The notes below the pieces were generated by a model that ran no database searches, had not been told where the DNA came from, and saw only the letters and a list, made by a program, of their open reading frames with translations. Of a stretch of 64,000 nucleotides of DNA, positions 1 to 64,000 are shown piece by piece. The DNA is taken from the NCBI GenBank assembly GCA_963666485.2, contig CAXXUO010000009.1, positions 1 through 64,000 on the forward strand, given 5' to 3'. This DNA comes from Syntrophorhabdaceae bacterium. GTDB lineage: Bacteria; Desulfobacterota; Syntrophorhabdia; Syntrophorhabdales; Syntrophorhabdaceae. The first letter of the stretch is position 1. Each line of letters starts with the position of its first letter. The translations under genes and the position numbers were made by a program.

Positions 1-702
1 ATGCTGCAGCTCGCGCCCGGTGGAACGGCAATGCTTACCGATGCTGACTATGCAAGCCCTGCGGTCCAGAACCAGGTCCGCAGCGGACAGGTCCGGGCCG
101 TCACGGCCGAGGACAGGTCGTCCGGAAACATCGTGGTCCGGAACGTGTCGGGCCGGGTCCTCCTCATACAGGTCCCCGGCAAGGGGACGCTCCAGCTCGC
201 GCCCAACGCGACCGCGACCCTCACCCAGGCCGACTATGCGAGCCCATCCGTCCAGAACTACATACGCGGCGGGCAGGTCCGGGCCGCCATGGCACAGGAC
301 ACATCGTCCTCAATGGTCATGATCAGGAACATGTCCGGCCAGGTCTTCTCCATTCCCATCCCCGGCAAGGGAACGCTCCAGCTCGCACCAAACGCGACCG
401 CATCAGTCACACAGAGTGAGCTGCAGACACCCACCCTCCAGAGCCTCATCCGCAACGGGCAGGTCCGGGTCGTCACGGCACAGGACACATCGTCCTCAAT
501 GGTCATGATCAGGAACATGTCCGGCCAGCCCCTCTACATACCCATACCCGGCAAGGGAACGCTCCAGCTCGCACCGGGAGCGACAGCCTCCATCACGCGT
601 GACGATTTCTCTGCCCCCGCCGTTCAAAACCTCCTCCGCAACGGGCAGCTCGCAATCATGAAGCCCGCACCACCACCGCAAGGAGTGGGCGTTAGGCAAT
701 AG
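1..702 (+). CDS. Tandem-repeat protein (62-aa units), probably 5'-truncated by the window edge
   Basis: LQLAP motif recurs every 186 bp (CAGCTCGC at 7, 193, 379, 565); unit consensus IRNxSGxxxxIxxPGKGTLQLAPxATAxxTxxxxxxPxxQxxxRxGQV; stop TAG at 700-702. Confidence 0.8.
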   Translation: MLQLAPGGTAMLTDADYASPAVQNQVRSGQVRAVTAEDRSSGNIVVRNVSGRVLLIQVPGKGTLQLAPNATATLTQADYASPSVQNYIRGGQVRAAMAQDTSSSMVMIRNMSGQVFSIPIPGKGTLQLAPNATASVTQSELQTPTLQSLIRNGQVRVVTAQDTSSSMVMIRNMSGQPLYIPIPGKGTLQLAPGATASITRDDFSAPAVQNLLRNGQLAIMKPAPPPQGVGVRQ

Positions 703-711
703 AAAACAAAG

Positions 712-924
712 GCGGTTCCACGTTCCACGTTCCAGGTTCCACGACAACAAAACATACGAAAAGCTTCGGAGTCCGGTGTCAAGCACCGGGATGACGTCAG
801 GGTGAAGACGGTTCCAGGTTCCACGAAAAAAAGTACGACAAAGGCTTGGGTCCCGGTGCAGGGAATTGGGACGATGAGGCATAAAGTTTTTAGCGTGGAA
901 CGTGGAACCTGGAACGTGGAACCG
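712..924. repeat. Composite intergenic element: (GTTCCAC)n ... REP-like hairpin ... (GTGGAAC)n
   Basis: Heptamer arrays at 714-743, 808-825 and inverted at 894-924; hairpin CCGGTGTCAAGCACCGGGATGACG at 773-796. Confidence 0.85.
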
Positions 925-934
925 TTTTTTTTGC

Positions 935-1267
935 TCAATGCGCGGCTACCTTCGAGAACACGTTCATGATAACGACCCCGGAGACTATAAGGAATATTCC
1001 GACAATAGCGGGCATATCGAGGGATTGGCCGAGGAAAAGCCATGCGATCACCGCGATAAGCGCAGTGCCGACACCGGACCAAACGGCGTACGCTATGCCG
1101 ACGGGTATCGTCTTGAGTGTGAGCGACAGAAAGAAAAAAGCTGAGGCATAGCCTATGATGACAACAACGGAGGGAACGAGGCGTGAGAAACCCTGGCAGG
1201 CCCTCAGGGCCGACGTTGCTATAACTTCACTCACGATCGCTATACCGAGATACGCCCAGATCTTCAT
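935..1267 (-). CDS. emrE: SMR family small multidrug efflux protein (EmrE/QacE-like)
   Basis: 110 aa, four hydrophobic segments, membrane Glu in [23 protein letters not shown] motif. Confidence 0.9.
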
Positions 1268-1347
1268 GCGCCACGCTCCCATTCTTTTTTGAACGAACTA
1301 TCACAGTCATTCATATTTTTCAATAATATACTGCGCGTCATCGATAA

Positions 1348-1563
1348 AGACGGTTCCACGTTCCACAGTTCCACGTTCCACGACAAAACAGTACGACAGA
1401 AGCTTGGGGGTCCAGATGCAGAGAAACGGTTCCACGTTCCACGTTCCACAGTTCCACGACAAAACAGTGCGACAGAAGCTTGGAGGTCCAGATGCAGAGA
1501 ATTAGTATGACGAGACCGATTTTTTTAGCGTGGAACGTGGAACTGTGGAACGTGGAACCGTCT
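1348..1563. repeat. Composite element with 35-bp perfect terminal inverted repeats built from GTTCCAC heptamers; internal 76-bp tandem duplication
   Basis: 1348-1382 is the exact reverse complement of 1529-1563; units starting at 1351 and 1427 are imperfect direct repeats. Confidence 0.9.
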
Positions 1564-1564
1564 G

Positions 1565-2249
1565 TTAGTTTATCTTCAACGCAAACCTGTGTCCCTGGTA
1601 ACTCAGTACCACGCCGTCGGGCGTGATGCGCTCGAGCTTCAGTTCAGGGACAACGAACTGGCCTTCTTTCAGGGCCTGATTATTGATGATCGCGAAACGG
1701 GAGGCGGCGTGATCGTCGTAGGAATGGACTGTCATTTTCAGGTCCGGGAGGTTTTTCCTGAGGTCTTCCGGAAGGTTGTGCATTGCGACTGCGCTGCCTT
1801 TCGGCGGTGCAGGCTGAGTTGACTTTGGCGGCGTGACGGACACCGCCTTGACCGGTTTTGCGGGTGATGGGCGTGCGGGCTCCCCGGCAAGGGACGCAAC
1901 GGCTTTCGGGTCCGGACGTTTTTCGGGTGCGGCCGCTTCGGGCTGAGTTGCATTCGTTCGCGCGGGAGGCTCGATCGGAACTGCGGGCGGCTGCGCTTCG
2001 GGGGCCCTGACGGGCGTGGACACGGGCACCGGTTTCGGCGCCGACGGTGTGTGCTGCCGGGGGGACGTACCAGAGCAGCGCCAGGGCGGTGACGCCATTG
2101 AGAAGTATCGCGCCCGCTGTTACATAAGGCCACAGGAGACGTTTTTTATCAACCTGCATGACCCCGCCCGAGAGGGTCAGAATGCTCGGCGACTCCTCCT
2201 GCTGGCGCTTCTGTTCAAGTTTCTTAATCGCCTCGAGTATGTATGACAC
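1565..2249 (-). pseudogene. exeB: General secretion pathway protein B (ExeB/GspB), frameshifted at a C6 run (or sequencing error)
   Basis: N-terminus (V/M)SYILEAIKKLEQKR plus TM segment in one frame; C-terminal LPDLKMTVHSY...RFAIINNQALKEG...LERITPDGVVLSYQG in another; frames join at the G6 run 2059-2064; AGGAG upstream of GTG 2249. Confidence 0.8.
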
Positions 2250-3252
2250 CCGTCGCTCCTTCCGGTCCCGGCGCGCTTCCCTTTTGCCCCGCGGGAACGC
2301 CCGTCGATGCCCGATCATTCCCCGGGCCGCTCAAAGGTCTTTGCTTGTAGTATAAGGCGCCTGCCGCGATCAACCCGTTCAGCAGGAAGATGGCCAGCAC
2401 CCACATACAGATCCTTCTTATCGATATACTTTTGCCTGTATCCTGGCCGGTAATTTCTTTCGCCGCATGGGCCAGGGTCCTTTTATCGATCCTCTCTTTT
2501 CCCTGTATATACGTCCCGAGAAGGGCCCTGTCACATATTATGTTGAGGAGCCTCGGGACACCCCCGCTCAAACGGCTCAGCATTTTTATGGCCGGCCGGG
2601 GAAACAATTCCCCCCGGGCAAGGCCCGCCACGGCAAGCCTGTGCCGAATATAGCCGGAGATCTCTTTTTTTGTCAGCGGGCCAAGGTGATACCGTGCCGT
2701 TATCCTCTGGGAGAGCTGGCGCAGCTCCGGTTTTGCGAGCATGTCCCTGAGCTCCGGCTGGCCGAGCATTATGATCTGGAGGAGTTTGCGCTGGCTTGTC
2801 TCGAGATTGGTGAGCAGCCGCACCTGCTCAAGGACCTCGACGCTCAAGTTTTGAGCCTCCTCGATGATGAGGATGGCCCTTCTGTCCTTTTCATGGACCG
2901 CGAGAAGGAAATCGTTGAGCCTATCCACCAGGTCCTTGACGCTCGTCGTCCCCTCGGGGTACGCAACCCCGAACTCATCGCAGACCGCCGCAAGGAGCTC
3001 CACGGCGGACATCTTCGGATTGAGGATAAAAGCGATCTCGCATTCTTCCGGGACCTTCTCCAGGAGGCAGCGGCATACCATGGTCTTCCCCGTTCCGACC
3101 TCACCGGTAAGGAGAACGAACCCGCCGTCCATCTTTATACCGTACATTAAATGGGCGAGCGCCTCGCGGTGCCCCTCGCTTATATAAAAATAGTGCGGGT
3201 CCGGGGAGATCGAAAAAGGGATTTCCTTCAGTCCGAAATATTCTCTGTACAA
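2224..3252 (-). CDS. exeA: ExeA/GspA family AAA ATPase with C-terminal TM helix; no obvious periplasmic peptidoglycan-binding domain
   Basis: MYREYFGLKEIPFSISPDP start, Walker A GEVGTGKT, LIIEEAQNL, GQPEL, GGVPRLLNIICDRALL. Confidence 0.9.
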   Translation of the reverse strand: MYREYFGLKEIPFSISPDPHYFYISEGHREALAHLMYGIKMDGGFVLLTGEVGTGKTMVCRCLLEKVPEECEIAFILNPKMSAVELLAAVCDEFGVAYPEGTTSVKDLVDRLNDFLLAVHEKDRRAILIIEEAQNLSVEVLEQVRLLTNLETSQRKLLQIIMLGQPELRDMLAKPELRQLSQRITARYHLGPLTKKEISGYIRHRLAVAGLARGELFPRPAIKMLSRLSGGVPRLLNIICDRALLGTYIQGKERIDKRTLAHAAKEITGQDTGKSISIRRICMWVLAIFLLNGLIAAGALYYKQRPLSGPGNDRASTGVPAGQKGSAPGPEGATGVIHTRGD

Positions 3253-3407
3253 ACCGTCTCCGCCAATAGTTCAATGACGCTTCATGTTTCAGAAAGAAAC
3301 TAGTCGTCTTCTCTCATAGCCTACGCGAAACGGCGGAGGTTGTCTGTCACGCAATCAACAATTGTTCTGTCACGCGAATCGATGACAAAAAAGGAAGGCG
3401 AAAAGAT

Positions 3408-3706
3408 GGTTCCACGTTCCACGTTCCACGTTCCACGAAAAAGCGGAAAAGCGGAAAAGCGAAAAGGCGAAAAAGCGGTTCGAGGTTCAACGGTCTTCAT
3501 CATGAAGAGCAGGCAGTACGAGAAAGAGGCAAAACCTTGGATCCCGGTGTCAAGCACCGGGATGACGAAATGTGGCACGGGCACAACATGGTAGTCGTTT
3601 ATTCCGCCATCAACCCCTTGAACCTTGAGCCGCTTTTCCTTTAAACCCGCGACCCGGAACCGCTTTTTTCTTTTCCGTGGAACGTGGAACATGGAACGTG
3701 GAACCG
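3408..3706. repeat. Composite element: (GTTCCAC)4, (GAAAAGCG)n octamers, REP-like hairpin, inverted (GTGGAAC)4
   Basis: Arrays at 3408-3437 and 3676-3706; octamer run ~3437-3478; hairpin TGGATCCCGGTGTCAAGCACCGGGATGACG at 3538-3567. Confidence 0.85.
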
Positions 3707-3711
3707 TTTTT

Positions 3712-5961
3712 TTATTCCAGCCTCTTTTTGATCGCCTCTGCGATGGCCTGAAGCGTGTAGGGTTTCTGAATGAAATGTGCGTCGTCGAATGTCACGGTTA
3801 TGTCGGTTTCACTGTTCTCCTGCCAGTAGCCGGAGGCGAATAGGACCTTCACGCCGGGGTCTACCTGTTTCAGGTCTGCGTAGACCTGGCGGCCCGATCG
3901 TTTGGGCATGATGACATCGAGGAGCACCATGTCGATCTCGTGCCTGCGCTCACTGAAGATCTTCAGGGCCTCATCGCCGCCCTCGGCGACGATCGTCGTG
4001 TAGCCAAGCTCGTCAAGGATGGCGCTGGCCACTTCGCGCATAACGGCCTCGTCGTCCACGACCAGCACACAGCCGGTCCCCCGGGGGAGCTCTTCACGGA
4101 CGGCGGGCTTTTCCTCGATCCCGGCCTCGTTGAAGCAGGGAATGTAGCAGCTGAAGGTCGTGCCTGCGTTGACCGTCGAGGTGACGTCAATGAACCCGGA
4201 GTGCTGGCGGATAATGTTGTAGGCGACGGCAAGCCCGAGACCGGTGCCCCTGCCGGTACCCTTGGTCGTGAAGAACGGGTCGAAGATCTTCGGGAACATG
4301 CTCTCGGGTATGCCGACCCCGTTATCTTCAACGGAAAGACACCAGTAGGGACAGGAATTTGCCTCGGGGTGCTGCGAAAGAAAAAAATTGTCAGGCTCGA
4401 TCTTTTGCACGGAAACGCTTATGGTGCCGCCCCCCTCTACGGGGTTATCTTTCATTATTGTGAGGGCATGGTACGCATTGATGCACAGGTTGAGAACGAT
4501 CTGCTCTATCTGGACGTTATCACCGAGGACCAGCGCTTTCCCTTCGGCGTATTGTTCCCGCAGCGCAACGACCTTGTCAAAGGTATTGCCGGATATATGG
4601 ATCACATTCTTGACCACCAGGTTAAGGTCGACCGGGAGAAAAGACATCTCTTTCTTGCTCGACAGGGTCAAAAGCTGCTTGACCAGGTCCGCGGCGCGAT
4701 TGCTCGACCTGTCGATCGTCGTTACGATCTCGGACAGTTCCGGGACCGGGATGTCGATCCCTGACCTCATCTTATACTGTATCAGGGAAACGTTCCCGAT
4801 GATCCCTCCCAGGATGTTGTTGAAATCGTGGGCTATGCCGCTGGCCAGCGTCCCGATGGATTCCATTTTCTGTGCCTGCCGCAGCAGGTTCTCTTTCCGT
4901 TCGAGTTCGGTGACATCGTCCATCCTGATCACGACACCGATGATGCCGTCCGAAACAAGCGGGTACAGGGAGATATCTTTATAGCTTGTTCCCGCCTTTT
5001 CGAAACGGTATCCGTGCAAATGCACCGGTTTCCCGGTCATCATGATATCGGGCAGGTAATCTTTGAAATTGTCAAAAAAATCGGTCAATTGCCACAGATT
5101 TTTCCCGAGGATCCGGTCCGAAGGGATGCCGGTCGCCGTCTCGGCGGCCCGGTTCCACTGCGTAACACTGCCTTCCCGGTCGATCGAGACAAGTATCGAA
5201 GGCATCGACTCGATGATGTTGCTCAGGTATGCCCGGGTCCGGCGGAGTTCGTCCTCGTTGCGCTCGATCTCGCGAAGCATGCCGGCGATGCTGTCATAAA
5301 GTATCCCGATCTCGTCTTCCGATCTTTTTTCAACCTTTACGGAATAATCCTTGTTGCTGGTTATTTGCCGGGATATGTCGGCAAGCGTCAGGACGGGAGC
5401 GATAAGCATCTTCTTTACGACGATAAATATGACGATGATCATCGACAACCCGGTGAGTGTGAACACAAGGGCCAGGTTCGCCCTGCGCCGCGCGATCTCC
5501 TGGTTGACGTAACGCTCCGTGTAGAATATCTCGAAAGAACCGACGTTGAAGCCGCGATGGGAGATGGCATAGGAAAGCTTCTTTATGTCCGTCCGGTTCT
5601 GCGGCGTGATGAAACTCGTGCGCGACGCGTGCCCGGCCAGTTTCATCGTCTTCAGGTCCTTCTGCAGCCCTTCGAGAAATTTTCCCGAGTCGTCGTATAT
5701 GTTGACCGCGACAATGTTCTTGTTCGTCAGGATAGCCCGGTTGAGATAAGCTATCTCCGTCTCACCCATCTGCCATAGCGGGATCGCGTAGGCAAGGCTC
5801 GCGACTTCGCGCAGGTTGTTTATTGTTTCAATGAGCTCGGACCGGAGAGTATCGGTATTCTTTTTGTCGAAGTAGAGTATCGAAATGATGCTGATGACCG
5901 AAACGGTGGCCACCAGTATGATTATGAGCTTGGCGAGGATCTTTCTCTTGAAAATATCCAC
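3712..5961 (-). CDS. Membrane hybrid sensor histidine kinase (periplasmic sensor-HAMP-PAS-HisKA-HATPase-receiver)
   Basis: Two TM segments, [20 protein letters not shown]-box, NLCINA N-box, [27 protein letters not shown]...LLDVIMP receiver. Confidence 0.93.
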
Positions 5962-6072
5962 AATCGCATTCCTTTTTCAGGAACCGGGATAGTTCGCCGC
6001 CGCGTAATGAACGATGGCGGGTATATTGTACATAGGGGCCCTGCTACTATTTTCGGCTTTTCACGGCAGAAA

Positions 6073-6873
6073 TTAATCCCCACCCGGCTTTTGGCTCTTG
6101 TGCACCATGTCCTGGTAAGAGATCCCGTATTTGCGCAGAATGGCCCTGTAATGTTCGGTCTTCTTGAACTCACTGAGCGCGGCGGAAAAATCGGCCGCAA
6201 GTTTTTCGAGATGCACCGCCCGGGAGAACCCCACGTAGAGCTTCTGGGCATGGACGGGAGGGATCAGGAATCGTATCGAACTTTCGGTGCCAAGCTCCTT
6301 GGCGATGCCCTTGATCACGGCCTGGTTCTCTATCCCGAGGTCACACCGGCCGCCAAGGACCATGTTTACCAATCTCTCGGAGTCGACCACCGCTTCCTTT
6401 TTCAAATACCGGGCATTGTCGAATTCTTTGCCGTAGCTGAAACCGGCGATCACCCCGATGTTGTAGCCCTTGAGGTCTTCCAGCGACCCCCTGTACCTGA
6501 TCTTGCTGTCTTTCCTGGTGAAAAAGAGCGTTCTCGATATGCTGATGTATTCTTCCGGAAAGATTATGTAGCGCCTTCTGTCGGGGGTATCCAGAACGGA
6601 GACTGCCGCATCGGCCGACCCTGTTTCGAGCATCTTGAGGCATCTCTTAAAGGGAAATTGCTCAAACTCGACCTTGACACCCATCCTGTTCATAACCGTC
6701 TTAAAGGTCTCTATCTCAAAACCGCGGGCGGTGGAGCCGTCCATGTATGTGTAGGGATACCATTGTGTGTAGACAACACGGATCTTTTCCGGGTAGCCCG
6801 CGGCACCCGCCCCGCCACCGGCGCAAAACATGAGCATGATGGTACAGGCCGCTGCGAGAAGCGCTTTTAGCAT
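6073..6873 (-). CDS. Periplasmic substrate-binding protein, family 3 (amino-acid type)
   Basis: Signal peptide; WYPYTY, PFKRCLKML..GSADA, SLEDLKGYNIGVIAGFSYG, ILRKYG. Confidence 0.85.
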   Translation of the reverse strand: MLKALLAAACTIMLMFCAGGGAGAAGYPEKIRVVYTQWYPYTYMDGSTARGFEIETFKTVMNRMGVKVEFEQFPFKRCLKMLETGSADAAVSVLDTPDRRRYIIFPEEYISISRTLFFTRKDSKIRYRGSLEDLKGYNIGVIAGFSYGKEFDNARYLKKEAVVDSERLVNMVLGGRCDLGIENQAVIKGIAKELGTESSIRFLIPPVHAQKLYVGFSRAVHLEKLAADFSAALSEFKKTEHYRAILRKYGISYQDMVHKSQKPGGD

Positions 6874-7059
6874 ACGGCCATACTATCCCAAACATGATAC
6901 ATTAGTCAACCTGAACAAGGCCCTGCGAGGACCGGGGCCGTCCGGCTTTTTCCGGGAAAGAAAGCCGTGCCCCGTACCGTGGGAATATTCGAATTGTGTT
7001 TCCTGCTCAATTATGCGAAAAAATAGAATCTTAAACACCCTGACAGGAGGGCCCGGCAT

Positions 7060-7875
7060 ATGATCGATCGGCGGCAGTTTCTCACGTGTTCCGGGCTGGC
7101 AGCGCTTATGTTGCTTGGCGGCAGCAGGGGAACCGGCCGGGGGGCGGCTGCGTTGGCCGGGGACAATTATTATCTCGCGCAGAAAGACAGGTTATTGAAA
7201 GATTTCAGGGAGACCGTCGAAGGGGCGGCGAGGGTCCTTTCAGCCCAACTCGGGCCCGGGAATACGAAAAAGATGGCAGAGGACGCCCTCGAGGCATACG
7301 AAGCGCTTATTCCCGGTATGCCCGCCGTGGGAGGGGACAGGAACCTCATCGCCTATCTCATTCCCGTTGCGGGCTGGTACGTGGCCCTGTACGGCGCGAT
7401 GCGGAAATACGGCAAAAGCGCGGAGGATACGGGGAAAGTCCTGTACGACCTCGACGAGGCGCAGTTGAAGGCAACACCCGATGCACAGAGAACAATGATG
7501 TCGGACAGGCTGTTCAGCCCCAAGTACAAGGACATGTTCCGCGAATGGGCCTTGTGGACCCAAAAGCATGAGTATCCTGCGAACTGGGTCGCACGGTTCA
7601 TCGAGGGACAGGGCGACGCTTTCGATTACGGGTGCGATTACACCGAATGCGCACTGGTAAAATACGTGACGGCGCAGAAGGTCCCGGAATTGGCCCCCTA
7701 TATCTGCCTTGCCGATTTCCCGTCAAGCAGGGCCTATGATTCCGGGTTGGTGCGGACAAAAACGATAGCTACGGGTGACGGGGTCTGCGATTTCCGGTAC
7801 AAAAAGGGGCGGCCCGCAGCACAGGACTGGTCGACTGAAATAGGCAAAATAAGAAGGGTAACGGGTAACGGGTAA
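7060..7875 (+). CDS. Tat-signal protein of the L-2-amino-thiazoline-4-carboxylic acid hydrolase-like family
   Basis: DRRQFL twin-arginine motif; DYTECAL...ELAPYICLADF...GLVRTKTIATGDGVCDFRY; GGAGG RBS. Confidence 0.75.
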   Translation: MIDRRQFLTCSGLAALMLLGGSRGTGRGAAALAGDNYYLAQKDRLLKDFRETVEGAARVLSAQLGPGNTKKMAEDALEAYEALIPGMPAVGGDRNLIAYLIPVAGWYVALYGAMRKYGKSAEDTGKVLYDLDEAQLKATPDAQRTMMSDRLFSPKYKDMFREWALWTQKHEYPANWVARFIEGQGDAFDYGCDYTECALVKYVTAQKVPELAPYICLADFPSSRAYDSGLVRTKTIATGDGVCDFRYKKGRPAAQDWSTEIGKIRRVTGNG

Positions 7876-7883
7876 TGGGTAAC
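7856..7883 (+). repeat. (GGGTAAC)4 heptamer array overlapping a stop codon
   Basis: GGGTAAC GGGTAAC GGGTAAT GGGTAAC. Confidence 0.85.
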
Positions 7884-7977
7884 GGATGGCCCGGGCAATA
7901 GGGCGGTCCGGGGAATGGAACAAAATACAGTTCGGGTACACTGTAAATAGTAAAATATGTATTGGGAGACAGGTACA

Positions 7978-9012
7978 ATGAAAGGGTTTTTTATAGGTTT
8001 GCTGACATTGGTGATGATCATTTCGTTATCGTCGGGTACGTGGGCGAAGGGGCCGCAGGATGACCTGATCGCGCAGTATTTCGCGGACCGCAGGCAGGAG
8101 GTCGAAAAGGCCGCCGACGACCCTGTAAAATTTCAGGAATTCGTCAATGCGCAGAAAGACGTGAATGCCCGTTATAAGAACGGGGAAACCCTGCTGCATT
8201 ACGCAGCGAACCGGGGATACCCGGACATAACCGCCCTCCTTATAAAAAGAGGGGCCGACATCAACGCCCGGGACAAGGACGGGAGGACCCCCCTGCATGA
8301 GGCCATGAGCTACCGCAGGTACGACGTTGCCCGGTATCTCGTCGAGAAAGGCGCCGACGTGAATATCCGGAACAAGGATGGGGACACGCCGCTTATCGCC
8401 ATTGTATACATGGATGACAAAAAGCTGGCGGCCGACCTCGTCAATTTCTTCATCTCGCATGGTTTTAGCGTGAAAGGGCCGGGCGGCGAAAGATTGCTCA
8501 AGGAATCGATCAGAAGGAGGCATGGCGAAGCGGCCCGCATCCTTCTCGAGAAAGGGGCGCCGTTCGATAATGCGGCCCTGTACGATGCGGCGATGGCGGG
8601 ATACGAAGATATTTTCAATACGCTCCTCGCGAAAGGGGCGGACCCTTCGCAAAAAGGCCTCCTCTATGCCGCCGCCTCTTCCGGGAATGTCACTATCATC
8701 AGGACCCTCATCGAAAAACGGGGAGGGGTCACCCCGGATGACGTAGAGATCGCTGTTTTCAAGGGAAACAGGGAAGCGGCAGTGCTTCTGAACCGGGAAT
8801 TGAAACGGACAAAGGGCGAGGAGGTCAACCTCAAGAGGGCATGCGACCTCGAACCGAAGGACGGCAACTGCAAGGCCTTCTTTCAAAGGGGGTATTACAA
8901 CAAGTTGGCAGGGAAATGTATGACCTTTGTCTACGGCGGGTGCGGCGGGACCGTCCCGTTCGAGTCTGTGGAAGCGTGCAGGAACATATGTGAGAAACAG
9001 AATGGAAAATAA
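7978..9012 (+). CDS. Exported ankyrin-repeat protein with C-terminal BPTI/Kunitz protease-inhibitor domain
   Basis: Signal peptide; GETLLHYAA, GRTPLHEA, GDTPLIA ankyrin units; C-terminal CDLEPKDGNCKAFFQRGYYN...CMTFVYGGCGG...FESVEACRNIC (6 Cys). Confidence 0.88.
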   Translation: MKGFFIGLLTLVMIISLSSGTWAKGPQDDLIAQYFADRRQEVEKAADDPVKFQEFVNAQKDVNARYKNGETLLHYAANRGYPDITALLIKRGADINARDKDGRTPLHEAMSYRRYDVARYLVEKGADVNIRNKDGDTPLIAIVYMDDKKLAADLVNFFISHGFSVKGPGGERLLKESIRRRHGEAARILLEKGAPFDNAALYDAAMAGYEDIFNTLLAKGADPSQKGLLYAAASSGNVTIIRTLIEKRGGVTPDDVEIAVFKGNREAAVLLNRELKRTKGEEVNLKRACDLEPKDGNCKAFFQRGYYNKLAGKCMTFVYGGCGGTVPFESVEACRNICEKQNGK

Positions 9013-9071
9013 TCTGCTTGTAAAGACATCGGACCCAGGGTTTTCAACGCTACATGATTATTCTGCAGTGT

Positions 9072-9200
9072 CCGTCATCCCGGCCTACGAGCCCGGACCC
9101 AAGGTTTTTCCTTTAGATTTTCTCGAGAACGTGAGACGTGGAAAACAATACATGAAAAACAGGACCTTGGGTCCCGGGTCAAGCCCGGGATGACGACGGT
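9072..9200. repeat. Inverted pair of CGTC-type REP-like hairpins
   Basis: CGTCATCCCGGCCTACGAGCCCGGACCCAAGG (~9073-9104) and CCTTGGGTCCCGGGTCAAGCCCGGGATGACG (~9165-9195). Confidence 0.8.
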
Positions 9201-9242
9201 TTGAAAGGTGAAACATGAAACTAATCTTTAAAAGGGGGAGAT

Positions 9243-9722
9243 GTGAAGATAGAACTTAAGAAGGGGCAGTACGAAACTTTGCTCAAACTGGCGTATCTCG
9301 GGAACTGGATGGCGAACGCGTACAACGAAGACGCGGAAAATAATGAATTTTCAGAGCTTGTATCGTACATCTGCGGACTGGCCGGGAACTTCGGGCTGGA
9401 AGAAATGGTGGAACGCGATGAAGAATCCGGGATAACATACCCGTCCGCCGACCTTTCGGAAAACGAGCAGTTGAACGAACTCATCGAGCGGTACGACGAC
9501 AATGTATTCCTCGACAAGCTGATCTTCAACCTCGCCGGCAAAGACATGCTCGAAAAGTACGGCGAGAAGAAGATAACCGCAATGACGGACGAACAGTTCT
9601 TCAAGGAAGAGGGCTCGTTCATGCAGAAATACCAGAAAGAATTCGCGAAGAACGGCATCGCGAACCTGACGGTCAACAAGGAAAAGCCGGCGGCAAAGAA
9701 ACCGGTAAGAAAGAAGGGTTAA
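9243..9722 (+). CDS. Hypothetical acidic protein with basic tail
   Basis: GGGGAG RBS, GTG start, 159-aa ORF with plausible composition. Confidence 0.75.
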   Translation: MKIELKKGQYETLLKLAYLGNWMANAYNEDAENNEFSELVSYICGLAGNFGLEEMVERDEESGITYPSADLSENEQLNELIERYDDNVFLDKLIFNLAGKDMLEKYGEKKITAMTDEQFFKEEGSFMQKYQKEFAKNGIANLTVNKEKPAAKKPVRKKG

Positions 9723-9727
9723 AAAAA

Positions 9728-9810
9728 GGTTCAAGGTTCAAGGTTCAAGGCAAAAACAAAAGACAAAGAGGCCAAGACCGGTTGTTACATTGAACTTTGA
9801 ACTTTGAACC
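9728..9810. repeat. Inverted heptamer arrays (GGTTCAA)3 ... (TTGAACY)3
   Basis: Arrays at 9728-9750 and 9790-9810. Confidence 0.85.
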
Positions 9811-9864
9811 AACGGATGGGGCGCGGCACGCGCTTCCTTTTTTTAACTGTTCTCAGGGGGTAGT

Positions 9865-10681
9865 ATGCCATTTACGGATATTGACGGGCGCAAGGTTTAT
9901 TACGAAGTGCACGGCGAGGCAGGCGAGACCATCATTCTTCTGCATCACGGTTTCGGGTGCATCAAGATATGGCGCGACATATTCCGCCGCTTCGTCGAGG
10001 CCGGCTACCGGGTGATCATGTTTGACCGCCGCGGCTTCGGGCGCTCCGAGGGCGGGCATGATTTTTTTTGATTTTTACGTCAGCGATCGATACAGGTCGG
10101 ACAGCGTCGAGGAACTGCGGCAGATGAAGGAGGTCCTGGCCGTCGGCCCCTGCCACCTCGTGGGCCAGTGCGAAGGCGGGGTGGTTGCCGTCGATTACGC
10201 GGCTCAATATCCGGACGATGTCACGAGCATTACGGCCGCGAGCACGCAGTGCTATAGCGACGTGCCGATGACCCAATTGAACCGCGAAAGGCTCGTCATC
10301 AATTTCAGGGACCTGGAGCCCCGCCTCCAGGCAAAGGTCATCGACTGGCACGGGGAAATGGCCGAGGTGAAATACAACCAGTTTGCCCGGTGCGGCGGGG
10401 AATACGGGGTTGATCATTTCGACCTGAGGCCAAACCTGGCAAAGGTCCTGTGCCCTGCCCTTGTTTTATACCCCGACCGGAGCTCGATCTTCTACGTTGA
10501 GCAGTCCATCGCCTTCTATCGCGGCCTGCCGAGAGGCGAGCTTGCAGTATTCCCGCGCTGCGGGCATAATACATATGAACAGAGGCCGGACGACTACGTC
10601 CGGACGGTCCTCGATTTCCTGGCGCGGGTCAGGAAGGGTGATAATCAGGCTGACAAGCCTTCTGTGTCGTGTCTGGCGTAA
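9865..10681 (+). pseudogene. Alpha/beta fold hydrolase, frameshifted at a T8 run (or sequencing error)
   Basis: ILLHHGFG and DRRGFGRS in one frame; HLVGQCEGG...CPALVLY...CGHNTY in the next; removing one T at 10062-10069 restores HDFFDFYV. Confidence 0.82.
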
Positions 10682-10695
10682 AAGACAGGTAATGG

Positions 10696-11664
10696 GTGAA
10701 GATGATGACCGGACTGTCGAAACAGGATAGGGTGCTGGGCGGTTTATGGGGTGCGGTCGTTGGGGACGCACTCGGCGTGCCTGTCGAGTTTACGAGCAGG
10801 GCGCAGAGGGAAAAAGACCCGGTCACCGACATGCGCGGCTACGGGACGTTCGACCTTCCTGCCGGAAGCTGGTCGGATGACTCGTCACTCATGTTGTGCA
10901 CGATAGAGGGCCTCCTCGATGGTTTCGACACCGGGCGCATCGGCAGGACCTTTGTCCGCTGGCTTCGGGAAGCCCATCTGACCCCTTACGGGATCGTCTT
11001 TGATGTCGGCATCGGGACAAGCCAGGCGATAAGGCACATCGAACAGGGCGTCAGCGCGGAACAGGCCGGAAGTGCCGGGGAAAAGAACAACGGCAACGGG
11101 TCTCTCATGCGGATCCTTCCGGTTGCCATCTCCTGCCTCTCCATGGCCGATGATGACATGGTCCGCCATGCGCACCGCGTCTCTTCGATCACTCATGCGC
11201 ATCCCCGCTCATTGATGGCATGCGGGATGTATTGCCTCATGGCCCGGTCGCTCATTGAAGGCAGCCCGCTCAACGACGCATACCTGTCAATGATCGAATC
11301 GGCGAAAGACATCTACGGCGGCCCGCCTTTCCTCGGGGAAATGCATCATTTCAACCGGGTCCTCGGCGGCGACATAGGTTCATACCCCGAAAAGAAGATC
11401 GAGTCGGATGGCTATGTTGTCCATACGATAGAGGCGGCCCTCTGGTGCCTCATGAATACGACATCTTACCGGGAAACCGTGCTCAAGGCAGTGAATCTCG
11501 GGCACGATACCGATACGACCGCAATCGTGGCGGGGGGCCTCGCCGGGGCGCTCTGGGGCCTTGACGCAATACCCGGGGAATGGCGCGGCACGATCGCCCG
11601 CAAAGACCACATCGATGGAATGTTCGGGGCCTTTCTGAAAAAATACGCGGGGACTTCGCCATAG
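10696..11664 (+). CDS. ADP-ribosylglycohydrolase family protein
   Basis: GAVVGDALGVPVEF, WSDDSS, GNGSLMRILP, SSITHAH, GHDTDTTAIVAGGLAG; start may be 10702. Confidence 0.93.
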   Translation: MKMMTGLSKQDRVLGGLWGAVVGDALGVPVEFTSRAQREKDPVTDMRGYGTFDLPAGSWSDDSSLMLCTIEGLLDGFDTGRIGRTFVRWLREAHLTPYGIVFDVGIGTSQAIRHIEQGVSAEQAGSAGEKNNGNGSLMRILPVAISCLSMADDDMVRHAHRVSSITHAHPRSLMACGMYCLMARSLIEGSPLNDAYLSMIESAKDIYGGPPFLGEMHHFNRVLGGDIGSYPEKKIESDGYVVHTIEAALWCLMNTTSYRETVLKAVNLGHDTDTTAIVAGGLAGALWGLDAIPGEWRGTIARKDHIDGMFGAFLKKYAGTSP

Positions 11665-11672
11665 ACCTCAAC

Positions 11673-11918
11673 GTGCATATTATCGGCTATGCGGCGGCCT
11701 GCTTCACGACCTTCTCCCTTTTACCGCAGATAATCCGCATCCGCAGGCTCAAGGAAGCCAGGGATGTTTCCCTGGTCATGCCTCTCATGGTAGCCGCCGG
11801 CTCCGTCCTCTGGCTCGTCTACGGTTACCTCATTGCCTCACCCCCGGTTGTCATCGCCAACGCCATCGCCCTCATCATCGCGATCATGACGGTAGCCTTC
11901 GCGGTAAAATACAGATAG
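11673..11918 (+). CDS. SemiSWEET/PQ-loop small transporter
   Basis: IGYAAACFTTFSLLPQI..., DVSL, LWLVYG, PVVIAN; three TM helices; start codon uncertain. Confidence 0.85.
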   Translation: MHIIGYAAACFTTFSLLPQIIRIRRLKEARDVSLVMPLMVAAGSVLWLVYGYLIASPPVVIANAIALIIAIMTVAFAVKYR

Positions 11919-11936
11919 GCCCGCGGACCCGCGGGC

Positions 11937-12076
11937 CGTTCAAGGTTCAAGGTTCAAGGTTCAAAGAAAGAGGAGGTTCAACCGTTCAACGCCCCCCCTC
12001 GTCATCCCGGCGAAGGCCGGGATCCAGTGTCTTTTATTTTTTTAACCTTGAACCTTGAACTTTGAACCTTGAACCG
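11937..12076. repeat. Composite element: (GTTCAAG)n - REP-like hairpin - (CTTGAAC)n
   Basis: Arrays at ~11938-11964 and ~12044-12075; hairpin CGTCATCCCGGCGAAGGCCGGGATCCAG at 12000-12027. Confidence 0.88.
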
Positions 12077-12091
12077 TCTTTTCGCGTGGAA

Positions 12092-12820
12092 CTATTTTTT
12101 TACGAGTTCGATCAGCTCTTTCGCATTGTTCGGCGCGTAACCACGGGCGTCGTTGTTGAAATATATGAAGACGTCGAGGCCTTCATCGAGACAGGCGCGG
12201 AGCATGCGGGAGTCTTTCTCGAGGGACTCGCGGGAATACGATGTCTCATAACTCCCCTGCACGCCATGGCGCCTTATGTACACGAAATCCGCGGTGACAG
12301 GCAGGTTCTCCAGGAATTCCGGCCAGTCCGCCATGCACAGCGCCGCGCCGTGGTTCCTGCACATGTGGGCCACTTCTTCGTTTATCCAGGAGCCGCTCCT
12401 GAATTCAAACGCATTCCAGGCCGGGTATTTGTCGAGAATGGTCAGGAATTTCTTGAACCTGTCCTTCTCAAAATGGTACGACGCGGGAAATTGCCACAAG
12501 ATGACGGACAGTTTTTCCTTGAGCGTCGAAGCCCGCGCGAAAAACTCCTCCACGAGGCCGTCGATGTCCCGAAGTTTTTTCAGGTGCGTGATAAGCCTGC
12601 TCCCTTTTAAGGCGAAGGAAAAATCGGCAGGTGTTTCATTGTACCACTTCGCGAAGGTCTCCACTCCGGGAAGCCGGTAGAATGTCACATTCAGTTCGAC
12701 CGTGGGGAATGTCCCGGAATAGTGCGCGAGCCACCTGCGGCCCGGCAATTCTGCCGGGTAGAACGTCCCTTTCCAATCCTTGTAGCTGAATCCGCTGCAT
12801 CCGATACGCAGTCGTGCCAT
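12092..12820 (-). CDS. DUF72 family protein
   Basis: RIGCSGFSYKDWKGTFYP, TVELNVTFYRLP, KGSRLITH, AFEFR, VYIRRHG, FIYFNND. Confidence 0.92.
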   Translation of the reverse strand: MARLRIGCSGFSYKDWKGTFYPAELPGRRWLAHYSGTFPTVELNVTFYRLPGVETFAKWYNETPADFSFALKGSRLITHLKKLRDIDGLVEEFFARASTLKEKLSVILWQFPASYHFEKDRFKKFLTILDKYPAWNAFEFRSGSWINEEVAHMCRNHGAALCMADWPEFLENLPVTADFVYIRRHGVQGSYETSYSRESLEKDSRMLRACLDEGLDVFIYFNNDARGYAPNNAKELIELVKK

Positions 12821-12976
12821 GAAATTAGTGTAATCATTGTCGAGGCAACGAAACCTCAACTTACTTCCAACATATGAAAATAACTGAGATTATTTAATGC
12901 GAAGGGAAATGTGGTACAATGACCGGGTTCAATGTGAGGAATATACCATGAATTCTTTTAATGTTCTTTGTTTTCC

Positions 12977-13006
12977 CGTGGAACGTGGAACGTGGAACCT
13001 GGAACG
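12977..13006 (+). repeat. Unpaired (GTGGAAC)4 array abutting an RBS
   Basis: CGTGGAACGTGGAACGTGGAACCTGGAACGGAGG then ATG at 13016. Confidence 0.8.
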
Positions 13007-13015
13007 GAGGTTTCA

Positions 13016-14293
13016 ATGAAACTGCTTCTTATTTCCGCCAACAGAACCGAGATAAACATGCGGACAATGCCCCTGGGGCTCGCTTTTGTCGCGCAGGCCC
13101 TGTCCGACAGACACCACAGCGTCCGGATGGTCGATTGCGTCGGGATCACCGATGTCGCGTCATACATCAAGGACGCGATTGATTCTTTCGGGCCGGATGT
13201 TATCGGCATATCGATCAGGAATATCGACGACCAGACGAGTGTGAACACGCAGTTCCTCTACCTGGGCGACAGGGACATCATCGCCCTTGTCAGGAGATTG
13301 TCCGACCGGCCGATCATCCTCGGGGGGGCCGGATACAGTATGTTTCCCGATGCCATCCTCGCGGACAGCGACGCGGACATGGGGATAGAAGGCGAGGGCG
13401 AAGCGGCCCTGACCCGGGTTCTTGAAAGGCTTGAAAAAGGGGAACCCCTCGATGGTATTCCCGGCCTGCACGTGAAGGGCAATCCGGGGGCCGCCAGGCC
13501 GGAACTCATCAGGGACGTGGAGAAATTCCCCTTGCCGGACCCCCGCTACATCGTAAGTTCTCCCGTCACGCCGGACACATGGGTGCCCGTGCAGACGCGG
13601 CGCGGCTGCGCCATGGACTGCAGCTACTGTTCGACGGCTTCGATCGAGGGGCGGATACTGAGGAAAAGGTCAATTGCATCCGTCGTCGAATGGCTCGGCA
13701 GGCTCGTGAAAGCCGGAGCGGCCCAGCTTTATTTTGTCGACAACACATTCAACCTTCCCCGGTCGTATGCGCTGTCACTGTGCCGCGCGATGTCCGATGC
13801 CGGGCTTCCCGTAAAATGGCGCTGCATAGTCTACCCATGGCGCATTGATGAAGAGCTTGTGTCTGCCATGGCGGCGGCGGGATGTTTCGAGATATCCTTA
13901 GGATCGGAAAGCGCCGACGACGAGGTCCTTCGCCTCATGAACAAGCGTTTCCGGCGCGACGAGGTCGCAGCGGCATCGCGTCTGTTCAAAAAGCACGGCA
14001 TACGGCAGATGGGCTTCCTGATGCTCGGGGCCCCCGGAGATACACGGCAGTCCGTGGAGGAAACGCTGGCCTTCGCCGCTTCCCTCAAATATGACCTTCT
14101 CAAGGTCACCGTCGGCATCAGGATCTACCCTCACACCGCCCTCGCCGAAGAAGCATTGAAGCAGGGGATCATACAACCTGATGATACGCTTCTCGAGCCC
14201 CGGTTTTATATAACGCCGGGACTGGATGAAGAATGGATCAGAGAGACCGTGGACAAATACGGTTCCAGTCATCCGAATTGGATACTGGGGTAA
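13016..14293 (+). CDS. Cobalamin-binding radical SAM protein
   Basis: PLGLAFVA, PDVIGISIRNID, GEGE, RGCAMDCSYC (CxxxCxxC), FVDNTFN. Confidence 0.92.
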   Translation: MKLLLISANRTEINMRTMPLGLAFVAQALSDRHHSVRMVDCVGITDVASYIKDAIDSFGPDVIGISIRNIDDQTSVNTQFLYLGDRDIIALVRRLSDRPIILGGAGYSMFPDAILADSDADMGIEGEGEAALTRVLERLEKGEPLDGIPGLHVKGNPGAARPELIRDVEKFPLPDPRYIVSSPVTPDTWVPVQTRRGCAMDCSYCSTASIEGRILRKRSIASVVEWLGRLVKAGAAQLYFVDNTFNLPRSYALSLCRAMSDAGLPVKWRCIVYPWRIDEELVSAMAAAGCFEISLGSESADDEVLRLMNKRFRRDEVAAASRLFKKHGIRQMGFLMLGAPGDTRQSVEETLAFAASLKYDLLKVTVGIRIYPHTALAEEALKQGIIQPDDTLLEPRFYITPGLDEEWIRETVDKYGSSHPNWILG

Positions 14294-14684
14294 AGACGGT
14301 TCAAGGTTCAAAGTTCAAGGTTCAAAGAAAAGGCGATTCAACCATTCAATATCTCCCTCGTCATCCCGGTGCTTGACACCGGGATCCAAGGTTTTGCCCG
14401 TCATACCGTCAGCTTCTTCGGTAACGAGAACAAAGACGCTGGATACTGGGGTAAAGACGGTTCAAGGTTCAAAGTTCAAGGTTCAAAGAAAAGGCGATTC
14501 AACCATTCAATATCTCCCTCGTCATCCCGGTGCTTGACACCGGGATCCAAGGTTTTGCCCGTCATACCGTCAGCTTCTTCGGTAACGAGAACAAAGACGC
14601 TGGATTCCCGCTTCGCGGGAATGACGAATCCGCTAGTAATTCGCGGTTTTTTAACCTTGAACCTTGAACTTTGAACCTTGAACC
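14279..14684. repeat. Composite GTTCAAG element with three REP-like hairpins and an exact 161-bp tandem duplication
   Basis: 14279-14439 repeated at 14440-14600; 14298-14325 is the exact reverse complement of 14657-14684; hairpins at ~14359, ~14520, ~14601. Confidence 0.9.
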
Positions 14685-14688
14685 AACG

Positions 14689-16251
14689 TCAGTTAGTATA
14701 GTTTATTTCCAGTATGCGATCGATGCGAAAATGTCGTTCTTCATTGCGGAGGAGGCAGTGGGCGCGCAGGCCTTCGAAGGGTTTTCCCTTGAATTCCATG
14801 GGCTCTATGGCAAGGGGGGCTATGACGCGGCGCGATTTTGTGTCGTTGGGCTTGAGATAGAGGATCTCGATGTTGATGCCCCGCCGAATGGCGTCCCGTA
14901 TGATGTCGCTGCGCTCGTCGTAGCTCGAAAGCTCGTCCGCTTTTTGGTATTGGAACATGGTGAGGAATTTTGCAACGCGCCAATCCATCCGTATGTGCTT
15001 CTTCGTTATCTTCTTTGTCAGGGTTATCCCGCCGAAATTCGTGCAGCGGCTTAAGGCGACATACACCTGCCCGTGCGCGAACGCACCGCGGCCCATGTCT
15101 ATGACGACCCGGTCGAACGTTTTTCCCTGGCTTTTGTGGATCGTGACAGCCCATGCAAGGCGTATCGGGTACTGGGTAAACGTGCCCGTCGTATGCGTCG
15201 AGATCTTTTTCGTCTTGCGGTCGTAGTCGTATTCGAAAAGTTCCCAGAGGTTCGGTGTGACCTCGACCATTTTCCCGTCATTCAAGCGCACGAGGACCCG
15301 GTCCTCTTCCCCGCTTACTTTACTCAGCCCTTTCACTATCCCGAGGGTGCCGTTCACCCAGCGGCCGAACTTGTCATTGTTGACGAGCATGATCTGCGCC
15401 CCGGGCTTCAAGGTCAGGTGTTCGTCCGCGGGCAGTGATGACCTTTCGAAGAGGCCGCTCATCTTGCCGGTCAGGGTAAATGCGCGGTCAGGCAGGGCTT
15501 CGAGCATCTCGAGATTCCGTTCCGTTGCGAGGTCGTTCGTACTTGTAAGCGTTATGACAAAACCGTCGGCCGGTACATCGGCCTCGGGCCGGTGGTTCTT
15601 GTTGAGCCGCTCGATATCGCCGTCGGTGCATGTCCGGTTCCGGATGCCGTTCAAAAGTTCGATGAAATCCTGTTCAGTCTGGCGGTACACTTTTTCAAGT
15701 TCGATATATTCCATCGAAAAGGTGCGCTCTTTAAACACCTGGGCCGAAAAAAAATAGGGGGATTCGTACCGGTGGCTGAATATCTCCCTTTCCGCAGAAG
15801 CAACGACAGGGGGCAACTGATAGAGGTCGCCGACAAAGATCATCTGGACGCCCCCGAACCATTGTTTCCCGTACGGCCCGTTGAGCCTCAGGAATTTCTC
15901 GATGCAGTCAAGGAGGTCCGCCCGGACCATCGACACCTCGTCGATGATGATCGTATCGAATTCCTTGTATATAGCGCTGTCAGGGCCGCCTATCTTCTTC
16001 ACCTTTTCCGGCGTGATGCTCGGCTTGAACCCGAAAAAAGAGTGAATGGTCTGTCCCTCGACATTCAGGGCGGCAACGCCGGTAGGCGCGAGGACCGCGA
16101 CATCTTTTTGGGTGTTCTGGCGAAAATATTCGAGGAGCGTCGACTTGCCCGTTCCCGCCTTCCCGGTGATGAAAACATGCTTGTTCGTCTCCTCCATGAG
16201 CTCAAGCGCTCTCTGGAATTCGGGGTTGATCTCGATGAATGAGCGGCGCAT
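14689..16251 (-). CDS. Pif1/RecD-like SF1B DNA helicase with C-terminal WYL domain
   Basis: GKAGTGKS, APTGVAA, IIDEVSMV, GDLYQLPPV, VYRQ, AWAVTIHKSQGKT, YVALSR; C-terminal IEILY..RRVIAP..LRAHCLLRNEERHFRIDRI. Confidence 0.9.
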   Translation of the reverse strand: MRRSFIEINPEFQRALELMEETNKHVFITGKAGTGKSTLLEYFRQNTQKDVAVLAPTGVAALNVEGQTIHSFFGFKPSITPEKVKKIGGPDSAIYKEFDTIIIDEVSMVRADLLDCIEKFLRLNGPYGKQWFGGVQMIFVGDLYQLPPVVASAEREIFSHRYESPYFFSAQVFKERTFSMEYIELEKVYRQTEQDFIELLNGIRNRTCTDGDIERLNKNHRPEADVPADGFVITLTSTNDLATERNLEMLEALPDRAFTLTGKMSGLFERSSLPADEHLTLKPGAQIMLVNNDKFGRWVNGTLGIVKGLSKVSGEEDRVLVRLNDGKMVEVTPNLWELFEYDYDRKTKKISTHTTGTFTQYPIRLAWAVTIHKSQGKTFDRVVIDMGRGAFAHGQVYVALSRCTNFGGITLTKKITKKHIRMDWRVAKFLTMFQYQKADELSSYDERSDIIRDAIRRGINIEILYLKPNDTKSRRVIAPLAIEPMEFKGKPFEGLRAHCLLRNEERHFRIDRILEINYTN

Positions 16252-16275
16252 CGCACCAATTGTAGCATAAAAGAT

Positions 16276-16390
16276 GGTTCAAGGTTCAAGGTTCAAGGTT
16301 CAAGAAAAAAGAAGGGGGGGCGTGTCGGAGGTGAACACCGTGTTCATCGTTCTGTTTCTAACCTTGAACCTTGAACTTTGAACCTTGAAC
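16276..16390. repeat. Inverted heptamer arrays (GGTTCAA)4 ... (CTTGAAC)4 around a small palindrome
   Basis: Arrays at 16276-16303 and ~16362-16390; GAACACCGTGTTC at ~16333-16345. Confidence 0.85.
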
Positions 16391-16476
16391 GTTTTTCGAG
16401 CAGGGTTGACGAACCGCTTTTTTATGCACAATCTGACTTATAGGACCTACGAGAGAGGATGTCCGGGGAGGTAGCT

Positions 16477-17118
16477 ATGAGCAATGGGAAGAGGCCGCTC
16501 GATCCTGAAATGGGCCCGGATCCCGCGGGGGGACCGGGAAAGAATGCGACGGAAAATGGATCGAAGATAGACGAATTTATCGACAGGGTGCAGTCGTCGT
16601 CACATACCGGGGATACGACAGTAAAGGCGGGCAATGGGAAACCTGCAGAAAAAAGGGCCCACGAGACCTATTCAGAGATCAACCAATCCCACGATGCTCT
16701 CCTCAATGAACTCGAATCTTCCATGGACCGAAGCATGGCGGAATTGGACACCCGGTATGATCAGGAATTTTCCCGGCTCGACCGTGAATCACGCGAGGAG
16801 GAAAAAAGCGGACCGGACACCTGTGCGCAGCAGGCCGACAGGATGGAACAACGGCTTCGCGAATGCGGAACAAAGGTGGAACAACTGAGGGCACGTCTCG
16901 AGCGGTCAGAAAAAGAGGTGCTCGACCGATGCAGCAACGAGATCGAGATACTGAAACAGCAACTGGCTGAGGCACACCGAAGACTGGCAAAAATAGAAGG
17001 GACTGACGAAGAAGGCTGGGGCCGCGTCAAAGAGAGCCTGTCAGCCCTTGCACAGGACATGAGCAGGGCCGTGAAAGCACTCGTCGCACGGGTGAGAGAG
17101 GCGAAAGCAAGACAATAA
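16477..17118 (+). CDS. Hypothetical coiled-coil protein
   Basis: GGAGG RBS before ATG 16477; charged helical composition; C-terminal EEGWGRVKESL. Confidence 0.7.
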   Translation: MSNGKRPLDPEMGPDPAGGPGKNATENGSKIDEFIDRVQSSSHTGDTTVKAGNGKPAEKRAHETYSEINQSHDALLNELESSMDRSMAELDTRYDQEFSRLDRESREEEKSGPDTCAQQADRMEQRLRECGTKVEQLRARLERSEKEVLDRCSNEIEILKQQLAEAHRRLAKIEGTDEEGWGRVKESLSALAQDMSRAVKALVARVREAKARQ

Positions 17119-17122
17119 AAAA

Positions 17123-17152
17123 AGGTTTCAGGTTCCAGGTCCCAGGTTCCAC
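17123..17152 (+). repeat. Degenerate GGTTCCA heptamer array
   Basis: GGTTTCA GGTTCCA GGTCCCA GGTTCCA. Confidence 0.7.
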
Positions 17153-17222
17153 GTTAAAAGAAGTCTCCGGAAATATAACAATCTGGATTAGAGAGTCCGG
17201 AACAGTATTAAAAGCCGAATAG

Positions 17223-18035
17223 TCAGCGCGAGGGACGTCTCTTCCTTGGACGGTTCGTTTCTTCCGGGACGAATTCATCGGGCGGAGAAAGCGGTGCGCC
17301 TGATGTCCGTGATATGTAGGCGTCGGATGTCTCGTCATCATCCGGCAGGGCCTCGTCGGTCCTTTCATCGTCGTTAAGCTTGCGCCTTCCGTGGGCCCGT
17401 TCATCCGTTTCCCATGACAGGGGATCTATCGTCACATGGTCTGTCAGGGTGCTGATGCCGATCCCGTCGAGAAGGATCTCGAGGAGTATCTGGTGCTGCG
17501 CTTCGCTCGGCAGGAAGCCGTCGAGGTGTATTATCCCGCGGTCACATTCGATGCTCAACTCCTCGAGGTCGACCCGCCCATCCTCTTCAAGTTCATTGAG
17601 AACATAACGCAGGATCTCGTCGTCCGGCAGTCCCTCGAGGTCGGGGGGCAGTTCGGGGTATTCATCGTCCTCTCCGGGGCTATCCCGCGAAACACCTTCG
17701 CTCTGGGCCTGACAGGCCGAGCACAGGGGCGCCCACGGCAGGGCTTGAAGCCGCTTCTGCCCGATCTCGCGGCCGCACCTTTCACAGGACCCGTATTTTC
17801 CGGCATCGATTTTTTTAAGCGCCGCGACGATGGCGTTGAGCTGGCTTTCCTCGGAGTCGTCCATTCCCGACATCGGCTCGAGCAGGCCGTCCTTCTGCGC
17901 ATTCTCCTCGAATTCCACCTCCCGTTCGACAAGCTCCTCCCGATCCCCTTTAAGCCGCGCGTGCGTGTCGAAGGCGCGGTCAAGTTCCTGCAGCAGCCGT
18001 GCTCTCAATTGGGCTAATTTTTCCTGTGTAAGCAT
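17223..18035 (-). CDS. TraR/DksA C4 zinc-finger protein fused to a BON-like domain
   Basis: ALKKIDAGKYGSCERCGREIG.KRLQALPWAPLCSACQ; DDEILRYV...GIIHLDGFLPS...GISTLTDHV. Confidence 0.82.
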   Translation of the reverse strand: MLTQEKLAQLRARLLQELDRAFDTHARLKGDREELVEREVEFEENAQKDGLLEPMSGMDDSEESQLNAIVAALKKIDAGKYGSCERCGREIGQKRLQALPWAPLCSACQAQSEGVSRDSPGEDDEYPELPPDLEGLPDDEILRYVLNELEEDGRVDLEELSIECDRGIIHLDGFLPSEAQHQILLEILLDGIGISTLTDHVTIDPLSWETDERAHGRRKLNDDERTDEALPDDDETSDAYISRTSGAPLSPPDEFVPEETNRPRKRRPSR

Positions 18036-18095
18036 GAGGGCTCTCCTTATATAGAAGAACTAAGGCGAATATAGAGACCTGTCAACGGTAAGGAT

Positions 18096-18387
18096 GGTTC
18101 AAGGTTCAAAGTTCAAGGTTCAAGGATAAAAAAAGGATAAAAGACGGTTCAAACCGTTCAACGGCTCAGGTGCAAGAATGTTCCACGTTGAACGTTAAAA
18201 TGACGACTCACTGATCTACCCGTCATTCCCGCGAAGCGGGAATCCAGCGTCTTTATCGTTAATTGTGTTCCCTCACTGCTGTCATCCCGGCGAAGGCCGG
18301 GATCCAGGGTTTTTTTCGTAGATTACCACCTTCCCGGGAATGACGGGAATGGTATGGTTTTTTAACTTTGAACCTTGAACCTTGAAC
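18096..18387. repeat. Composite GTTCAAG element with a cluster of REP-like hairpins
   Basis: Arrays at 18096-18125 and ~18364-18387; hairpins at 18221-18247, 18281-18307 and a truncated inverted copy at ~18331-18345. Confidence 0.85.
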
Positions 18388-18404
18388 AATTTTTTTTACG
18401 CGGT

Positions 18405-20501
18405 TCACTTGAACGTCATCAGGTACGATCTCAGATTAACTTCTTTGTTTATCAGACCGAGCTTGGTCCTGATATTGTTCCGGTGCGAGTCTATGGCGCT
18501 TGTCGCGACCCCCATGATCTCGGCGATCTCCTTCGTCGTCTTCCCGTCCCTGATAAGCGATGCGACCTCGATTTCTTTCGGGGTGAAGTTCAACTGCCGT
18601 ATCCTGTTGAGGAACGGCGCCATGATCTCGTTGAGGTTGGTGTTTATGACGTCGAGATATGCCTTGTGCCGTATCTCAATCTTCTCTTTCTGCATCTTGT
18701 GCACGTAGGGCAGGATCATCTCCTTTATATTGGACAGGAACATGTCTTCCATCTCCCGCTTGTCGTCTTCCCTTTGCTTGAGCAGGACCCTCAATGCAGC
18801 GTTTGTCTCCTTCAATGTCTCCGACTGGGCAGTGAGCAGTTTTTCATTCTCCTTCAACATGTCCATGGCCCGTTTTCGCTCTGTTATGTCACGGCAACTG
18901 CCGCGATAGCCCCTGAATTTGCCGTCTTTGTCAAAATACGGGCTGCCGCTGCCCTCGATCAGAACGGTGCGCCCATCCTTATGCATGACCGGCAATTGCA
19001 GTGACGTGAAAGGCTTTCTGCGGTTTACGTACCTCTTCAGTTCAGATGCCCGTTCGGGCGGCATGGATTCGTAGGGGGTCTTGCCTATAAAGAATTCCGG
19101 ATCGTGCCCAAGGTATTCAGAGATCCTCGGGCTATTGTATGTCAAAACAAAATGCTCATCCGTTTCCCAGACCCATTCTACGACCGATTCGACCAGGGCC
19201 TGGTACTGTTCCTCTTTTTCCGTGCGCCGGATGATCTCCCGGTTCATCACCTCGGTACGCTCGGCCACGAGCTTGCCGAGGTGATCGCGGTGCATCCTGA
19301 GCTCCTCTTCCATTTTCTTGCGTTCATCAATGTCCTGTATGACGGCCACTATGTAGTCTATTTCGCCGGTCGGTTTCGGAACACCGGCCATCGACAGCAT
19401 CGCCCAGATATAGGTCCCGTCCTTTCGCCGGTAGCGTTTTTCGGTTGAATAATTGGACTGCGCCCCATCGAGAACGCGTTGAAAATTCTCGAGGTCCTTG
19501 GGCAGGTCATCAGGGTGCGTGAGCTTGTCCCAACTCATGCCGAGCAGTTCTTCCCGTGTATAACCGAGAATTTCACATGCCCGGTCATTCACGTCGAACC
19601 AGATCTTTTCCGGCGTCGTTATCACGATGCCTGTGAGAGGCAATTCGAAATAGCTGCGGAAACGTGCCTCACTTTGCTTGAGTCTTTCTTCCGCTATGAT
19701 CCGCTGGGTGATATCGTACGCAAAAACAGCGATCTTGACAACGTTTCCGTACTGGTCCACTACCGGATATGCGACATTGTCATACCAGTATCCGTCCCTA
19801 ACATCCTCGAAATGGACGGACCTTTTGTTTTTAATCATTTCCCGGACCTTTTCTTTTCTTAAACCGGCGACCTTTTCAGGCATAAAATCGAAGATACATT
19901 TTCCGATCAGTTCATCTTCGACGACCCCTAATCGCTCAGAAACAGCCCGGTTGCAATCGAGTACAATTCCATTGATGTCCATCAGGAAGATAACATTATT
20001 CAGCGGGAGATCGAGGAGTGTCCGGGCCAGCTCTTTACTTTCCCTGAGCTCTTCTTCCAGCATCTTGCGCTCGTGAACATCCTGGAATGTTCCCTCGTTG
20101 TACAGGACATCGCCCTGTTCGTTCCGCACCATCCGGACGTTCACGGTCACCCACCTCAAGTCCCCGTTCTTGCGGCGTCCCTGCATCATGTGGTCTTTTA
20201 AGACATCTTTCTCCTTTATGATCTCATGGGCCAGTGCGCGGTCCTCCGGGACACCCCAGATGTCTTCCGCTTTTTTAACATGGCTAAAAAAATCTTCGCG
20301 GGAGTCATACCCGAGGATGGCCGCAGCTGCGGGGTTGATGTCGACGATCTCCCCTTCCAGCGTGATGCGGAACATACCCTCGACCATATCGTCGATAATG
20401 TTCCGGTAATCCCCGGCCCGTTTCCGCAACGCTGCCTGCTCTTCTTCCATTTCGGCCAGGCGGCCCTTCAGCGCCGGGATGTCGTCATTAACGTTTTTCA
20501 T
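18405..20501 (-). CDS. Multi-PAS (four) one-component regulator with LuxR-type HTH
   Basis: Repeated PAS/PAC motifs (e.g. THPDD, RRKDGTYIW, DIDERK, DITERK); C-terminal FTPKEIEVASLIRDGKTTKEIAEIM..AIDSHRNNIRTKLG. Confidence 0.9.
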   Translation of the reverse strand: MKNVNDDIPALKGRLAEMEEEQAALRKRAGDYRNIIDDMVEGMFRITLEGEIVDINPAAAAILGYDSREDFFSHVKKAEDIWGVPEDRALAHEIIKEKDVLKDHMMQGRRKNGDLRWVTVNVRMVRNEQGDVLYNEGTFQDVHERKMLEEELRESKELARTLLDLPLNNVIFLMDINGIVLDCNRAVSERLGVVEDELIGKCIFDFMPEKVAGLRKEKVREMIKNKRSVHFEDVRDGYWYDNVAYPVVDQYGNVVKIAVFAYDITQRIIAEERLKQSEARFRSYFELPLTGIVITTPEKIWFDVNDRACEILGYTREELLGMSWDKLTHPDDLPKDLENFQRVLDGAQSNYSTEKRYRRKDGTYIWAMLSMAGVPKPTGEIDYIVAVIQDIDERKKMEEELRMHRDHLGKLVAERTEVMNREIIRRTEKEEQYQALVESVVEWVWETDEHFVLTYNSPRISEYLGHDPEFFIGKTPYESMPPERASELKRYVNRRKPFTSLQLPVMHKDGRTVLIEGSGSPYFDKDGKFRGYRGSCRDITERKRAMDMLKENEKLLTAQSETLKETNAALRVLLKQREDDKREMEDMFLSNIKEMILPYVHKMQKEKIEIRHKAYLDVINTNLNEIMAPFLNRIRQLNFTPKEIEVASLIRDGKTTKEIAEIMGVATSAIDSHRNNIRTKLGLINKEVNLRSYLMTFK

Positions 20502-20536
20502 GGCGATCCTCAATCAAAAAAATCGAAAGCCCCGAT

Positions 20537-20584
20537 ATGGGGCTGGGCACCATAGTATCAATGGGGCTGGGCACCATAGTATCA
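20537..20584. repeat. Perfect 24-bp tandem duplication in a divergent promoter region
   Basis: ATGGGGCTGGGCACCATAGTATCA x2. Confidence 0.9.
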
Positions 20585-20622
20585 CAATTAAACGTCCACA
20601 GGGAAGCGGTAAATGAAGAACC

Positions 20623-20676
20623 ATACAAAATTGGCCCAAAGGCAAAAACAGGTTGAAATTGGTACAAAATTGTTAC
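20623..20676. promoter_or_regulatory. Candidate autoregulatory sites of the sigma-54 activator (TACAAAATTG motif x2)
   Basis: TGGTACAAAATTGT at 20660-20673 is the exact reverse complement of 33272-33285; related ATACAAAATTGG at 20623-20634. Confidence 0.6.
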
Positions 20677-20715
20677 ATATTAGTGGCAGGGCCTTTCGGG
20701 CCCACGGGAGTTTAT

Positions 20716-22236
20716 GTGAGCATCCACAGTTACGAAGAATTAGCCGCACTGCATGCAATAGCGAAGCTCCTCGCCCAGCCTACAGACCTGCGTGACGAAC
20801 TGGACCAGATACTGAACGAGATGCATATCCGCCTCGGAATGCAGCGGGGCATGATATCGCTTTTCGACCGCGAAAAGAACGAGGTCTGGCTCGACATCGC
20901 CCACGACGTCAATATCGAGGGGATGGACGTGACGTATAAGCCGGGGGAAGGCATAACCGGCGAGGTCGCCCAGTCGGGGCGCCCCATGGCCGTCGCGAAC
21001 CTCGGGCACGCGAAGCACTTTCTCGACAGGACCGGTGCGCGCCGCCACCTCAACCGTTCCGAGCTTGCATTCTTATGCGTCCCGATCATGTATGATAACC
21101 AGGTGGTCGGGGTCCTCTCCGCCGACAAGGTCGCGCGGGAGGTCGAAGACCTCGACAAAGAGCTCGCCATGCTTTCCGCGGTCGCGCAGCTCATCGCGAA
21201 ATCCGTGCACATACGCGCCCTGGAGGAAGAGAACAAGCGGCTCAAAAAACTCGTCGGGCTCCCCCGCCCTCCGTCACTCGATATAATCGGCCATTCAAAG
21301 GTCATGCAGGATATCTTCGCACTTGTCTCCCAGGTTGCCGACTCGAAGACAACGGTTCTGATAGGAGGAGAGACCGGGACCGGAAAAGAACTGATCGCCC
21401 AGGCGATCCATATGAACTCCCCCCGGAAAAAGGGGCCCTTCGTGCAGGTCAACTGCGCCGCAATCCCTGATACCCTCATCGAGAGCGAACTCTTCGGTCA
21501 CGAAAAAGGCGCATTCACCGGTGCCCTTCACCAGCGAAGGGGCAGGTTTGAAGAAGCAAACAACGGCACGATCTTCCTTGACGAGGTCGGTGAGCTTTCC
21601 GCGGCGGCGCAGGTAAAACTCCTTCGCGTCCTGCAGGAAAAACGGTTCCAGCCGCTCGGCTCGTCCCGGGTTGTGACCGTCAACGTCCGTATCATCGCGG
21701 CAACCAACAGGGACTTAGAGCAGGACATCCAGGGCGATCGCTTCAGGGCCGACCTGTATTATCGCCTCAACGTTTTCCCGATCTACATGCCGCCGCTCCG
21801 CGAACGCGGCAGCGACATTATCCTTCTCGCCGACCATTTCGTCCTGAAATACGCACGGGAGATGGGCAAGGATGTACGAAACATCTCCACCGCCGCGATA
21901 GAGGCCTTCCTCGCGCACAAATGGCCCGGAAACGTCCGTGAACTGGAGAACTGCATCGAGCGGGCCGTGCTGCTCACGAACACCAACACGGTCGACATCA
22001 TGCACCTGCCGCCCTCCCTGCAGGTCAAGGGGACGAACGGGGACAGGAAAGACTCCGGCAAGCTCTCATCCCTCGTCGAGGCCCAGGAGCGGGCACTCAT
22101 CATCGACATGCTCGAAACGACCGGCGGCAATCAGACCCAGGCCGCCAAGATGCTCGGCACCACGAAGCGTATCATTCAGTACAAGATATCGAAACTCGGT
22201 ATCGATCCGAAAGGGTTTAAGAAAAGCAAAAAGTAA
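20716..22236 (+). CDS. Sigma-54-dependent enhancer-binding protein, GAF-AAA-HTH (NifA-like architecture)
   Basis: [78 protein letters not shown] before GTG 20716. Confidence 0.93.
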
Positions 22237-22251
22237 AAGGCTAAAAGACAT

Positions 22252-22622
22252 CCTCTCGCCCGCTTCGCTCGAGATCGCAGAGGACGCAGAGAACTGCGAA
22301 GGAAAAAGACTTTGCCGGCTGGTCGCGGAGCCGACCACGACCAGCCGGCACTTTCGTCGGCTTCGCCGAGGAAAAGAAAAAAACAATACAAGGAAATTAA
22401 TAGACCAAGTGGTCCTCCTGCCTGAAGGGCAGGATCGAAGATGCCGCCCTGATAGCCGGGTACCCGTCTCAGAGCTTGCTAAGGCGGGTGGCAATGGTCA
22501 GCTCCAAGCTCCCGCGGCCTCCGCCTTTCTCCGTGAGTTCTGTGAACTCGAGATAGGAGCACTGATAGCCGGGTACCCAACTTCCGAGCTTGCTAATGTT
22601 GGGTGGCAACGAACGGGCGAGG
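22252..22622. mobile_element. Putative MITE-like element with nested hairpin modules
   Basis: Left end CTCGCCCGCTTCGCTCGAG...CGCAGAGAA complementary to a split right end (22527-22552 and 22610-22621); internal hairpins at 22313-22350; two related ~47-bp modules at 22449-22494 and 22562-22609. Confidence 0.55.
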
Positions 22623-22679
22623 AAGGTACGCCTCTCGCCGTTAATGATTGATGACATGATGAACGACTGCCCCCCCTAC

Positions 22680-23037
22680 CGTCATCCCGGTGCCTGACAC
22701 CGGGATCCAGTGTCTTTGTCTTTGTTTCTTGGTTTCGGGTTTACGTAACCCGGGGACCCGGCAATAATTTAAAGACGGGCAGTACGAAACAGAAGGCAAA
22801 CCTTGGATCCCGGTGTCAAGCACCGGGATGACGACGAGTGGTGGGGGATGACGAGGAGCGGTTAAGAACCAGGATATGGTCATCTTTTATTGATCCATCA
22901 GCCGCTAACGGCTAACGGAGAAGAACCAAATACAGGTCAGGTTGCGATCAAAGACGCTGGATTCCGGCTTCCGCCGGAATGACGACCGGGGAAAGATGCC
23001 GTTAGCCGTTAGCCGTTAGCCGTTAGCCGTCAGCCGT
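22680..23037. repeat. REP-like hairpin cluster plus inverted GGCTAAC/GTTAGCC heptamer arrays
   Basis: Hairpins at 22680-22710, 22804-22833, 22958-22984; arrays at ~22903-22918 and ~22998-23037. Confidence 0.85.
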
Positions 23038-23044
23038 ACGCCGT

Positions 23045-25627
23045 TCAGTTAAAGAAGCAAATCATTTTCTGTTCGACGATCGTCGAGGCGAGGACGAGTT
23101 TTTTCTTGCTTACGTCGTAAACACGGACGATGTCGGCGAATTCCCCGCCTCCGGGAACCAGCTCTTCGAGGATGTTCGGCAGGGCTTTCAGCAGCGAGAG
23201 GTTGAATATGACGTCCTCCTGCTCGGGATAGATGGCCATGTAAAAGATATCCATTTCGACCATGTCCTGGAAGAAATGCGTTCCAAAGGACAGATCCGGT
23301 ATCAGGCTTCCTTCCTTGTAGGCTATCTCGGCTATCGCGGCGACGTTGTTGATCTCGGAGAACGTCACGGGCACGCCCATCGCCGGTGTGGTTGTTCCCC
23401 ACCTGCCGGGGCCGAAAAGTATCGTCGGCATCTCTTCCCTGCCGGGTATCGTCTTGTTTATCTTGCCGACAAGCCGGGCGACGCTGTATTTTTGGGACAA
23501 CTGGAGGCCGGTGTAGCCTTTCGGGTCGACGTAGATGATGCGCGCGATGTTTTTTTGCACGCTGCCGCCCATGAAATTGCCTTCCTGCCTGACCAGTATC
23601 TTGTTCTTCTTGATATTTGCCGGTATCTCCGCGGGCGTGTAATCTTCCTTTGTCTGGAACGGGCGGCACTGCAGGAGGTTTACCTGGATCTTGCCGTCAA
23701 GGTTGAAGTTTGCGGTGAATTCGATATCGACCGGGTAATCGTAAACCCCTTCCAGTCTCTTGAGCATTTTAGACATAAGCCCGGGGAACTCTGTCGAAGA
23801 GAGCAATTCGTCAAACGTCAGCACCCAGATGTCCTTGAATTTCCCCTGGGACCGCATTCTTTCGCTCGCTTCGCTGTCGCGGGTCGCAATGAGGTCGAGG
23901 TGGGCATCGAATCCGTCGGAGAGAACATCGATGGATGGCAGGGATTCGAAAAGGTTTTCCTCGAGGTTCAAAACGTCAACGTAATGCTGGGAAAAACGCG
24001 CTGTCTCCTGCGGCTTGACGTTCGGCTTGATCGAAGGGTTGTCGAGCGCAACGATGCGGGGGTAGTCATTCTCGATCCGGTTGACGGCCCGGGTGCCGAG
24101 CCCGAAGACGAGCCTGAGCATCCCTGCCCTCGGATCGAGGCCCTTCTGCCAGACGAAGGTATTGTACGAGAGCCCGACGCCCGCCAGTTCGGGGAAGAAA
24201 TAGTATTTCCGGTGCGAACCGGAGACGCGCTGGACGAGAAGCGCCATCTGCTCGTCCTGCTGGTCGAGGCCTCTCTGGAGACGGTACGTCAGGGCGTCCA
24301 CGTTCATGGTGCTGGCAAATATCTTTTTGACCGTCTCTTCAAATTTCTCGAAACGCTCTTCGGGCGAACCCTGGTTCGCACAGAAATAGCTTTCGTACTT
24401 TCCGGCAAAGGCATTGCCGAATGCATCCTCGAGAAGGCTGCTCGACCGGACGATTATCGGCGATTGCCCGAAATATTCCAGCATAAGCTGGAAAGGCTCC
24501 AGGACCTCTTCCGGAAATTTCCCTTTCAGCATCTTCTCTTTGAGCTCGACCGCGCTCTCGAAATAGTTCTCGGGAGTTTTATGCGCCATGAGCGTCCGCC
24601 ACAGGCCGTTCTGGACGATGAAGGAGTAGAAGACATCGGACCCGATATAGAACGAGTCGTGCATTTCGAGGTGCCCCGGCCAGTCGAATGCCGGGTCTTT
24701 CCGCAGGATGTTGCGCGACAGCAGCATGCCCGTCGATTTGCCGCCGATGAAACCGGTCCCGATAAGGCGCTCCTTTATCTCGATCAGGTCTTCCAGCGTG
24801 AAATATTGCCTGATGAGGGACAGCATCCTCTTTTCCTTGCTGATCATGACGCGCGAGAGCTTCTCGACCATCGCCCTCTTCTCTTCGCTGTCGGGCGCGT
24901 CGAGCATTTCCTTCGCCTCGATGAATATCCTGTCCCAGTAGTCGAGGTTCCTTTCCGGCCCGGATGTGGCGGCCAGGTTAAGGTAAGAAAATATGTTCGA
25001 TGCGTCGGCGCTGTTAAGGATGGGGACAAAATCGTCACCTTCCATGAGGTGGGGAAGGAACATGGTCGGAGAGTAGCGCTGCCAGGCCTTTATCGGGTGC
25101 ACGCACAGCTTGCCTTGATAATTGTACACATCGAGAAGGACCTGCGTCGTTTCCCTGATCCGGGCTATCGTCTTGAAGGAATGCCGGTTGCGCAGGATCG
25201 AAAAATAGGCGACCGTGTTCAGCTCGAAAAGGTACGGGCACGTGATCACGAAAAAGTTCCCGATCATGAGGTCCGTCGCCCATGTCAGGAGGAGGTCGGA
25301 CAGGCAGTCGAAGACGTAGAAGACGTCGCGGCCTTCCTGCCTGATGATGTAGTGGACCTGCGTGGAGAAGGATTCGAAGCCGATGTCCGCGTTGAGCTTG
25401 TAGATGACGACCTGCCCGCTCGATTCCACGATCGGGGGGTGCTGCGCGAACCGCATGTAGACGACGCGCCGCCCTTTTTCCAGGGCTTCCTTTATGTACG
25501 GGTCGACGAATCTCCTGTAATCGGCGATATCCTCGACCTGGAAGACGACATTGTCGCCCATCTGGAGATAATTCAAGGTTTTATCGAGGCCGCTGATACC
25601 GGTCGAGACCCCGGATAAAGGCTTCAT
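23045..25627 (-). CDS. PEP synthase/PPDK nucleotide-binding (PEP/pyruvate-binding) domain protein with degenerate KaiC/RecA-like N-terminus
   Basis: STGISGLD start; IGGKSTG, IVRSSSLLEDAFGNAFAGKYES, MALLVQ, GLGTRAV, PVDIEF, LLQCRP. Confidence 0.85.
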   Translation of the reverse strand: MKPLSGVSTGISGLDKTLNYLQMGDNVVFQVEDIADYRRFVDPYIKEALEKGRRVVYMRFAQHPPIVESSGQVVIYKLNADIGFESFSTQVHYIIRQEGRDVFYVFDCLSDLLLTWATDLMIGNFFVITCPYLFELNTVAYFSILRNRHSFKTIARIRETTQVLLDVYNYQGKLCVHPIKAWQRYSPTMFLPHLMEGDDFVPILNSADASNIFSYLNLAATSGPERNLDYWDRIFIEAKEMLDAPDSEEKRAMVEKLSRVMISKEKRMLSLIRQYFTLEDLIEIKERLIGTGFIGGKSTGMLLSRNILRKDPAFDWPGHLEMHDSFYIGSDVFYSFIVQNGLWRTLMAHKTPENYFESAVELKEKMLKGKFPEEVLEPFQLMLEYFGQSPIIVRSSSLLEDAFGNAFAGKYESYFCANQGSPEERFEKFEETVKKIFASTMNVDALTYRLQRGLDQQDEQMALLVQRVSGSHRKYYFFPELAGVGLSYNTFVWQKGLDPRAGMLRLVFGLGTRAVNRIENDYPRIVALDNPSIKPNVKPQETARFSQHYVDVLNLEENLFESLPSIDVLSDGFDAHLDLIATRDSEASERMRSQGKFKDIWVLTFDELLSSTEFPGLMSKMLKRLEGVYDYPVDIEFTANFNLDGKIQVNLLQCRPFQTKEDYTPAEIPANIKKNKILVRQEGNFMGGSVQKNIARIIYVDPKGYTGLQLSQKYSVARLVGKINKTIPGREEMPTILFGPGRWGTTTPAMGVPVTFSEINNVAAIAEIAYKEGSLIPDLSFGTHFFQDMVEMDIFYMAIYPEQEDVIFNLSLLKALPNILEELVPGGGEFADIVRVYDVSKKKLVLASTIVEQKMICFFN

Positions 25628-25687
25628 AATTCACCGCCGGTGCTTCTGCCGGCCGCCTTGAGCGGCCGGTTTTTCAAGGCGCTCATA

Positions 25688-28318
25688 CTAACATGTTTCG
25701 CTGAGGCCGTCATTTTCTTTCTTGACGGCCGGCGCGATCCGGGGACGTATCTTCCTGTAGACGTCCTTCGGGTCCTTCTTGGCTCCATCAACGGTGAGCA
25801 GCCTGTCTATCGTTATGCCGAAAAGTTTCTCGTTCTCCTTGAGATATGATTCGATGAGTCCCCAGTCAGCATCGGTGAGCGGTGCATATTCGCCGCCGTT
25901 CAATTGCTCGTCGACCAGTTTTTTCCGCGGGTCGCGGACATAGATCGCCCCGCCGGAGGCGAGCGAAAAGATGTTCGACCCGGGGTACGGCGTATCGTAT
26001 TCGGCAATGGAACCGTCCTCGTCGTTGAAGCCGATCCCGTTAAGAATAACAAACCCGCCGCCATTCAACGGGTCGCCCGCCATGAAGGACTCGGCAAGAT
26101 AGTCGAGCGCCGTGCCGTTGATGACGACCCGGGGCCTTCCGACCGCGTTGATGAGCGGTCTTCCGGCGGCGTTGCCCATGATATAGGCGGACCCGCCCTT
26201 CGCACCGTACATGAATGTCTGGCCGACGTCGCCGAAGACGACGAGCTTTCCGTCTTTCATGATCTGGCAGAGCTGGTCCTGCGCGTTGCCGTGGACGTAG
26301 ATCTCCATCCCGTCGATGCCGGACGCCAGGTAATCGCCGGACGAGCCGTACACGTCGATCCTGACATCCTCGGTGGCCGGCCCGAACCCGCAGCCCGTAA
26401 AGCGCTGGCCGCGGTACTTGTAAACGATGAACCGCCTCCAGCCGAGTTTGAATGCCTTCACTATTGTCACCGCGTCGCAGTCATCGCCCTCGGGCTCGAA
26501 ATGCTCGGCGTCGATGACGAGTATCTTTTCGTCACCGCCCGGTGCGCGGACATCGCCCCTCGTCTCAAAGTTGATCCGGCTGAAAAGCCCGCTGCCCGGT
26601 CCGGTTATGATCGGGACGGCGTCGAGGATGGAATCCAGGGCGATCTTCACAAGGTGCTGCAGTGAGCTTCTTTTTATCGAACCGGTGTTGAACCTGCGGT
26701 CCCAGAGCAGTGTGAGCGCTTCGATCGCCGCCTGGCGGCAGTCATCGCTTTTTTCCGCGTACTTGCGTACCTGGCTTATCGAATGGCGCAGTTCATCCGG
26801 GCTGAAGCCCGTGATGTTGTCCTTCACGAAAGCGAAAAGTTTCTCGGCGATCACCGTGCTGTCGCTCGTCGAGAAGAGCCTGTCCAGGTCGTCCGCCTTT
26901 CCGAAGCTGCCGCTGACGGCTATCGGTTTCGTCACGTCGCAGATCTGTTTGTCCTTCGGGGTTTCAATGACCTTGCCGAATTTATCGGTGCAGACGAGCT
27001 TCATTCCGTCGTCGGTATCTTTTAAGCTGAAGATAAATGAGCCGCCGTCCGTGTAGCTGCCGCCGCGGGCGTTCCAGTACTTGTCGGCGATAGGCCGGAA
27101 GCGGGCGTCCTCGCGTTCGAGCGAGATGAGCGTCGCATCGATCGCCTGTTTCTCCGAGCAGATAAGCCCTATCTGGACGTCGCCTTCCTGCAGGGCGAAG
27201 ACCTGCGGGCGAAGCATGGCCGTGTCCGTGATGCCTATCAGCTGGAACTGGTTGTTCCTGACGTCGTTGCGCGCGATGATGAAGAACCACGGCCCGTCGG
27301 GCGAGGCATTGACGTGATGGGTCTGGATCGCCTTGTACAGGGCCTGCTTGTCTGCCGGCAGCATGTCGAAGTCCATCTCCGATGTCGGCGCCATGGCCTC
27401 TATAAGATATTCGAGAGGATATTTGTAGACCCTGCTCCACAGGTCGAGAAGAAGTGCAGCCTCTTCCGTATCGGTCAGGAACAGGGGAAAGTAATTGCGC
27501 TGTTTCAGGTATTCGTTCACGGACTGGTAGTTCGCGAAGTCGCCGTTGTGCACCAGGGCCTCGTTGAGGGCGCTGAACGGGTGGCACCCGCCGGGATGCC
27601 AGACGCGCCCGCGCGTCGGATACCGCTGGTGGGCGAGCCAGGCATGCGCCTTGAAATCGTCCAGCTTGTAGTACCTGACGACATTTTCAGCATAGCCGAC
27701 GATCTTGAGGATCATCATGTTCCTGCCGTGGGACATGACGAACGCCTTCTTCTCGCCGAGCGACGCATAATACTGCGTATTGATCCTGAAGCTGTTCTGA
27801 TATACGAACTCGTCTTCCGCATCGCGGCGGTCGAGTCCCGAAAAACCGTTCTTCTCGATGAAAGGATCGAGGACGTCATCCTTCACCCGGACAAAATACC
27901 GGGCGATGTCCGGCGGCCTTACGTCGAGACCGATCGCGCGGTGGTCATCGATGGTGTCGAGTTTCTCTTCCTGATCTATCGTAAAGTACGGCTTGATGAA
28001 CGTGTTCTCTATCTCCCCGCGCACAGACGGGTCGAGAAGCGCGATGTGGAACATGTAATCGTCGCGAAGGACCTCGCGCGACACGCCCATCGCCTCGGGG
28101 ACGAAGCCGACCGCGCCGATCCCGCCTCCCTTTCCGTTGCCCCTGTTGTGCATCTGCACCGAGGGCTCGAAGATGTTCTTTCCCGTCACGGGGATGGAAC
28201 TGATGAAACCGGTGACCCCGCAACCGCCCTCTTCCTCCGTGTTCGGAGCGAGAGGGGGGACCTGTGACAGTATCCCGGCACGTGAACGTAATATTTTTTC
28301 GGCATTGTCCGTACGCAT
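25688..28318 (-). CDS. gltB: Glutamate synthase subunit: class II glutamine amidotransferase (GltB1) fused to GXGXG beta-helix (GltB3)
   Basis: EGGCGVTGF Ntn Cys, HNRGNGKGGG, HQRYPT, HPF, VHNGD, DGPW, LRP; GSSGDYLASG, GDVGQTFMYG, GNAAGR, GGAIYVR. Confidence 0.9.
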   Translation of the reverse strand: MRTDNAEKILRSRAGILSQVPPLAPNTEEEGGCGVTGFISSIPVTGKNIFEPSVQMHNRGNGKGGGIGAVGFVPEAMGVSREVLRDDYMFHIALLDPSVRGEIENTFIKPYFTIDQEEKLDTIDDHRAIGLDVRPPDIARYFVRVKDDVLDPFIEKNGFSGLDRRDAEDEFVYQNSFRINTQYYASLGEKKAFVMSHGRNMMILKIVGYAENVVRYYKLDDFKAHAWLAHQRYPTRGRVWHPGGCHPFSALNEALVHNGDFANYQSVNEYLKQRNYFPLFLTDTEEAALLLDLWSRVYKYPLEYLIEAMAPTSEMDFDMLPADKQALYKAIQTHHVNASPDGPWFFIIARNDVRNNQFQLIGITDTAMLRPQVFALQEGDVQIGLICSEKQAIDATLISLEREDARFRPIADKYWNARGGSYTDGGSFIFSLKDTDDGMKLVCTDKFGKVIETPKDKQICDVTKPIAVSGSFGKADDLDRLFSTSDSTVIAEKLFAFVKDNITGFSPDELRHSISQVRKYAEKSDDCRQAAIEALTLLWDRRFNTGSIKRSSLQHLVKIALDSILDAVPIITGPGSGLFSRINFETRGDVRAPGGDEKILVIDAEHFEPEGDDCDAVTIVKAFKLGWRRFIVYKYRGQRFTGCGFGPATEDVRIDVYGSSGDYLASGIDGMEIYVHGNAQDQLCQIMKDGKLVVFGDVGQTFMYGAKGGSAYIMGNAAGRPLINAVGRPRVVINGTALDYLAESFMAGDPLNGGGFVILNGIGFNDEDGSIAEYDTPYPGSNIFSLASGGAIYVRDPRKKLVDEQLNGGEYAPLTDADWGLIESYLKENEKLFGITIDRLLTVDGAKKDPKDVYRKIRPRIAPAVKKENDGLSETC

Positions 28319-28333
28319 TGGTATTACCCCGTT

Positions 28334-29815
28334 TTATTTACTGTAGTCTATGTGTTCCAGGAGGTCGGTGCGCCCGACGAGCTCGCGCACGCTCCTCATC
28401 CCGAATTTCTGTAATATCTCGACGAGCTGGACATTCCAGGCATGGTACATATTTGTCAGTCGCTGGGTCGCCCATTCCTCGTTGAAGAGGTCGGCAAGGA
28501 CCGAGTCGGTCGACGCGATACCCCGCGCACACCCGCGTCCGGATTCACAGTTCCCGCACCTGACGCACTCGAGGGAGACCATTTCGGCGGTGCCGATGAC
28601 GCAGCCATCCGCACCGAGGCAGATCGCCTTGGCGAGATCGTGGGCAGTCCTGACGCCTCCCGACGCGATAAGCGTCATCTGGTCGCGCACCCCTTCATCC
28701 TTCAGGAAATTGTGGACCTTCGTGATGGCATACTCGATCGGCATGGCGATATTCTTCTTCGCTATGTCCGGTGCCGCGCCCGTGCCGCCGTACCCGCCGT
28801 CGATGTGGATGATATGGGCGCCGGCGTAGTAGGAACCGACCGCCACCATGTCCACGTCGTTCGGGGTGGAGACCTTGACCGAGACCAGGGCCTTCGGGTT
28901 GATCTCCTTTATCCAGTCGATGTGTTTCTTGTGGTCCTCGATCGAGTACACGCTGTGGAACGGGAAGGGTGAAAAGAGCGGCGTGCCCCTTACGGCCTCG
29001 CGCATCCGTGCAACGCTCTCCGTGTTCTTCTCGCCGAGCAGGTGGCCGCCGAGGCCGGGCTTCGCGCCCTGGGCATATTTGAACTCCACGATGTTGACGC
29101 GCTGTATCGTCTCCTCGCGCACGCCGAAGAGCCCGGTCGCCACCTGAGTTATGACATGGTCATCGTAGGGAACGAGCATCTCGGGATAGCCGCCTTCGCC
29201 CGTACATGTGAACGTGTTCCAGATGGCGGCGTTGCGGGCCTTCGAGACCATTGTGGCGAGACTTACCGAACCGAATGACATACCGCCGCCGTAGACGGGA
29301 GTTGATATCACAATATTGGCGCGGCCGTCGTTGCGCCTGTTGAGCGGTATCTCGGTCGATATCTCGAACTTGTCGACCTTCGGGCGGCCTGCGGGGAATT
29401 TCAGCCGGAGCTTGTCGAAGCCGCCGCCCGAATTCCCGACGTTGTATTCAAGGTCTGTCCGTTCCGGGGGATACCCTGTCTCCGCCATGATCCACGTTCC
29501 CGTGATCATATCCGCGGTCCAGCGGTAATCGCCCAGCGTTTCGTACATCGGGTTGAGGGAAACAGAAAGGGCCTTGCGCGGGCACTTGTTAACGCAGTAG
29601 AAGTCGTTCTTTTCGCATTCAAAGCCGATGCACTTGTAATCGATCGGGGGCCGCACCTTGTTGTGGCCCTCGAGCCTTTCGTGCACACCGTACGGGCAGC
29701 ATTTCGCGCATGTGCTGCAATTGATGCACGCGTTCGACCGCGTCACCTTGTATTTCGGGACCTGGTGTTTGAACCGGGACGGCATGGGGTTGATCTTTAC
29801 ACTTGATGGTTTCAT
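28334..29815 (-). CDS. gltB: Glutamate synthase FMN-binding subunit (GltB2) with N-terminal ferredoxin domain
   Basis: CINCSTCAKCCP; GGMSFGS, TGEGG, QVATGLFGV, KYAQGAKPGLGGHL, DGGYGGTGAAP, SGGVR, CVRCGNC..GRGC. Confidence 0.92.
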   Translation of the reverse strand: MKPSSVKINPMPSRFKHQVPKYKVTRSNACINCSTCAKCCPYGVHERLEGHNKVRPPIDYKCIGFECEKNDFYCVNKCPRKALSVSLNPMYETLGDYRWTADMITGTWIMAETGYPPERTDLEYNVGNSGGGFDKLRLKFPAGRPKVDKFEISTEIPLNRRNDGRANIVISTPVYGGGMSFGSVSLATMVSKARNAAIWNTFTCTGEGGYPEMLVPYDDHVITQVATGLFGVREETIQRVNIVEFKYAQGAKPGLGGHLLGEKNTESVARMREAVRGTPLFSPFPFHSVYSIEDHKKHIDWIKEINPKALVSVKVSTPNDVDMVAVGSYYAGAHIIHIDGGYGGTGAAPDIAKKNIAMPIEYAITKVHNFLKDEGVRDQMTLIASGGVRTAHDLAKAICLGADGCVIGTAEMVSLECVRCGNCESGRGCARGIASTDSVLADLFNEEWATQRLTNMYHAWNVQLVEILQKFGMRSVRELVGRTDLLEHIDYSK

Positions 29816-31224
29816 AGGCTTACCGTCTCACTTTTTTTAAATAATTTTCCGAATGTATCGGCATCGATCTCTTCATAGAATATGGCCCTGCCGGTCTCCC
29901 CGCGCAGGCGCCGCGCCTCGCGGATGCCCATGGCGCCCATGACCTCGAGAAGCTGGGAGTGCCAGGCGCCCATGAGGTTCACCATGCGCTGCGTTATCGT
30001 GCCGACGCTCAAGGATTCGACGCCTTCCGCGTAGACCAGTATCTTTTCCGGCTCTTCGTAGAGCCTGGTACCGAGCGCGATCAGAAGGGGGATATCGATG
30101 GCGGTAAGGTCCGCGCCGCATATCATGGCCTTTGGCACATGCTCGGCCATCGCGATCCCGCCGGAGAACAGTATCGTCACTTCGTCGCGCACCCTCTCAT
30201 CGACGAGCTTGAGATGGACGGCGCGGATCACATCACGCGAAAGAAGGGGTTTTTCTCCACCGACCGTACCTATCTCCATTCCACGGTAGTCGGCAATAAC
30301 GTGAATGATCTCCGCGCCGGTCTTTGTCAGCCTGAGGACCGCATTCTCCACGGAGCGTGTCGCGGGGATACGGACGATGGTCAGTATGTTCCCGAGTTTC
30401 TTTACCTTTTCTATAACTGCCGGGAGCGACTTTTCGAGCTCCCCGTCATACTCGAATGCAACGGCCCGCGCCGACCGGATAAGGTCCTGGTTCGCATCTA
30501 TGTCCTTGTACGGCACGACCGGGATTATGTGCTGCATGTCGCCTTTCACATCCGGCGTAATGTCGTTCGCGGACAATATAACGAATGTGTTCAATTTGGC
30601 TGCGGCCTTGACAACGCCGGCCTTTATGCTGGCGGCAAGCTTCTCGTACGTGAAATCGAACACGATAGGTATGGGTATATCGATCGTCTGGTGGGTTTTC
30701 GATACCAGCTGCGCGTTGTCGTCGAAAACGAGGTGGTTAAGTTTCCTGCCCAGCTCGACAGAGGTGCTGATATACTCCCTGCCGTGGATGCCGTCGCGCG
30801 TCGGACGGACGATCTCGGACATGTCCGTCCACATCCCGTCAAACCCGGGCCCCGTGAACGGGCCGCGGTAGCCGGCGCCGGTGACCGGCACCTTGCCGTC
30901 CTCCGCCTGTTTCCAGAGGGTTATGAACATGTCGGGCTTCCAGTACGACCCGCCGATGTTGAGGAAATCCCCGTCGAGGGACTTTTCGAGCGCACCGCGG
31001 GGGCATTCCTGGATGCACCGGAAGCAGTTCCTGCACGTTACCGTGCTCGGCTGCGCCATTTTGCGGGGGTCTCCGTCGCGTCCGCGCCTGTGTACTTCGT
31101 AGATGCAGACCTTCGTGCATCTTCCGCAGTTGATGCAGTTCTCTCCCCGCTCGATACTGAATTTATAGATGAAATCCAGCTCGAGTGGTGTGACCTTCGT
31201 ATCGATGTGATATTTTTTTGGCAT
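29812..31224 (-). CDS. Second, divergent GltB2-like subunit with 2x[4Fe-4S] domain
   Basis: CINCGRCTKVC, CRNCFRCIQECP, RPTRDGIHGRE, SGGIAMAEHVPKAMICGAD, MGAMGI; lacks GGMS and QGAKPG motifs. Confidence 0.85.
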   Translation of the reverse strand: MPKKYHIDTKVTPLELDFIYKFSIERGENCINCGRCTKVCIYEVHRRGRDGDPRKMAQPSTVTCRNCFRCIQECPRGALEKSLDGDFLNIGGSYWKPDMFITLWKQAEDGKVPVTGAGYRGPFTGPGFDGMWTDMSEIVRPTRDGIHGREYISTSVELGRKLNHLVFDDNAQLVSKTHQTIDIPIPIVFDFTYEKLAASIKAGVVKAAAKLNTFVILSANDITPDVKGDMQHIIPVVPYKDIDANQDLIRSARAVAFEYDGELEKSLPAVIEKVKKLGNILTIVRIPATRSVENAVLRLTKTGAEIIHVIADYRGMEIGTVGGEKPLLSRDVIRAVHLKLVDERVRDEVTILFSGGIAMAEHVPKAMICGADLTAIDIPLLIALGTRLYEEPEKILVYAEGVESLSVGTITQRMVNLMGAWHSQLLEVMGAMGIREARRLRGETGRAIFYEEIDADTFGKLFKKSETVSL

Positions 31225-31250
31225 ATGTCAGTTCCCGACCTTATGTATTT

Positions 31251-33083
31251 TCAATTATTCCTGTCGACCATTTCCCAGTATTCCGAGCTTGCGTCGACCT
31301 TCTTGATGAACTCGTCGATCTTTTCCGCCGGCCGGCCTCCGGTCATTGTCTCTATCCTCTTTTCCAGCGCGTCCCACAGGTTCATGAGCTCGAGGTTCGT
31401 CTGGCATATCTCTTCGCACGCCCGGCAGTGCATGCACATGAAGACCTTTTCCGCTTCTTCTTTCGATACCGGTTTGCCCTCGATCAGCTTCTTTGCCAGC
31501 GCTATCTTCCCCTTTGCCGTCATTTCCTCGTTGCCGGTCACGAGGTACGCGGGGCAGACAGCGATGCAGTTGCCGCATTTCGCGCAGGCATGGGTCATCA
31601 GCTCGAAATCGAGGTCATCCACCTTTTTCACCTTGCCGAAGACCATGGTCGCCAGGGTCCCGAGAACGGGTGCGAGCGCGCTCAGCGTGCCGATCCCGAA
31701 ACCGAAGACGGCCGGGTTGAACATAAAGGAGTTGACCCGGAAGAACTTGCCGGGGTTCATGATATTGTTCGGGTCCACCTTCGCTTTATAGGCCAGCAGT
31801 TCTTTTTTCTGTTTATCGTTATAAAGGTGATCAATGAAGCCCGCGTTCCAGATGCCGAGCCCGTACGGCTCCGCCCCGTTGGCCACCGCCGCCCGCGTGA
31901 GGAGCATGGTGATCGGCAGGTCGATGTAGTACTTGAATTTGCGTGAATCGCACAGGAAGTTGGTCATGATCAGTGCTTTTTTCGCATCGAGGATATAGGA
32001 ATCCACAAATATCTCGACACCGAAGGAAGAGCCCAGTTTTTTCGCCTTCTCGATGAACTTCGCCGCGGACGCGATCGGGATGATGCTCTCGCTTGCCAGG
32101 ATCGTCGGGCCAAGCCGTTTTGTCTTCATCCCGAAAAGGCGCTCGTTCCACAGGTAGCTTGCCACGTATTTGGGTGCCTCTTCCAGCTGGTAATGAGTTT
32201 TGACGATCTTCATGAACTCCGCGTCATCCTCTGTGCTTCCGAACTCGACGAGGACCGACGGGCTTTTCTTGAACTCGGTGAGGTGCATGATCTTGTTGAT
32301 ATCGTCGAGGTGTGTCGCATCGAGGAACCGGATGACGTTCGGCCGTACCTTGTCGGCCTGCCCTGACCCCATGAACTGGGCGATAAATGAAAAGGCGTCC
32401 TTATCGCTTGCGAAGTAGAACAGGTGGGGACAGGACGCGGCGGGGACGTCGCGCAGTTTCAGGTTGACATCGACGATGATCCCGAAAAGGCCTTCCGTGG
32501 AGACAAAATGGGCGAACTCAGGGTCGGTCGGGGTCAGCTTTTTCGATTCCCCGAGCGCGGTCACGACCGTCATCGAGACGATCTGTGTTGACAGGTGGCC
32601 GTACCGGAGACTGTTTATCCCGTAGCCGCCGGTGGCGATCCAGCCGCCGACCGTCGAGAACTTGCTCGAAGGGTATGTCATCAGGCACAACCCTTCCTTC
32701 TTCGCGAGGATGTCGATATCGGCCCAGCGGGCGCCGGCCTCGACCGTGACGGTCTTCTGGCCCTTGTTGAGGTACAGGATCTTCCGAAAAGGGGAAAGGT
32801 CAATAACGATCCCCGCATTTGTCGGGATGACCCCGCCGAAGCCCCAGGAAGCGGCGCCCCGCGGAATGACAGGGACCTTATTATCGTTGGCGAACGCGAG
32901 GACCTGCTTTATCTCGTCCACATTTCCCGGCTGAACGACAAAGTCGGGCTGCACCTTGAAAAGATTTTTGGTCATGATCGTGGGGACATCCCCGATATCA
33001 TGGCTGTACATCTCTTTCTTTTCCTCTTGTTCGATTATCCTGATGTTTGGTGCGATATTCTTGAATTGGTCTGAAAGTTTCAT
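31251..33083 (-). CDS. GlcD/D-lactate-dehydrogenase-like FAD-binding protein with C-terminal Fe-S dicluster
   Basis: PDFVVQP, IPRGAASWGFGG, TVGGWIATGGYG, TEGLFGII, DPNNIMNPGK; CAKCGNCIAVCP and CMHCRACEEIC. Confidence 0.88.
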   Translation of the reverse strand: MKLSDQFKNIAPNIRIIEQEEKKEMYSHDIGDVPTIMTKNLFKVQPDFVVQPGNVDEIKQVLAFANDNKVPVIPRGAASWGFGGVIPTNAGIVIDLSPFRKILYLNKGQKTVTVEAGARWADIDILAKKEGLCLMTYPSSKFSTVGGWIATGGYGINSLRYGHLSTQIVSMTVVTALGESKKLTPTDPEFAHFVSTEGLFGIIVDVNLKLRDVPAASCPHLFYFASDKDAFSFIAQFMGSGQADKVRPNVIRFLDATHLDDINKIMHLTEFKKSPSVLVEFGSTEDDAEFMKIVKTHYQLEEAPKYVASYLWNERLFGMKTKRLGPTILASESIIPIASAAKFIEKAKKLGSSFGVEIFVDSYILDAKKALIMTNFLCDSRKFKYYIDLPITMLLTRAAVANGAEPYGLGIWNAGFIDHLYNDKQKKELLAYKAKVDPNNIMNPGKFFRVNSFMFNPAVFGFGIGTLSALAPVLGTLATMVFGKVKKVDDLDFELMTHACAKCGNCIAVCPAYLVTGNEEMTAKGKIALAKKLIEGKPVSKEEAEKVFMCMHCRACEEICQTNLELMNLWDALEKRIETMTGGRPAEKIDEFIKKVDASSEYWEMVDRNN

Positions 33084-33146
33084 ATTTTCCCTATCCGTTT
33101 AGTAACGCTGTCGATGGCTGCAGTAGTAACTCATGGCCCTATTAAT

Positions 33147-33162
33147 AGCAAAAGAGATGCCA
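33147..33162 (-). promoter_or_regulatory. Sigma-54 (-24/-12) promoter of the glutamate synthase operon
   Basis: Minus strand reads TGGCATCTCTTTTGCT (GG-N10-GC), about 64 bp upstream of the start codon. Confidence 0.82.
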
Positions 33163-33268
33163 ACGGACAATGACCCTCTAAAATCGATTTTTTTCGGCAA
33201 AATGAGGGGTATTTCCGGACAGCAAGCAAAACGGCCGTCTCCGGCACCGGAAAATCGGACAAAAAAAC

Positions 33269-33312
33269 CGTACAATTTTGTACCATTTGAACCGGTAAAA
33301 TACATAATTGTT
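33269..33312. promoter_or_regulatory. Candidate enhancer (UAS) pair between divergent sigma-54 promoters
   Basis: Near-palindrome GTACAATTTTGTAC (33270-33283) and related ATACATAATTGTT (33300-33312). Confidence 0.65.
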
Positions 33313-33439
33313 CACCGAAATTGCCCGGGAACGGTCACTTTTTGGAAGATATGCGGCGGGACGCGTTTCGGGCCGGAGGTGCGCCTAATAATGTTATGAG
33401 ACCCATCCGGGAAACCTTTGCAAAACCGAAAATGGTCTC

Positions 33440-33455
33440 TGGCATATTTTTCGCA
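33440..33455 (+). promoter_or_regulatory. Sigma-54 (-24/-12) promoter of the glnA-purF-amtB-glnK-amtB operon
   Basis: TGGCATATTTTTCGCA (GG-N10-GC), about 90 bp upstream of ATG 33547. Confidence 0.78.
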
Positions 33456-33546
33456 CATATATCCTTCCATAAACAAAGAACCCGCTCCAGTATCTGCATC
33501 CGGACGGGGACACATTAAAAACACGAAAGGACAAGCGAGGGAGATC

Positions 33547-35721
33547 ATGAAAAAATTACAGCCGGTGATCGCATCCGAAAGAACTTATGTCTGCGAAAAG
33601 GAGAAATTTGTTCCCGTATCCGAATACTACGGCGAAGACACTTTCAGCTACAGGGTCATGCAGGAAAAGCTGCCGAAAGACACCTTCAAGAAGCTCATGC
33701 AGTCGATCAACGACAACAAACCGCTCGACATGGAAACAGCCAATATTGCGGCACACGCGATGAAGGAATGGGCCATAGAGAAGGGGGCAACCCACTTTGC
33801 CCACTGGTTCCAGCCCATGACAGGGATCACGGCGGAGAAACACGATGCCTTTGTCGACCCGGTCGGCATCGGCGAGGTTATGGAAAAATTCTCGGGCAAG
33901 CAGCTCGTCCAGGGCGAGCCCGACGCGTCGAGCTTCCCGTCAGGCGGCCTGCGCGCCACGTTCGAGGCAAGGGGATACACCGCGTGGGACATGTCATCCC
34001 CGGCATTTATCAAGAGGACCGGCATTTCGACGACGCTTTGCATCCCGTCGGTCTTCATATCGTACACCGGTGAAGCCCTCGACAAGAAGACGCCGCTTCT
34101 GCGGTCGATCCGCGCGGTCAGCCAGAGCGCTGTCAACATGCTGAAGCTCCTCGGCGCCAGGAACATCCGGAAGGTCACGTCCAATCTCGGCCCCGAACAG
34201 GAATATTTCCTTATCGATATGGATTACTTCTACAAACGCCAGGACCTCGTGCTCGGCGGCCGTACCGTCGTCGGCGCACCGCCTGCGAAAGGCCAGGAGC
34301 TCGAGGACCAGTATTTCGGCTGCATCAAGGAGAGGATATCCTCCTATATGCATGACGTCGAAGAAGAATTGTTCAAGCTCGGCATCCCGGCGAAGACCCG
34401 GCACAACGAGGTCGCGCCGAGCCAGTTCGAGATCGCGCCGGTCTATGAAGAGGCCAACCTCGCGGTCGACCACAACCAGCTCGTCATGGACACGCTGAAA
34501 TCGGTCGCCAAGAAACATAACCTGGCGGCGCTCTTCCACGAAAAACCCTTCGCAGGGATCAACGGGTCCGGCAAGCACGTCAACTGGTCAATTTCGGACA
34601 ACAACGGTAATAACTTGCTCAACCCGGGCAAGACCCCGCACGACAACATTCAGTTCCTCGTGTTTCTCATCGCCACCGTTCGCGCCGTCTACAAGCACGC
34701 GGACATACTTCGCGCGGCCGTCGGTTCGTACGGCAACGACTACAGGCTCGGCGCGAACGAGGCCCCTCCCGCCATCATCTCCGTCTTCCTCGGCGAACAG
34801 CTGACGAGGATCCTCGAGAACATAGAGAAGAGCCAGGCAAGCAAGGCGACCAACAGCGAGATCATCGACCTCGGCGTGTCGTCACTTCCCATCGTCAGCA
34901 AGGACGATACGGACCGCAACCGTACATCACCGTTTGCCTTCACCGGGAACAAGTTCGAGTTCAGGGCCGTCGGTTCGTCGCAGTCGATATCCTTCCCCTC
35001 GGCCGTCATGAACACGATCGTCGCGGAAAGCCTCGACTACCTTGCCGACAGGATCAGGGAAAAGAAGAACGGGAAAGGCACGAGCCAGGCCGTCATCGAG
35101 GTTTTGAAAGAAGAGATAAAGGACATAAAACCGATCCTTTTCAACGGCGACAACTACAGCAAGGAATGGGAAAAAGAGGCCGGCAAACGCGGGCTGCCCA
35201 ACAACAAGACCACCCCGGTGGCATTGAAGGCCCTCGTCACGGAAAAGGCCCTCGATGTGTTTGAAAAATACCAGGTCCTTTCACGGGTCGAGCTCAGCTC
35301 CCGGTACAATATCTACCTCGAAAGGTACATCAAGGACTTCGAGATCGAGGCCAAATGCCTCTCCAACATCTGCCTGAGCCAGGTAATACCGGCAGGGACC
35401 GCGTACCAGAAGATGCTGGCGAGCGCTGTCGTCGCGACGAAGGACGCACTGGGCAACGATGCGGATGTCACGGCCCAGAAAGAACTGCTCCACAAGGTCC
35501 TCGAGCTGATCAACAATATCCACTCCCTGAACAAGAGGATCCAGGCCGGGCTCAAGAAGACCTGCGGCGTCCACGACGAGGTGAAGAAGGCCGATATGCT
35601 TTCAAAGGAAATAAAACCCGAAATGGACGAGCTCAGGGGTTATGTCGATACCCTCGAGACCCTCGTTGACGATGAGATCTGGCCGCTGCCCAAGTTCTGG
35701 GAAATGCTCTTCATAAGCTAA
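33547..35721 (+). CDS. glnA: Glutamine synthetase type III
   Basis: 724 aa; GATHFAHWFQPMTG, AEKHD, GEPDASSFPSGGLRATFEARGYTAWD, GPEQEYFL, HNEVAPSQFE, HEKPFAGINGSGKH, RLGANEAPP, DRNRTSPFAFTGNKFEFRA. Confidence 0.96.
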   Translation: MKKLQPVIASERTYVCEKEKFVPVSEYYGEDTFSYRVMQEKLPKDTFKKLMQSINDNKPLDMETANIAAHAMKEWAIEKGATHFAHWFQPMTGITAEKHDAFVDPVGIGEVMEKFSGKQLVQGEPDASSFPSGGLRATFEARGYTAWDMSSPAFIKRTGISTTLCIPSVFISYTGEALDKKTPLLRSIRAVSQSAVNMLKLLGARNIRKVTSNLGPEQEYFLIDMDYFYKRQDLVLGGRTVVGAPPAKGQELEDQYFGCIKERISSYMHDVEEELFKLGIPAKTRHNEVAPSQFEIAPVYEEANLAVDHNQLVMDTLKSVAKKHNLAALFHEKPFAGINGSGKHVNWSISDNNGNNLLNPGKTPHDNIQFLVFLIATVRAVYKHADILRAAVGSYGNDYRLGANEAPPAIISVFLGEQLTRILENIEKSQASKATNSEIIDLGVSSLPIVSKDDTDRNRTSPFAFTGNKFEFRAVGSSQSISFPSAVMNTIVAESLDYLADRIREKKNGKGTSQAVIEVLKEEIKDIKPILFNGDNYSKEWEKEAGKRGLPNNKTTPVALKALVTEKALDVFEKYQVLSRVELSSRYNIYLERYIKDFEIEAKCLSNICLSQVIPAGTAYQKMLASAVVATKDALGNDADVTAQKELLHKVLELINNIHSLNKRIQAGLKKTCGVHDEVKKADMLSKEIKPEMDELRGYVDTLETLVDDEIWPLPKFWEMLFIS

Positions 35722-35750
35722 AAGAGCGGACCATAAAGAAGGTCGCGAGA

Positions 35751-37205
35751 ATGACCGAACGGGAAAAGGAAAATATGCCCTGTACACCGAATAGCAACGA
35801 TCCGGAAAAGCTATACCCGCGCGAGGAATGCGGCGTGTTCGCGATCCACGGGAACGACGACGCCTCGCGGGTAGCTTTTTACGGCCTTTTCGCCCTGCAG
35901 CACCGGGGGCAGGAATCTGCCGGCATCATAAGCTCGGACGGGCGCGACGTGCGGCAGCACAAGGGTATGGGGCTTGCCTCGGAGGTGTTCGGGGAGGAGG
36001 CGCTTCAGCGCCTTCCCGGCCGCCTGGCCATCGGCCACGTCCGCTACTCGACGACCGGGGCGTCGACGCTCATCAATGCCCAGCCTTTTCTCGTCCGTTT
36101 CGAGAACGAGTATTACGCCCTGGCCCATAACGGCAATATCCTGAACGCGCAGAACCTGCGCGAGAAGCTGGAGGCGCGCGGGTCGATCTTCCAATCAACC
36201 ATGGACAGCGAGGTGATCATCCACCTCATGGCGCACCATCTCAAACACGGGTTGGAGCATGCCCTTACCGCGAGCCTTGGCCGTCTCAAGGGCGCTTACA
36301 GCCTCGTTATGATGACCCGCAACAGGATCGTGGCCGCGCGCGACCCCGGGGGTTTCCGGCCGCTGTCGCTCGGTCAGCTGAACGGGAGCTGGGTCGTTGC
36401 CTCCGAGACCTGCGCTTTTGACCTTGTCGGCGCGCAGTATGTCCGGGATGTTGAACCGGGAGAGATCGTTATTATAGATGATGCGGGATTGAAAAGCCTG
36501 AAGCCTTTCCCCGAGGTGAGACGCAGCCACTGCATTTTCGAGCTTGTCTATTTCGCCCGCCCGGACAGCCAGGTATTCGGCCGGAACGTGTACATGTGCC
36601 GCAAACAATTCGGGCACGAACTGGCCCGCGAATACGATCCGCACGTTGACATGATAATACCCTTCCCCGACTCGGGTGTGTACGCCGCGATTGGCTATTC
36701 CGAGGAAAGCGGCGTCCCGTTCGAGATGGGCATGATACGTAACCACTATGTCGGGCGCACATTCATCAACCCGTCGCAGCAGATGCGGGACCTCGGTGTT
36801 CGCGTCAAGTTGAATCCCGTAAAAAGCCTTCTCGAAGGAAAATCGATCCTGATCGTGGACGACTCCATCATCCGCGGGACGACAAGCCGGAACCGCGTGA
36901 AGAACCTGCGGGAAAGCGGCATACGCGAGATCCACATGGCGGTCAGCTGCCCGCCGACAGTATATCCCTGTCCCTACGGGATAGATTTCTCGACAAAAGG
37001 AGAGCTCATAGCGACAAAAAAAGACAGCGAGAAAGCAATCGCCAAATACATTGGCCTGGATTCCCTGCACTATCTTACCCTCGACGGCATGATAAAGGCG
37101 ACGGGCCTCGACAAAAGCTGCTTTTGCCTTGCCTGTTACGATGGCAAGTACCCCGTCACCCCGCCGAGGATCATCAACAAGCACTGCCTGGAATCCTGCC
37201 AGTAA
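35751..37205 (+). CDS. purF: Amidophosphoribosyltransferase (Fe-S type)
   Basis: REECGVF, LQHRGQESAG, HVRYST, AHNGN, CIFELVYFARPDS, VDDSIIRGTT, PCPYGID, CLAC; start may be 35775. Confidence 0.95.
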   Translation: MTEREKENMPCTPNSNDPEKLYPREECGVFAIHGNDDASRVAFYGLFALQHRGQESAGIISSDGRDVRQHKGMGLASEVFGEEALQRLPGRLAIGHVRYSTTGASTLINAQPFLVRFENEYYALAHNGNILNAQNLREKLEARGSIFQSTMDSEVIIHLMAHHLKHGLEHALTASLGRLKGAYSLVMMTRNRIVAARDPGGFRPLSLGQLNGSWVVASETCAFDLVGAQYVRDVEPGEIVIIDDAGLKSLKPFPEVRRSHCIFELVYFARPDSQVFGRNVYMCRKQFGHELAREYDPHVDMIIPFPDSGVYAAIGYSEESGVPFEMGMIRNHYVGRTFINPSQQMRDLGVRVKLNPVKSLLEGKSILIVDDSIIRGTTSRNRVKNLRESGIREIHMAVSCPPTVYPCPYGIDFSTKGELIATKKDSEKAIAKYIGLDSLHYLTLDGMIKATGLDKSCFCLACYDGKYPVTPPRIINKHCLESCQ

Positions 37206-37224
37206 ATCCTAACGGAGGTGCCTC

Positions 37225-38595
37225 ATGAAAAGATTTATTGCCGTACTGATGCTTTTAAGTTTCATCGCAATGCCCGCCGTGATGTTCGCGCAGGCGCAGA
37301 CCCAGCCCGCAGACGTCAAGCAGCAGCAGGCGGTCGAAGCATCGGACGCTAAGAAGGCACCTGCCAAGGCCGACACCGGCGACACGGCGTGGATGATCGT
37401 GGCGACCGCGCTTGTCATGCTGATGACGCCGGGCCTTGCCTTCTTTTACGGCGGCATGGTCGGGAGAAAGAACATTCTCGGTATCCTGATGCAGTGTTTT
37501 ACGATCCTGTGCCTCATCAGTGTCCAATGGGTGCTCTACGGGTACAGCCTGTCTTTCGCACCCGGAAAGGGCTTCTGGGGAGGCCTCGAGTGGGTGGGGC
37601 TTGCCGGTGTGGGGGCCGCCCCGTTCGCGGATTATGCCCCGACCATCTCGCATCAGCTCTTCATGGTATTCCAGATGATGTTCGCCATCATCACGCCTGC
37701 CCTGATCATCGGGGCCTTCGCGGAACGGATGAAGTTCTCGGCGTTCGTCATCTTCATTCTTCTCTGGGCCACGTTCGTCTATGACCCTGTCTGCCACTGG
37801 GTATGGGGTGTCGGCGGGTGGCTCAAGGAACTCGGCGCCCTCGATTTTGCGGGCGGTACGGTCATTCACATCAACGCCGGCATTGCCGCGCTCATGACGG
37901 CAATATTCATCGGGAAACGCAAGGGAGTGGTAAATCACTCGATACTGCCCCACAATCTGCCCTTCACGATCCTGGGGACCGCACTCTTGTGGTTCGGGTG
38001 GTTCGGCTTTAACGCGGGATCGTCCCTCGGGGCAAACGACGTGGCGGTCAATGCCTTTATCGTCACCAATACGGCTGCGGCCGCGGCAGGCTTGAGCTGG
38101 GCCATCATCGACTGGATATTCAACAAGAAACCCACGATGCTCGGAATGGCGACGGGAGCGGTGGGCGGACTTGTCGCCATCACCCCGGCCGCCGGTTTCG
38201 TGAGCCCCGTTTCCGCGATCATTATCGGCTTCGTCGTCAGCATTATCTGCTACTTTGCCGTGGCATACATCAAACCGCGGCTCGGCTATGACGATGCACT
38301 CGACGTCTTTGGCGTCCACTGCATCGGCGGCATCTGGGGCGCCCTCGCCACAGGGCTTTTCGCTTCGAAGGCCGTAAATCCCGCCGGGGCTGACGGGCTT
38401 TTCTTCGGCAACCCGAAACAGCTGCTGATCCAGGCGATCACGGTCGCTGTGACGCTTGCCTACAGCTTCGTCGCCAGTTTCGTCATATACAAGCTCATCG
38501 ATGTCGTCATGAAGGTGCGTGTGCGGGAAAAAGACGAGATCATAGGCCTTGACCTGACCCAGCACCACGAAAAAGCATATACCGTCCTGGAATAG
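37225..38595 (+). CDS. amtB: Ammonium transporter
   Basis: MTPGLAFFYGG, FQMMFAIITPAL, DFAGGTVIHINAG, WFGWFGFNAGS, DDALDVFGVH. Confidence 0.96.
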   Translation: MKRFIAVLMLLSFIAMPAVMFAQAQTQPADVKQQQAVEASDAKKAPAKADTGDTAWMIVATALVMLMTPGLAFFYGGMVGRKNILGILMQCFTILCLISVQWVLYGYSLSFAPGKGFWGGLEWVGLAGVGAAPFADYAPTISHQLFMVFQMMFAIITPALIIGAFAERMKFSAFVIFILLWATFVYDPVCHWVWGVGGWLKELGALDFAGGTVIHINAGIAALMTAIFIGKRKGVVNHSILPHNLPFTILGTALLWFGWFGFNAGSSLGANDVAVNAFIVTNTAAAAAGLSWAIIDWIFNKKPTMLGMATGAVGGLVAITPAAGFVSPVSAIIIGFVVSIICYFAVAYIKPRLGYDDALDVFGVHCIGGIWGALATGLFASKAVNPAGADGLFFGNPKQLLIQAITVAVTLAYSFVASFVIYKLIDVVMKVRVREKDEIIGLDLTQHHEKAYTVLE

Positions 38596-38606
38596 GAGGG
38601 ATAAAA

Positions 38607-38948
38607 ATGAAACTGATCATAGCCATAATTCAACCTGACAGATTGGAAGCGGTAAAACAGGAGCTTTACAAACAGGAGGTCTTCCTCATAACCGTAAACG
38701 AGGTCCTGGGCCACGGACGGCAGATGGGTGTCGCCGAGGTGTACCGGGGAACCAAGGAAATGGGGAACCTGCTGAGGAAGATACGGCTCGAGATCGCCGT
38801 GAACGAGGATTTCGTCGAGAAAACGATAGGCGCCATCGTGAAGGGCGCCCAGACAGGAGAATCCGGGGACGGCAAGATCTTTATCCTCGACCTTGTCGAA
38901 TGCGTCCGGATCCGGACGGAAGAAAGAGGCAATATCGCCATAGGCTAG
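38607..38948 (+). CDS. glnK: P-II nitrogen regulatory protein
   Basis: MKLIIAIIQP, GHGRQ, YRG, TGESGDGKIF, RIRTEE; adjacent to amtB. Confidence 0.95.
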   Translation: MKLIIAIIQPDRLEAVKQELYKQEVFLITVNEVLGHGRQMGVAEVYRGTKEMGNLLRKIRLEIAVNEDFVEKTIGAIVKGAQTGESGDGKIFILDLVECVRIRTEERGNIAIG

Positions 38949-39023
38949 GGCCCGCCCCCTACAAGGGCCTTGCCGGGTAGAAACGCTCATTTTACCTGCG
39001 GCGAACAAACAGGGAGGTTTTGG

Positions 39024-40376
39024 ATGAAAAAGTTAGCTGTTCTCGTTGTCGCGCTGCTCTTTGTGTGCCTTGCCGTGGCCGTATTTGCACAGGAAGGACA
39101 GGAGGCGCCAGCCAAAACCTCCCTCACGCCGCCCGCCGCGCAGGCAGGCAGGATCGATACCGGCGACACCGCGTGGGTCCTTTTTGCAACCGCGCTCGTC
39201 ATGCTGATGACCCCCGGCCTCGCCTTCTTTTACGGGGGCATGGTCGGCAGGAAGAACGTCCTCGGCGTCCTGATGCAGTGCATTATCATCCTGTGCATCA
39301 TAAGCATCCAGTGGGTGCTTTTCGGGTACAGCCTTTCCTTCGGGCCCGCGCGCGGATTCTGGGGGGGGCTTCAGTGGTTTGGGCTCGCAGGCGTCGGGAC
39401 AGCCCCCAATCCCGATTACGCCGCAACGATACCGCACCAGCTTTTCATGGCCTTCCAGATGATGTTCGCGATCATAACCCCCGCCCTCATCATAGGCGCC
39501 TTTGCGGAGCGCATGAAGTTTTCCGCCTTTGTCATCTTCACCATCCTGTGGGCGACCTTCGTCTACGACCCCGTGTGCCGCTGGGTCTGGGGCTCCGGCG
39601 GATGGCTCAAGGAGATGGGTGTCATCGATTTCGCCGGAGGGATAGTCGTCCACATCAACGCGGGGATAGCGGCTCTCATGACGGCTATCTTCATCGGGAA
39701 GCGCAACGGCGGCAGCAAGGCGATCCTTCCGCACAACCTGCCTTTCACCATACTCGGTACGGGCCTTCTCTGGTTCGGGTGGTTCGGTTTCAATGCCGGA
39801 AGTTCGCTCGGCGCAAACGGCATCGCCGTCAACGCATTCGTGGTCACGAACACCGCCGGGGCTGCCGCGGGGCTTACCTGGGCCATCCTGGACCGGGTCT
39901 TCAATGAAAAACCGACAGTGCTCGGAACCGTTACGGGCGCGGTCGGGGGACTCGCCGCCATCACGCCCGCCGCCGGCTACGTCGGACCGTTCTCGGCGAT
40001 CATCATCGGTGTCGTCGTCAGCCTCCTGTGCTACACGGCAGTATCGGTGCTCAAGCCCCGGTTCGGGTATGACGATGCGCTGGACGTCTTCGGGGTCCAC
40101 TGCATCGGGGGTATCTGGGGAACGATCGCAGCCGGGCTTTTCGCCTCGAAGGCAATCAACCCGGACGGCCCGAACGGGCTCTTCTTCGGGAACCCGAAGC
40201 AGTTCTACGTCCAGCTTCTCGCCGCCGGCGTGACCCTCGCCTACAGCTTCATAGCCAGTTTCATCATATACAAGGCCATCGATATTTTCATGCGTGTCCG
40301 CGTCGGGGAAAAGGAAGAGATCATCGGCCTCGACCTTACCCAACACCACGAGAAGGCATACACGGTCCTCGAATAG
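39024..40376 (+). CDS. amtB: Ammonium transporter, second paralogue
   Basis: Same motifs as the first copy and identical C-terminus GLDLTQHHEKAYTVLE; GGAGG RBS. Confidence 0.95.
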   Translation: MKKLAVLVVALLFVCLAVAVFAQEGQEAPAKTSLTPPAAQAGRIDTGDTAWVLFATALVMLMTPGLAFFYGGMVGRKNVLGVLMQCIIILCIISIQWVLFGYSLSFGPARGFWGGLQWFGLAGVGTAPNPDYAATIPHQLFMAFQMMFAIITPALIIGAFAERMKFSAFVIFTILWATFVYDPVCRWVWGSGGWLKEMGVIDFAGGIVVHINAGIAALMTAIFIGKRNGGSKAILPHNLPFTILGTGLLWFGWFGFNAGSSLGANGIAVNAFVVTNTAGAAAGLTWAILDRVFNEKPTVLGTVTGAVGGLAAITPAAGYVGPFSAIIIGVVVSLLCYTAVSVLKPRFGYDDALDVFGVHCIGGIWGTIAAGLFASKAINPDGPNGLFFGNPKQFYVQLLAAGVTLAYSFIASFIIYKAIDIFMRVRVGEKEEIIGLDLTQHHEKAYTVLE

Positions 40377-40659
40377 CGGCAATCCGGAAAATCTCATCAT
40401 TTCACCTGCCGTGCATTAGCGGCAAGCTATTGTTCCCGGTCTCGACATGGTAAATATACCCATATTTTCTACACAATAAATCGATACCACATCCGGCCTC
40501 CATTCATGGTAGCATTAGGCACGATTGAGGTTTAAGGGGGCCTGGGGCATCGCGTCATATTTATCCCGAAAAACCAAAACATGGCCTGTCCCTACCCCCA
40601 GTTTTAAAACCCCCGGCATATCTTAAAAATTAATCATATTTGTCCGCACGTAATTTTAG

Positions 40660-40687
40660 TTGACTTGGCCGGTTCACGGGATACAAT
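40660..40687 (+). promoter_or_regulatory. Putative sigma-70 promoter
   Basis: TTGACT-16 bp-TACAAT upstream of ATG 40715. Confidence 0.45.
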
Positions 40688-40714
40688 AAAATCAGTCCGC
40701 ACCGGGGTCCGCTT

Positions 40715-41506
40715 ATGAATTTTATTGTCTTTTATCTGCTTGTGTTCATCTCCCTGCCGCTCTTCGGGAATTCGGCGCAGGCCGCCGACACGAAACAGCA
40801 ACAGCCCCCGCCGGCGCAAAAGGCCGCTGTGCAGGTCAAGGCCGAGATACGATCGGTAAGCCCGTCGGTCATCCGGACCCAACCGGGAAAAACCGTGTCC
40901 ATAACATTGAACGGTGCGTTCCTCGACAAGGTGTCCGGTATAGTCGTGCTATCCGGCAACAGGAAGGTACCGGATATCCAGGTGACTCTCGGCAGTACCT
41001 CGGATTCAACCCGGCAAGCCTCGCTGCGCGTGGGGCAAAGTGCCAAACCGGGAAAATACGGGGTCCGGGCAACAGCGGCGAACCAGGTGATCGATGTTCC
41101 GCTGAATGTTTTCAGCATAGAGGTCATCCCGGCTGCGCAAGACGGGCCGGGCAGCCCGGCAGGGGCCCGGGGAACGCAGGCCGCTGTGCCGGATACAAAG
41201 CGTGAGCCGACGACAGCAGCGCCCGCGCCTCCGGCTCCCGCATCCGGCAAACCCCAGGCGGCGCAATCCGGCGGGTCTACGACAACACCCGCCATGAAAC
41301 CCGTCGTCGTCGACACTGACAAAATAACGGCGACGGTCAAGGAGACGGCCCCGCCGCTTAAGGCATCGCAGCCCGTCGTAATAACGACGGACAGGATAAC
41401 GGCAACAATAAAACCAACCGCACCGGCGTTATCGGCGACAGAGGCCGTTGTTATCACCACGGACCCACTGACGGCAACCATCAAGAAAACAGAACCCGGT
41501 TATTAG
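40715..41506 (+). CDS. Exported protein: Ig/IPT-like beta domain, Pro/Ala linker, three 24-aa C-terminal repeats
   Basis: Signal peptide AQA; IRSVSPS..PGKTVSITLNG; repeats PVVVDTDKITATVK / PVVITTDRITATIK / AVVITTDPLTATIK. Confidence 0.72.
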   Translation: MNFIVFYLLVFISLPLFGNSAQAADTKQQQPPPAQKAAVQVKAEIRSVSPSVIRTQPGKTVSITLNGAFLDKVSGIVVLSGNRKVPDIQVTLGSTSDSTRQASLRVGQSAKPGKYGVRATAANQVIDVPLNVFSIEVIPAAQDGPGSPAGARGTQAAVPDTKREPTTAAPAPPAPASGKPQAAQSGGSTTTPAMKPVVVDTDKITATVKETAPPLKASQPVVITTDRITATIKPTAPALSATEAVVITTDPLTATIKKTEPGY

Positions 41507-41538
41507 CGGCAGCCGACGTACAGGAAAGAGGAACGACC

Positions 41539-41985
41539 ATGAAGAACAATACAGCAAGAGCAGTTATATTCTTCCTTTGTATCATGCCCGCTATTTTCGT
41601 CTCGATACCCCTCGGTGCGATCGAACTTACCCTCAATATTCCCGTAGAACTGGTAAACATGCCGGACTCGGTCACCGGAGGATACATACGGTGCCAGGCA
41701 CACGGGGCAAACCGGGTGAGCAATGTACAGTACGGCTCACAATTTCTCGGAGAGAATCAAGTTCGTTTCGATATCAAAGGAACATACAAATCAACGGTGA
41801 AGGTCGTTATCAAGAACGAGCAGCCGAATCCCCCGAATGGCCTGGGTTACAAATGCATGTTATTCCTGTTTGACGCATCGCAAAGGAAGGATGCCGCCGG
41901 CTGGCAGACTGCCGGGGCCGTATTGAACAGATACGCTCTGGACACGTCAAAACCGGTGAAATACGAGGTCTCCGGGATAAGGTAA
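41539..41985 (+). CDS. Hypothetical exported protein
   Basis: GAGG RBS, signal-peptide-like N-terminus, two Cys in the mature part. Confidence 0.7.
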   Translation: MKNNTARAVIFFLCIMPAIFVSIPLGAIELTLNIPVELVNMPDSVTGGYIRCQAHGANRVSNVQYGSQFLGENQVRFDIKGTYKSTVKVVIKNEQPNPPNGLGYKCMLFLFDASQRKDAAGWQTAGAVLNRYALDTSKPVKYEVSGIR

Positions 41986-42043
41986 CAATTGTCCGGGCGC
42001 ATCTGACCGTGAAACGTATCGAGGAACCGGAAGAGTCTACGGA

Positions 42044-43387
42044 ATGAAAAAGATCAAATTTCGTGATGTTACGGCCCGTGAATTTTCCCGCTTCCTCGTC
42101 TTCGGATTATCCATCATTTTTATCGTCTTTCTGCTTTCCTATTACCTGGCTGACCCCCTGCCCCCCGACACCATAACCATGACGACGGGTATCGAAGGTC
42201 TGTCCTATATGAATTTCGGTGCGCGGTACAAAGAGATACTTGCCCGGTCGAAGGTCAAGGTCAGGGTCATCGCGTCCTCGGGGTCGGTCCAGAATTACGA
42301 CCGGCTGAAAGACAAAAACTCGGCGGTTGATGTCGGGTTTGTCCAGACAGGGACGGGATCGGTAAAGGACGCCCCCCATCTGGTCTCGCTTGGAAGCGTG
42401 GCATACAGTCCACTGTGGGTTTTTTACAGGGGCGAGCAGCAATTCGATGATTTTTCTCAGCTGAAGGGTAAAAAGATCGCTATCGGGAGACCCGGCAGCG
42501 GGTTGCGCCGCTTGTCGCTCGAGCTTCTCAAGATTTCGGGGTCTGATTCCTCTCCCACCGTTCTCGCGGACCTCTCCCCCGAGCCCGCATATAAGGCATT
42601 AACTGAGGGCAGGATCGATGTGATGATCGTGATCGGGTCGACAGACAGCAAACTTATCCTCGATATGCTCAATGACCCCCGTGTAAAGCTCATGAACCTT
42701 TCCCAGGCCGAGGCCTATACCCGGCTGTTGCAGGGTCTGTACCATGTCACCCTGCCCCGGGGCGTCGTAAATGTCGGGAAGAGAATACCGGAAACGGACG
42801 TCCATCTCGTGGCCCCCACGACGAACCTCATCGTGCGCAATACCATGCACCCTGCACTCATGTATCTCCTCCTCGACGCCGCCGCGGAGATTCACGGCTC
42901 CGCCGGATGGGTAAGCAAGGCGGGTGAATTCCCTGCCCCCCTGTCCCAGGATTTCCCGTTGAGTGAACAGGCGGAAAAATTCTACAAGTCGGGGCGGCCT
43001 TTTTTCCTCGATTACCTTCCCTTCTGGGCGGCCGTCCTCCTCGACCGGATGGTCAAGGTGTTCCTCCCCGTCCTTGCCGTGATCTTCCCCCTCATGCGGA
43101 TCCTGCCCTGGTTTTATTCCTGGAAGAACCGGTCAAGGATGCGGCGGCTTTACGGTGAATTGAAATTTCTCGAGATCGAGATAGACCGGCAAAACCTGCC
43201 GGGGGACCTTGCCCGCCATGCAGCAGCGCTCGACCGGATCGAGAACGCGGCCACGAGAATAACGGTCCCCGTGAATTTCTATGGTGAACTCTACACCCTG
43301 CGGGAACATATACTGTTCGTTCGCCGGGAATTGGAAAAAAAGGCAGCCGATGCGCAAGACCAGGCCGCAGTGCGGCCTCCTGATTGA
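42044..43387 (+). CDS. TAXI-family (TRAP-associated) solute-binding protein, membrane-anchored form
   Basis: N-terminal TM; SSGSVQN, LKGKKIAIGRPGSG; C-terminal YLPFWAA...LYTLREHI. Confidence 0.8.
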   Translation: MKKIKFRDVTAREFSRFLVFGLSIIFIVFLLSYYLADPLPPDTITMTTGIEGLSYMNFGARYKEILARSKVKVRVIASSGSVQNYDRLKDKNSAVDVGFVQTGTGSVKDAPHLVSLGSVAYSPLWVFYRGEQQFDDFSQLKGKKIAIGRPGSGLRRLSLELLKISGSDSSPTVLADLSPEPAYKALTEGRIDVMIVIGSTDSKLILDMLNDPRVKLMNLSQAEAYTRLLQGLYHVTLPRGVVNVGKRIPETDVHLVAPTTNLIVRNTMHPALMYLLLDAAAEIHGSAGWVSKAGEFPAPLSQDFPLSEQAEKFYKSGRPFFLDYLPFWAAVLLDRMVKVFLPVLAVIFPLMRILPWFYSWKNRSRMRRLYGELKFLEIEIDRQNLPGDLARHAAALDRIENAATRITVPVNFYGELYTLREHILFVRRELEKKAADAQDQAAVRPPD

Positions 43388-43757
43388 GAACTCCGAAGGA
43401 AAAGTGCTCCTGCAGTTAAGGGATGACAAACCGGGCATCCCCTACCCCAATTGCTGGGGTACGTTCGGGGGACAGGTGGAGGCGAACGAATCCCCTGAAG
43501 AAGCGATCAGACGGGAGGTCAGGGAAGAACTCGACTACGAGGCCTCCCGCCCCGAGTATTTCGGCAACTTCCCGTTTGACGGATACGATATACACATGTA
43601 CCGCGTGGTTGACCCGTGCATCAGGCTCGATACAATACGGGTGAGAGAGGGGCAGCGGGGCGGGTTCTTTTCCCTTGACGAGGTCCGCCAGGTCCCATGT
43701 GCCTTTAATTGCCGCGATATTGTCATCGCGTATTTCGCAAAGTACCATTCGCCGTAA
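43350..43757 (+). CDS. NUDIX hydrolase
   Basis: LLQLRDDKPGIPYPNCWGTFGGQVEANESPEEAIRREVREEL Nudix box. Confidence 0.9.
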   Translation: MRKTRPQCGLLIENSEGKVLLQLRDDKPGIPYPNCWGTFGGQVEANESPEEAIRREVREELDYEASRPEYFGNFPFDGYDIHMYRVVDPCIRLDTIRVREGQRGGFFSLDEVRQVPCAFNCRDIVIAYFAKYHSP

Positions 43758-43796
43758 GAGCACCGGCAACATACGTATCGCCGGGAGGGAGAAAGC

Positions 43797-44846
43797 ATGT
43801 TCTGGAAAAAGAAGAAACCTGAGGAACCCGCGGCGCCGCAGCCTCAAGCCCCCGCGGACCGCATCCGGGAGATGGCAAACAGGCTGTGCAGCGAGGACAA
43901 TTTTGACGCATTCGAGTCCGAGCTCCTGAAATTCGATCCCGCGGCCCTGAACGAAAATGAAAGGGAATCCTGGTACCACGGTTACGGAGTCGCGGCTTTC
44001 CGCAGGGGCGACCGCCGGCAGGCATTCGAGCGTTTCCAGGAAGGCGTGAGGCAATGCCCCGATTCGGGGGACCTCCATTTTTCTCTCGGGCAGGAGTATG
44101 AACTGCGTGGTGATGTCGCGAACATGCTCGCCTGTTTCGACAGGGCGTTATTCCCCGGCGTGCCGGGAGATTATATCCTGGCCGAGGCCAGGTATGCGTA
44201 CCTGTGGGACCGGACAGACAAGGCATGGTCTTATATCAATTCCCTGCTGCCGGTCTATTTCCAGCTGAAGGTCCTCGACACCACGTTCCTCATGATGCGC
44301 GGACTGCCTCCCTTCGAACAGGTCTTTGCATACCTCGCAGCATTCTCGCAGCTCAGGGACGATTTTACGGCACTCGAGGAGATCACGGAGAAGGCGTCGA
44401 GGATGAGCAACGATCTCAACTGGGAATTTCTCAAGGCAGAGCTCGAGGGTTTTCGATCGGGTGATTTTTCCGCTCTCAAAAAAATGCTTCGGTCACTGAT
44501 CCACGACTGCATTGCGAAACAATTCCCGTACGGGTACCAGGAAATGCGCCTTAACATCCTCCTCGCCCAGGAGAACGCAGACCTTCTGGAGGCCATGGCT
44601 TCGCTCGACTCGGTCTCGCTGACCGCAAATGACTTTCCCTGGCTCGACGACATGCGCCTTCTCGCGAGGTGCGAGATGATGATGAAGGTCAATAACACTG
44701 AAGAGGAGTCGCTTTTGAAAAAACAATTCCTCGAGCGGCAGCCGTTCCTCTTCGAGCCGGACAATGCGGTCAATTTTAACCTCTTGCGGTACCAGGAAAA
44801 TGTGAAGAAGGAATTTCAGGAGACGCGGCTAACGGCTAACGGCTAA
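43797..44846 (+). CDS. Hypothetical helical/TPR-like protein
   Basis: GGAGG RBS; TPR-like YGVAAFRRGDRRQAFERFQEGVRQCPD...LGQEY. Confidence 0.72.
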   Translation: MFWKKKKPEEPAAPQPQAPADRIREMANRLCSEDNFDAFESELLKFDPAALNENERESWYHGYGVAAFRRGDRRQAFERFQEGVRQCPDSGDLHFSLGQEYELRGDVANMLACFDRALFPGVPGDYILAEARYAYLWDRTDKAWSYINSLLPVYFQLKVLDTTFLMMRGLPPFEQVFAYLAAFSQLRDDFTALEEITEKASRMSNDLNWEFLKAELEGFRSGDFSALKKMLRSLIHDCIAKQFPYGYQEMRLNILLAQENADLLEAMASLDSVSLTANDFPWLDDMRLLARCEMMMKVNNTEEESLLKKQFLERQPFLFEPDNAVNFNLLRYQENVKKEFQETRLTANG

Positions 44847-44951
44847 CGGCTAACGGCTAACGGCTAACGGCTAACGGCTAACGGCTAACGGCTAACGGCT
44901 AACGGCTAACGGCTAACGGCTAACGGCTAACGGCTAACGGCTAACGGCTAA
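44826..44951 (+). repeat. Perfect (CGGCTAA)18 tandem repeat (VNTR)
   Basis: 126 bp = 18 exact heptamers; supplies the TAA stop of the upstream gene. Confidence 0.97.
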
Positions 44952-45112
44952 CAAAAAAATACTCTTTCTTATTTTTTTGTCTACCGATCTTTTTTTTGTG
45001 AGTGAGTTTTTTTCGTTGGCCACAAGCGGTTTGCGGCTCCTTTACGTCTGTTTCTGCTTGTAAAGCAGTGCAAATCACAGGACAATAATCTTTAAAAGAA
45101 CCCGGAGCGTCC

Positions 45113-47545
45113 ATGATCAACCTCAAAAAGATGCTGGAACCCAAGAATATTGCCTTTATCGGCACGGATGCGGAAGAGGGGCGCGCCGAGACAGTTGTGC
45201 TTACGAATCTGACCGGGGCCGGGACGCGGCGGGTATTTCCTGTCAACCCGAACCGGGAAGAGGCGCTCACAATGCATTGTTTCCGGTCCATATCAGATAT
45301 ACATGAAGAGATCGACCTTGCGGTTATCATGGTCCCCGACGAAAAGCTTGTCGAGACATGCGAAGAGTGCGCAAAAGGCGGGGTCAAGGGGCTCGTCGTT
45401 ATGCCGGCCGGACGAAGGTCGCCGGCGGACGCGTTCGGGACGATACGGTCGGAATTGCTGCGGATGCGAAATACGTACGGAATGCGGATCATAGGCCCGG
45501 GCAGCGCAGGGATCATCCTTCCGAATGAAAAACTGAATGCCAGCCTGCTGACAGACCCGAAACCGGGCGGAACGGCCTTTATTTCCCAGGGGAGTTCCCT
45601 GGGGAACTCGATGTTCCACTGGGGCAACAGCAACAATATCGGCTTCAGTTTGTTCGTTTCACTCGGGTCTATGATAGACGTCGATTTTGCCGATATCATC
45701 GATGTCCTGCAGGAGGATTATTTCACGAAGAACATCATGCTCTACGTGGAGCACATACCCGACGCACGGAAATTCCTGAGCGCCTCGCGCTTTTTTGCCC
45801 GCAACAAGCCTATCGTCGTCTTCAAGCCGGGCCGCTATCCCGAGAGCAGGCCGGCGCTTGTCTCCCACATAGGGCGCGAGACAGGGAATGATGCCGTTTA
45901 TGACGCGGCATTTAAAAGAGCGGGCATAGTCAGGGCAAGGGAAACGGAAGATTTTTTCGATACCGCGAGGATTCTCGTCTCCGGTTCGCTGCCGAGGGGG
46001 CCGAGGCTCGCCATAGTGACCAATTCGGCAGGTCTCGGGATCATCGCGTGTGACATCATCGCCGAGCAGCACGGGCAGTTGGCGCTTCTCAGCGAACAAA
46101 CCCGGGAAGCCTTGAAGAGCGTTCTTCCGGGATCCGCCAATCCGGGCAATCCGGCCGACCTTTCCGGCGACGCGGATATCGAAAGATATCGCAGCGCCCT
46201 GGATGCCATCGTAAAAGACGCCGGGGTGGACGGCATACTCGTCATGTACGCCCCTGCACTCGGGTGCGACCCGGCGGAACTGGGAAAAGAGCTGGCGGGC
46301 CGTGCGCAAAGGACGGCCAAAACGGTCGTCGCTGTCCTGACGGGCGGTGATTATTCCCGTGAAGGAGCCCACGCGCTCACAGATGCGGCGGTCCCTGTAT
46401 ACGACACGCCTGAAGATGCTGTCCGCGCCTACATGTACATGGTCAACTACCGGTGGAACATCGAGCTTCTTCACGAGACGCCGGAAGAGCTTCCGGAAGA
46501 TGAAATGAGACTGGCGAACCACCTCAAGGTGCTCCTCAGGAACGCCGCGCGGGAAGGCAAGGAATGCATCGAAGGCAAAGAGGCCCACAGCTTCCTGAAA
46601 AACTACGGCATACCTGTCATGAAGACGGGTCCCGATAGCGACGGGCAGGCGGAACTCCCTGCGCAGGAATGGGCGTTGAGATCAATGCGGGACAATGATT
46701 TCGGCGCGTTCATCCTCCTTATTTCGATGAGTTCCGGCGGCACCGCCGCAAAGGGCTTTGCCGTTGGTTTGCCGCCCCTGAACCAGGCCCTTGCACGGCA
46801 CCTGATGGAGCAGGCGCAGTTCACCGCAGCACATAAGGACCTCGCGCTCAACATGGAGACCCTGATCGTACGTTTTTCCAACCTCGTTACGGACTTCCCG
46901 GAAATAAAGGAGGTCGAGATAGAGACCGCGATCATGCGGGATAACACGGTCTGCGCGCGCAGCGCGGCGATCTATGTCGACGCGGCATACAAGAAAGGGG
47001 TCATCCACTATCCGCACCTTGCGATCATGCCCTACCCGTCACGGTACGTCATGCCCTGGAAGCTCCGGGACGGCAGGCCTGTCACCGTACGCCCCATCCG
47101 CGCAGAAGACGAGCCGCTGATCAAGGCAATGATGGGCGAATTGTCCGAGGAGACCTTGCGGGTCCGTTTCTTTGTCGTTCCCAACTTCACCCACCTGATG
47201 CTCATGAAATTCTGTAATGTCGATTACGACAGGGAGGTCGGAATAGTTATCGAACTCACCGAAGGCGGAAAAAGGCAGATCATAGGCGGCGGCAGGCTTA
47301 TCGTCGAGGCGGATACGGAAAGCGGCCAGTTCGCCCTCCTTATATCCGACAGTTTTCAGAAACAGGGCATCGGGGAAAAGATACTCGACATCCTGATCGG
47401 AATTGCGCAGGACAAATCCCTTCGCGAGATATACGGTATTGTACTCACGGAGAATGCAAAGATGCTCGGCCTCGCCGCCAAGATGGGGTTCAAGCCCCAG
47501 AGGCTCCCCGACGGAATTACACGGGTGAGCCTGGCGCTCGATTAA
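45113..47545 (+). CDS. Acyl-CoA synthetase (NDP-forming)-like / GNAT fusion, Pat/PatZ-type protein lysine acetyltransferase
   Basis: RIIGPGSAG, ISQGSS, SLGSMIDVD, FKPGR, NPADLSGDA; C-terminal VRPIRAED, VDYDRE, FQKQGIG. Confidence 0.85.
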   Translation: MINLKKMLEPKNIAFIGTDAEEGRAETVVLTNLTGAGTRRVFPVNPNREEALTMHCFRSISDIHEEIDLAVIMVPDEKLVETCEECAKGGVKGLVVMPAGRRSPADAFGTIRSELLRMRNTYGMRIIGPGSAGIILPNEKLNASLLTDPKPGGTAFISQGSSLGNSMFHWGNSNNIGFSLFVSLGSMIDVDFADIIDVLQEDYFTKNIMLYVEHIPDARKFLSASRFFARNKPIVVFKPGRYPESRPALVSHIGRETGNDAVYDAAFKRAGIVRARETEDFFDTARILVSGSLPRGPRLAIVTNSAGLGIIACDIIAEQHGQLALLSEQTREALKSVLPGSANPGNPADLSGDADIERYRSALDAIVKDAGVDGILVMYAPALGCDPAELGKELAGRAQRTAKTVVAVLTGGDYSREGAHALTDAAVPVYDTPEDAVRAYMYMVNYRWNIELLHETPEELPEDEMRLANHLKVLLRNAAREGKECIEGKEAHSFLKNYGIPVMKTGPDSDGQAELPAQEWALRSMRDNDFGAFILLISMSSGGTAAKGFAVGLPPLNQALARHLMEQAQFTAAHKDLALNMETLIVRFSNLVTDFPEIKEVEIETAIMRDNTVCARSAAIYVDAAYKKGVIHYPHLAIMPYPSRYVMPWKLRDGRPVTVRPIRAEDEPLIKAMMGELSEETLRVRFFVVPNFTHLMLMKFCNVDYDREVGIVIELTEGGKRQIIGGGRLIVEADTESGQFALLISDSFQKQGIGEKILDILIGIAQDKSLREIYGIVLTENAKMLGLAAKMGFKPQRLPDGITRVSLALD

Positions 47546-47574
47546 ATACCGGAATCCTTACCGGACAGAGCCGG

Positions 47575-50115
47575 CTAGAATAATTTCCTCTGTGCTATCC
47601 TCTTCTGCTCGGCCTCCAACACGGAAAACTCGGATCCAACCCTTTTCAGGTCATCCTCGCGCTTTTGCATCGCGGCCCTGTTGCGTGCATCTTTTTCCGG
47701 GGAATCTTTGGCCTTGTAATAATAGTCCTCCAGGAACCGCTGGTATTCCTCGTATGCCAGGCCTCTGTCCACGTCCTTCTTTACATAACGCGACATGAGA
47801 TTCAAGACCTGTTTATGAACGGCCTCGAATTGGCACATTCCCGTAAACATCCGCTGAAGGTTTTCCTGCGAAACCGGCTTGCCCATCCTGATCAGGAACA
47901 GGGTGTCCTTGATCTTGCCCTCGTGGCCGCTGTAAAAATTCTCGTCCATGTGCCCCCAGAACATCCACATCCATTCACCCCAGGAGTTGCTGTGATCGAG
48001 GAAATACTTTATACCCGCATTCTGCATCGCTGACCGCAGGGTCCTCTTTGCTTCACTAAACCCGTAATTTTTATTGACCTCATTTCTCATTCGATCTATT
48101 GACCGGATAAAAACATTCAATTGTTTCTCTATTTCTTTGCGCGAACTTCCTTTTTTGTACATTGTACAGGATGCGCCGGGTACCAGCTGATCGAAGCATT
48201 GCTCTTTCTCGCATGAACTGAGCTCCTTCTCGAGCTGATTCTTTTTCAAGGCCAGCATGGAATTCCCCATCTTAATATTGTCTGCCTTTTGTCGGGCCTC
48301 TGCGTTATCCCGGGATCTCGCTTCCAGGTCCCTGACGGACTGTTCCTTGTCGCGTAATTCGTCGCTGACCCTTTTCAACTCGTCGGCTTTCGGTTGGCAT
48401 ACCGTGCACGAGGTCTTCTTCTGCGGGCATTTCTCGTCGATGCATTTCTTCAGCGCTATGCGATCGTCCCTGATAGTTCCGCTCAGGGCGGCAAGCCGCT
48501 GCTTTATCCCTCCCACAGAACTATTTTCCGCTTCGATCCTTTCGATCTGGGCCTTTAACGTATTCGCCCTGATGAGCGGAGGCCATGTGTCGCGCATGAA
48601 CGCCGAGAGATCCTGTCGAAGCTCGGAATCGAGCTGCGTCGAACAGAGCATACCGTATAAATACCAAGCCGTTGCTGCAACACGGTAGGGTGCATCAAAT
48701 ATTCCCGCCGGGGCGGAAACGCCTGTAGATGCATAGACAAAAGACTTCATATTATCTGCAAATTGCCGGTCATTTTTGTAAATTTTTTGATATATTTTAT
48801 CGATATCTTTCCGGGCCCTGGCAAGTTTTCCCTCTTCGATGACCAGCTGCTCTTTTAACTCGTACGCCTGCTTTTCCCGGGTTATGGTTATACGGTCCGA
48901 TTCATTTTCGAAATAACGCTGTTCATCTGTTTTCCTGCCGATGTCATCGGCAAGGGACTGGCAGGCAGGACATTCGTTCGGCATCGTATTCCGCGGCTTG
49001 TCGCCGTCTTTCGAACATTTTTCCTTTGTCAGTGCAACGTTAATGGCCAGTGACCCTGCCAGTGCAGGAAGCCGGCCATTTATGTCCGTCAGGGCAGAAC
49101 CCCAGTCATTGTAACTGCCCGGGTAAAATTTAAAGGAGGATATCGAGCATTTTGCCTTGACCATGCAGTCGATCATGTTTTTTCTCGCGGAGCGCAGGCT
49201 GGCCAGGACATCCTTTCCGGTATAAAACCGTTCGAAGATAAGCTGTGTATCCTGATAAGAGGCCGTCAGGACCTTGTCTTCGGCTGAGGCCTGCCTGGTG
49301 AGCTGATCAATGAGAGCCCTTGTCTCTGCCAGTTTTTGGCTTGAATACGCCTTGAGGACGCGACCGACGATCTTTCCAAGACTGTTGATATGCGCATTGA
49401 AATCGACCGGTTTTCGCGAGTCCATGTTCAGCAGGTCTTCCCGCAGCCTTCTTATTTCCCTGTATCCATCCACGGTCTCACTCTTGACCGACATCCATTC
49501 CTTCGTAAGTTTCCTTATCCCGGAATCGGAGGACGTCTCACCGAGGTTCATCATCTGGTTCGTGATGCTGTCCAGGTTATTCACAATATTTGCGGCATTG
49601 TCATACCATGCGACCAGGTCCTTCCTGTCCCTGTTCGGGTATTTTTTCGGGTCAACGGCATTCTTAATGCCGTCCATAAAGGACGCCAGGTCAAACATGA
49701 CGGAACCAAAGCTATGCAAAGCACTCTGGAGGGCGAGTAAACGAAACTCTTCCTTTAACCGTATATCGGTCAAATCCCTGTCACCCGTTTTGCATGCATG
49801 GTCGCCACGTTGTGCCGAGCCGGCCTCGAGAAGCCATTTCAGCATATCATCGAGCGCCATCTCGGTATTGATCATGCCCTGTATTAAGTCGTTCGCCGCC
49901 GCGCAATTCATCCGGGGACATTCCGTGCCGCCGCATTTCCCGACGGTCGACGATATCTTGTCTATCTCGGACTGTATCTGTTTCAGGTCGGTATTGCCGG
50001 GAGGGCCAAATGGTCCCCCGGCTGACGCAAGGACAGGAAGAATGGTCAGCAAGAGGGCAAGCAAGAAGCGGAAAAACCATACCCTGCAATGACCCCAAGA
50101 ACGGATACCAAGCAT
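47575..50115 (-). CDS. Large exported Cys-patterned coiled-coil protein of unknown function
   Basis: GAGG RBS; signal peptide ASA; 846-aa ORF; CPACQ/CTVCQ and CxxxxC motifs. Confidence 0.75.
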   Translation of the reverse strand: MLGIRSWGHCRVWFFRFLLALLLTILPVLASAGGPFGPPGNTDLKQIQSEIDKISSTVGKCGGTECPRMNCAAANDLIQGMINTEMALDDMLKWLLEAGSAQRGDHACKTGDRDLTDIRLKEEFRLLALQSALHSFGSVMFDLASFMDGIKNAVDPKKYPNRDRKDLVAWYDNAANIVNNLDSITNQMMNLGETSSDSGIRKLTKEWMSVKSETVDGYREIRRLREDLLNMDSRKPVDFNAHINSLGKIVGRVLKAYSSQKLAETRALIDQLTRQASAEDKVLTASYQDTQLIFERFYTGKDVLASLRSARKNMIDCMVKAKCSISSFKFYPGSYNDWGSALTDINGRLPALAGSLAINVALTKEKCSKDGDKPRNTMPNECPACQSLADDIGRKTDEQRYFENESDRITITREKQAYELKEQLVIEEGKLARARKDIDKIYQKIYKNDRQFADNMKSFVYASTGVSAPAGIFDAPYRVAATAWYLYGMLCSTQLDSELRQDLSAFMRDTWPPLIRANTLKAQIERIEAENSSVGGIKQRLAALSGTIRDDRIALKKCIDEKCPQKKTSCTVCQPKADELKRVSDELRDKEQSVRDLEARSRDNAEARQKADNIKMGNSMLALKKNQLEKELSSCEKEQCFDQLVPGASCTMYKKGSSRKEIEKQLNVFIRSIDRMRNEVNKNYGFSEAKRTLRSAMQNAGIKYFLDHSNSWGEWMWMFWGHMDENFYSGHEGKIKDTLFLIRMGKPVSQENLQRMFTGMCQFEAVHKQVLNLMSRYVKKDVDRGLAYEEYQRFLEDYYYKAKDSPEKDARNRAAMQKREDDLKRVGSEFSVLEAEQKRIAQRKLF

Positions 50116-50282
50116 GTCTCACCTCGCATTGACGTGGAATAAGAAGGATGGTATCACCCTGACAGTTTTTTGTCTAACATTCGTTTTACTTCCCAATTGC
50201 TGACCGGGCGGCAATTCCCGTTGACGTGCATCGGGCCCATGGTGTAGATAAAAAAGGTCAAAATCATTCGGAACGGGGCATT

Positions 50283-51104
50283 ATGAGCGATCAGGAAATA
50301 AAAGACAAACTTCTGAGGATCATCTCCGATATCGCGGAGGGACATTACTCCAATGAGATCATGGAACTGACGCGGCATGACGTGCCGGACACGGCCCGGA
50401 CGATCGCTGAAGCCGTCGCACTTATGATGGTCAAGGTCGAGGCCCGCGAGTTCAGGCTGCAGCAGCTTGTCGACGAGTTAAAAAAGCTCAACGAAAAGAT
50501 AAGGAAGAACGCGATAGACGTGGTGACGGCAATGGCGCAGGCGCTGGCGGCCCGGGACACGTACACCGAGGGCCACACGTCGCGCGTCGCCGGGCTCGCA
50601 TACGATATTGGCCTTCAGATGGGCCTGGGAAAGGAAGATGCCGAGTACGTCCGTCTTGCCGGCGCCCTGCATGACATCGGCAAGATCGGGTTCCCTGACG
50701 AGCTTTTCGGCGAACACGAGGCGAGACTTCCGGGAAAACTGGTCAAGCAGATAAACCGGCACCCCGCGATCGGGGTGAAGATCTTGAAGCCCCTTGACTT
50801 CCTCGGGCCTGCCATAGATTATGTCGCCGCCCATCACGAGCGGCTTGACGGAAAAGGATATCCCCGGGGGCTCAAGGCGGATGAGATCCCCCTCGGGGCG
50901 CAGATCGTCTCCGTGGCGGACATTTACGATGCAATTACGTCCGAACGTCCCTATCAAAAGACAAGGACACCCGAAGAAACACTGGCGATTCTCCACAGCA
51001 TAGCGGGGACCCGCGTGAGGCCCGACGTCGTCGACGCCCTCGAGCACGTCCTCAAGGCGCAGCAGGAAACGGCACCCGATAGGACATCACCCTGTCTTTC
51101 GTGA
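50283..51104 (+). CDS. HD-GYP domain phosphodiesterase
   Basis: RDTYTEGHTSRV, LHDIGKIG, HHERLDGKGYP, VADIYDA, RPY. Confidence 0.92.
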   Translation: MSDQEIKDKLLRIISDIAEGHYSNEIMELTRHDVPDTARTIAEAVALMMVKVEAREFRLQQLVDELKKLNEKIRKNAIDVVTAMAQALAARDTYTEGHTSRVAGLAYDIGLQMGLGKEDAEYVRLAGALHDIGKIGFPDELFGEHEARLPGKLVKQINRHPAIGVKILKPLDFLGPAIDYVAAHHERLDGKGYPRGLKADEIPLGAQIVSVADIYDAITSERPYQKTRTPEETLAILHSIAGTRVRPDVVDALEHVLKAQQETAPDRTSPCLS

Positions 51105-51206
51105 GATGTTGACAAAATGCGAAATCTGTAATATTAGTCGCTATATATAGGGGCCAATACATCCGCCGGAGCCCGCTGTCCGGACAGGTCATCGTTGGCC
51201 ACCGAT

Positions 51207-51617
51207 ATGGAGAACGACATGTCAGCGCCATCGCTTCTGGTCGGGCTCTTCTTTATTGTCATTCCCACACTCGCCATTATCGCCCTGTACATGTTTGCCC
51301 GTTTCTATCAAAAACGGATGAAGGAGGACAGGCCGGATGCGGCGAAGGTCTGGCGGGCGGTAACAGCACGGATAACAGCTGCCGGCGTCGAAGAGGCGAT
51401 GCGAGACCGCCTTGAGGACACTGCATCGTACTACCCGAGCATACAATTCGAATACACGTACGGGAGCCGCGAGTATAAGGGCACGCAGGCGATCGGCAGG
51501 CCGGACAATGTCATCTCCCGCGCCTGGGAGACCCTGTCGCGCTACCCCGTAGGAAAAGAGATAACGATATACTGCAACCCCGACCATCCCGGCGAAGCCC
51601 GGTTGTGGATAAAATAA
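51207..51617 (+). CDS. DUF3592-like membrane protein
   Basis: N-terminal TM; YYPSIQFEY, YPVGKEITIYCNPDHPGEA; start uncertain (51195/51207/51219). Confidence 0.75.
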   Translation: MENDMSAPSLLVGLFFIVIPTLAIIALYMFARFYQKRMKEDRPDAAKVWRAVTARITAAGVEEAMRDRLEDTASYYPSIQFEYTYGSREYKGTQAIGRPDNVISRAWETLSRYPVGKEITIYCNPDHPGEARLWIK

Positions 51618-51737
51618 TATCCCCCCCCAAGTTTTCAGGCCCGATCTTTTGCCGGCCCCCGATAATTGTCATTGATATTTACATAAGAGAATTACCTGCG
51701 GTAGAGTGTATCAGAGAATGAAAGGAGGGGAAGGTAC

Positions 51738-52145
51738 GTGAGAATATTCCTGATGCTGCTCATATGCATCACACTGGCGGCATGTTCCATGATGCCGCGC
51801 CAGGCAAAGGACGGCGATTTCCTGACGAAGCACGTATCGGCGAACGCGCCCGTGACCGAAACATACGCGAACTGGCAGCAGGGCCTGCGGTACTGCGGTT
51901 TTGAAAAATACGGGTTCCCCGACTGCAAGTCCCCCGATGCGAAAGGGGCCGTCTCGTGCGACATTTATCCCAACAAGGAATCGATGGGCAAAGCGGGCAT
52001 GGTAACGGGCAGGATACAGTTCTCCGGCGCATCCCCGGGGACAAAAGCAGTGCTGCGCATACGGAAAAATATAGCGAACAATGAAGAGATACTGATGGCC
52101 TGGGAAATATTCATGTCCGGGCGAGCGCGAGAGGCATGCCCGTAA
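51738..52145 (+). CDS. Hypothetical lipoprotein
   Basis: Lipobox LAAC after a hydrophobic stretch; AGGAGG upstream. Confidence 0.75.
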   Translation: MRIFLMLLICITLAACSMMPRQAKDGDFLTKHVSANAPVTETYANWQQGLRYCGFEKYGFPDCKSPDAKGAVSCDIYPNKESMGKAGMVTGRIQFSGASPGTKAVLRIRKNIANNEEILMAWEIFMSGRAREACP

Positions 52146-52221
52146 ACCGGTGAGGCCTTCAAACGAGGCCCGTCGAAACAGATCAGTAACAAAAATCTTT
52201 TGTACATTGTTAAGATTCTTT

Positions 52222-52268
52222 TTGACAAATTTCTTCTTTCGTATTATAAAAGACAAATAAGGTCTTTT
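52222..52268 (+). promoter_or_regulatory. Sigma-70 promoter overlapped by an inverted repeat (candidate Rrf2 operator)
   Basis: TTGACA(52222)-17 bp-TATAAA(52245); AAAAGAC-N7-GTCTTTT at 52248-52268. Confidence 0.65.
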
Positions 52269-52283
52269 TAGGGTGATATAAGG

Positions 52284-52736
52284 ATGTTCCACATATCGAG
52301 AAAAGCTGAATACGCAATACGAGGGATGCTATACCTGGCATGCAAGCCGGAGAACGAGGTTGCATCGATCAGGGACATTGCCGCTTTCGCGGAAGCGTCC
52401 CAGACATTCCTGGCGAAGATATTTCAGCAGTTCAATAAACTTGGTATCGTCAGGTCATACCGCGGGACAGGGGGAGGTTTCCTCCTTGGGCGCCCTGCCG
52501 GGGAGATTTCTCTTCTCGATATCGTAGAGGCTGTTGACGGCCCGATCCTCGTCAATTCCTGCGTGCTCAGGAAGGGGACCTGCAGCAGGGACGAAACATG
52601 TCCCGTCCATCCTGTCTGGAAAGAAATTCAGCAAGAGATGAAGAAAATGCTAAGCACCGTTACCCTGGCGGGCCTCGCGGCAGCGATGCCCGGGAGGCAA
52701 GTGCCCGGCGTTTCGCCTGATAAACCACAATCATAA
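52284..52736 (+). CDS. Rrf2 family transcriptional regulator
   Basis: YAIRGMLYLA, FLAKIFQ, SYRGTGGGFLL, ISLLDIVEAVDG, three Cys (CVLRKGTCSRDETCPVH). Confidence 0.93.
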   Translation: MFHISRKAEYAIRGMLYLACKPENEVASIRDIAAFAEASQTFLAKIFQQFNKLGIVRSYRGTGGGFLLGRPAGEISLLDIVEAVDGPILVNSCVLRKGTCSRDETCPVHPVWKEIQQEMKKMLSTVTLAGLAAAMPGRQVPGVSPDKPQS

Positions 52737-52748
52737 AGGAGACAGAAA

Positions 52749-53294
52749 ATGAAAAAGTATGTTTGTTCCATTTGCGGTTACAACTATGAAGGGTCCAACG
52801 CCCCGGACAAGTGCCCCCAGTGCGGCGCCCCCGCAGACAAGTTCACCGAGCAGGCATCCACCGGATTGGCCTGGGCCGACGACCATGTGATCGGAGTAGC
52901 CAAAGATGTCGATGCAAAGGTCCTGGAAGGCCTGCGTTTGAACTTCCAGGGTGAGTGCACCGAGGTCGGAATGTACCTTGCGATGGGCAGGCAGGCGGAG
53001 CGCGAAGGGTACCACGAAGTTGCGGATGCTTTCCGGCGTTTCGCATTTGAAGAAGCCGAGCACGCCGCTAAATTTGCCGAATTGCTCGGAGAGGTCCTGA
53101 CCGCCGATACACGGAAAAACCTCGAGATGCGCGCGAATGCGGAAAACGGCGCATGCAAGGGGAAAAAGGAACTTGCCGTTCTGGCCAAACAGTTAAACTA
53201 TGACGCAGTGCATGATACCGTTCACGAGATGTGCAAGGATGAAGCGCGCCACGGGAAGGCGTTTCTCGGTCTTCTGAACAGATATTTCAAATAA
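52749..53294 (+). CDS. rbr: Reverse rubrerythrin (N-terminal rubredoxin domain; peroxidase)
   Basis: [35 protein letters not shown]. Confidence 0.93.
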
Positions 53295-53328
53295 CGTGCA
53301 GCATCCGACCTGCCGTCGGGCTTGACCA

Positions 53329-53377
53329 AAAGCGGCACGGTCCATGAATGCATGGACCGTGCCGCTTTCATTTTTTT
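53329..53377 (+). terminator. Rho-independent terminator
   Basis: 18-bp perfect stem AAAGCGGCACGGTCCATG/CATGGACCGTGCCGCTTT followed by a T-run. Confidence 0.8.
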
Positions 53378-53474
53378 CTTCCCCTTTCAAATCAAATTTG
53401 AGAATATACCGTATCGCGTCCCCCCATCGAAAATAAGGAGGAAAAGCGATAAAAAAACTTCAAGGAAACAACCT

Positions 53475-54134
53475 ATGAAAGCAAAGACCGCAGTGTTTTA
53501 TTTCGTGTGCATCACGGTGCTCTTCACTTTGATGGCCCCCCTGCCCGGCCACTGTCAGCGCGGCAGGGACGCAGGGGACCAGGATTATTACGCTCTCCTG
53601 AAAAGGCTCAAGAACAACGACATGTCGATCAACTTTCAGAGCCTGAGAATCGCATATACGCGAACACCCGACTACAGGCCTTACGGCAGCGCCGGACCAA
53701 AGGATGCAGCGTTTGAGGCACTCAGCAAAAAAGACTTTGCCGGTGCGCTCAAATCCGCTCAAGCCGTACTGGATACGAATTACGTCGACCTCGATATTCA
53801 CCTTTTATGCAGGATCGCGTACCGCGAAACGGGAAATGCCGAAAAAGAGGCATTTCACACCTCTGTCCTGAAGGGGCTCGTGAACTCCATCTATAACTCG
53901 GGGGATGGAAGCAGCCCTGAAAAGGCTATGGTCGTCATTTCCGTTCCGGAAGAATATTTCCTGATGAATGCCAACGGGCTGCACCTGCTCAAACAGAAAA
54001 GCCTCACCGTCAACGGTCATGATTACGATGCAATGGATGTCGAAAATAAAAAGACCAGGGAGAAAAAAACCCTCTATTTCAACATTGATATCCCTCGCCA
54101 GTGGCTGGCAAAGAATTTGAAAAAAGGCGAGTGA
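53475..54134 (+). CDS. DUF4919-like exported protein
   Basis: Signal peptide; SIYNSGDGSSPEKAMVVISVPEEY, YDAMDV, LYFNID. Confidence 0.75.
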   Translation: MKAKTAVFYFVCITVLFTLMAPLPGHCQRGRDAGDQDYYALLKRLKNNDMSINFQSLRIAYTRTPDYRPYGSAGPKDAAFEALSKKDFAGALKSAQAVLDTNYVDLDIHLLCRIAYRETGNAEKEAFHTSVLKGLVNSIYNSGDGSSPEKAMVVISVPEEYFLMNANGLHLLKQKSLTVNGHDYDAMDVENKKTREKKTLYFNIDIPRQWLAKNLKKGE

Positions 54135-54188
54135 CCGAAGGATCACCCTGCCCTCGCTGGCCCAGGGACGGAACCGCCCGGCCGCACA

Positions 54189-55034
54189 CTAATAATCGAT
54201 GACCCGCAGCTCCTTCAGGATCTCGAGGGTGATCGCCTTGCGGGCCGGTCCGAATGAATCGGTGAGGTCTGCCCGCTCGATATTTGTCGCGTAAAAATAA
54301 ACATTGTCCTTCGTTTCAACATATCCCACGAGCCAGCCGATCCTGGGCGCTGCCCTCAGGGCGAGCCCCGTCTTCCCGCTCAACCTGTACGTATCGGTCC
54401 TTGCCAGTTCGATGATCTCCTTGACCTTATCAATGTTCTCCTTCTTCACGGGCAGCCTGTCGTAATAGAACTTTTTCAGGAACTCTATCTGCTCCATCTG
54501 CGATATTGCGAGGGCCCCGTCAACCCAGAACGTATCGACGGCCCCGGTCAGGTCCCGGTTCCCGTAGTTAAAGAGATCGTAATATTTCTGCATCGTCTCC
54601 CTGCCCGCTTTCCGGGCGCATGCCTGGTAGAACCACATGACGGAATTCTTCATTGCGGAGCGCAGCGTCTGGTCCTCGTTCCAGCCCGGAAAATCATACC
54701 GGGTCCCGTCCCATTTCAGGACCGGCCGGTCCGCGTCCTCGATTATACCGGTTTCGAGAAAGATAAGTGCGTTGGGTATCTTTGTGGTCGATGCCGGCGT
54801 GAACCTTTTCAGGGTCCGCGCATAATTCACGGCGGTGTATGTCCCGCTCCCGGCATCGTACAGGAGAAACGAACCGTCGACGCCGAATTTCGTGAAGACC
54901 TTCGCCAGGTCCGGCCTTTCGATGGTCTGCTGCCGGGTCGGGACCGGGCTGTTCGCGGCGGCGGGACCGGCTGACGCGTGCCCCGCGCACGTGATCGCTA
55001 TTATGAGAAGCATGACCAAAAATATATGTTTCAT
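54189..55034 (-). CDS. blaOXA: Class D (OXA-type) beta-lactamase-like serine enzyme
   Basis: Signal peptide; PASTTK (SxxK), SVMW, YGN, FWVDG, KTG, GWLVGYVE. Confidence 0.88.
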   Translation of the reverse strand: MKHIFLVMLLIIAITCAGHASAGPAAANSPVPTRQQTIERPDLAKVFTKFGVDGSFLLYDAGSGTYTAVNYARTLKRFTPASTTKIPNALIFLETGIIEDADRPVLKWDGTRYDFPGWNEDQTLRSAMKNSVMWFYQACARKAGRETMQKYYDLFNYGNRDLTGAVDTFWVDGALAISQMEQIEFLKKFYYDRLPVKKENIDKVKEIIELARTDTYRLSGKTGLALRAAPRIGWLVGYVETKDNVYFYATNIERADLTDSFGPARKAITLEILKELRVIDY

Positions 55035-55536
55035 GAAAACACCTCGTTCTTCAGACTGCCGGGCAATACCGTCCCCTTTCTCCGCCCATATTACCATCTC
55101 GTGAGCGGATCCTCAACACGGCCGGAGCGATCTGCTTTACACTGCCGCAATTATGGGTTCTAATAGTGATGAAACGCCCGGGAGAACACACCTGAACGGA
55201 GGCCAGAATGAAAAAAGGTGCACGATGCCCTGTCTGCGGATCGCTTCACATCGAGAAGAAACCTGCCCCGGCCCCTGCCGGCACAGAACCATCGGCAGAC
55301 AAGGCCCAGGCCGATACCGCCGCCAAGCCGAACTGGAAATGCTTCGACTGTTACCGTAATTTCGAAAAGCCGGACGAAACGGGCTGATAAAAGCCCTGCC
55401 GATGGGGTTCCCGGCATACCGCCCCCCGAGGGGGCCGGAAACCAGGCGTTTCCCTTTATTACAATACTGATCATTCAATACTTTTTTGATTGCAAAAATT
55501 CCCTGCCTGCGTAAATATGACAGGACAGGAGAGAAC

Positions 55537-58500
55537 ATGACAGGAAGGGGCCGGTACAGTATTACGGTCATCCTCGTCGCCACGGCGCTTTCTCTAGTAT
55601 TGGTGACCGGCGGGGCCCGTGACGCACGGGGGTACAGCGCGGTCGAGACGCTCGATCTCAACACGCACGGCCTCATGCTGCGCGAAGCATACTCCCAGCT
55701 CTCCGCACATCCCGCCTTCAAGAACAGCCGGTTTCTTCCTATCGACAGGATCACGAAATCCGAGGGAGTATTTAAGGACATCCCGTGGAACCCCTTCCCG
55801 ACACAGGGCGGCGGCCCCGACGTCGACGGGGGGAGCAAGTACGGCGACCATTATTACAATCCCCGGACAGGCAAAGGGGGTGCGCCTGCCGCCGTAGGGA
55901 AATACTATTCCATCCTTGTAAAAAGCATGCTGGACGATCATGCCGCGGCGTCGGAGAGGGGCGCCGCATGGTCTGCCCATTTCCTCGCCGACATGTGCCT
56001 GCCCCACCACATTGTCGGAATACCGGCCGGGGAGGCGGAAGCGATCTACATAGGAGGGATCGACGGCAGGGCGCCCTGGAATCTCGACCCCAAAGAATCG
56101 GGCCCCCTGTGGCTCGGGACCACACCTTTCTCGAACAGCACCGCGTGGAATCTGTTCCTGGGCGACCTGTACAGCAAGTGGCCTGAATGGGGGACGACGC
56201 AGGATTTCAAACGGACCATCGAGGCGTTCCACTCTCTCGGCGGCGGGGGTGAGTCAGGTTTCCGGGATTGGTTCGATCCCTGGTACTACAACGGCTTGGG
56301 GTTAGGGATCGACCCGATCCAGCCGATAGGGCCGGTCGTCCACAATTCCAGTCACGCGAAATGGGAGGTATGGGCACACCTTGAACTGACCCGCGGCCCT
56401 CATCCCTATAAGGCGACAGTGAACGAAAGATTTCACCCCCAGTGGGAAAATGCCTGGCTCAGCTTTCATGAACAGGTCCCCTGGCGAGCACAGCAGGCAA
56501 AGGCCGAAGAGTTTGCGAAGAAGGCCGCACAGCAGACATATGACGACATGGAAAAGATCTTCAAGAACCCGAGATACGGCGTTGACGACGCCATATGGCG
56601 GATCATGACGCTATGGCGTGCATCCGTTACGGCTATGAGCATCTCCCTTGAGACCAAGGAGGACGCCGCGAACCCGGCCCGGCGCCAGGTCCGCGCCATC
56701 ATCCATAACGGGGAGAAAGAGAACGTCTTCGACGTCAGGGTGCGCGTCACCCTGACCGGCGACGGCAGCACCTTCCAGGAAACCAAAGATATCAAGGGCG
56801 GCATCTCTGCAGCACAATCCGGTACTGCCGATTTCTTTGTCGAGCCCCGGGACCAAAAGACCTGCAAAGTGCGCGTCGAGGTGATCGGCCATTACGAAAA
56901 AACCCCGGACCTGCAATACGCAGTTATGGAGCAGCCATTACAGGGGATAAAGAAATCCCGTGACGACGCTCAGAATGCGCAGCTGAAAGACACACTCGAC
57001 GCCCTCAAGCGGGCGGCGCAAAAAGCCGAGGAGTTCGCATCGTCGATAACCGCAGACTGCTCGTCGATAAAAAAGGAGCTCACGGCGTTGAACGGCGAGC
57101 TCGACAAGCTCAAGACGGCAATTGAATCACGGGAGAAAAAGATCCGCTCACTGGCCGGGATCGCAGATAATATCAGCAACAAAGTCGAATCGATCCGGCA
57201 ATGCCATCTCGATGCGGAGCAGGGTGCGACGAACGAAGGCGAGATCACCCACCGGGCGGAAGAGTATGCAAGGGCCCTGTGCGAGGCGACAAAGGCCATA
57301 CAGACCGCAAAGACAAAAGATGAACGCAGGCAGCTTTTCGCGGGCCTCACGTCGACGCAGGCCGACCTGAGGTTGTTCCTCAGCGAGGGCAATTCGATCA
57401 TGGAACGCATGCGCCAGTTGACGCAAAAAGCGCAAAACGCCCTGAACGAACTCGCACAGCTGGCCGGCGGACTGAGCAACGAGGACCGGGCATCTGCCGG
57501 CGAACCCGCGCAGGACATCGAAAAAAGGCTTTCGAAGATCAGGGAGAGGACAACATCCGCGCAGGACAGGCTCAACGAACTTCTGCGGCTTAAAGATGAA
57601 GCGGCAGCTGCCCACGAGAAGGGCAGGAAGATCGTGGCCTCGCTCGAGACAACGCCGGACGCCGAGAAGGAAAAGCTTTACCGGGAGATGGAACAATACG
57701 TGTCCCGCATCGACAGAGCGCGGGAGAAGGCAGCAGATTGTCCCGGACAGTGCCGCAGCGAGGCAGACGAGTCGGCACGGGCCGCAGCCCCGGTCATAGA
57801 GGCCGACACGAAATCGAGAGAGGCGCTCAAGAACGCCGGGGGAAATATTTTGCCCGGCGACATCAAGAAAGCCCGCGACACTGCGGGAATGGTGAAATAC
57901 CTTGAACAAATGGCAGCCGCATACATGGAGCGCATCAGGAGAGCATGCACGGACGGCGCGCTGTGCTTCACCCTCGCTGAGGACATCATGAAACGTCCCC
58001 TATATACCGTTATGCCCGACGTACGCGGAATGCAGATAGACGCCGCCGAGAAGGCCCTGCGCGACCGTCATTTCAGGCCGAACACGAGCATCATCGGTGC
58101 GGCCGCGAAAATGGACAAGGAATTCAAGGTCCAATCGCAGTCGCCTGCCGCGGGGGCGCGCGTCGAGGAAGAAAGCGCGGTGACCGTCTATTATTACGGG
58201 CAATTCAGTACGCGGGATGCGGTGGCGAATGCCAACTGCACCCGGTGGCCCGGATCCGTGGCATCCTGGGACGCCGCGAGAAAACAGGCCGTCTGCGTCT
58301 GCCCGCAGGGTACATCGTGGACGAAGAACCGGTCGTCGTGCATGGACAATCGCCAGATGGCTGTCAGCAACCTGAATTGCTCGCTTTACCCGGGGAGCGT
58401 CGCCATTTTCGACGACCGGACGAACCGGGCAGTCTGCGAGTGTACACAGGGACTGCGGTGGAACCGCAACCACACCCGCTGCGTCGACGCCGAGACGGCT

Positions 58501-59388
58501 GCGATGGAAACCGCCGACTGTTCGCGCTTCCCCGGAACCCGGCCGGTGTACCTGCGTGACCAGGGGCGGGTCGACTGTTTCTGCCCGCAGGGTGCCATGT
58601 GGGATGCCGCGAAAAACCGGTGCATCAGCCGCCAGGAATTCGACAATTACTGTAATCAAGTCGGTGCCAACTTGAGCGCTGCCGCCCGTGCCAACAACAT
58701 CGAACAATTCAGGCAGATCCTGCCCATGGCCCAGAACTGCGACTTTTACAACCAGGCGCTGGCCGACCTGCAGGCCATGGAACACAACCGGCAGATGGCC
58801 CTGGCGAACCAGCTGGGGTATAACCTCGGCACAACCATGGGTGGAATGACGAGACCCCCGCAGCCTCCGCCTTCTCCCGTACGTCCTCCGACCGGGGGCA
58901 CTGCCGTGGCAGGAACGACGCGTCCGACAACACCGCCGCCGGCCGTATCACCGGTGAAGCCGGGAGGTACGGGGACGACAAGCCCGGTAAAACCACCATC
59001 GACCGGCAGCCGGGGCAGCGTGGATTGTGACAAGAAGTTCTGTCCGATCTGCGGCACCGACAATATCGACCTCATGTTCAAGTCAGTCTCTCAGCAATGC
59101 AATGATTGCAGGACGAGGTTTGCCGCCCAGATCGCAGATTGCAACCGCGGAGGGGCGTCCGCCTCGACACCCGCTGCGACGGTTGCCCAGTTTAAGAACC
59201 ATGTCGTCCTCCAATGCGTCCAGCAAAAATGGAATCCCGGGACGCGCAATTATTCCACATCCACAGTTTATGCCGTCTATGGGCCGGGAAAACCGTATCC
59301 ACCCGGGAATTGTAAACAGGTCGGCAACCCTGATACAGAAGCCCAATGCAACATGCGGGCACAGTCATTGCAATATCCCCGCCGGTAA
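55537..59388 (+). CDS. Large exported mosaic protein: zinc phospholipase C/P1-nuclease-like domain, Ig-like domain, coiled coil, PASTA, three Cys-rich repeats, Pro/Thr linker, Cys-rich tail
   Basis: YSA...TH, PD, DHYYNP, HFLADMCLPHH, HAKWE; MPDVRGM..AEKAL..VQSQSPAAG; 47-aa C..xPG...CxC..G..W...C repeats. Confidence 0.8.
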   Translation: MTGRGRYSITVILVATALSLVLVTGGARDARGYSAVETLDLNTHGLMLREAYSQLSAHPAFKNSRFLPIDRITKSEGVFKDIPWNPFPTQGGGPDVDGGSKYGDHYYNPRTGKGGAPAAVGKYYSILVKSMLDDHAAASERGAAWSAHFLADMCLPHHIVGIPAGEAEAIYIGGIDGRAPWNLDPKESGPLWLGTTPFSNSTAWNLFLGDLYSKWPEWGTTQDFKRTIEAFHSLGGGGESGFRDWFDPWYYNGLGLGIDPIQPIGPVVHNSSHAKWEVWAHLELTRGPHPYKATVNERFHPQWENAWLSFHEQVPWRAQQAKAEEFAKKAAQQTYDDMEKIFKNPRYGVDDAIWRIMTLWRASVTAMSISLETKEDAANPARRQVRAIIHNGEKENVFDVRVRVTLTGDGSTFQETKDIKGGISAAQSGTADFFVEPRDQKTCKVRVEVIGHYEKTPDLQYAVMEQPLQGIKKSRDDAQNAQLKDTLDALKRAAQKAEEFASSITADCSSIKKELTALNGELDKLKTAIESREKKIRSLAGIADNISNKVESIRQCHLDAEQGATNEGEITHRAEEYARALCEATKAIQTAKTKDERRQLFAGLTSTQADLRLFLSEGNSIMERMRQLTQKAQNALNELAQLAGGLSNEDRASAGEPAQDIEKRLSKIRERTTSAQDRLNELLRLKDEAAAAHEKGRKIVASLETTPDAEKEKLYREMEQYVSRIDRAREKAADCPGQCRSEADESARAAAPVIEADTKSREALKNAGGNILPGDIKKARDTAGMVKYLEQMAAAYMERIRRACTDGALCFTLAEDIMKRPLYTVMPDVRGMQIDAAEKALRDRHFRPNTSIIGAAAKMDKEFKVQSQSPAAGARVEEESAVTVYYYGQFSTRDAVANANCTRWPGSVASWDAARKQAVCVCPQGTSWTKNRSSCMDNRQMAVSNLNCSLYPGSVAIFDDRTNRAVCECTQGLRWNRNHTRCVDAETAAMETADCSRFPGTRPVYLRDQGRVDCFCPQGAMWDAAKNRCISRQEFDNYCNQVGANLSAAARANNIEQFRQILPMAQNCDFYNQALADLQAMEHNRQMALANQLGYNLGTTMGGMTRPPQPPPSPVRPPTGGTAVAGTTRPTTPPPAVSPVKPGGTGTTSPVKPPSTGSRGSVDCDKKFCPICGTDNIDLMFKSVSQQCNDCRTRFAAQIADCNRGGASASTPAATVAQFKNHVVLQCVQQKWNPGTRNYSTSTVYAVYGPGKPYPPGNCKQVGNPDTEAQCNMRAQSLQYPRR

Positions 59389-59401
59389 CAGGTAAAGGGG
59401 T

Positions 59402-60940
59402 ATGAGGAGCACCATGAACGGAAGGCCATCACCGAAGCTGTTAGCCCTTTTTCTCTTTCTGGTCCTGCTCGCGGTCGTCCTTGCGCACAGTGCATCAGCC
59501 GAGGTCACGGGCAACGTGGTATCCGTCAGCGGGAGATCGGTGGAAATAAAACTCGATGGCCCGGGAAACGTCCGCCCCGGGGACAGGGTGGAACTCAGCT
59601 ACGTCACTGCGGCAGGCGCATCCCTCTCTGTCGGGACATGGCGCGTCAGGACGGTAAAGGGCAACTCGGTCACCGCCGACCCGGTCAACAGCCCTACAGC
59701 GCCCGTCGCCGGCCTGAAGGCAACGCTCTTTCCGGCAGAAAAAGCGGATACGAGAAGACCGGGAAAACCGCCGCAACCGGGAGGCCGGCCGCAAAGTCCT
59801 CCCGTGGCGGCCCCACCGGTCACGCCGGCGGCCGCTGTCTGGCTTGGTTTCGATATCGGGGTCATAGAGGGTGCAGCGGGCGGGTCAGGCGGGATCCTCG
59901 ACAGCCTGCAGAGTATCTTTAGCGATAACAAAGGAGGAAGGACGGCAGTTGCCTATGTCTATACCGGAAGCCCCGCGTACAATGCCGGGCTCAAAGTACA
60001 GGACATCATCCTCGAGGTGAACGGAAAACCTGCCGGAAGCCCCGCAGATATATCCCGGCTGGTGCACCAGATGAAACCGGGAACGCCGGTGTCGTTCGCA
60101 GTCGAACGAAAGGGTTCCCGCATCCCCGTGACCATGACGGTCGAGCCGCTGCCTCAGTACATGGTGATCGCCGATCGTGCGAAGAAATACTATGACGCGT
60201 CGCGCTTCGCCGATGCGATAAAGGAGTACTCCCGGGCTATAGAACTGAAGAACGATGTCCCGGAATTTTATTTTTACCGCGGATTTTGCCAGTACACACA
60301 AAACCAGTTCAACACCGCGGAAGGCGATTTCACAAGAAGCATCGAACTCAATCCGCAGTCCCCCACTGCCTACGCCTTCCGGGGGCTCGTCCGGGCATTG
60401 ATGGCACAGTTCGATGCCGCCATCGCTGATTACGACACGGCGTTAAAGATCGGCCCGCAGGCAAGCTGGATATTCCGCCAACGGGCGATCGCCCATGCTG
60501 TCAAAGGACAATTTGGCAATGCCCTCTCCGACATGGACCGGGCGATCGAGGTAAGTCCGCAAGACCCTGCAGCCCTGTCGGAGCTCTATTTCGAACGCGC
60601 AAAGATCTTAACGGACCTTAAGAGGCCGGATGACGCGATGACCGACATCAACAAGGCCATCGAATTGGGAAAGACAAATGCGCAGGCATACGGGTACCGC
60701 TGCCATTTGTTTAATCTTAAAAAGGACTACCGGCAGGCGCTCGCAGACTGCAACAGGTCGATCGACCTCGACAGGAACCTTTTCGCAACGTACGTGACAC
60801 GGGCTGAAACATACGAAGCGCTTGGAAATAACCGGCAGGCGCTCGCAGACATGCGCCAGGCATTGGCCCTGCGGCCGCAGGAAAAATACGTCCAGGAACA
60901 TGTAAAGCGCCTGACCGCAAAGGCCTCGGGGAACCGCTAG
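59402..60940 (+). CDS. Exported PDZ + TPR protein
   Basis: Signal peptide; WLGFDI, GSPAYNAGLKVQDIILEVNG; many TPRs (YSRAIEL, FTRSIELNP, AIADYDTAL). Confidence 0.88.
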   Translation: MRSTMNGRPSPKLLALFLFLVLLAVVLAHSASAEVTGNVVSVSGRSVEIKLDGPGNVRPGDRVELSYVTAAGASLSVGTWRVRTVKGNSVTADPVNSPTAPVAGLKATLFPAEKADTRRPGKPPQPGGRPQSPPVAAPPVTPAAAVWLGFDIGVIEGAAGGSGGILDSLQSIFSDNKGGRTAVAYVYTGSPAYNAGLKVQDIILEVNGKPAGSPADISRLVHQMKPGTPVSFAVERKGSRIPVTMTVEPLPQYMVIADRAKKYYDASRFADAIKEYSRAIELKNDVPEFYFYRGFCQYTQNQFNTAEGDFTRSIELNPQSPTAYAFRGLVRALMAQFDAAIADYDTALKIGPQASWIFRQRAIAHAVKGQFGNALSDMDRAIEVSPQDPAALSELYFERAKILTDLKRPDDAMTDINKAIELGKTNAQAYGYRCHLFNLKKDYRQALADCNRSIDLDRNLFATYVTRAETYEALGNNRQALADMRQALALRPQEKYVQEHVKRLTAKASGNR

Positions 60941-60958
60941 AAAACCTTACCTTCCCTG

Positions 60959-61402
60959 TCATAAACCGGTCGCATGCTGTTCGTCTTTCGTGGCCGGAGG
61001 TTGTTTGAGGCACGAGCGGGCCTTGTCATGATATGCTTTTTTTCTCTTTGTGATCTCGTCCTTCCACCCGCACTCCTGGAGGACATTCCAGGCCTCATCC
61101 CACATGCCCGGCTTGTTCCTGCCAGCGTAGTACGCGTCGCAGCACCGCTTTGACGGTGACTCCTGGGCCGAATGCATGGGCTGGCAGCTGTATTTTGAAA
61201 AGGAGCCCTTGTCCCGGATCTTTGGGTACCCGTTCACGGCATCGTCATAACTTTTCTTCTCAATCCTGACACACTCCCGCACCTCGCCGGACGCCCGGTT
61301 AAGGACAGACTCCAGTTCGCGATCGTCGTCTGCACCACCCTGGGCCTGCAAAAAGGCGGGAATAAAAAGGCAGAACAAAAACACATATATGATCCGGCGC
61401 AT
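60959..61402 (-). CDS. Hypothetical exported Cys-rich protein
   Basis: Signal peptide LQA; six Cys in the mature region; GGAG-like RBS. Confidence 0.68.
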   Translation of the reverse strand: MRRIIYVFLFCLFIPAFLQAQGGADDDRELESVLNRASGEVRECVRIEKKSYDDAVNGYPKIRDKGSFSKYSCQPMHSAQESPSKRCCDAYYAGRNKPGMWDEAWNVLQECGWKDEITKRKKAYHDKARSCLKQPPATKDEQHATGL

Positions 61403-61587
61403 TCCCCTTTCTCCCTGAACCGGCTTATAGATCTGCGAAATAACAATGACCCCAAACGAGGCGCGGCAGCAGCGCGTCCCGCTGTTATTGCGCTTTTTCC
61501 CCTAATGGTATAGCATTGATGTAACGAAGACAAGGAAATAGGGACTGGCAGAAAAAGGAAAGTAAGAACACCTACAAGGGAGGTACC

Positions 61588-61893
61588 GTGAACCATATCA
61601 TCGGTATTATCTGGTTTGAGAACGAGGCTTCTTACCGCAGGGCGCTTGACCTCTTTACCGATTCGCACAATATGCCTTCCGCCTTCGAACAATGGAAGTC
61701 CCTCATCAGGAGGGAGCTTGATGAGATCAAGAATGCCGGTAATATCGCCCTGCGCATAGACTTCGATCCGGAAGCATTTACCGGTTTTTGCCGCTCACGC
61801 GGATTTCAGGCCAATTCCCAGGCACGGGAGGCATTCGCCGAGCATTTCGTGCTCGAATATCAGAAGACCGGGAAGGGAACGGTCATTCAATAA
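61588..61893 (+). CDS. Hypothetical protein
   Basis: GGAGG RBS, GTG start, 101 aa. Confidence 0.72.
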   Translation: MNHIIGIIWFENEASYRRALDLFTDSHNMPSAFEQWKSLIRRELDEIKNAGNIALRIDFDPEAFTGFCRSRGFQANSQAREAFAEHFVLEYQKTGKGTVIQ

Positions 61894-61907
61894 CGCAGGA
61901 GGCAGGC

Positions 61908-62147
61908 ATGAGCGTTCGGGACATGAAAGGTGACCCAGCCGTCTGGGAGAGATTGTCGTGGGCGGATCTAAGCGGTGAAGAAAGGGAGCTCTGGGCCGTT
62001 CTCGGCTGGCGGGAGGACATGTGGGACCGCAACGAAGCGCCGCCAAGCACCGACAAGGCCTGGAAAGACCTGACCTATCAGGAGCAGGGAGCCGCTATGG
62101 GCCTTGGATTTACCGAGAGCGTCTGGGATAATTTCGAGGATGAATAA
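61908..62147 (+). CDS. Small Trp-rich protein with two W-x-D-L...LG(W/F)...WD repeats
   Basis: GGAGG RBS; WADLSGEERELWAVLGWREDMWD and WKDLTYQEQGAAMGLGFTESVWD. Confidence 0.75.
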   Translation: MSVRDMKGDPAVWERLSWADLSGEERELWAVLGWREDMWDRNEAPPSTDKAWKDLTYQEQGAAMGLGFTESVWDNFEDE

Positions 62148-62285
62148 CGTAAAGGGCCGTACCTGTAGGTCCGGGTGCCGGTGCGATCACTGACGATGGC
62201 GCAGGCGCCGTGTAATGGCCGCAAGAAGTCATCTCGCGATTTTCGAAAGGGAACAAACACATCCTATCCATATAAGAGAGGGAAC

Positions 62286-63245
62286 ATGAAGATACATCAT
62301 TATGCGATACTGGTCGTTATTGCATTAGGGGCCATGCTGTTCTGTGCTGACCATGCCGCCGGCCAGCACGTCATTGGCTACAAGCTCGATGCAAAAAACC
62401 GCCCGGTCTCGACGCCCGTTATCGGCCAGTTCGCCGTGCATACGTACCCGGAGGCCGTCGATAACAACAACAAGCCTATCGCCTGGGGTGCGCTTGGCGG
62501 CAATACCGGTGGCGACATCCTGAGCAATACCACCACCGAATGTTCGGGCAGCAGGAAATGCATCGACATCAGCACCGTCAATTATATCATGTCGGAAGCG
62601 CCCTGCATATGGCCGGTCAAGCCCTATTATGCGGTTGTGGGCATCTGCTGGAACGCCACGAACCGTGGGCTCTTCTTCACGGGGAAGACCGTGCATGACG
62701 TGAAGTTCTACAATATTGCAGAATGGTGGTTCGGGACATACGGCCTCGATGAAGGATCCATGTGCCTTACCAACACGTGTAAACAGGGGCGGGAACTCTA
62801 CAGCTGGAGCAAGTGCATCAGGGCCGCGACCGATAAATATCCCTGGCAGGGCATACCCGGGGACAGGGTCATGGCGGCGCCAAATCCCAGGATAAACCTC
62901 TACAACAAGTATTACGGTCCGCACGCCAGCAGCTTTCACGACGAGAACACGTGGACGAGGTACCTTCAGGACCTTGTCGATCTACAGCTCAATGAAAAGC
63001 TCCCGGGCTTGAGCGGCGATAAACGGACCCGGATCATTGCGATACACAAGAAGATGCTGCAGAAGAGGGATCAGCTGGTCCTTACCAGCGAGAACACCGC
63101 CCATTATCAGCAGGGCCTGGAGACTTCTTTCAACAATGTTCTGGAAGAATGCAAAAAAGTGTTCACGGACGAGGAATACAAAAAGTTTTTCGGGGCCGAA
63201 AAGCGAGAGAAGTTCGCACTGCCCCTCGAGGCATCCTTTCGCTGA
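62286..63245 (+). CDS. Hypothetical exported Cys-containing protein
   Basis: GAGG RBS, signal peptide, 319 aa. Confidence 0.72.
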   Translation: MKIHHYAILVVIALGAMLFCADHAAGQHVIGYKLDAKNRPVSTPVIGQFAVHTYPEAVDNNNKPIAWGALGGNTGGDILSNTTTECSGSRKCIDISTVNYIMSEAPCIWPVKPYYAVVGICWNATNRGLFFTGKTVHDVKFYNIAEWWFGTYGLDEGSMCLTNTCKQGRELYSWSKCIRAATDKYPWQGIPGDRVMAAPNPRINLYNKYYGPHASSFHDENTWTRYLQDLVDLQLNEKLPGLSGDKRTRIIAIHKKMLQKRDQLVLTSENTAHYQQGLETSFNNVLEECKKVFTDEEYKKFFGAEKREKFALPLEASFR

Positions 63246-63246
63246 T

Positions 63247-64000
63247 TCACTCGCTCTTTTTCGGGGTGCCGACCGCCGCCGCGTAGCACTCGTCAAGATG
63301 AAGGGCAACGAGGTTGACGAGGACAGGGTCGACCTCATTCTCTTTTTCCATGGAGCGCAGGAATGTGAGGATCTCGCCGGGCGGGACAGGCCCCCGGTAC
63401 GGGCGGTTCTGGGCGAGCGCCTGAAAAATGTCCGCAACCTTGATGATGCGGGATTCCAGCGCTATTTCTCCCGCGAGCAGATGGAAGGGGTACCCATCGC
63501 CCCGAAGCGTTTCGTGGTGCTCTGACGCCCATCTCGCCAGTTGATCGAAACCACCTATCCTTCGGAGGATCTGGTGGGTGGCAAAGCTGTGCCTTTTCAT
63601 GAGGGCCCGCTCGGCCGGGCTCAATTTAGCCGGGCTTTCAAGCACCTCGTCCGGGATCTGGAGCTTGCCGATATCGTGGAAAAGAGCGGCCGTCTCTATG
63701 AGGTCGAGGCCCTCCCCCGTGATCCCCGCCATTCCCGCAAGGACCCGGGAAAGCCTGGCAACCCCCAGGGAGTGTTCCGTCGTGAAATGCGATTTGGCAT
63801 CGACGATCTCGGCTATGATAAGGGCGAACCTTTTCAGTTCCTCCAGGTTTATCGTAAGTTTCCGCGACATGCACCCCATGTCCGCCACAAACTGGGGGAT
63901 GAAGTCCTCATCGAGCAAAAGCCAGAACGCTTCCGACCGGGAGGCATCGAGAAAGGCCCCGACCAATTCAGGTGAAAAGAATGTCCCCCGGTGCCGGTCA
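63247..64000 (-). CDS. HD-GYP domain protein (C-terminal part; start lies beyond the window)
   Basis: DAKSHFTTEHS, FHDIGKL, HHETLRGDGYP, VADIFQAL..RPYR. Confidence 0.88.
   Translation of the reverse strand, partial: DRHRGTFFSPELVGAFLDASRSEAFWLLLDEDFIPQFVADMGCMSRKLTINLEELKRFALIIAEIVDAKSHFTTEHSLGVARLSRVLAGMAGITGEGLDLIETAALFHDIGKLQIPDEVLESPAKLSPAERALMKRHSFATHQILRRIGGFDQLARWASEHHETLRGDGYPFHLLAGEIALESRIIKVADIFQALAQNRPYRGPVPPGEILTFLRSMEKENEVDPVLVNLVALHLDECYAAAVGTPKKSE

Follow-up and report, generated by a model that had tools for sequence, protein, structure and literature searches.

Cells assimilate nitrogen with high affinity through glutamate synthase, an enzyme known to draw electrons from NAD(P)H through GltD, from ferredoxin and, putatively, from F420 through FrhB. 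An operon in the stretch of Syntrophorhabdaceae DNA analysed here (64,000 nucleotides, hereafter the window) raises the question of how such an enzyme is supplied when neither operon nor window contains a GltD. Its four minus-strand open reading frames run in the order given by the initial annotation, namely FAD/Fe-S protein, flavin-less GltB2 paralog, GltB2 and GltB1-B3 fusion (Table 1), with intergenic gaps of 26, -4 and 15 nt in that order. We take the operon to encode a variant of a known enzyme, probably with a distinct route of electron supply. The four genes probably encode one glutamate synthase that receives its electrons through the FAD protein as a dedicated subunit, with NAD(P)H as the leading candidate donor. 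A literature search, with most subscription journals and supplements outside its reach, found no study of the operon or of its supply route.

Table 1. Features of the operon and its surroundings (positions in the window)
Feature	Position	Strand	Remark
GlcD/LDHD-fold FAD protein, C-terminal 2x[4Fe-4S] domain, metal site lost	31251..33083	-	610 aa
Flavin-less GltB2 paralog, N-terminal 2x[4Fe-4S]	29812..31224	-	470 aa
GltB2: FMN synthase barrel, N-terminal Fe-S dicluster, C-terminal Cys cluster motif	28334..29815	-	493 aa
GltB1-GltB3 fusion: class II (Ntn) amidotransferase, propeptide, linker, GXGXG beta-helix	25688..28318	-	876 aa
Sigma-54-type (-24/-12) site	33147..33162	-	79 nt upstream of FAD gene
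Pair of ACA-N4-TGT palindromes	33272..33311 (33272-33281, 33302-33311)	.	between divergent promoters
Divergent sigma-54-type site for glnN, purF, amtB, glnK, amtB	33440..33455	+	
PPDK_N-domain protein	23045..25627	-	60 nt downstream of gltB1-B3, co-oriented
GAF-domain sigma-54 activator (NifA-like)	20653..22236	+	homolog cluster in 21/80 loci

The synthase core

GltB2 matches the Pfam dicluster and Glu_synthase (3e-87) domains and A. brasilense GltB (8e-50), and it carries the GGMS, QVA, KxAQGAKPG and DGxxGGTG motifs together with the Cys cluster motif; KxAQGAKPG is kept in all 114 of its relatives. It is the sole GltB2 of a genome that is 99% complete, which also holds two glutamate-dehydrogenase-family genes. 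The GltB1-B3 fusion matches GATase_6 and the GXGXG beta-helix (PF01493, 1.7e-13, 51 bits against a cut-off of 32.5). Its catalytic residue is predicted to be Cys33, in EEEGGCG after a putative propeptide, and its relatives retain HNGDFAN (82/82), HQRYPT (79/82) and ExEGGCG (65/82).

The core thus resembles GltB/GltD (A. brasilense 1ea0, 2vdc, 6s6s; B. subtilis-type 7mfm) and ferredoxin-dependent GltS (Synechocystis 1llw) in its Ntn amidotransferase with propeptide, FMN barrel motifs, Cys cluster motif and GXGXG helix. Unlike them, it is spread over three genes whose order is permuted, and its GltB2 has an additional dicluster; it lacks GltD. The archaeal-type split GltB1/B2/B3 enzymes, which include putative F420-dependent forms with FrhB (PMC9012536), are likewise encoded in pieces, and their clusters also contain a gene devoted to electron input that can be exchanged. 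The present operon differs from those in having two specialised GltB2 copies and a B1-B3 fusion, and in that a GlcD-fold protein takes the place of FrhB or a GltD-like protein as input subunit.

The initial annotation's statement that the operon lacks GltD was borne out. Genome-wide, two TIGR01316 matches exceed the cut-off, both on another contig, one fused to a PyrK-like subunit and the other adjoining one, which is the NfnAB layout. No gltD cluster recurs in at least 3 of 80 related loci. The NfnAB-type homologs could act in trans, and we count them, like the two glutamate-dehydrogenase-family genes, as points against the proposed enzyme.

Across the 80 loci the neighbours are GlnN/GlnA, Amt, GlnK and glutamine-using enzymes; apart from glnN and purF, these names are presumed identifications, assigned from motifs. 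The type III glutamine synthetase gene glnN (probable start 33547) scores as GSIII_N (1e-77), with 46.5 bits against the TIGR03105 cut-off of 469.6, and glnA lies immediately upstream in 6 of the 8 archaeal loci examined. This ammonium-assimilation setting, with amtB and glnK adjoining, and the presence of just one GltB2 in the genome make it highly improbable that the core is instead a related amidotransferase-coupled enzyme, N-methylglutamate-synthase-like or using another 2-oxoacid acceptor. Such a reading could appeal to MgsABC, which are split GltB homologs, and to the MetF neighbours of sister loci, which hint at C1 chemistry. MgsABC, however, clusters with gamma-glutamylmethylamide synthetase and N-methylglutamate dehydrogenase genes, and no such cluster occurs among the operon's neighbours in the 80 loci.

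A GlcD-fold protein without its metal site

The FAD protein comprises FAD_binding_4, FAD-oxidase_C and 4Fe-4S dicluster domains (Pfam). Its predicted structure (pLDDT 94) has the VAO/PCMH FAD fold and cap domain of the D-2-hydroxyacid dehydrogenases, and aligns with mouse LDHD at Z 31.9 (rmsd 2.7, 431 residues aligned). Mouse LDHD (8jde), A. woodii LctD (7qh2), human D2HGDH (6lpn) and GlcD share its fold (Z 30.7-31.9) and FAD-site motifs; relative to these, the operon protein adds a C-terminal hydrophobic helix and the Fe-S dicluster. The helix, at residues 457-482, has a Kyte-Doolittle value of 1.73, and 27 of 64 relatives exceed 1.6. An ESM Atlas search with the cap domain returned generic FAD-oxidase_C clusters only, with scores below 0.9.

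The His-His-Glu metal triad of the D-2-hydroxyacid dehydrogenases is absent. In the alignment with mouse LDHD and LctD, the metal ligands His398, His405 and Glu442 of LDHD correspond to Tyr363, Ala370 and a deletion, and the base His443 to Tyr407. These positions confirm two earlier observations on this protein, that EPYGLG (residues 405-410) replaces the metal-binding EHGxG and that HxxxGNxH is missing. The first metal His is retained in only at least 38 of 128 homologs, and position 407 is Tyr in 115 of the 128 and His in the four canonical paralogs of the same genome, which keep both His positions. Other parts of the site persist: Arg315 corresponds to the carboxylate-binding Arg347 of mouse LDHD, the W-x-x-R motif is conserved, W312 and E332 of the cap are present in 125/128 and 112/128 homologs, and basic residues occupy position 315 in 119/128 and position 320 in at least 107/128.

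In LDHD none of the three metal ligands, nor the His base, can be dispensed with (PMC10589216). Because all are missing here, the FAD protein is no ordinary lactate or glycolate dehydrogenase; had it been one, the initial annotation's inference would, by its own terms, have been refuted. That the gene encodes a separate, merely co-regulated enzyme of this kind is scarcely credible: automatic annotations and the best NCBIfam match (glcD, 112 bits against a cut-off of 568) point that way, but the catalytic residues are lost, whereas the four paralogs keep both His, and the gene has the fixed synteny and fusions described next.

Conservation, fusions and predicted contact

In every one of 74 related loci the FAD gene is followed directly by the paralog, and all four genes stand in order in each of the 49 loci long enough to show it, so the arrangement is not due to chance. 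The loci come from related hosts and some are counted twice, so these counts overstate independence. Among archaea, the FAD gene is conserved with the core in 11 of 14 loci; two archaeal loci (L134, L136), which speak against the association, have a partial or broken paralog and no FAD gene upstream. FAD-paralog fusions make up 14 of 150 representative distant homologs, and five of the 14 also contain GltB2 and GltB1-B3 parts, one of them circularly permuted. The synteny survey that had been proposed therefore came out in favour of the association: the FAD gene is conserved with gltB and fused to the core in other microbes. By gene order and fusion, the FAD protein is a dedicated partner of the glutamate synthase core.

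Multimer prediction, likewise proposed earlier, passed for the FAD-paralog pair, weakly: the score was 0.58 against 0.00 for the best control, with contact agreement of 100% and a partner pLDDT of 84. The pass mark is reached by 116 of 157 solved pairs and 2 of 215 mismatched pairs; scores above it and up to 0.60 comprise 18 solved pairs and both mismatched ones, a range in which passes are often wrong. The predicted complex lends weak backing to the pairing.

Records carrying this operon form are named Syntrophorhabdus, Smithella, Syntrophus, Syntrophomonas, Dehalococcoidia, Methanosarcinales and Methanophagales, and the core was detected in 44 of 151 genomes from one bacterial phylum. One host, Syntrophus buswellii DM-2, is in culture and has a completely sequenced genome.

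The flavin-less paralog

The paralog matches the dicluster domain and, weakly, Glu_synthase (1e-5). Four FMN-site motifs are missing in all 125 sequences, and in this clade it has also lost the C-terminal cluster cysteines. A segment, DMSEIVRPTRDGIHGRE, is retained by 123/125 paralogs, is absent from 114/114 GltB2 and aligns colinearly with GltB 460-540. By sequence the paralog matches the GltB central domain at 1.1 bits and the FMN domain at 49.5 bits. A model of a natural paralog-GltB2 fusion (alignment of 6 fusions and 27 paralogs; an earlier mixed alignment, which mis-placed paralogs on the GltB2 half, was dropped) aligns to GltB 448-1185 with Z 32.2 and rmsd 5.8 over 585 residues. This model has pLDDT 75 and pTM 0.68, with the key loop 115-149 below 50, and may echo solved GltB; Foldseek gave an rmsd of 13-16 A.

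In this moderate-confidence model, paralog and GltB2 map colinearly onto the central and FMN domains of GltB, with the difference that the putative central-domain counterpart is a complete barrel, encoded by a gene of its own and bearing an Fe-S dicluster. The paralog is likely an equivalent of GltB's central domain and an electron adaptor, a role absent from the initial annotation.

A probably exchangeable input module

In one sister clade the slot of the FAD gene is filled by MvhD, MetV and/or MetF (15 of 15 and 26 of 30 other loci). Of the 15 loci of the MvhD type, 5 have HdrC/B downstream; both HdrA inspected have a GltD-like insert. The proposed electron-input module of the synthase thus appears exchangeable, a point not made in the initial annotation. 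The same gene set is the HdrABC-MvhD-MetVF of Moorella thermoacetica (PMC5736913), and it flanks the same core in sister genomes; in the present genome a set of this type lies on a different contig, outside the window, and its coupling with glutamate synthase is suggested by gene order alone.

In a tree of 71 paralogs (thinned to below 80% identity, excluding a row whose upstream gene was unknown), the MvhD/MetVF type forms one side of a branch (31/71 rows, SH-aLRT 96). FastTree places the FAD-type paralogs basal, yet a single clade of them was not rejected by an AU test (p 0.43), and we therefore make no claim as to which module arose first. Sister FAD proteins with the same site sit with lipoate enzymes, in operons of differing carbon substrates. 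Of 23 lipoate E2 loci, E3 is absent from the examined DNA in 8 and present in 15, so the FAD module is not simply a substitute for E3.

The electron donor

The initial annotation's central idea, that a GlcD-like flavoprotein has been repurposed to supply electrons to a glutamate synthase with several Fe-S clusters, gains support from the synteny, natural fusions and lost residues. In the mechanism we propose, GltB1 would free ammonia from glutamine (Cys33 acting after propeptide removal), and the paralog would pack on GltB2 like GltB's central domain. The FAD subunit would accept hydride from a soluble two-electron donor, and single electrons would pass from its two [4Fe-4S] clusters through the paralog's two clusters and the GltB2 clusters to FMN, which would reduce 2-iminoglutarate to glutamate.

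Granted this subunit role, we tentatively favour NAD(P)H as the donor; in place of the non-standard donor that the initial annotation envisaged, a standard one may thus be reaching the enzyme along a new path. Some donor is required in hosts without menaquinone genes and ETF, and we also count in its favour HdrC/B with the GltD-like HdrA insert, the E3-less lipoate loci and the basic residues 315/320. Against it, the FAD protein has no Rossmann motif, its retained Arg315 is LDHD's carboxylate-binding Arg, and we know of no capped VAO/PCMH enzyme that uses NAD(P)H.

A small organic acid or alcohol comes next, for the same role a possible though doubtful donor. The full alternative, a rather unlikely one, keeps the four-subunit enzyme and has the FAD subunit oxidise malate, lactate, glycerol 3-phosphate or a similar substrate without metal, Arg315 binding the carboxylate or phosphate and Tyr407 serving as base. 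Couples near -190 mV are able to drive glutamate synthesis, the nearest solved folds are D-2-hydroxyacid dehydrogenases, and W-x-x-R and Tyr407 are conserved. Yet every residue essential in LDHD is missing, no transporter or pathway gene for such a substrate clusters in at least 3 of 80 loci, and lipoate operons whose carbon substrates differ make use of the same site. 2-Hydroxyglutarate was not favoured: Met319 and Ala330 appear at the positions that we take, in a presumed register, to be Thr390 and Lys401 of D2HGDH. F420 was rejected as a universal donor, since the hosts include bacteria.

Ferredoxin, flavodoxin or another protein carrier is an unlikely donor to the FAD subunit. It is quite unlikely, too, that ferredoxin or flavodoxin reduces the Fe-S chain directly, leaving the FAD protein as a relay or structural subunit; three subunits bear ferredoxin-like diclusters, the parent family's catalytic residues are lost and ferredoxin-dependent glutamate synthases are known, but the FAD-site motifs and W312, R315, E332 and Y407 are strongly selected, and a two-electron flavin would be needless, as would its replacement by MvhD/MetVF.

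ETF or quinol, as a donor to that subunit, is very unlikely, and so is any other donor. An enzyme supplied like LctD-EtfAB or the membrane D-lactate dehydrogenases, by reduced ETF or membrane quinol, strikes us as highly improbable, although LctD is among the best fold matches, the genome has 8 ETF matches and the hydrophobic helix is present. In contrast to ETF-coupled LctD-type systems, the operon has no etfAB alongside, and no etf cluster recurs beside it in at least 3 of 80 loci; two archaeal hosts (G104, G132), which may be incomplete, have no ETF match. The 99% complete genome gave no MqnA/D match and no MenD above the cut-off. Quinol and ETF are unlikely because no menaquinone pathway was found here and no ETF match in the two archaea, and an earlier hint at ETF is correspondingly weakened.

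Regulation

The sigma-54-type site upstream of the operon recurs at the same place in 41 of the 74 related loci, whereas across the genome such sites occur at 0.003 per 250 nt. The palindrome pair, found in 29 of 33 promoter regions inspected (from hosts related to each other), likely provides activator sites common to both divergent promoters, and the GAF-domain NifA-like activator is a candidate regulator. Nitrogen limitation would switch the operon on together with glnN, amtB and glnK. The PPDK_N-domain protein lies outside the conserved core and has a homolog in 29 of 80 loci.

Implications

A broader reading, which we regard as speculative, is that this is a third, widespread synthase architecture, in which the flavin-less, Fe-S-bearing paralog would be a living stand-in for the central domain and a plug for swappable modules. 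The GlcD-fold subunit would then oxidise NAD(P)H without a metal, which would be novel chemistry among capped VAO/PCMH flavoproteins, and would serve a second time, alongside CCG domains and GcvH, in the lipoyl redox of anaerobes. Once the donor is identified, it should become clear how anaerobes living on little energy meet the cost of assimilating nitrogen, and what a large, misannotated group of GlcD-like proteins does (our GlcD-like set holds 295 representatives at E <=1e-30, some outside the subfamily); the origin of GltB's central domain would also be open to testing.

The operon and its FAD protein

The operon described in the initial annotation was recovered as claimed, with four nearly abutting ORFs of the expected domain content on the minus strand (see table). 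GltB2 aligns at 8e-50 with the FMN domain of glutamate synthases of known structure, and its motifs for flavin and substrate are conserved in 90 to 114 of 114 relatives. The GltB1-B3 protein contains a propeptide ahead of Cys33 and the Ntn motifs, followed by a GXGXG helix.

We surveyed synteny in the best 80 of 439 genome loci. Within this sample, the GltB2 paralog directly followed the FAD gene in all 74 loci with room downstream, within 300 nt in 72 and at 303 and 325 nt in the other two, and each of the 49 long loci had all four genes in order, confirming that the FAD gene is conserved with gltB. Among 121 archaeal genomes, 14 carry the paralog, with the FAD gene upstream in 11; of the remaining loci, one lies at a contig edge, and in two a partial or broken paralog is preceded by other genes. 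FAD-paralog fusions account for 14 of 150 representative homologs, and five of these extend to parts of GltB2 and GltB1-B3 as well, in one case with the order permuted. Multimer prediction favored the association of the paralog with FAD-protein residues 81-610 over the controls (0.58 versus 0.00 for the best of three), at a level the tool rates as weak support. The FAD protein is probably a subunit of the glutamate synthase. At one related locus (L174, genome G154) the FAD gene and paralog are found together while GltB2 is on another contig, which suggests that this pair is the unit that travels.

The paralog is related to GltB2 over its full length, at 27% identity. Four FMN-site motifs are missing from it in 125 of 125 relatives, and DMSEIVRPTRDGIHGRE is kept in 123 of 125 paralogs and in none of 114 GltB2 proteins; this stretch aligns to GltB 460-540, the opening part of the central domain, with a score of only 1.1 bits. 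The paralog and GltB2 also occur as natural fusions, about 1000 aa long, and a model of one of these (pLDDT 75, pTM 0.68) is colinear with GltB 448-1185 (Z 32.2, rmsd 5.8, 585 residues; Foldseek rmsd 13-16 A). The two proteins would thus represent a division of labour after duplication. All 71 paralogs of the bacterial clade to which the window belongs have lost the C-terminal cluster cysteines, which are retained in 10 of 10 archaeal members and in 44 of 44 members of the MvhD/Met type, sister loci with the same core and MvhD, MetV or MetF in the FAD gene's place.

Active site and electron donor

The FAD protein model (pLDDT 94) has mouse LDHD and LctD as its closest folds. Five LDHD residues, His398, His405, Glu442, Arg347 and His443, are each described as essential in the available text of PMC10589216; the FAD protein retains the Arg alone and, as first supposed, is not a standard 2-hydroxyacid dehydrogenase. 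Both His positions are present in its four canonical paralogs in the same genome. Over 128 homologs, Trp312 is retained in 125, Arg315 in 119, Glu332 in 112 and Tyr407 in 115. Judged by these residues, the site is remodelled rather than decayed.

Sister proteins that share the cap motifs of the FAD protein contain CCG domains or are encoded ahead of Fe-S/CCG genes. Of the 43 sister loci of 8 kb or more, 28 include GcvH, lipoate ligases or E2, and one protein has three GcvH domains fused to FAD-Fe-S-CCG. For the 23 sister loci with E2, the fetched DNA contains E3 in 15 and lacks it in 8. The presence of sister proteins in lipoate-linked loci indicates that two unrelated pathways make use of this flavin site, in bacteria as well as archaea. 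A metal-free GlcD-like protein with a CCG domain and GcvH was also observed inside acetoin/2-oxoacid dehydrogenase and lipoylation operons.

We found no menaquinone genes in the host genome, no ETF in two archaeal hosts, and no carrier gene clustering with the operon across 80 loci. The donor, initially presumed non-standard, would best fit a soluble, universal hydride donor. NAD(P)H would be the leading candidate, because the FAD module occupies the place of GltD, of Hdr with a GltD-like insert (HdrL is such a fusion in the accessible part of PMC2702500), or of E3; a small organic donor would rank only slightly lower, given that the Arg for carboxylate binding is retained.

Apparent exchange of the electron input

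The paralog is present in 43 of 61 related genomes. Six have a close FAD ortholog, adjacent each time; the other 37 have none, and each carries a 40-48% identical paralog. In all 15 examined genomes without a close FAD ortholog, MetF lies directly upstream, with MvhD; MetV is present in 12 of these loci and HdrC/B downstream in five. A sample of 151 genomes from one phylum gave 45 matches, of which 30 were fetched; the input was FAD in 3 and MvhD and/or MetV/MetF in 26, and one lay at a contig edge. The MvhD/Met type forms one clade. From these gene arrangements, the electron input of the core appears to be exchangeable, with a precedent in FrhB-linked clusters (PMC9012536, in the portion available), and the MvhD/Met-type loci possibly encode an Hdr- or methyl-THF-fed glutamate synthase. 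Genomes with a MetF-flanked core held two or three MetF copies in 5 of 5 checked, the adjoining one being an extra copy. The host genome's own hdrC-hdrB-hdrA(L)-mvhD-metV-metF run, which resembles Moorella's, is far from gltB.

Features and their locations. Unprefixed positions are in the window; G000, host genome; C1, another of its contigs; L, related loci; P0182, a protein.
Feature	Location	Remark
FAD gene	33083-31251 (-)	610 aa
GltB2 paralog	31224-29812 (-)	470 aa
GltB2	29815-28334 (-)	
GltB1-B3	28318-25688 (-)	876 aa
PPDK_N-domain protein	23045-25627 (-)	860 aa
GAF activator	20653-22236	
Twin ACA-N4-TGT palindromes	33272-33311	common to both divergent sigma-54 promoters
Glutamine-using amidotransferase neighbours	35751-40376 (+); L037-L111, L168-L173	
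GlcD-like/CCG/GcvH sister module	L112-L120, L218-L263; P0182	
Core with MvhD, MetV and/or MetF upstream	L017-L031, L140-L166, L175-L186	HdrA/C/B often nearby
hdrC-hdrB-hdrA(L)-mvhD-metV-metF run	G000:C1:70890-79779	
Second type III glutamine synthetase	G000:C1:117555-119651	52% identical to the window's

Nitrogen context, promoters and host genome

Recurrent neighbours across 80 loci are glutamine synthetases, Amt, GlnK and glutamine-consuming enzymes such as GuaA, CarAB, PurF and HisFH, all but glnN and purF tentatively named from motifs. Given these neighbours, the context fits nitrogen assimilation rather than methylamine use. In bacteria as in archaea, the operon is accompanied by clustered genes for glutamine-using amidotransferases (PurF, GuaA, CarAB, HisFH, class I GATase). 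In the window, glnK has an amtB copy on either side, and the host has a second type III glutamine synthetase (see table).

The operon has a sigma-54-type site 79 nt upstream, and a second, divergent one would drive the glnN-purF-amtB-glnK-amtB run that it precedes. Such an upstream site occurs in 41 of 74 related loci, versus 0.003 per 250 nt in the host genome, and 29 of the 33 examined regions have two ACA-N4-TGT palindromes ahead of it; in the window, the twin palindromes are candidate sites for the GAF activator. The PPDK_N-domain protein neighbours gltB in the window and a GDH-like gene in related locus L021. It scores far below PEP synthase cut-offs and might act as a regulator or ligase linked to nitrogen.

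A single true GltB2 is encoded in the host genome, which is 99% complete. The operon had been noted to lack GltD; elsewhere in the genome, the two GltD-like genes over the cut-off lie on another contig, each joined to a PyrK-like partner, the layout of NfnAB in the part of PMC5736913 available. Two glutamate-dehydrogenase-family genes are also present, so the operon is not the sole possible route to glutamate.

The nearest named homolog records are from Syntrophorhabdaceae and unclassified deltaproteobacteria. No published study of the operon was found in the literature searched, and the available text of PMC9765008, PMC5764234, PMC6046458 and bioRxiv 10.64898/2026.10.01.755906 does not describe it. 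The operon is real and conserved, and probably encodes a variant form of glutamate synthase.
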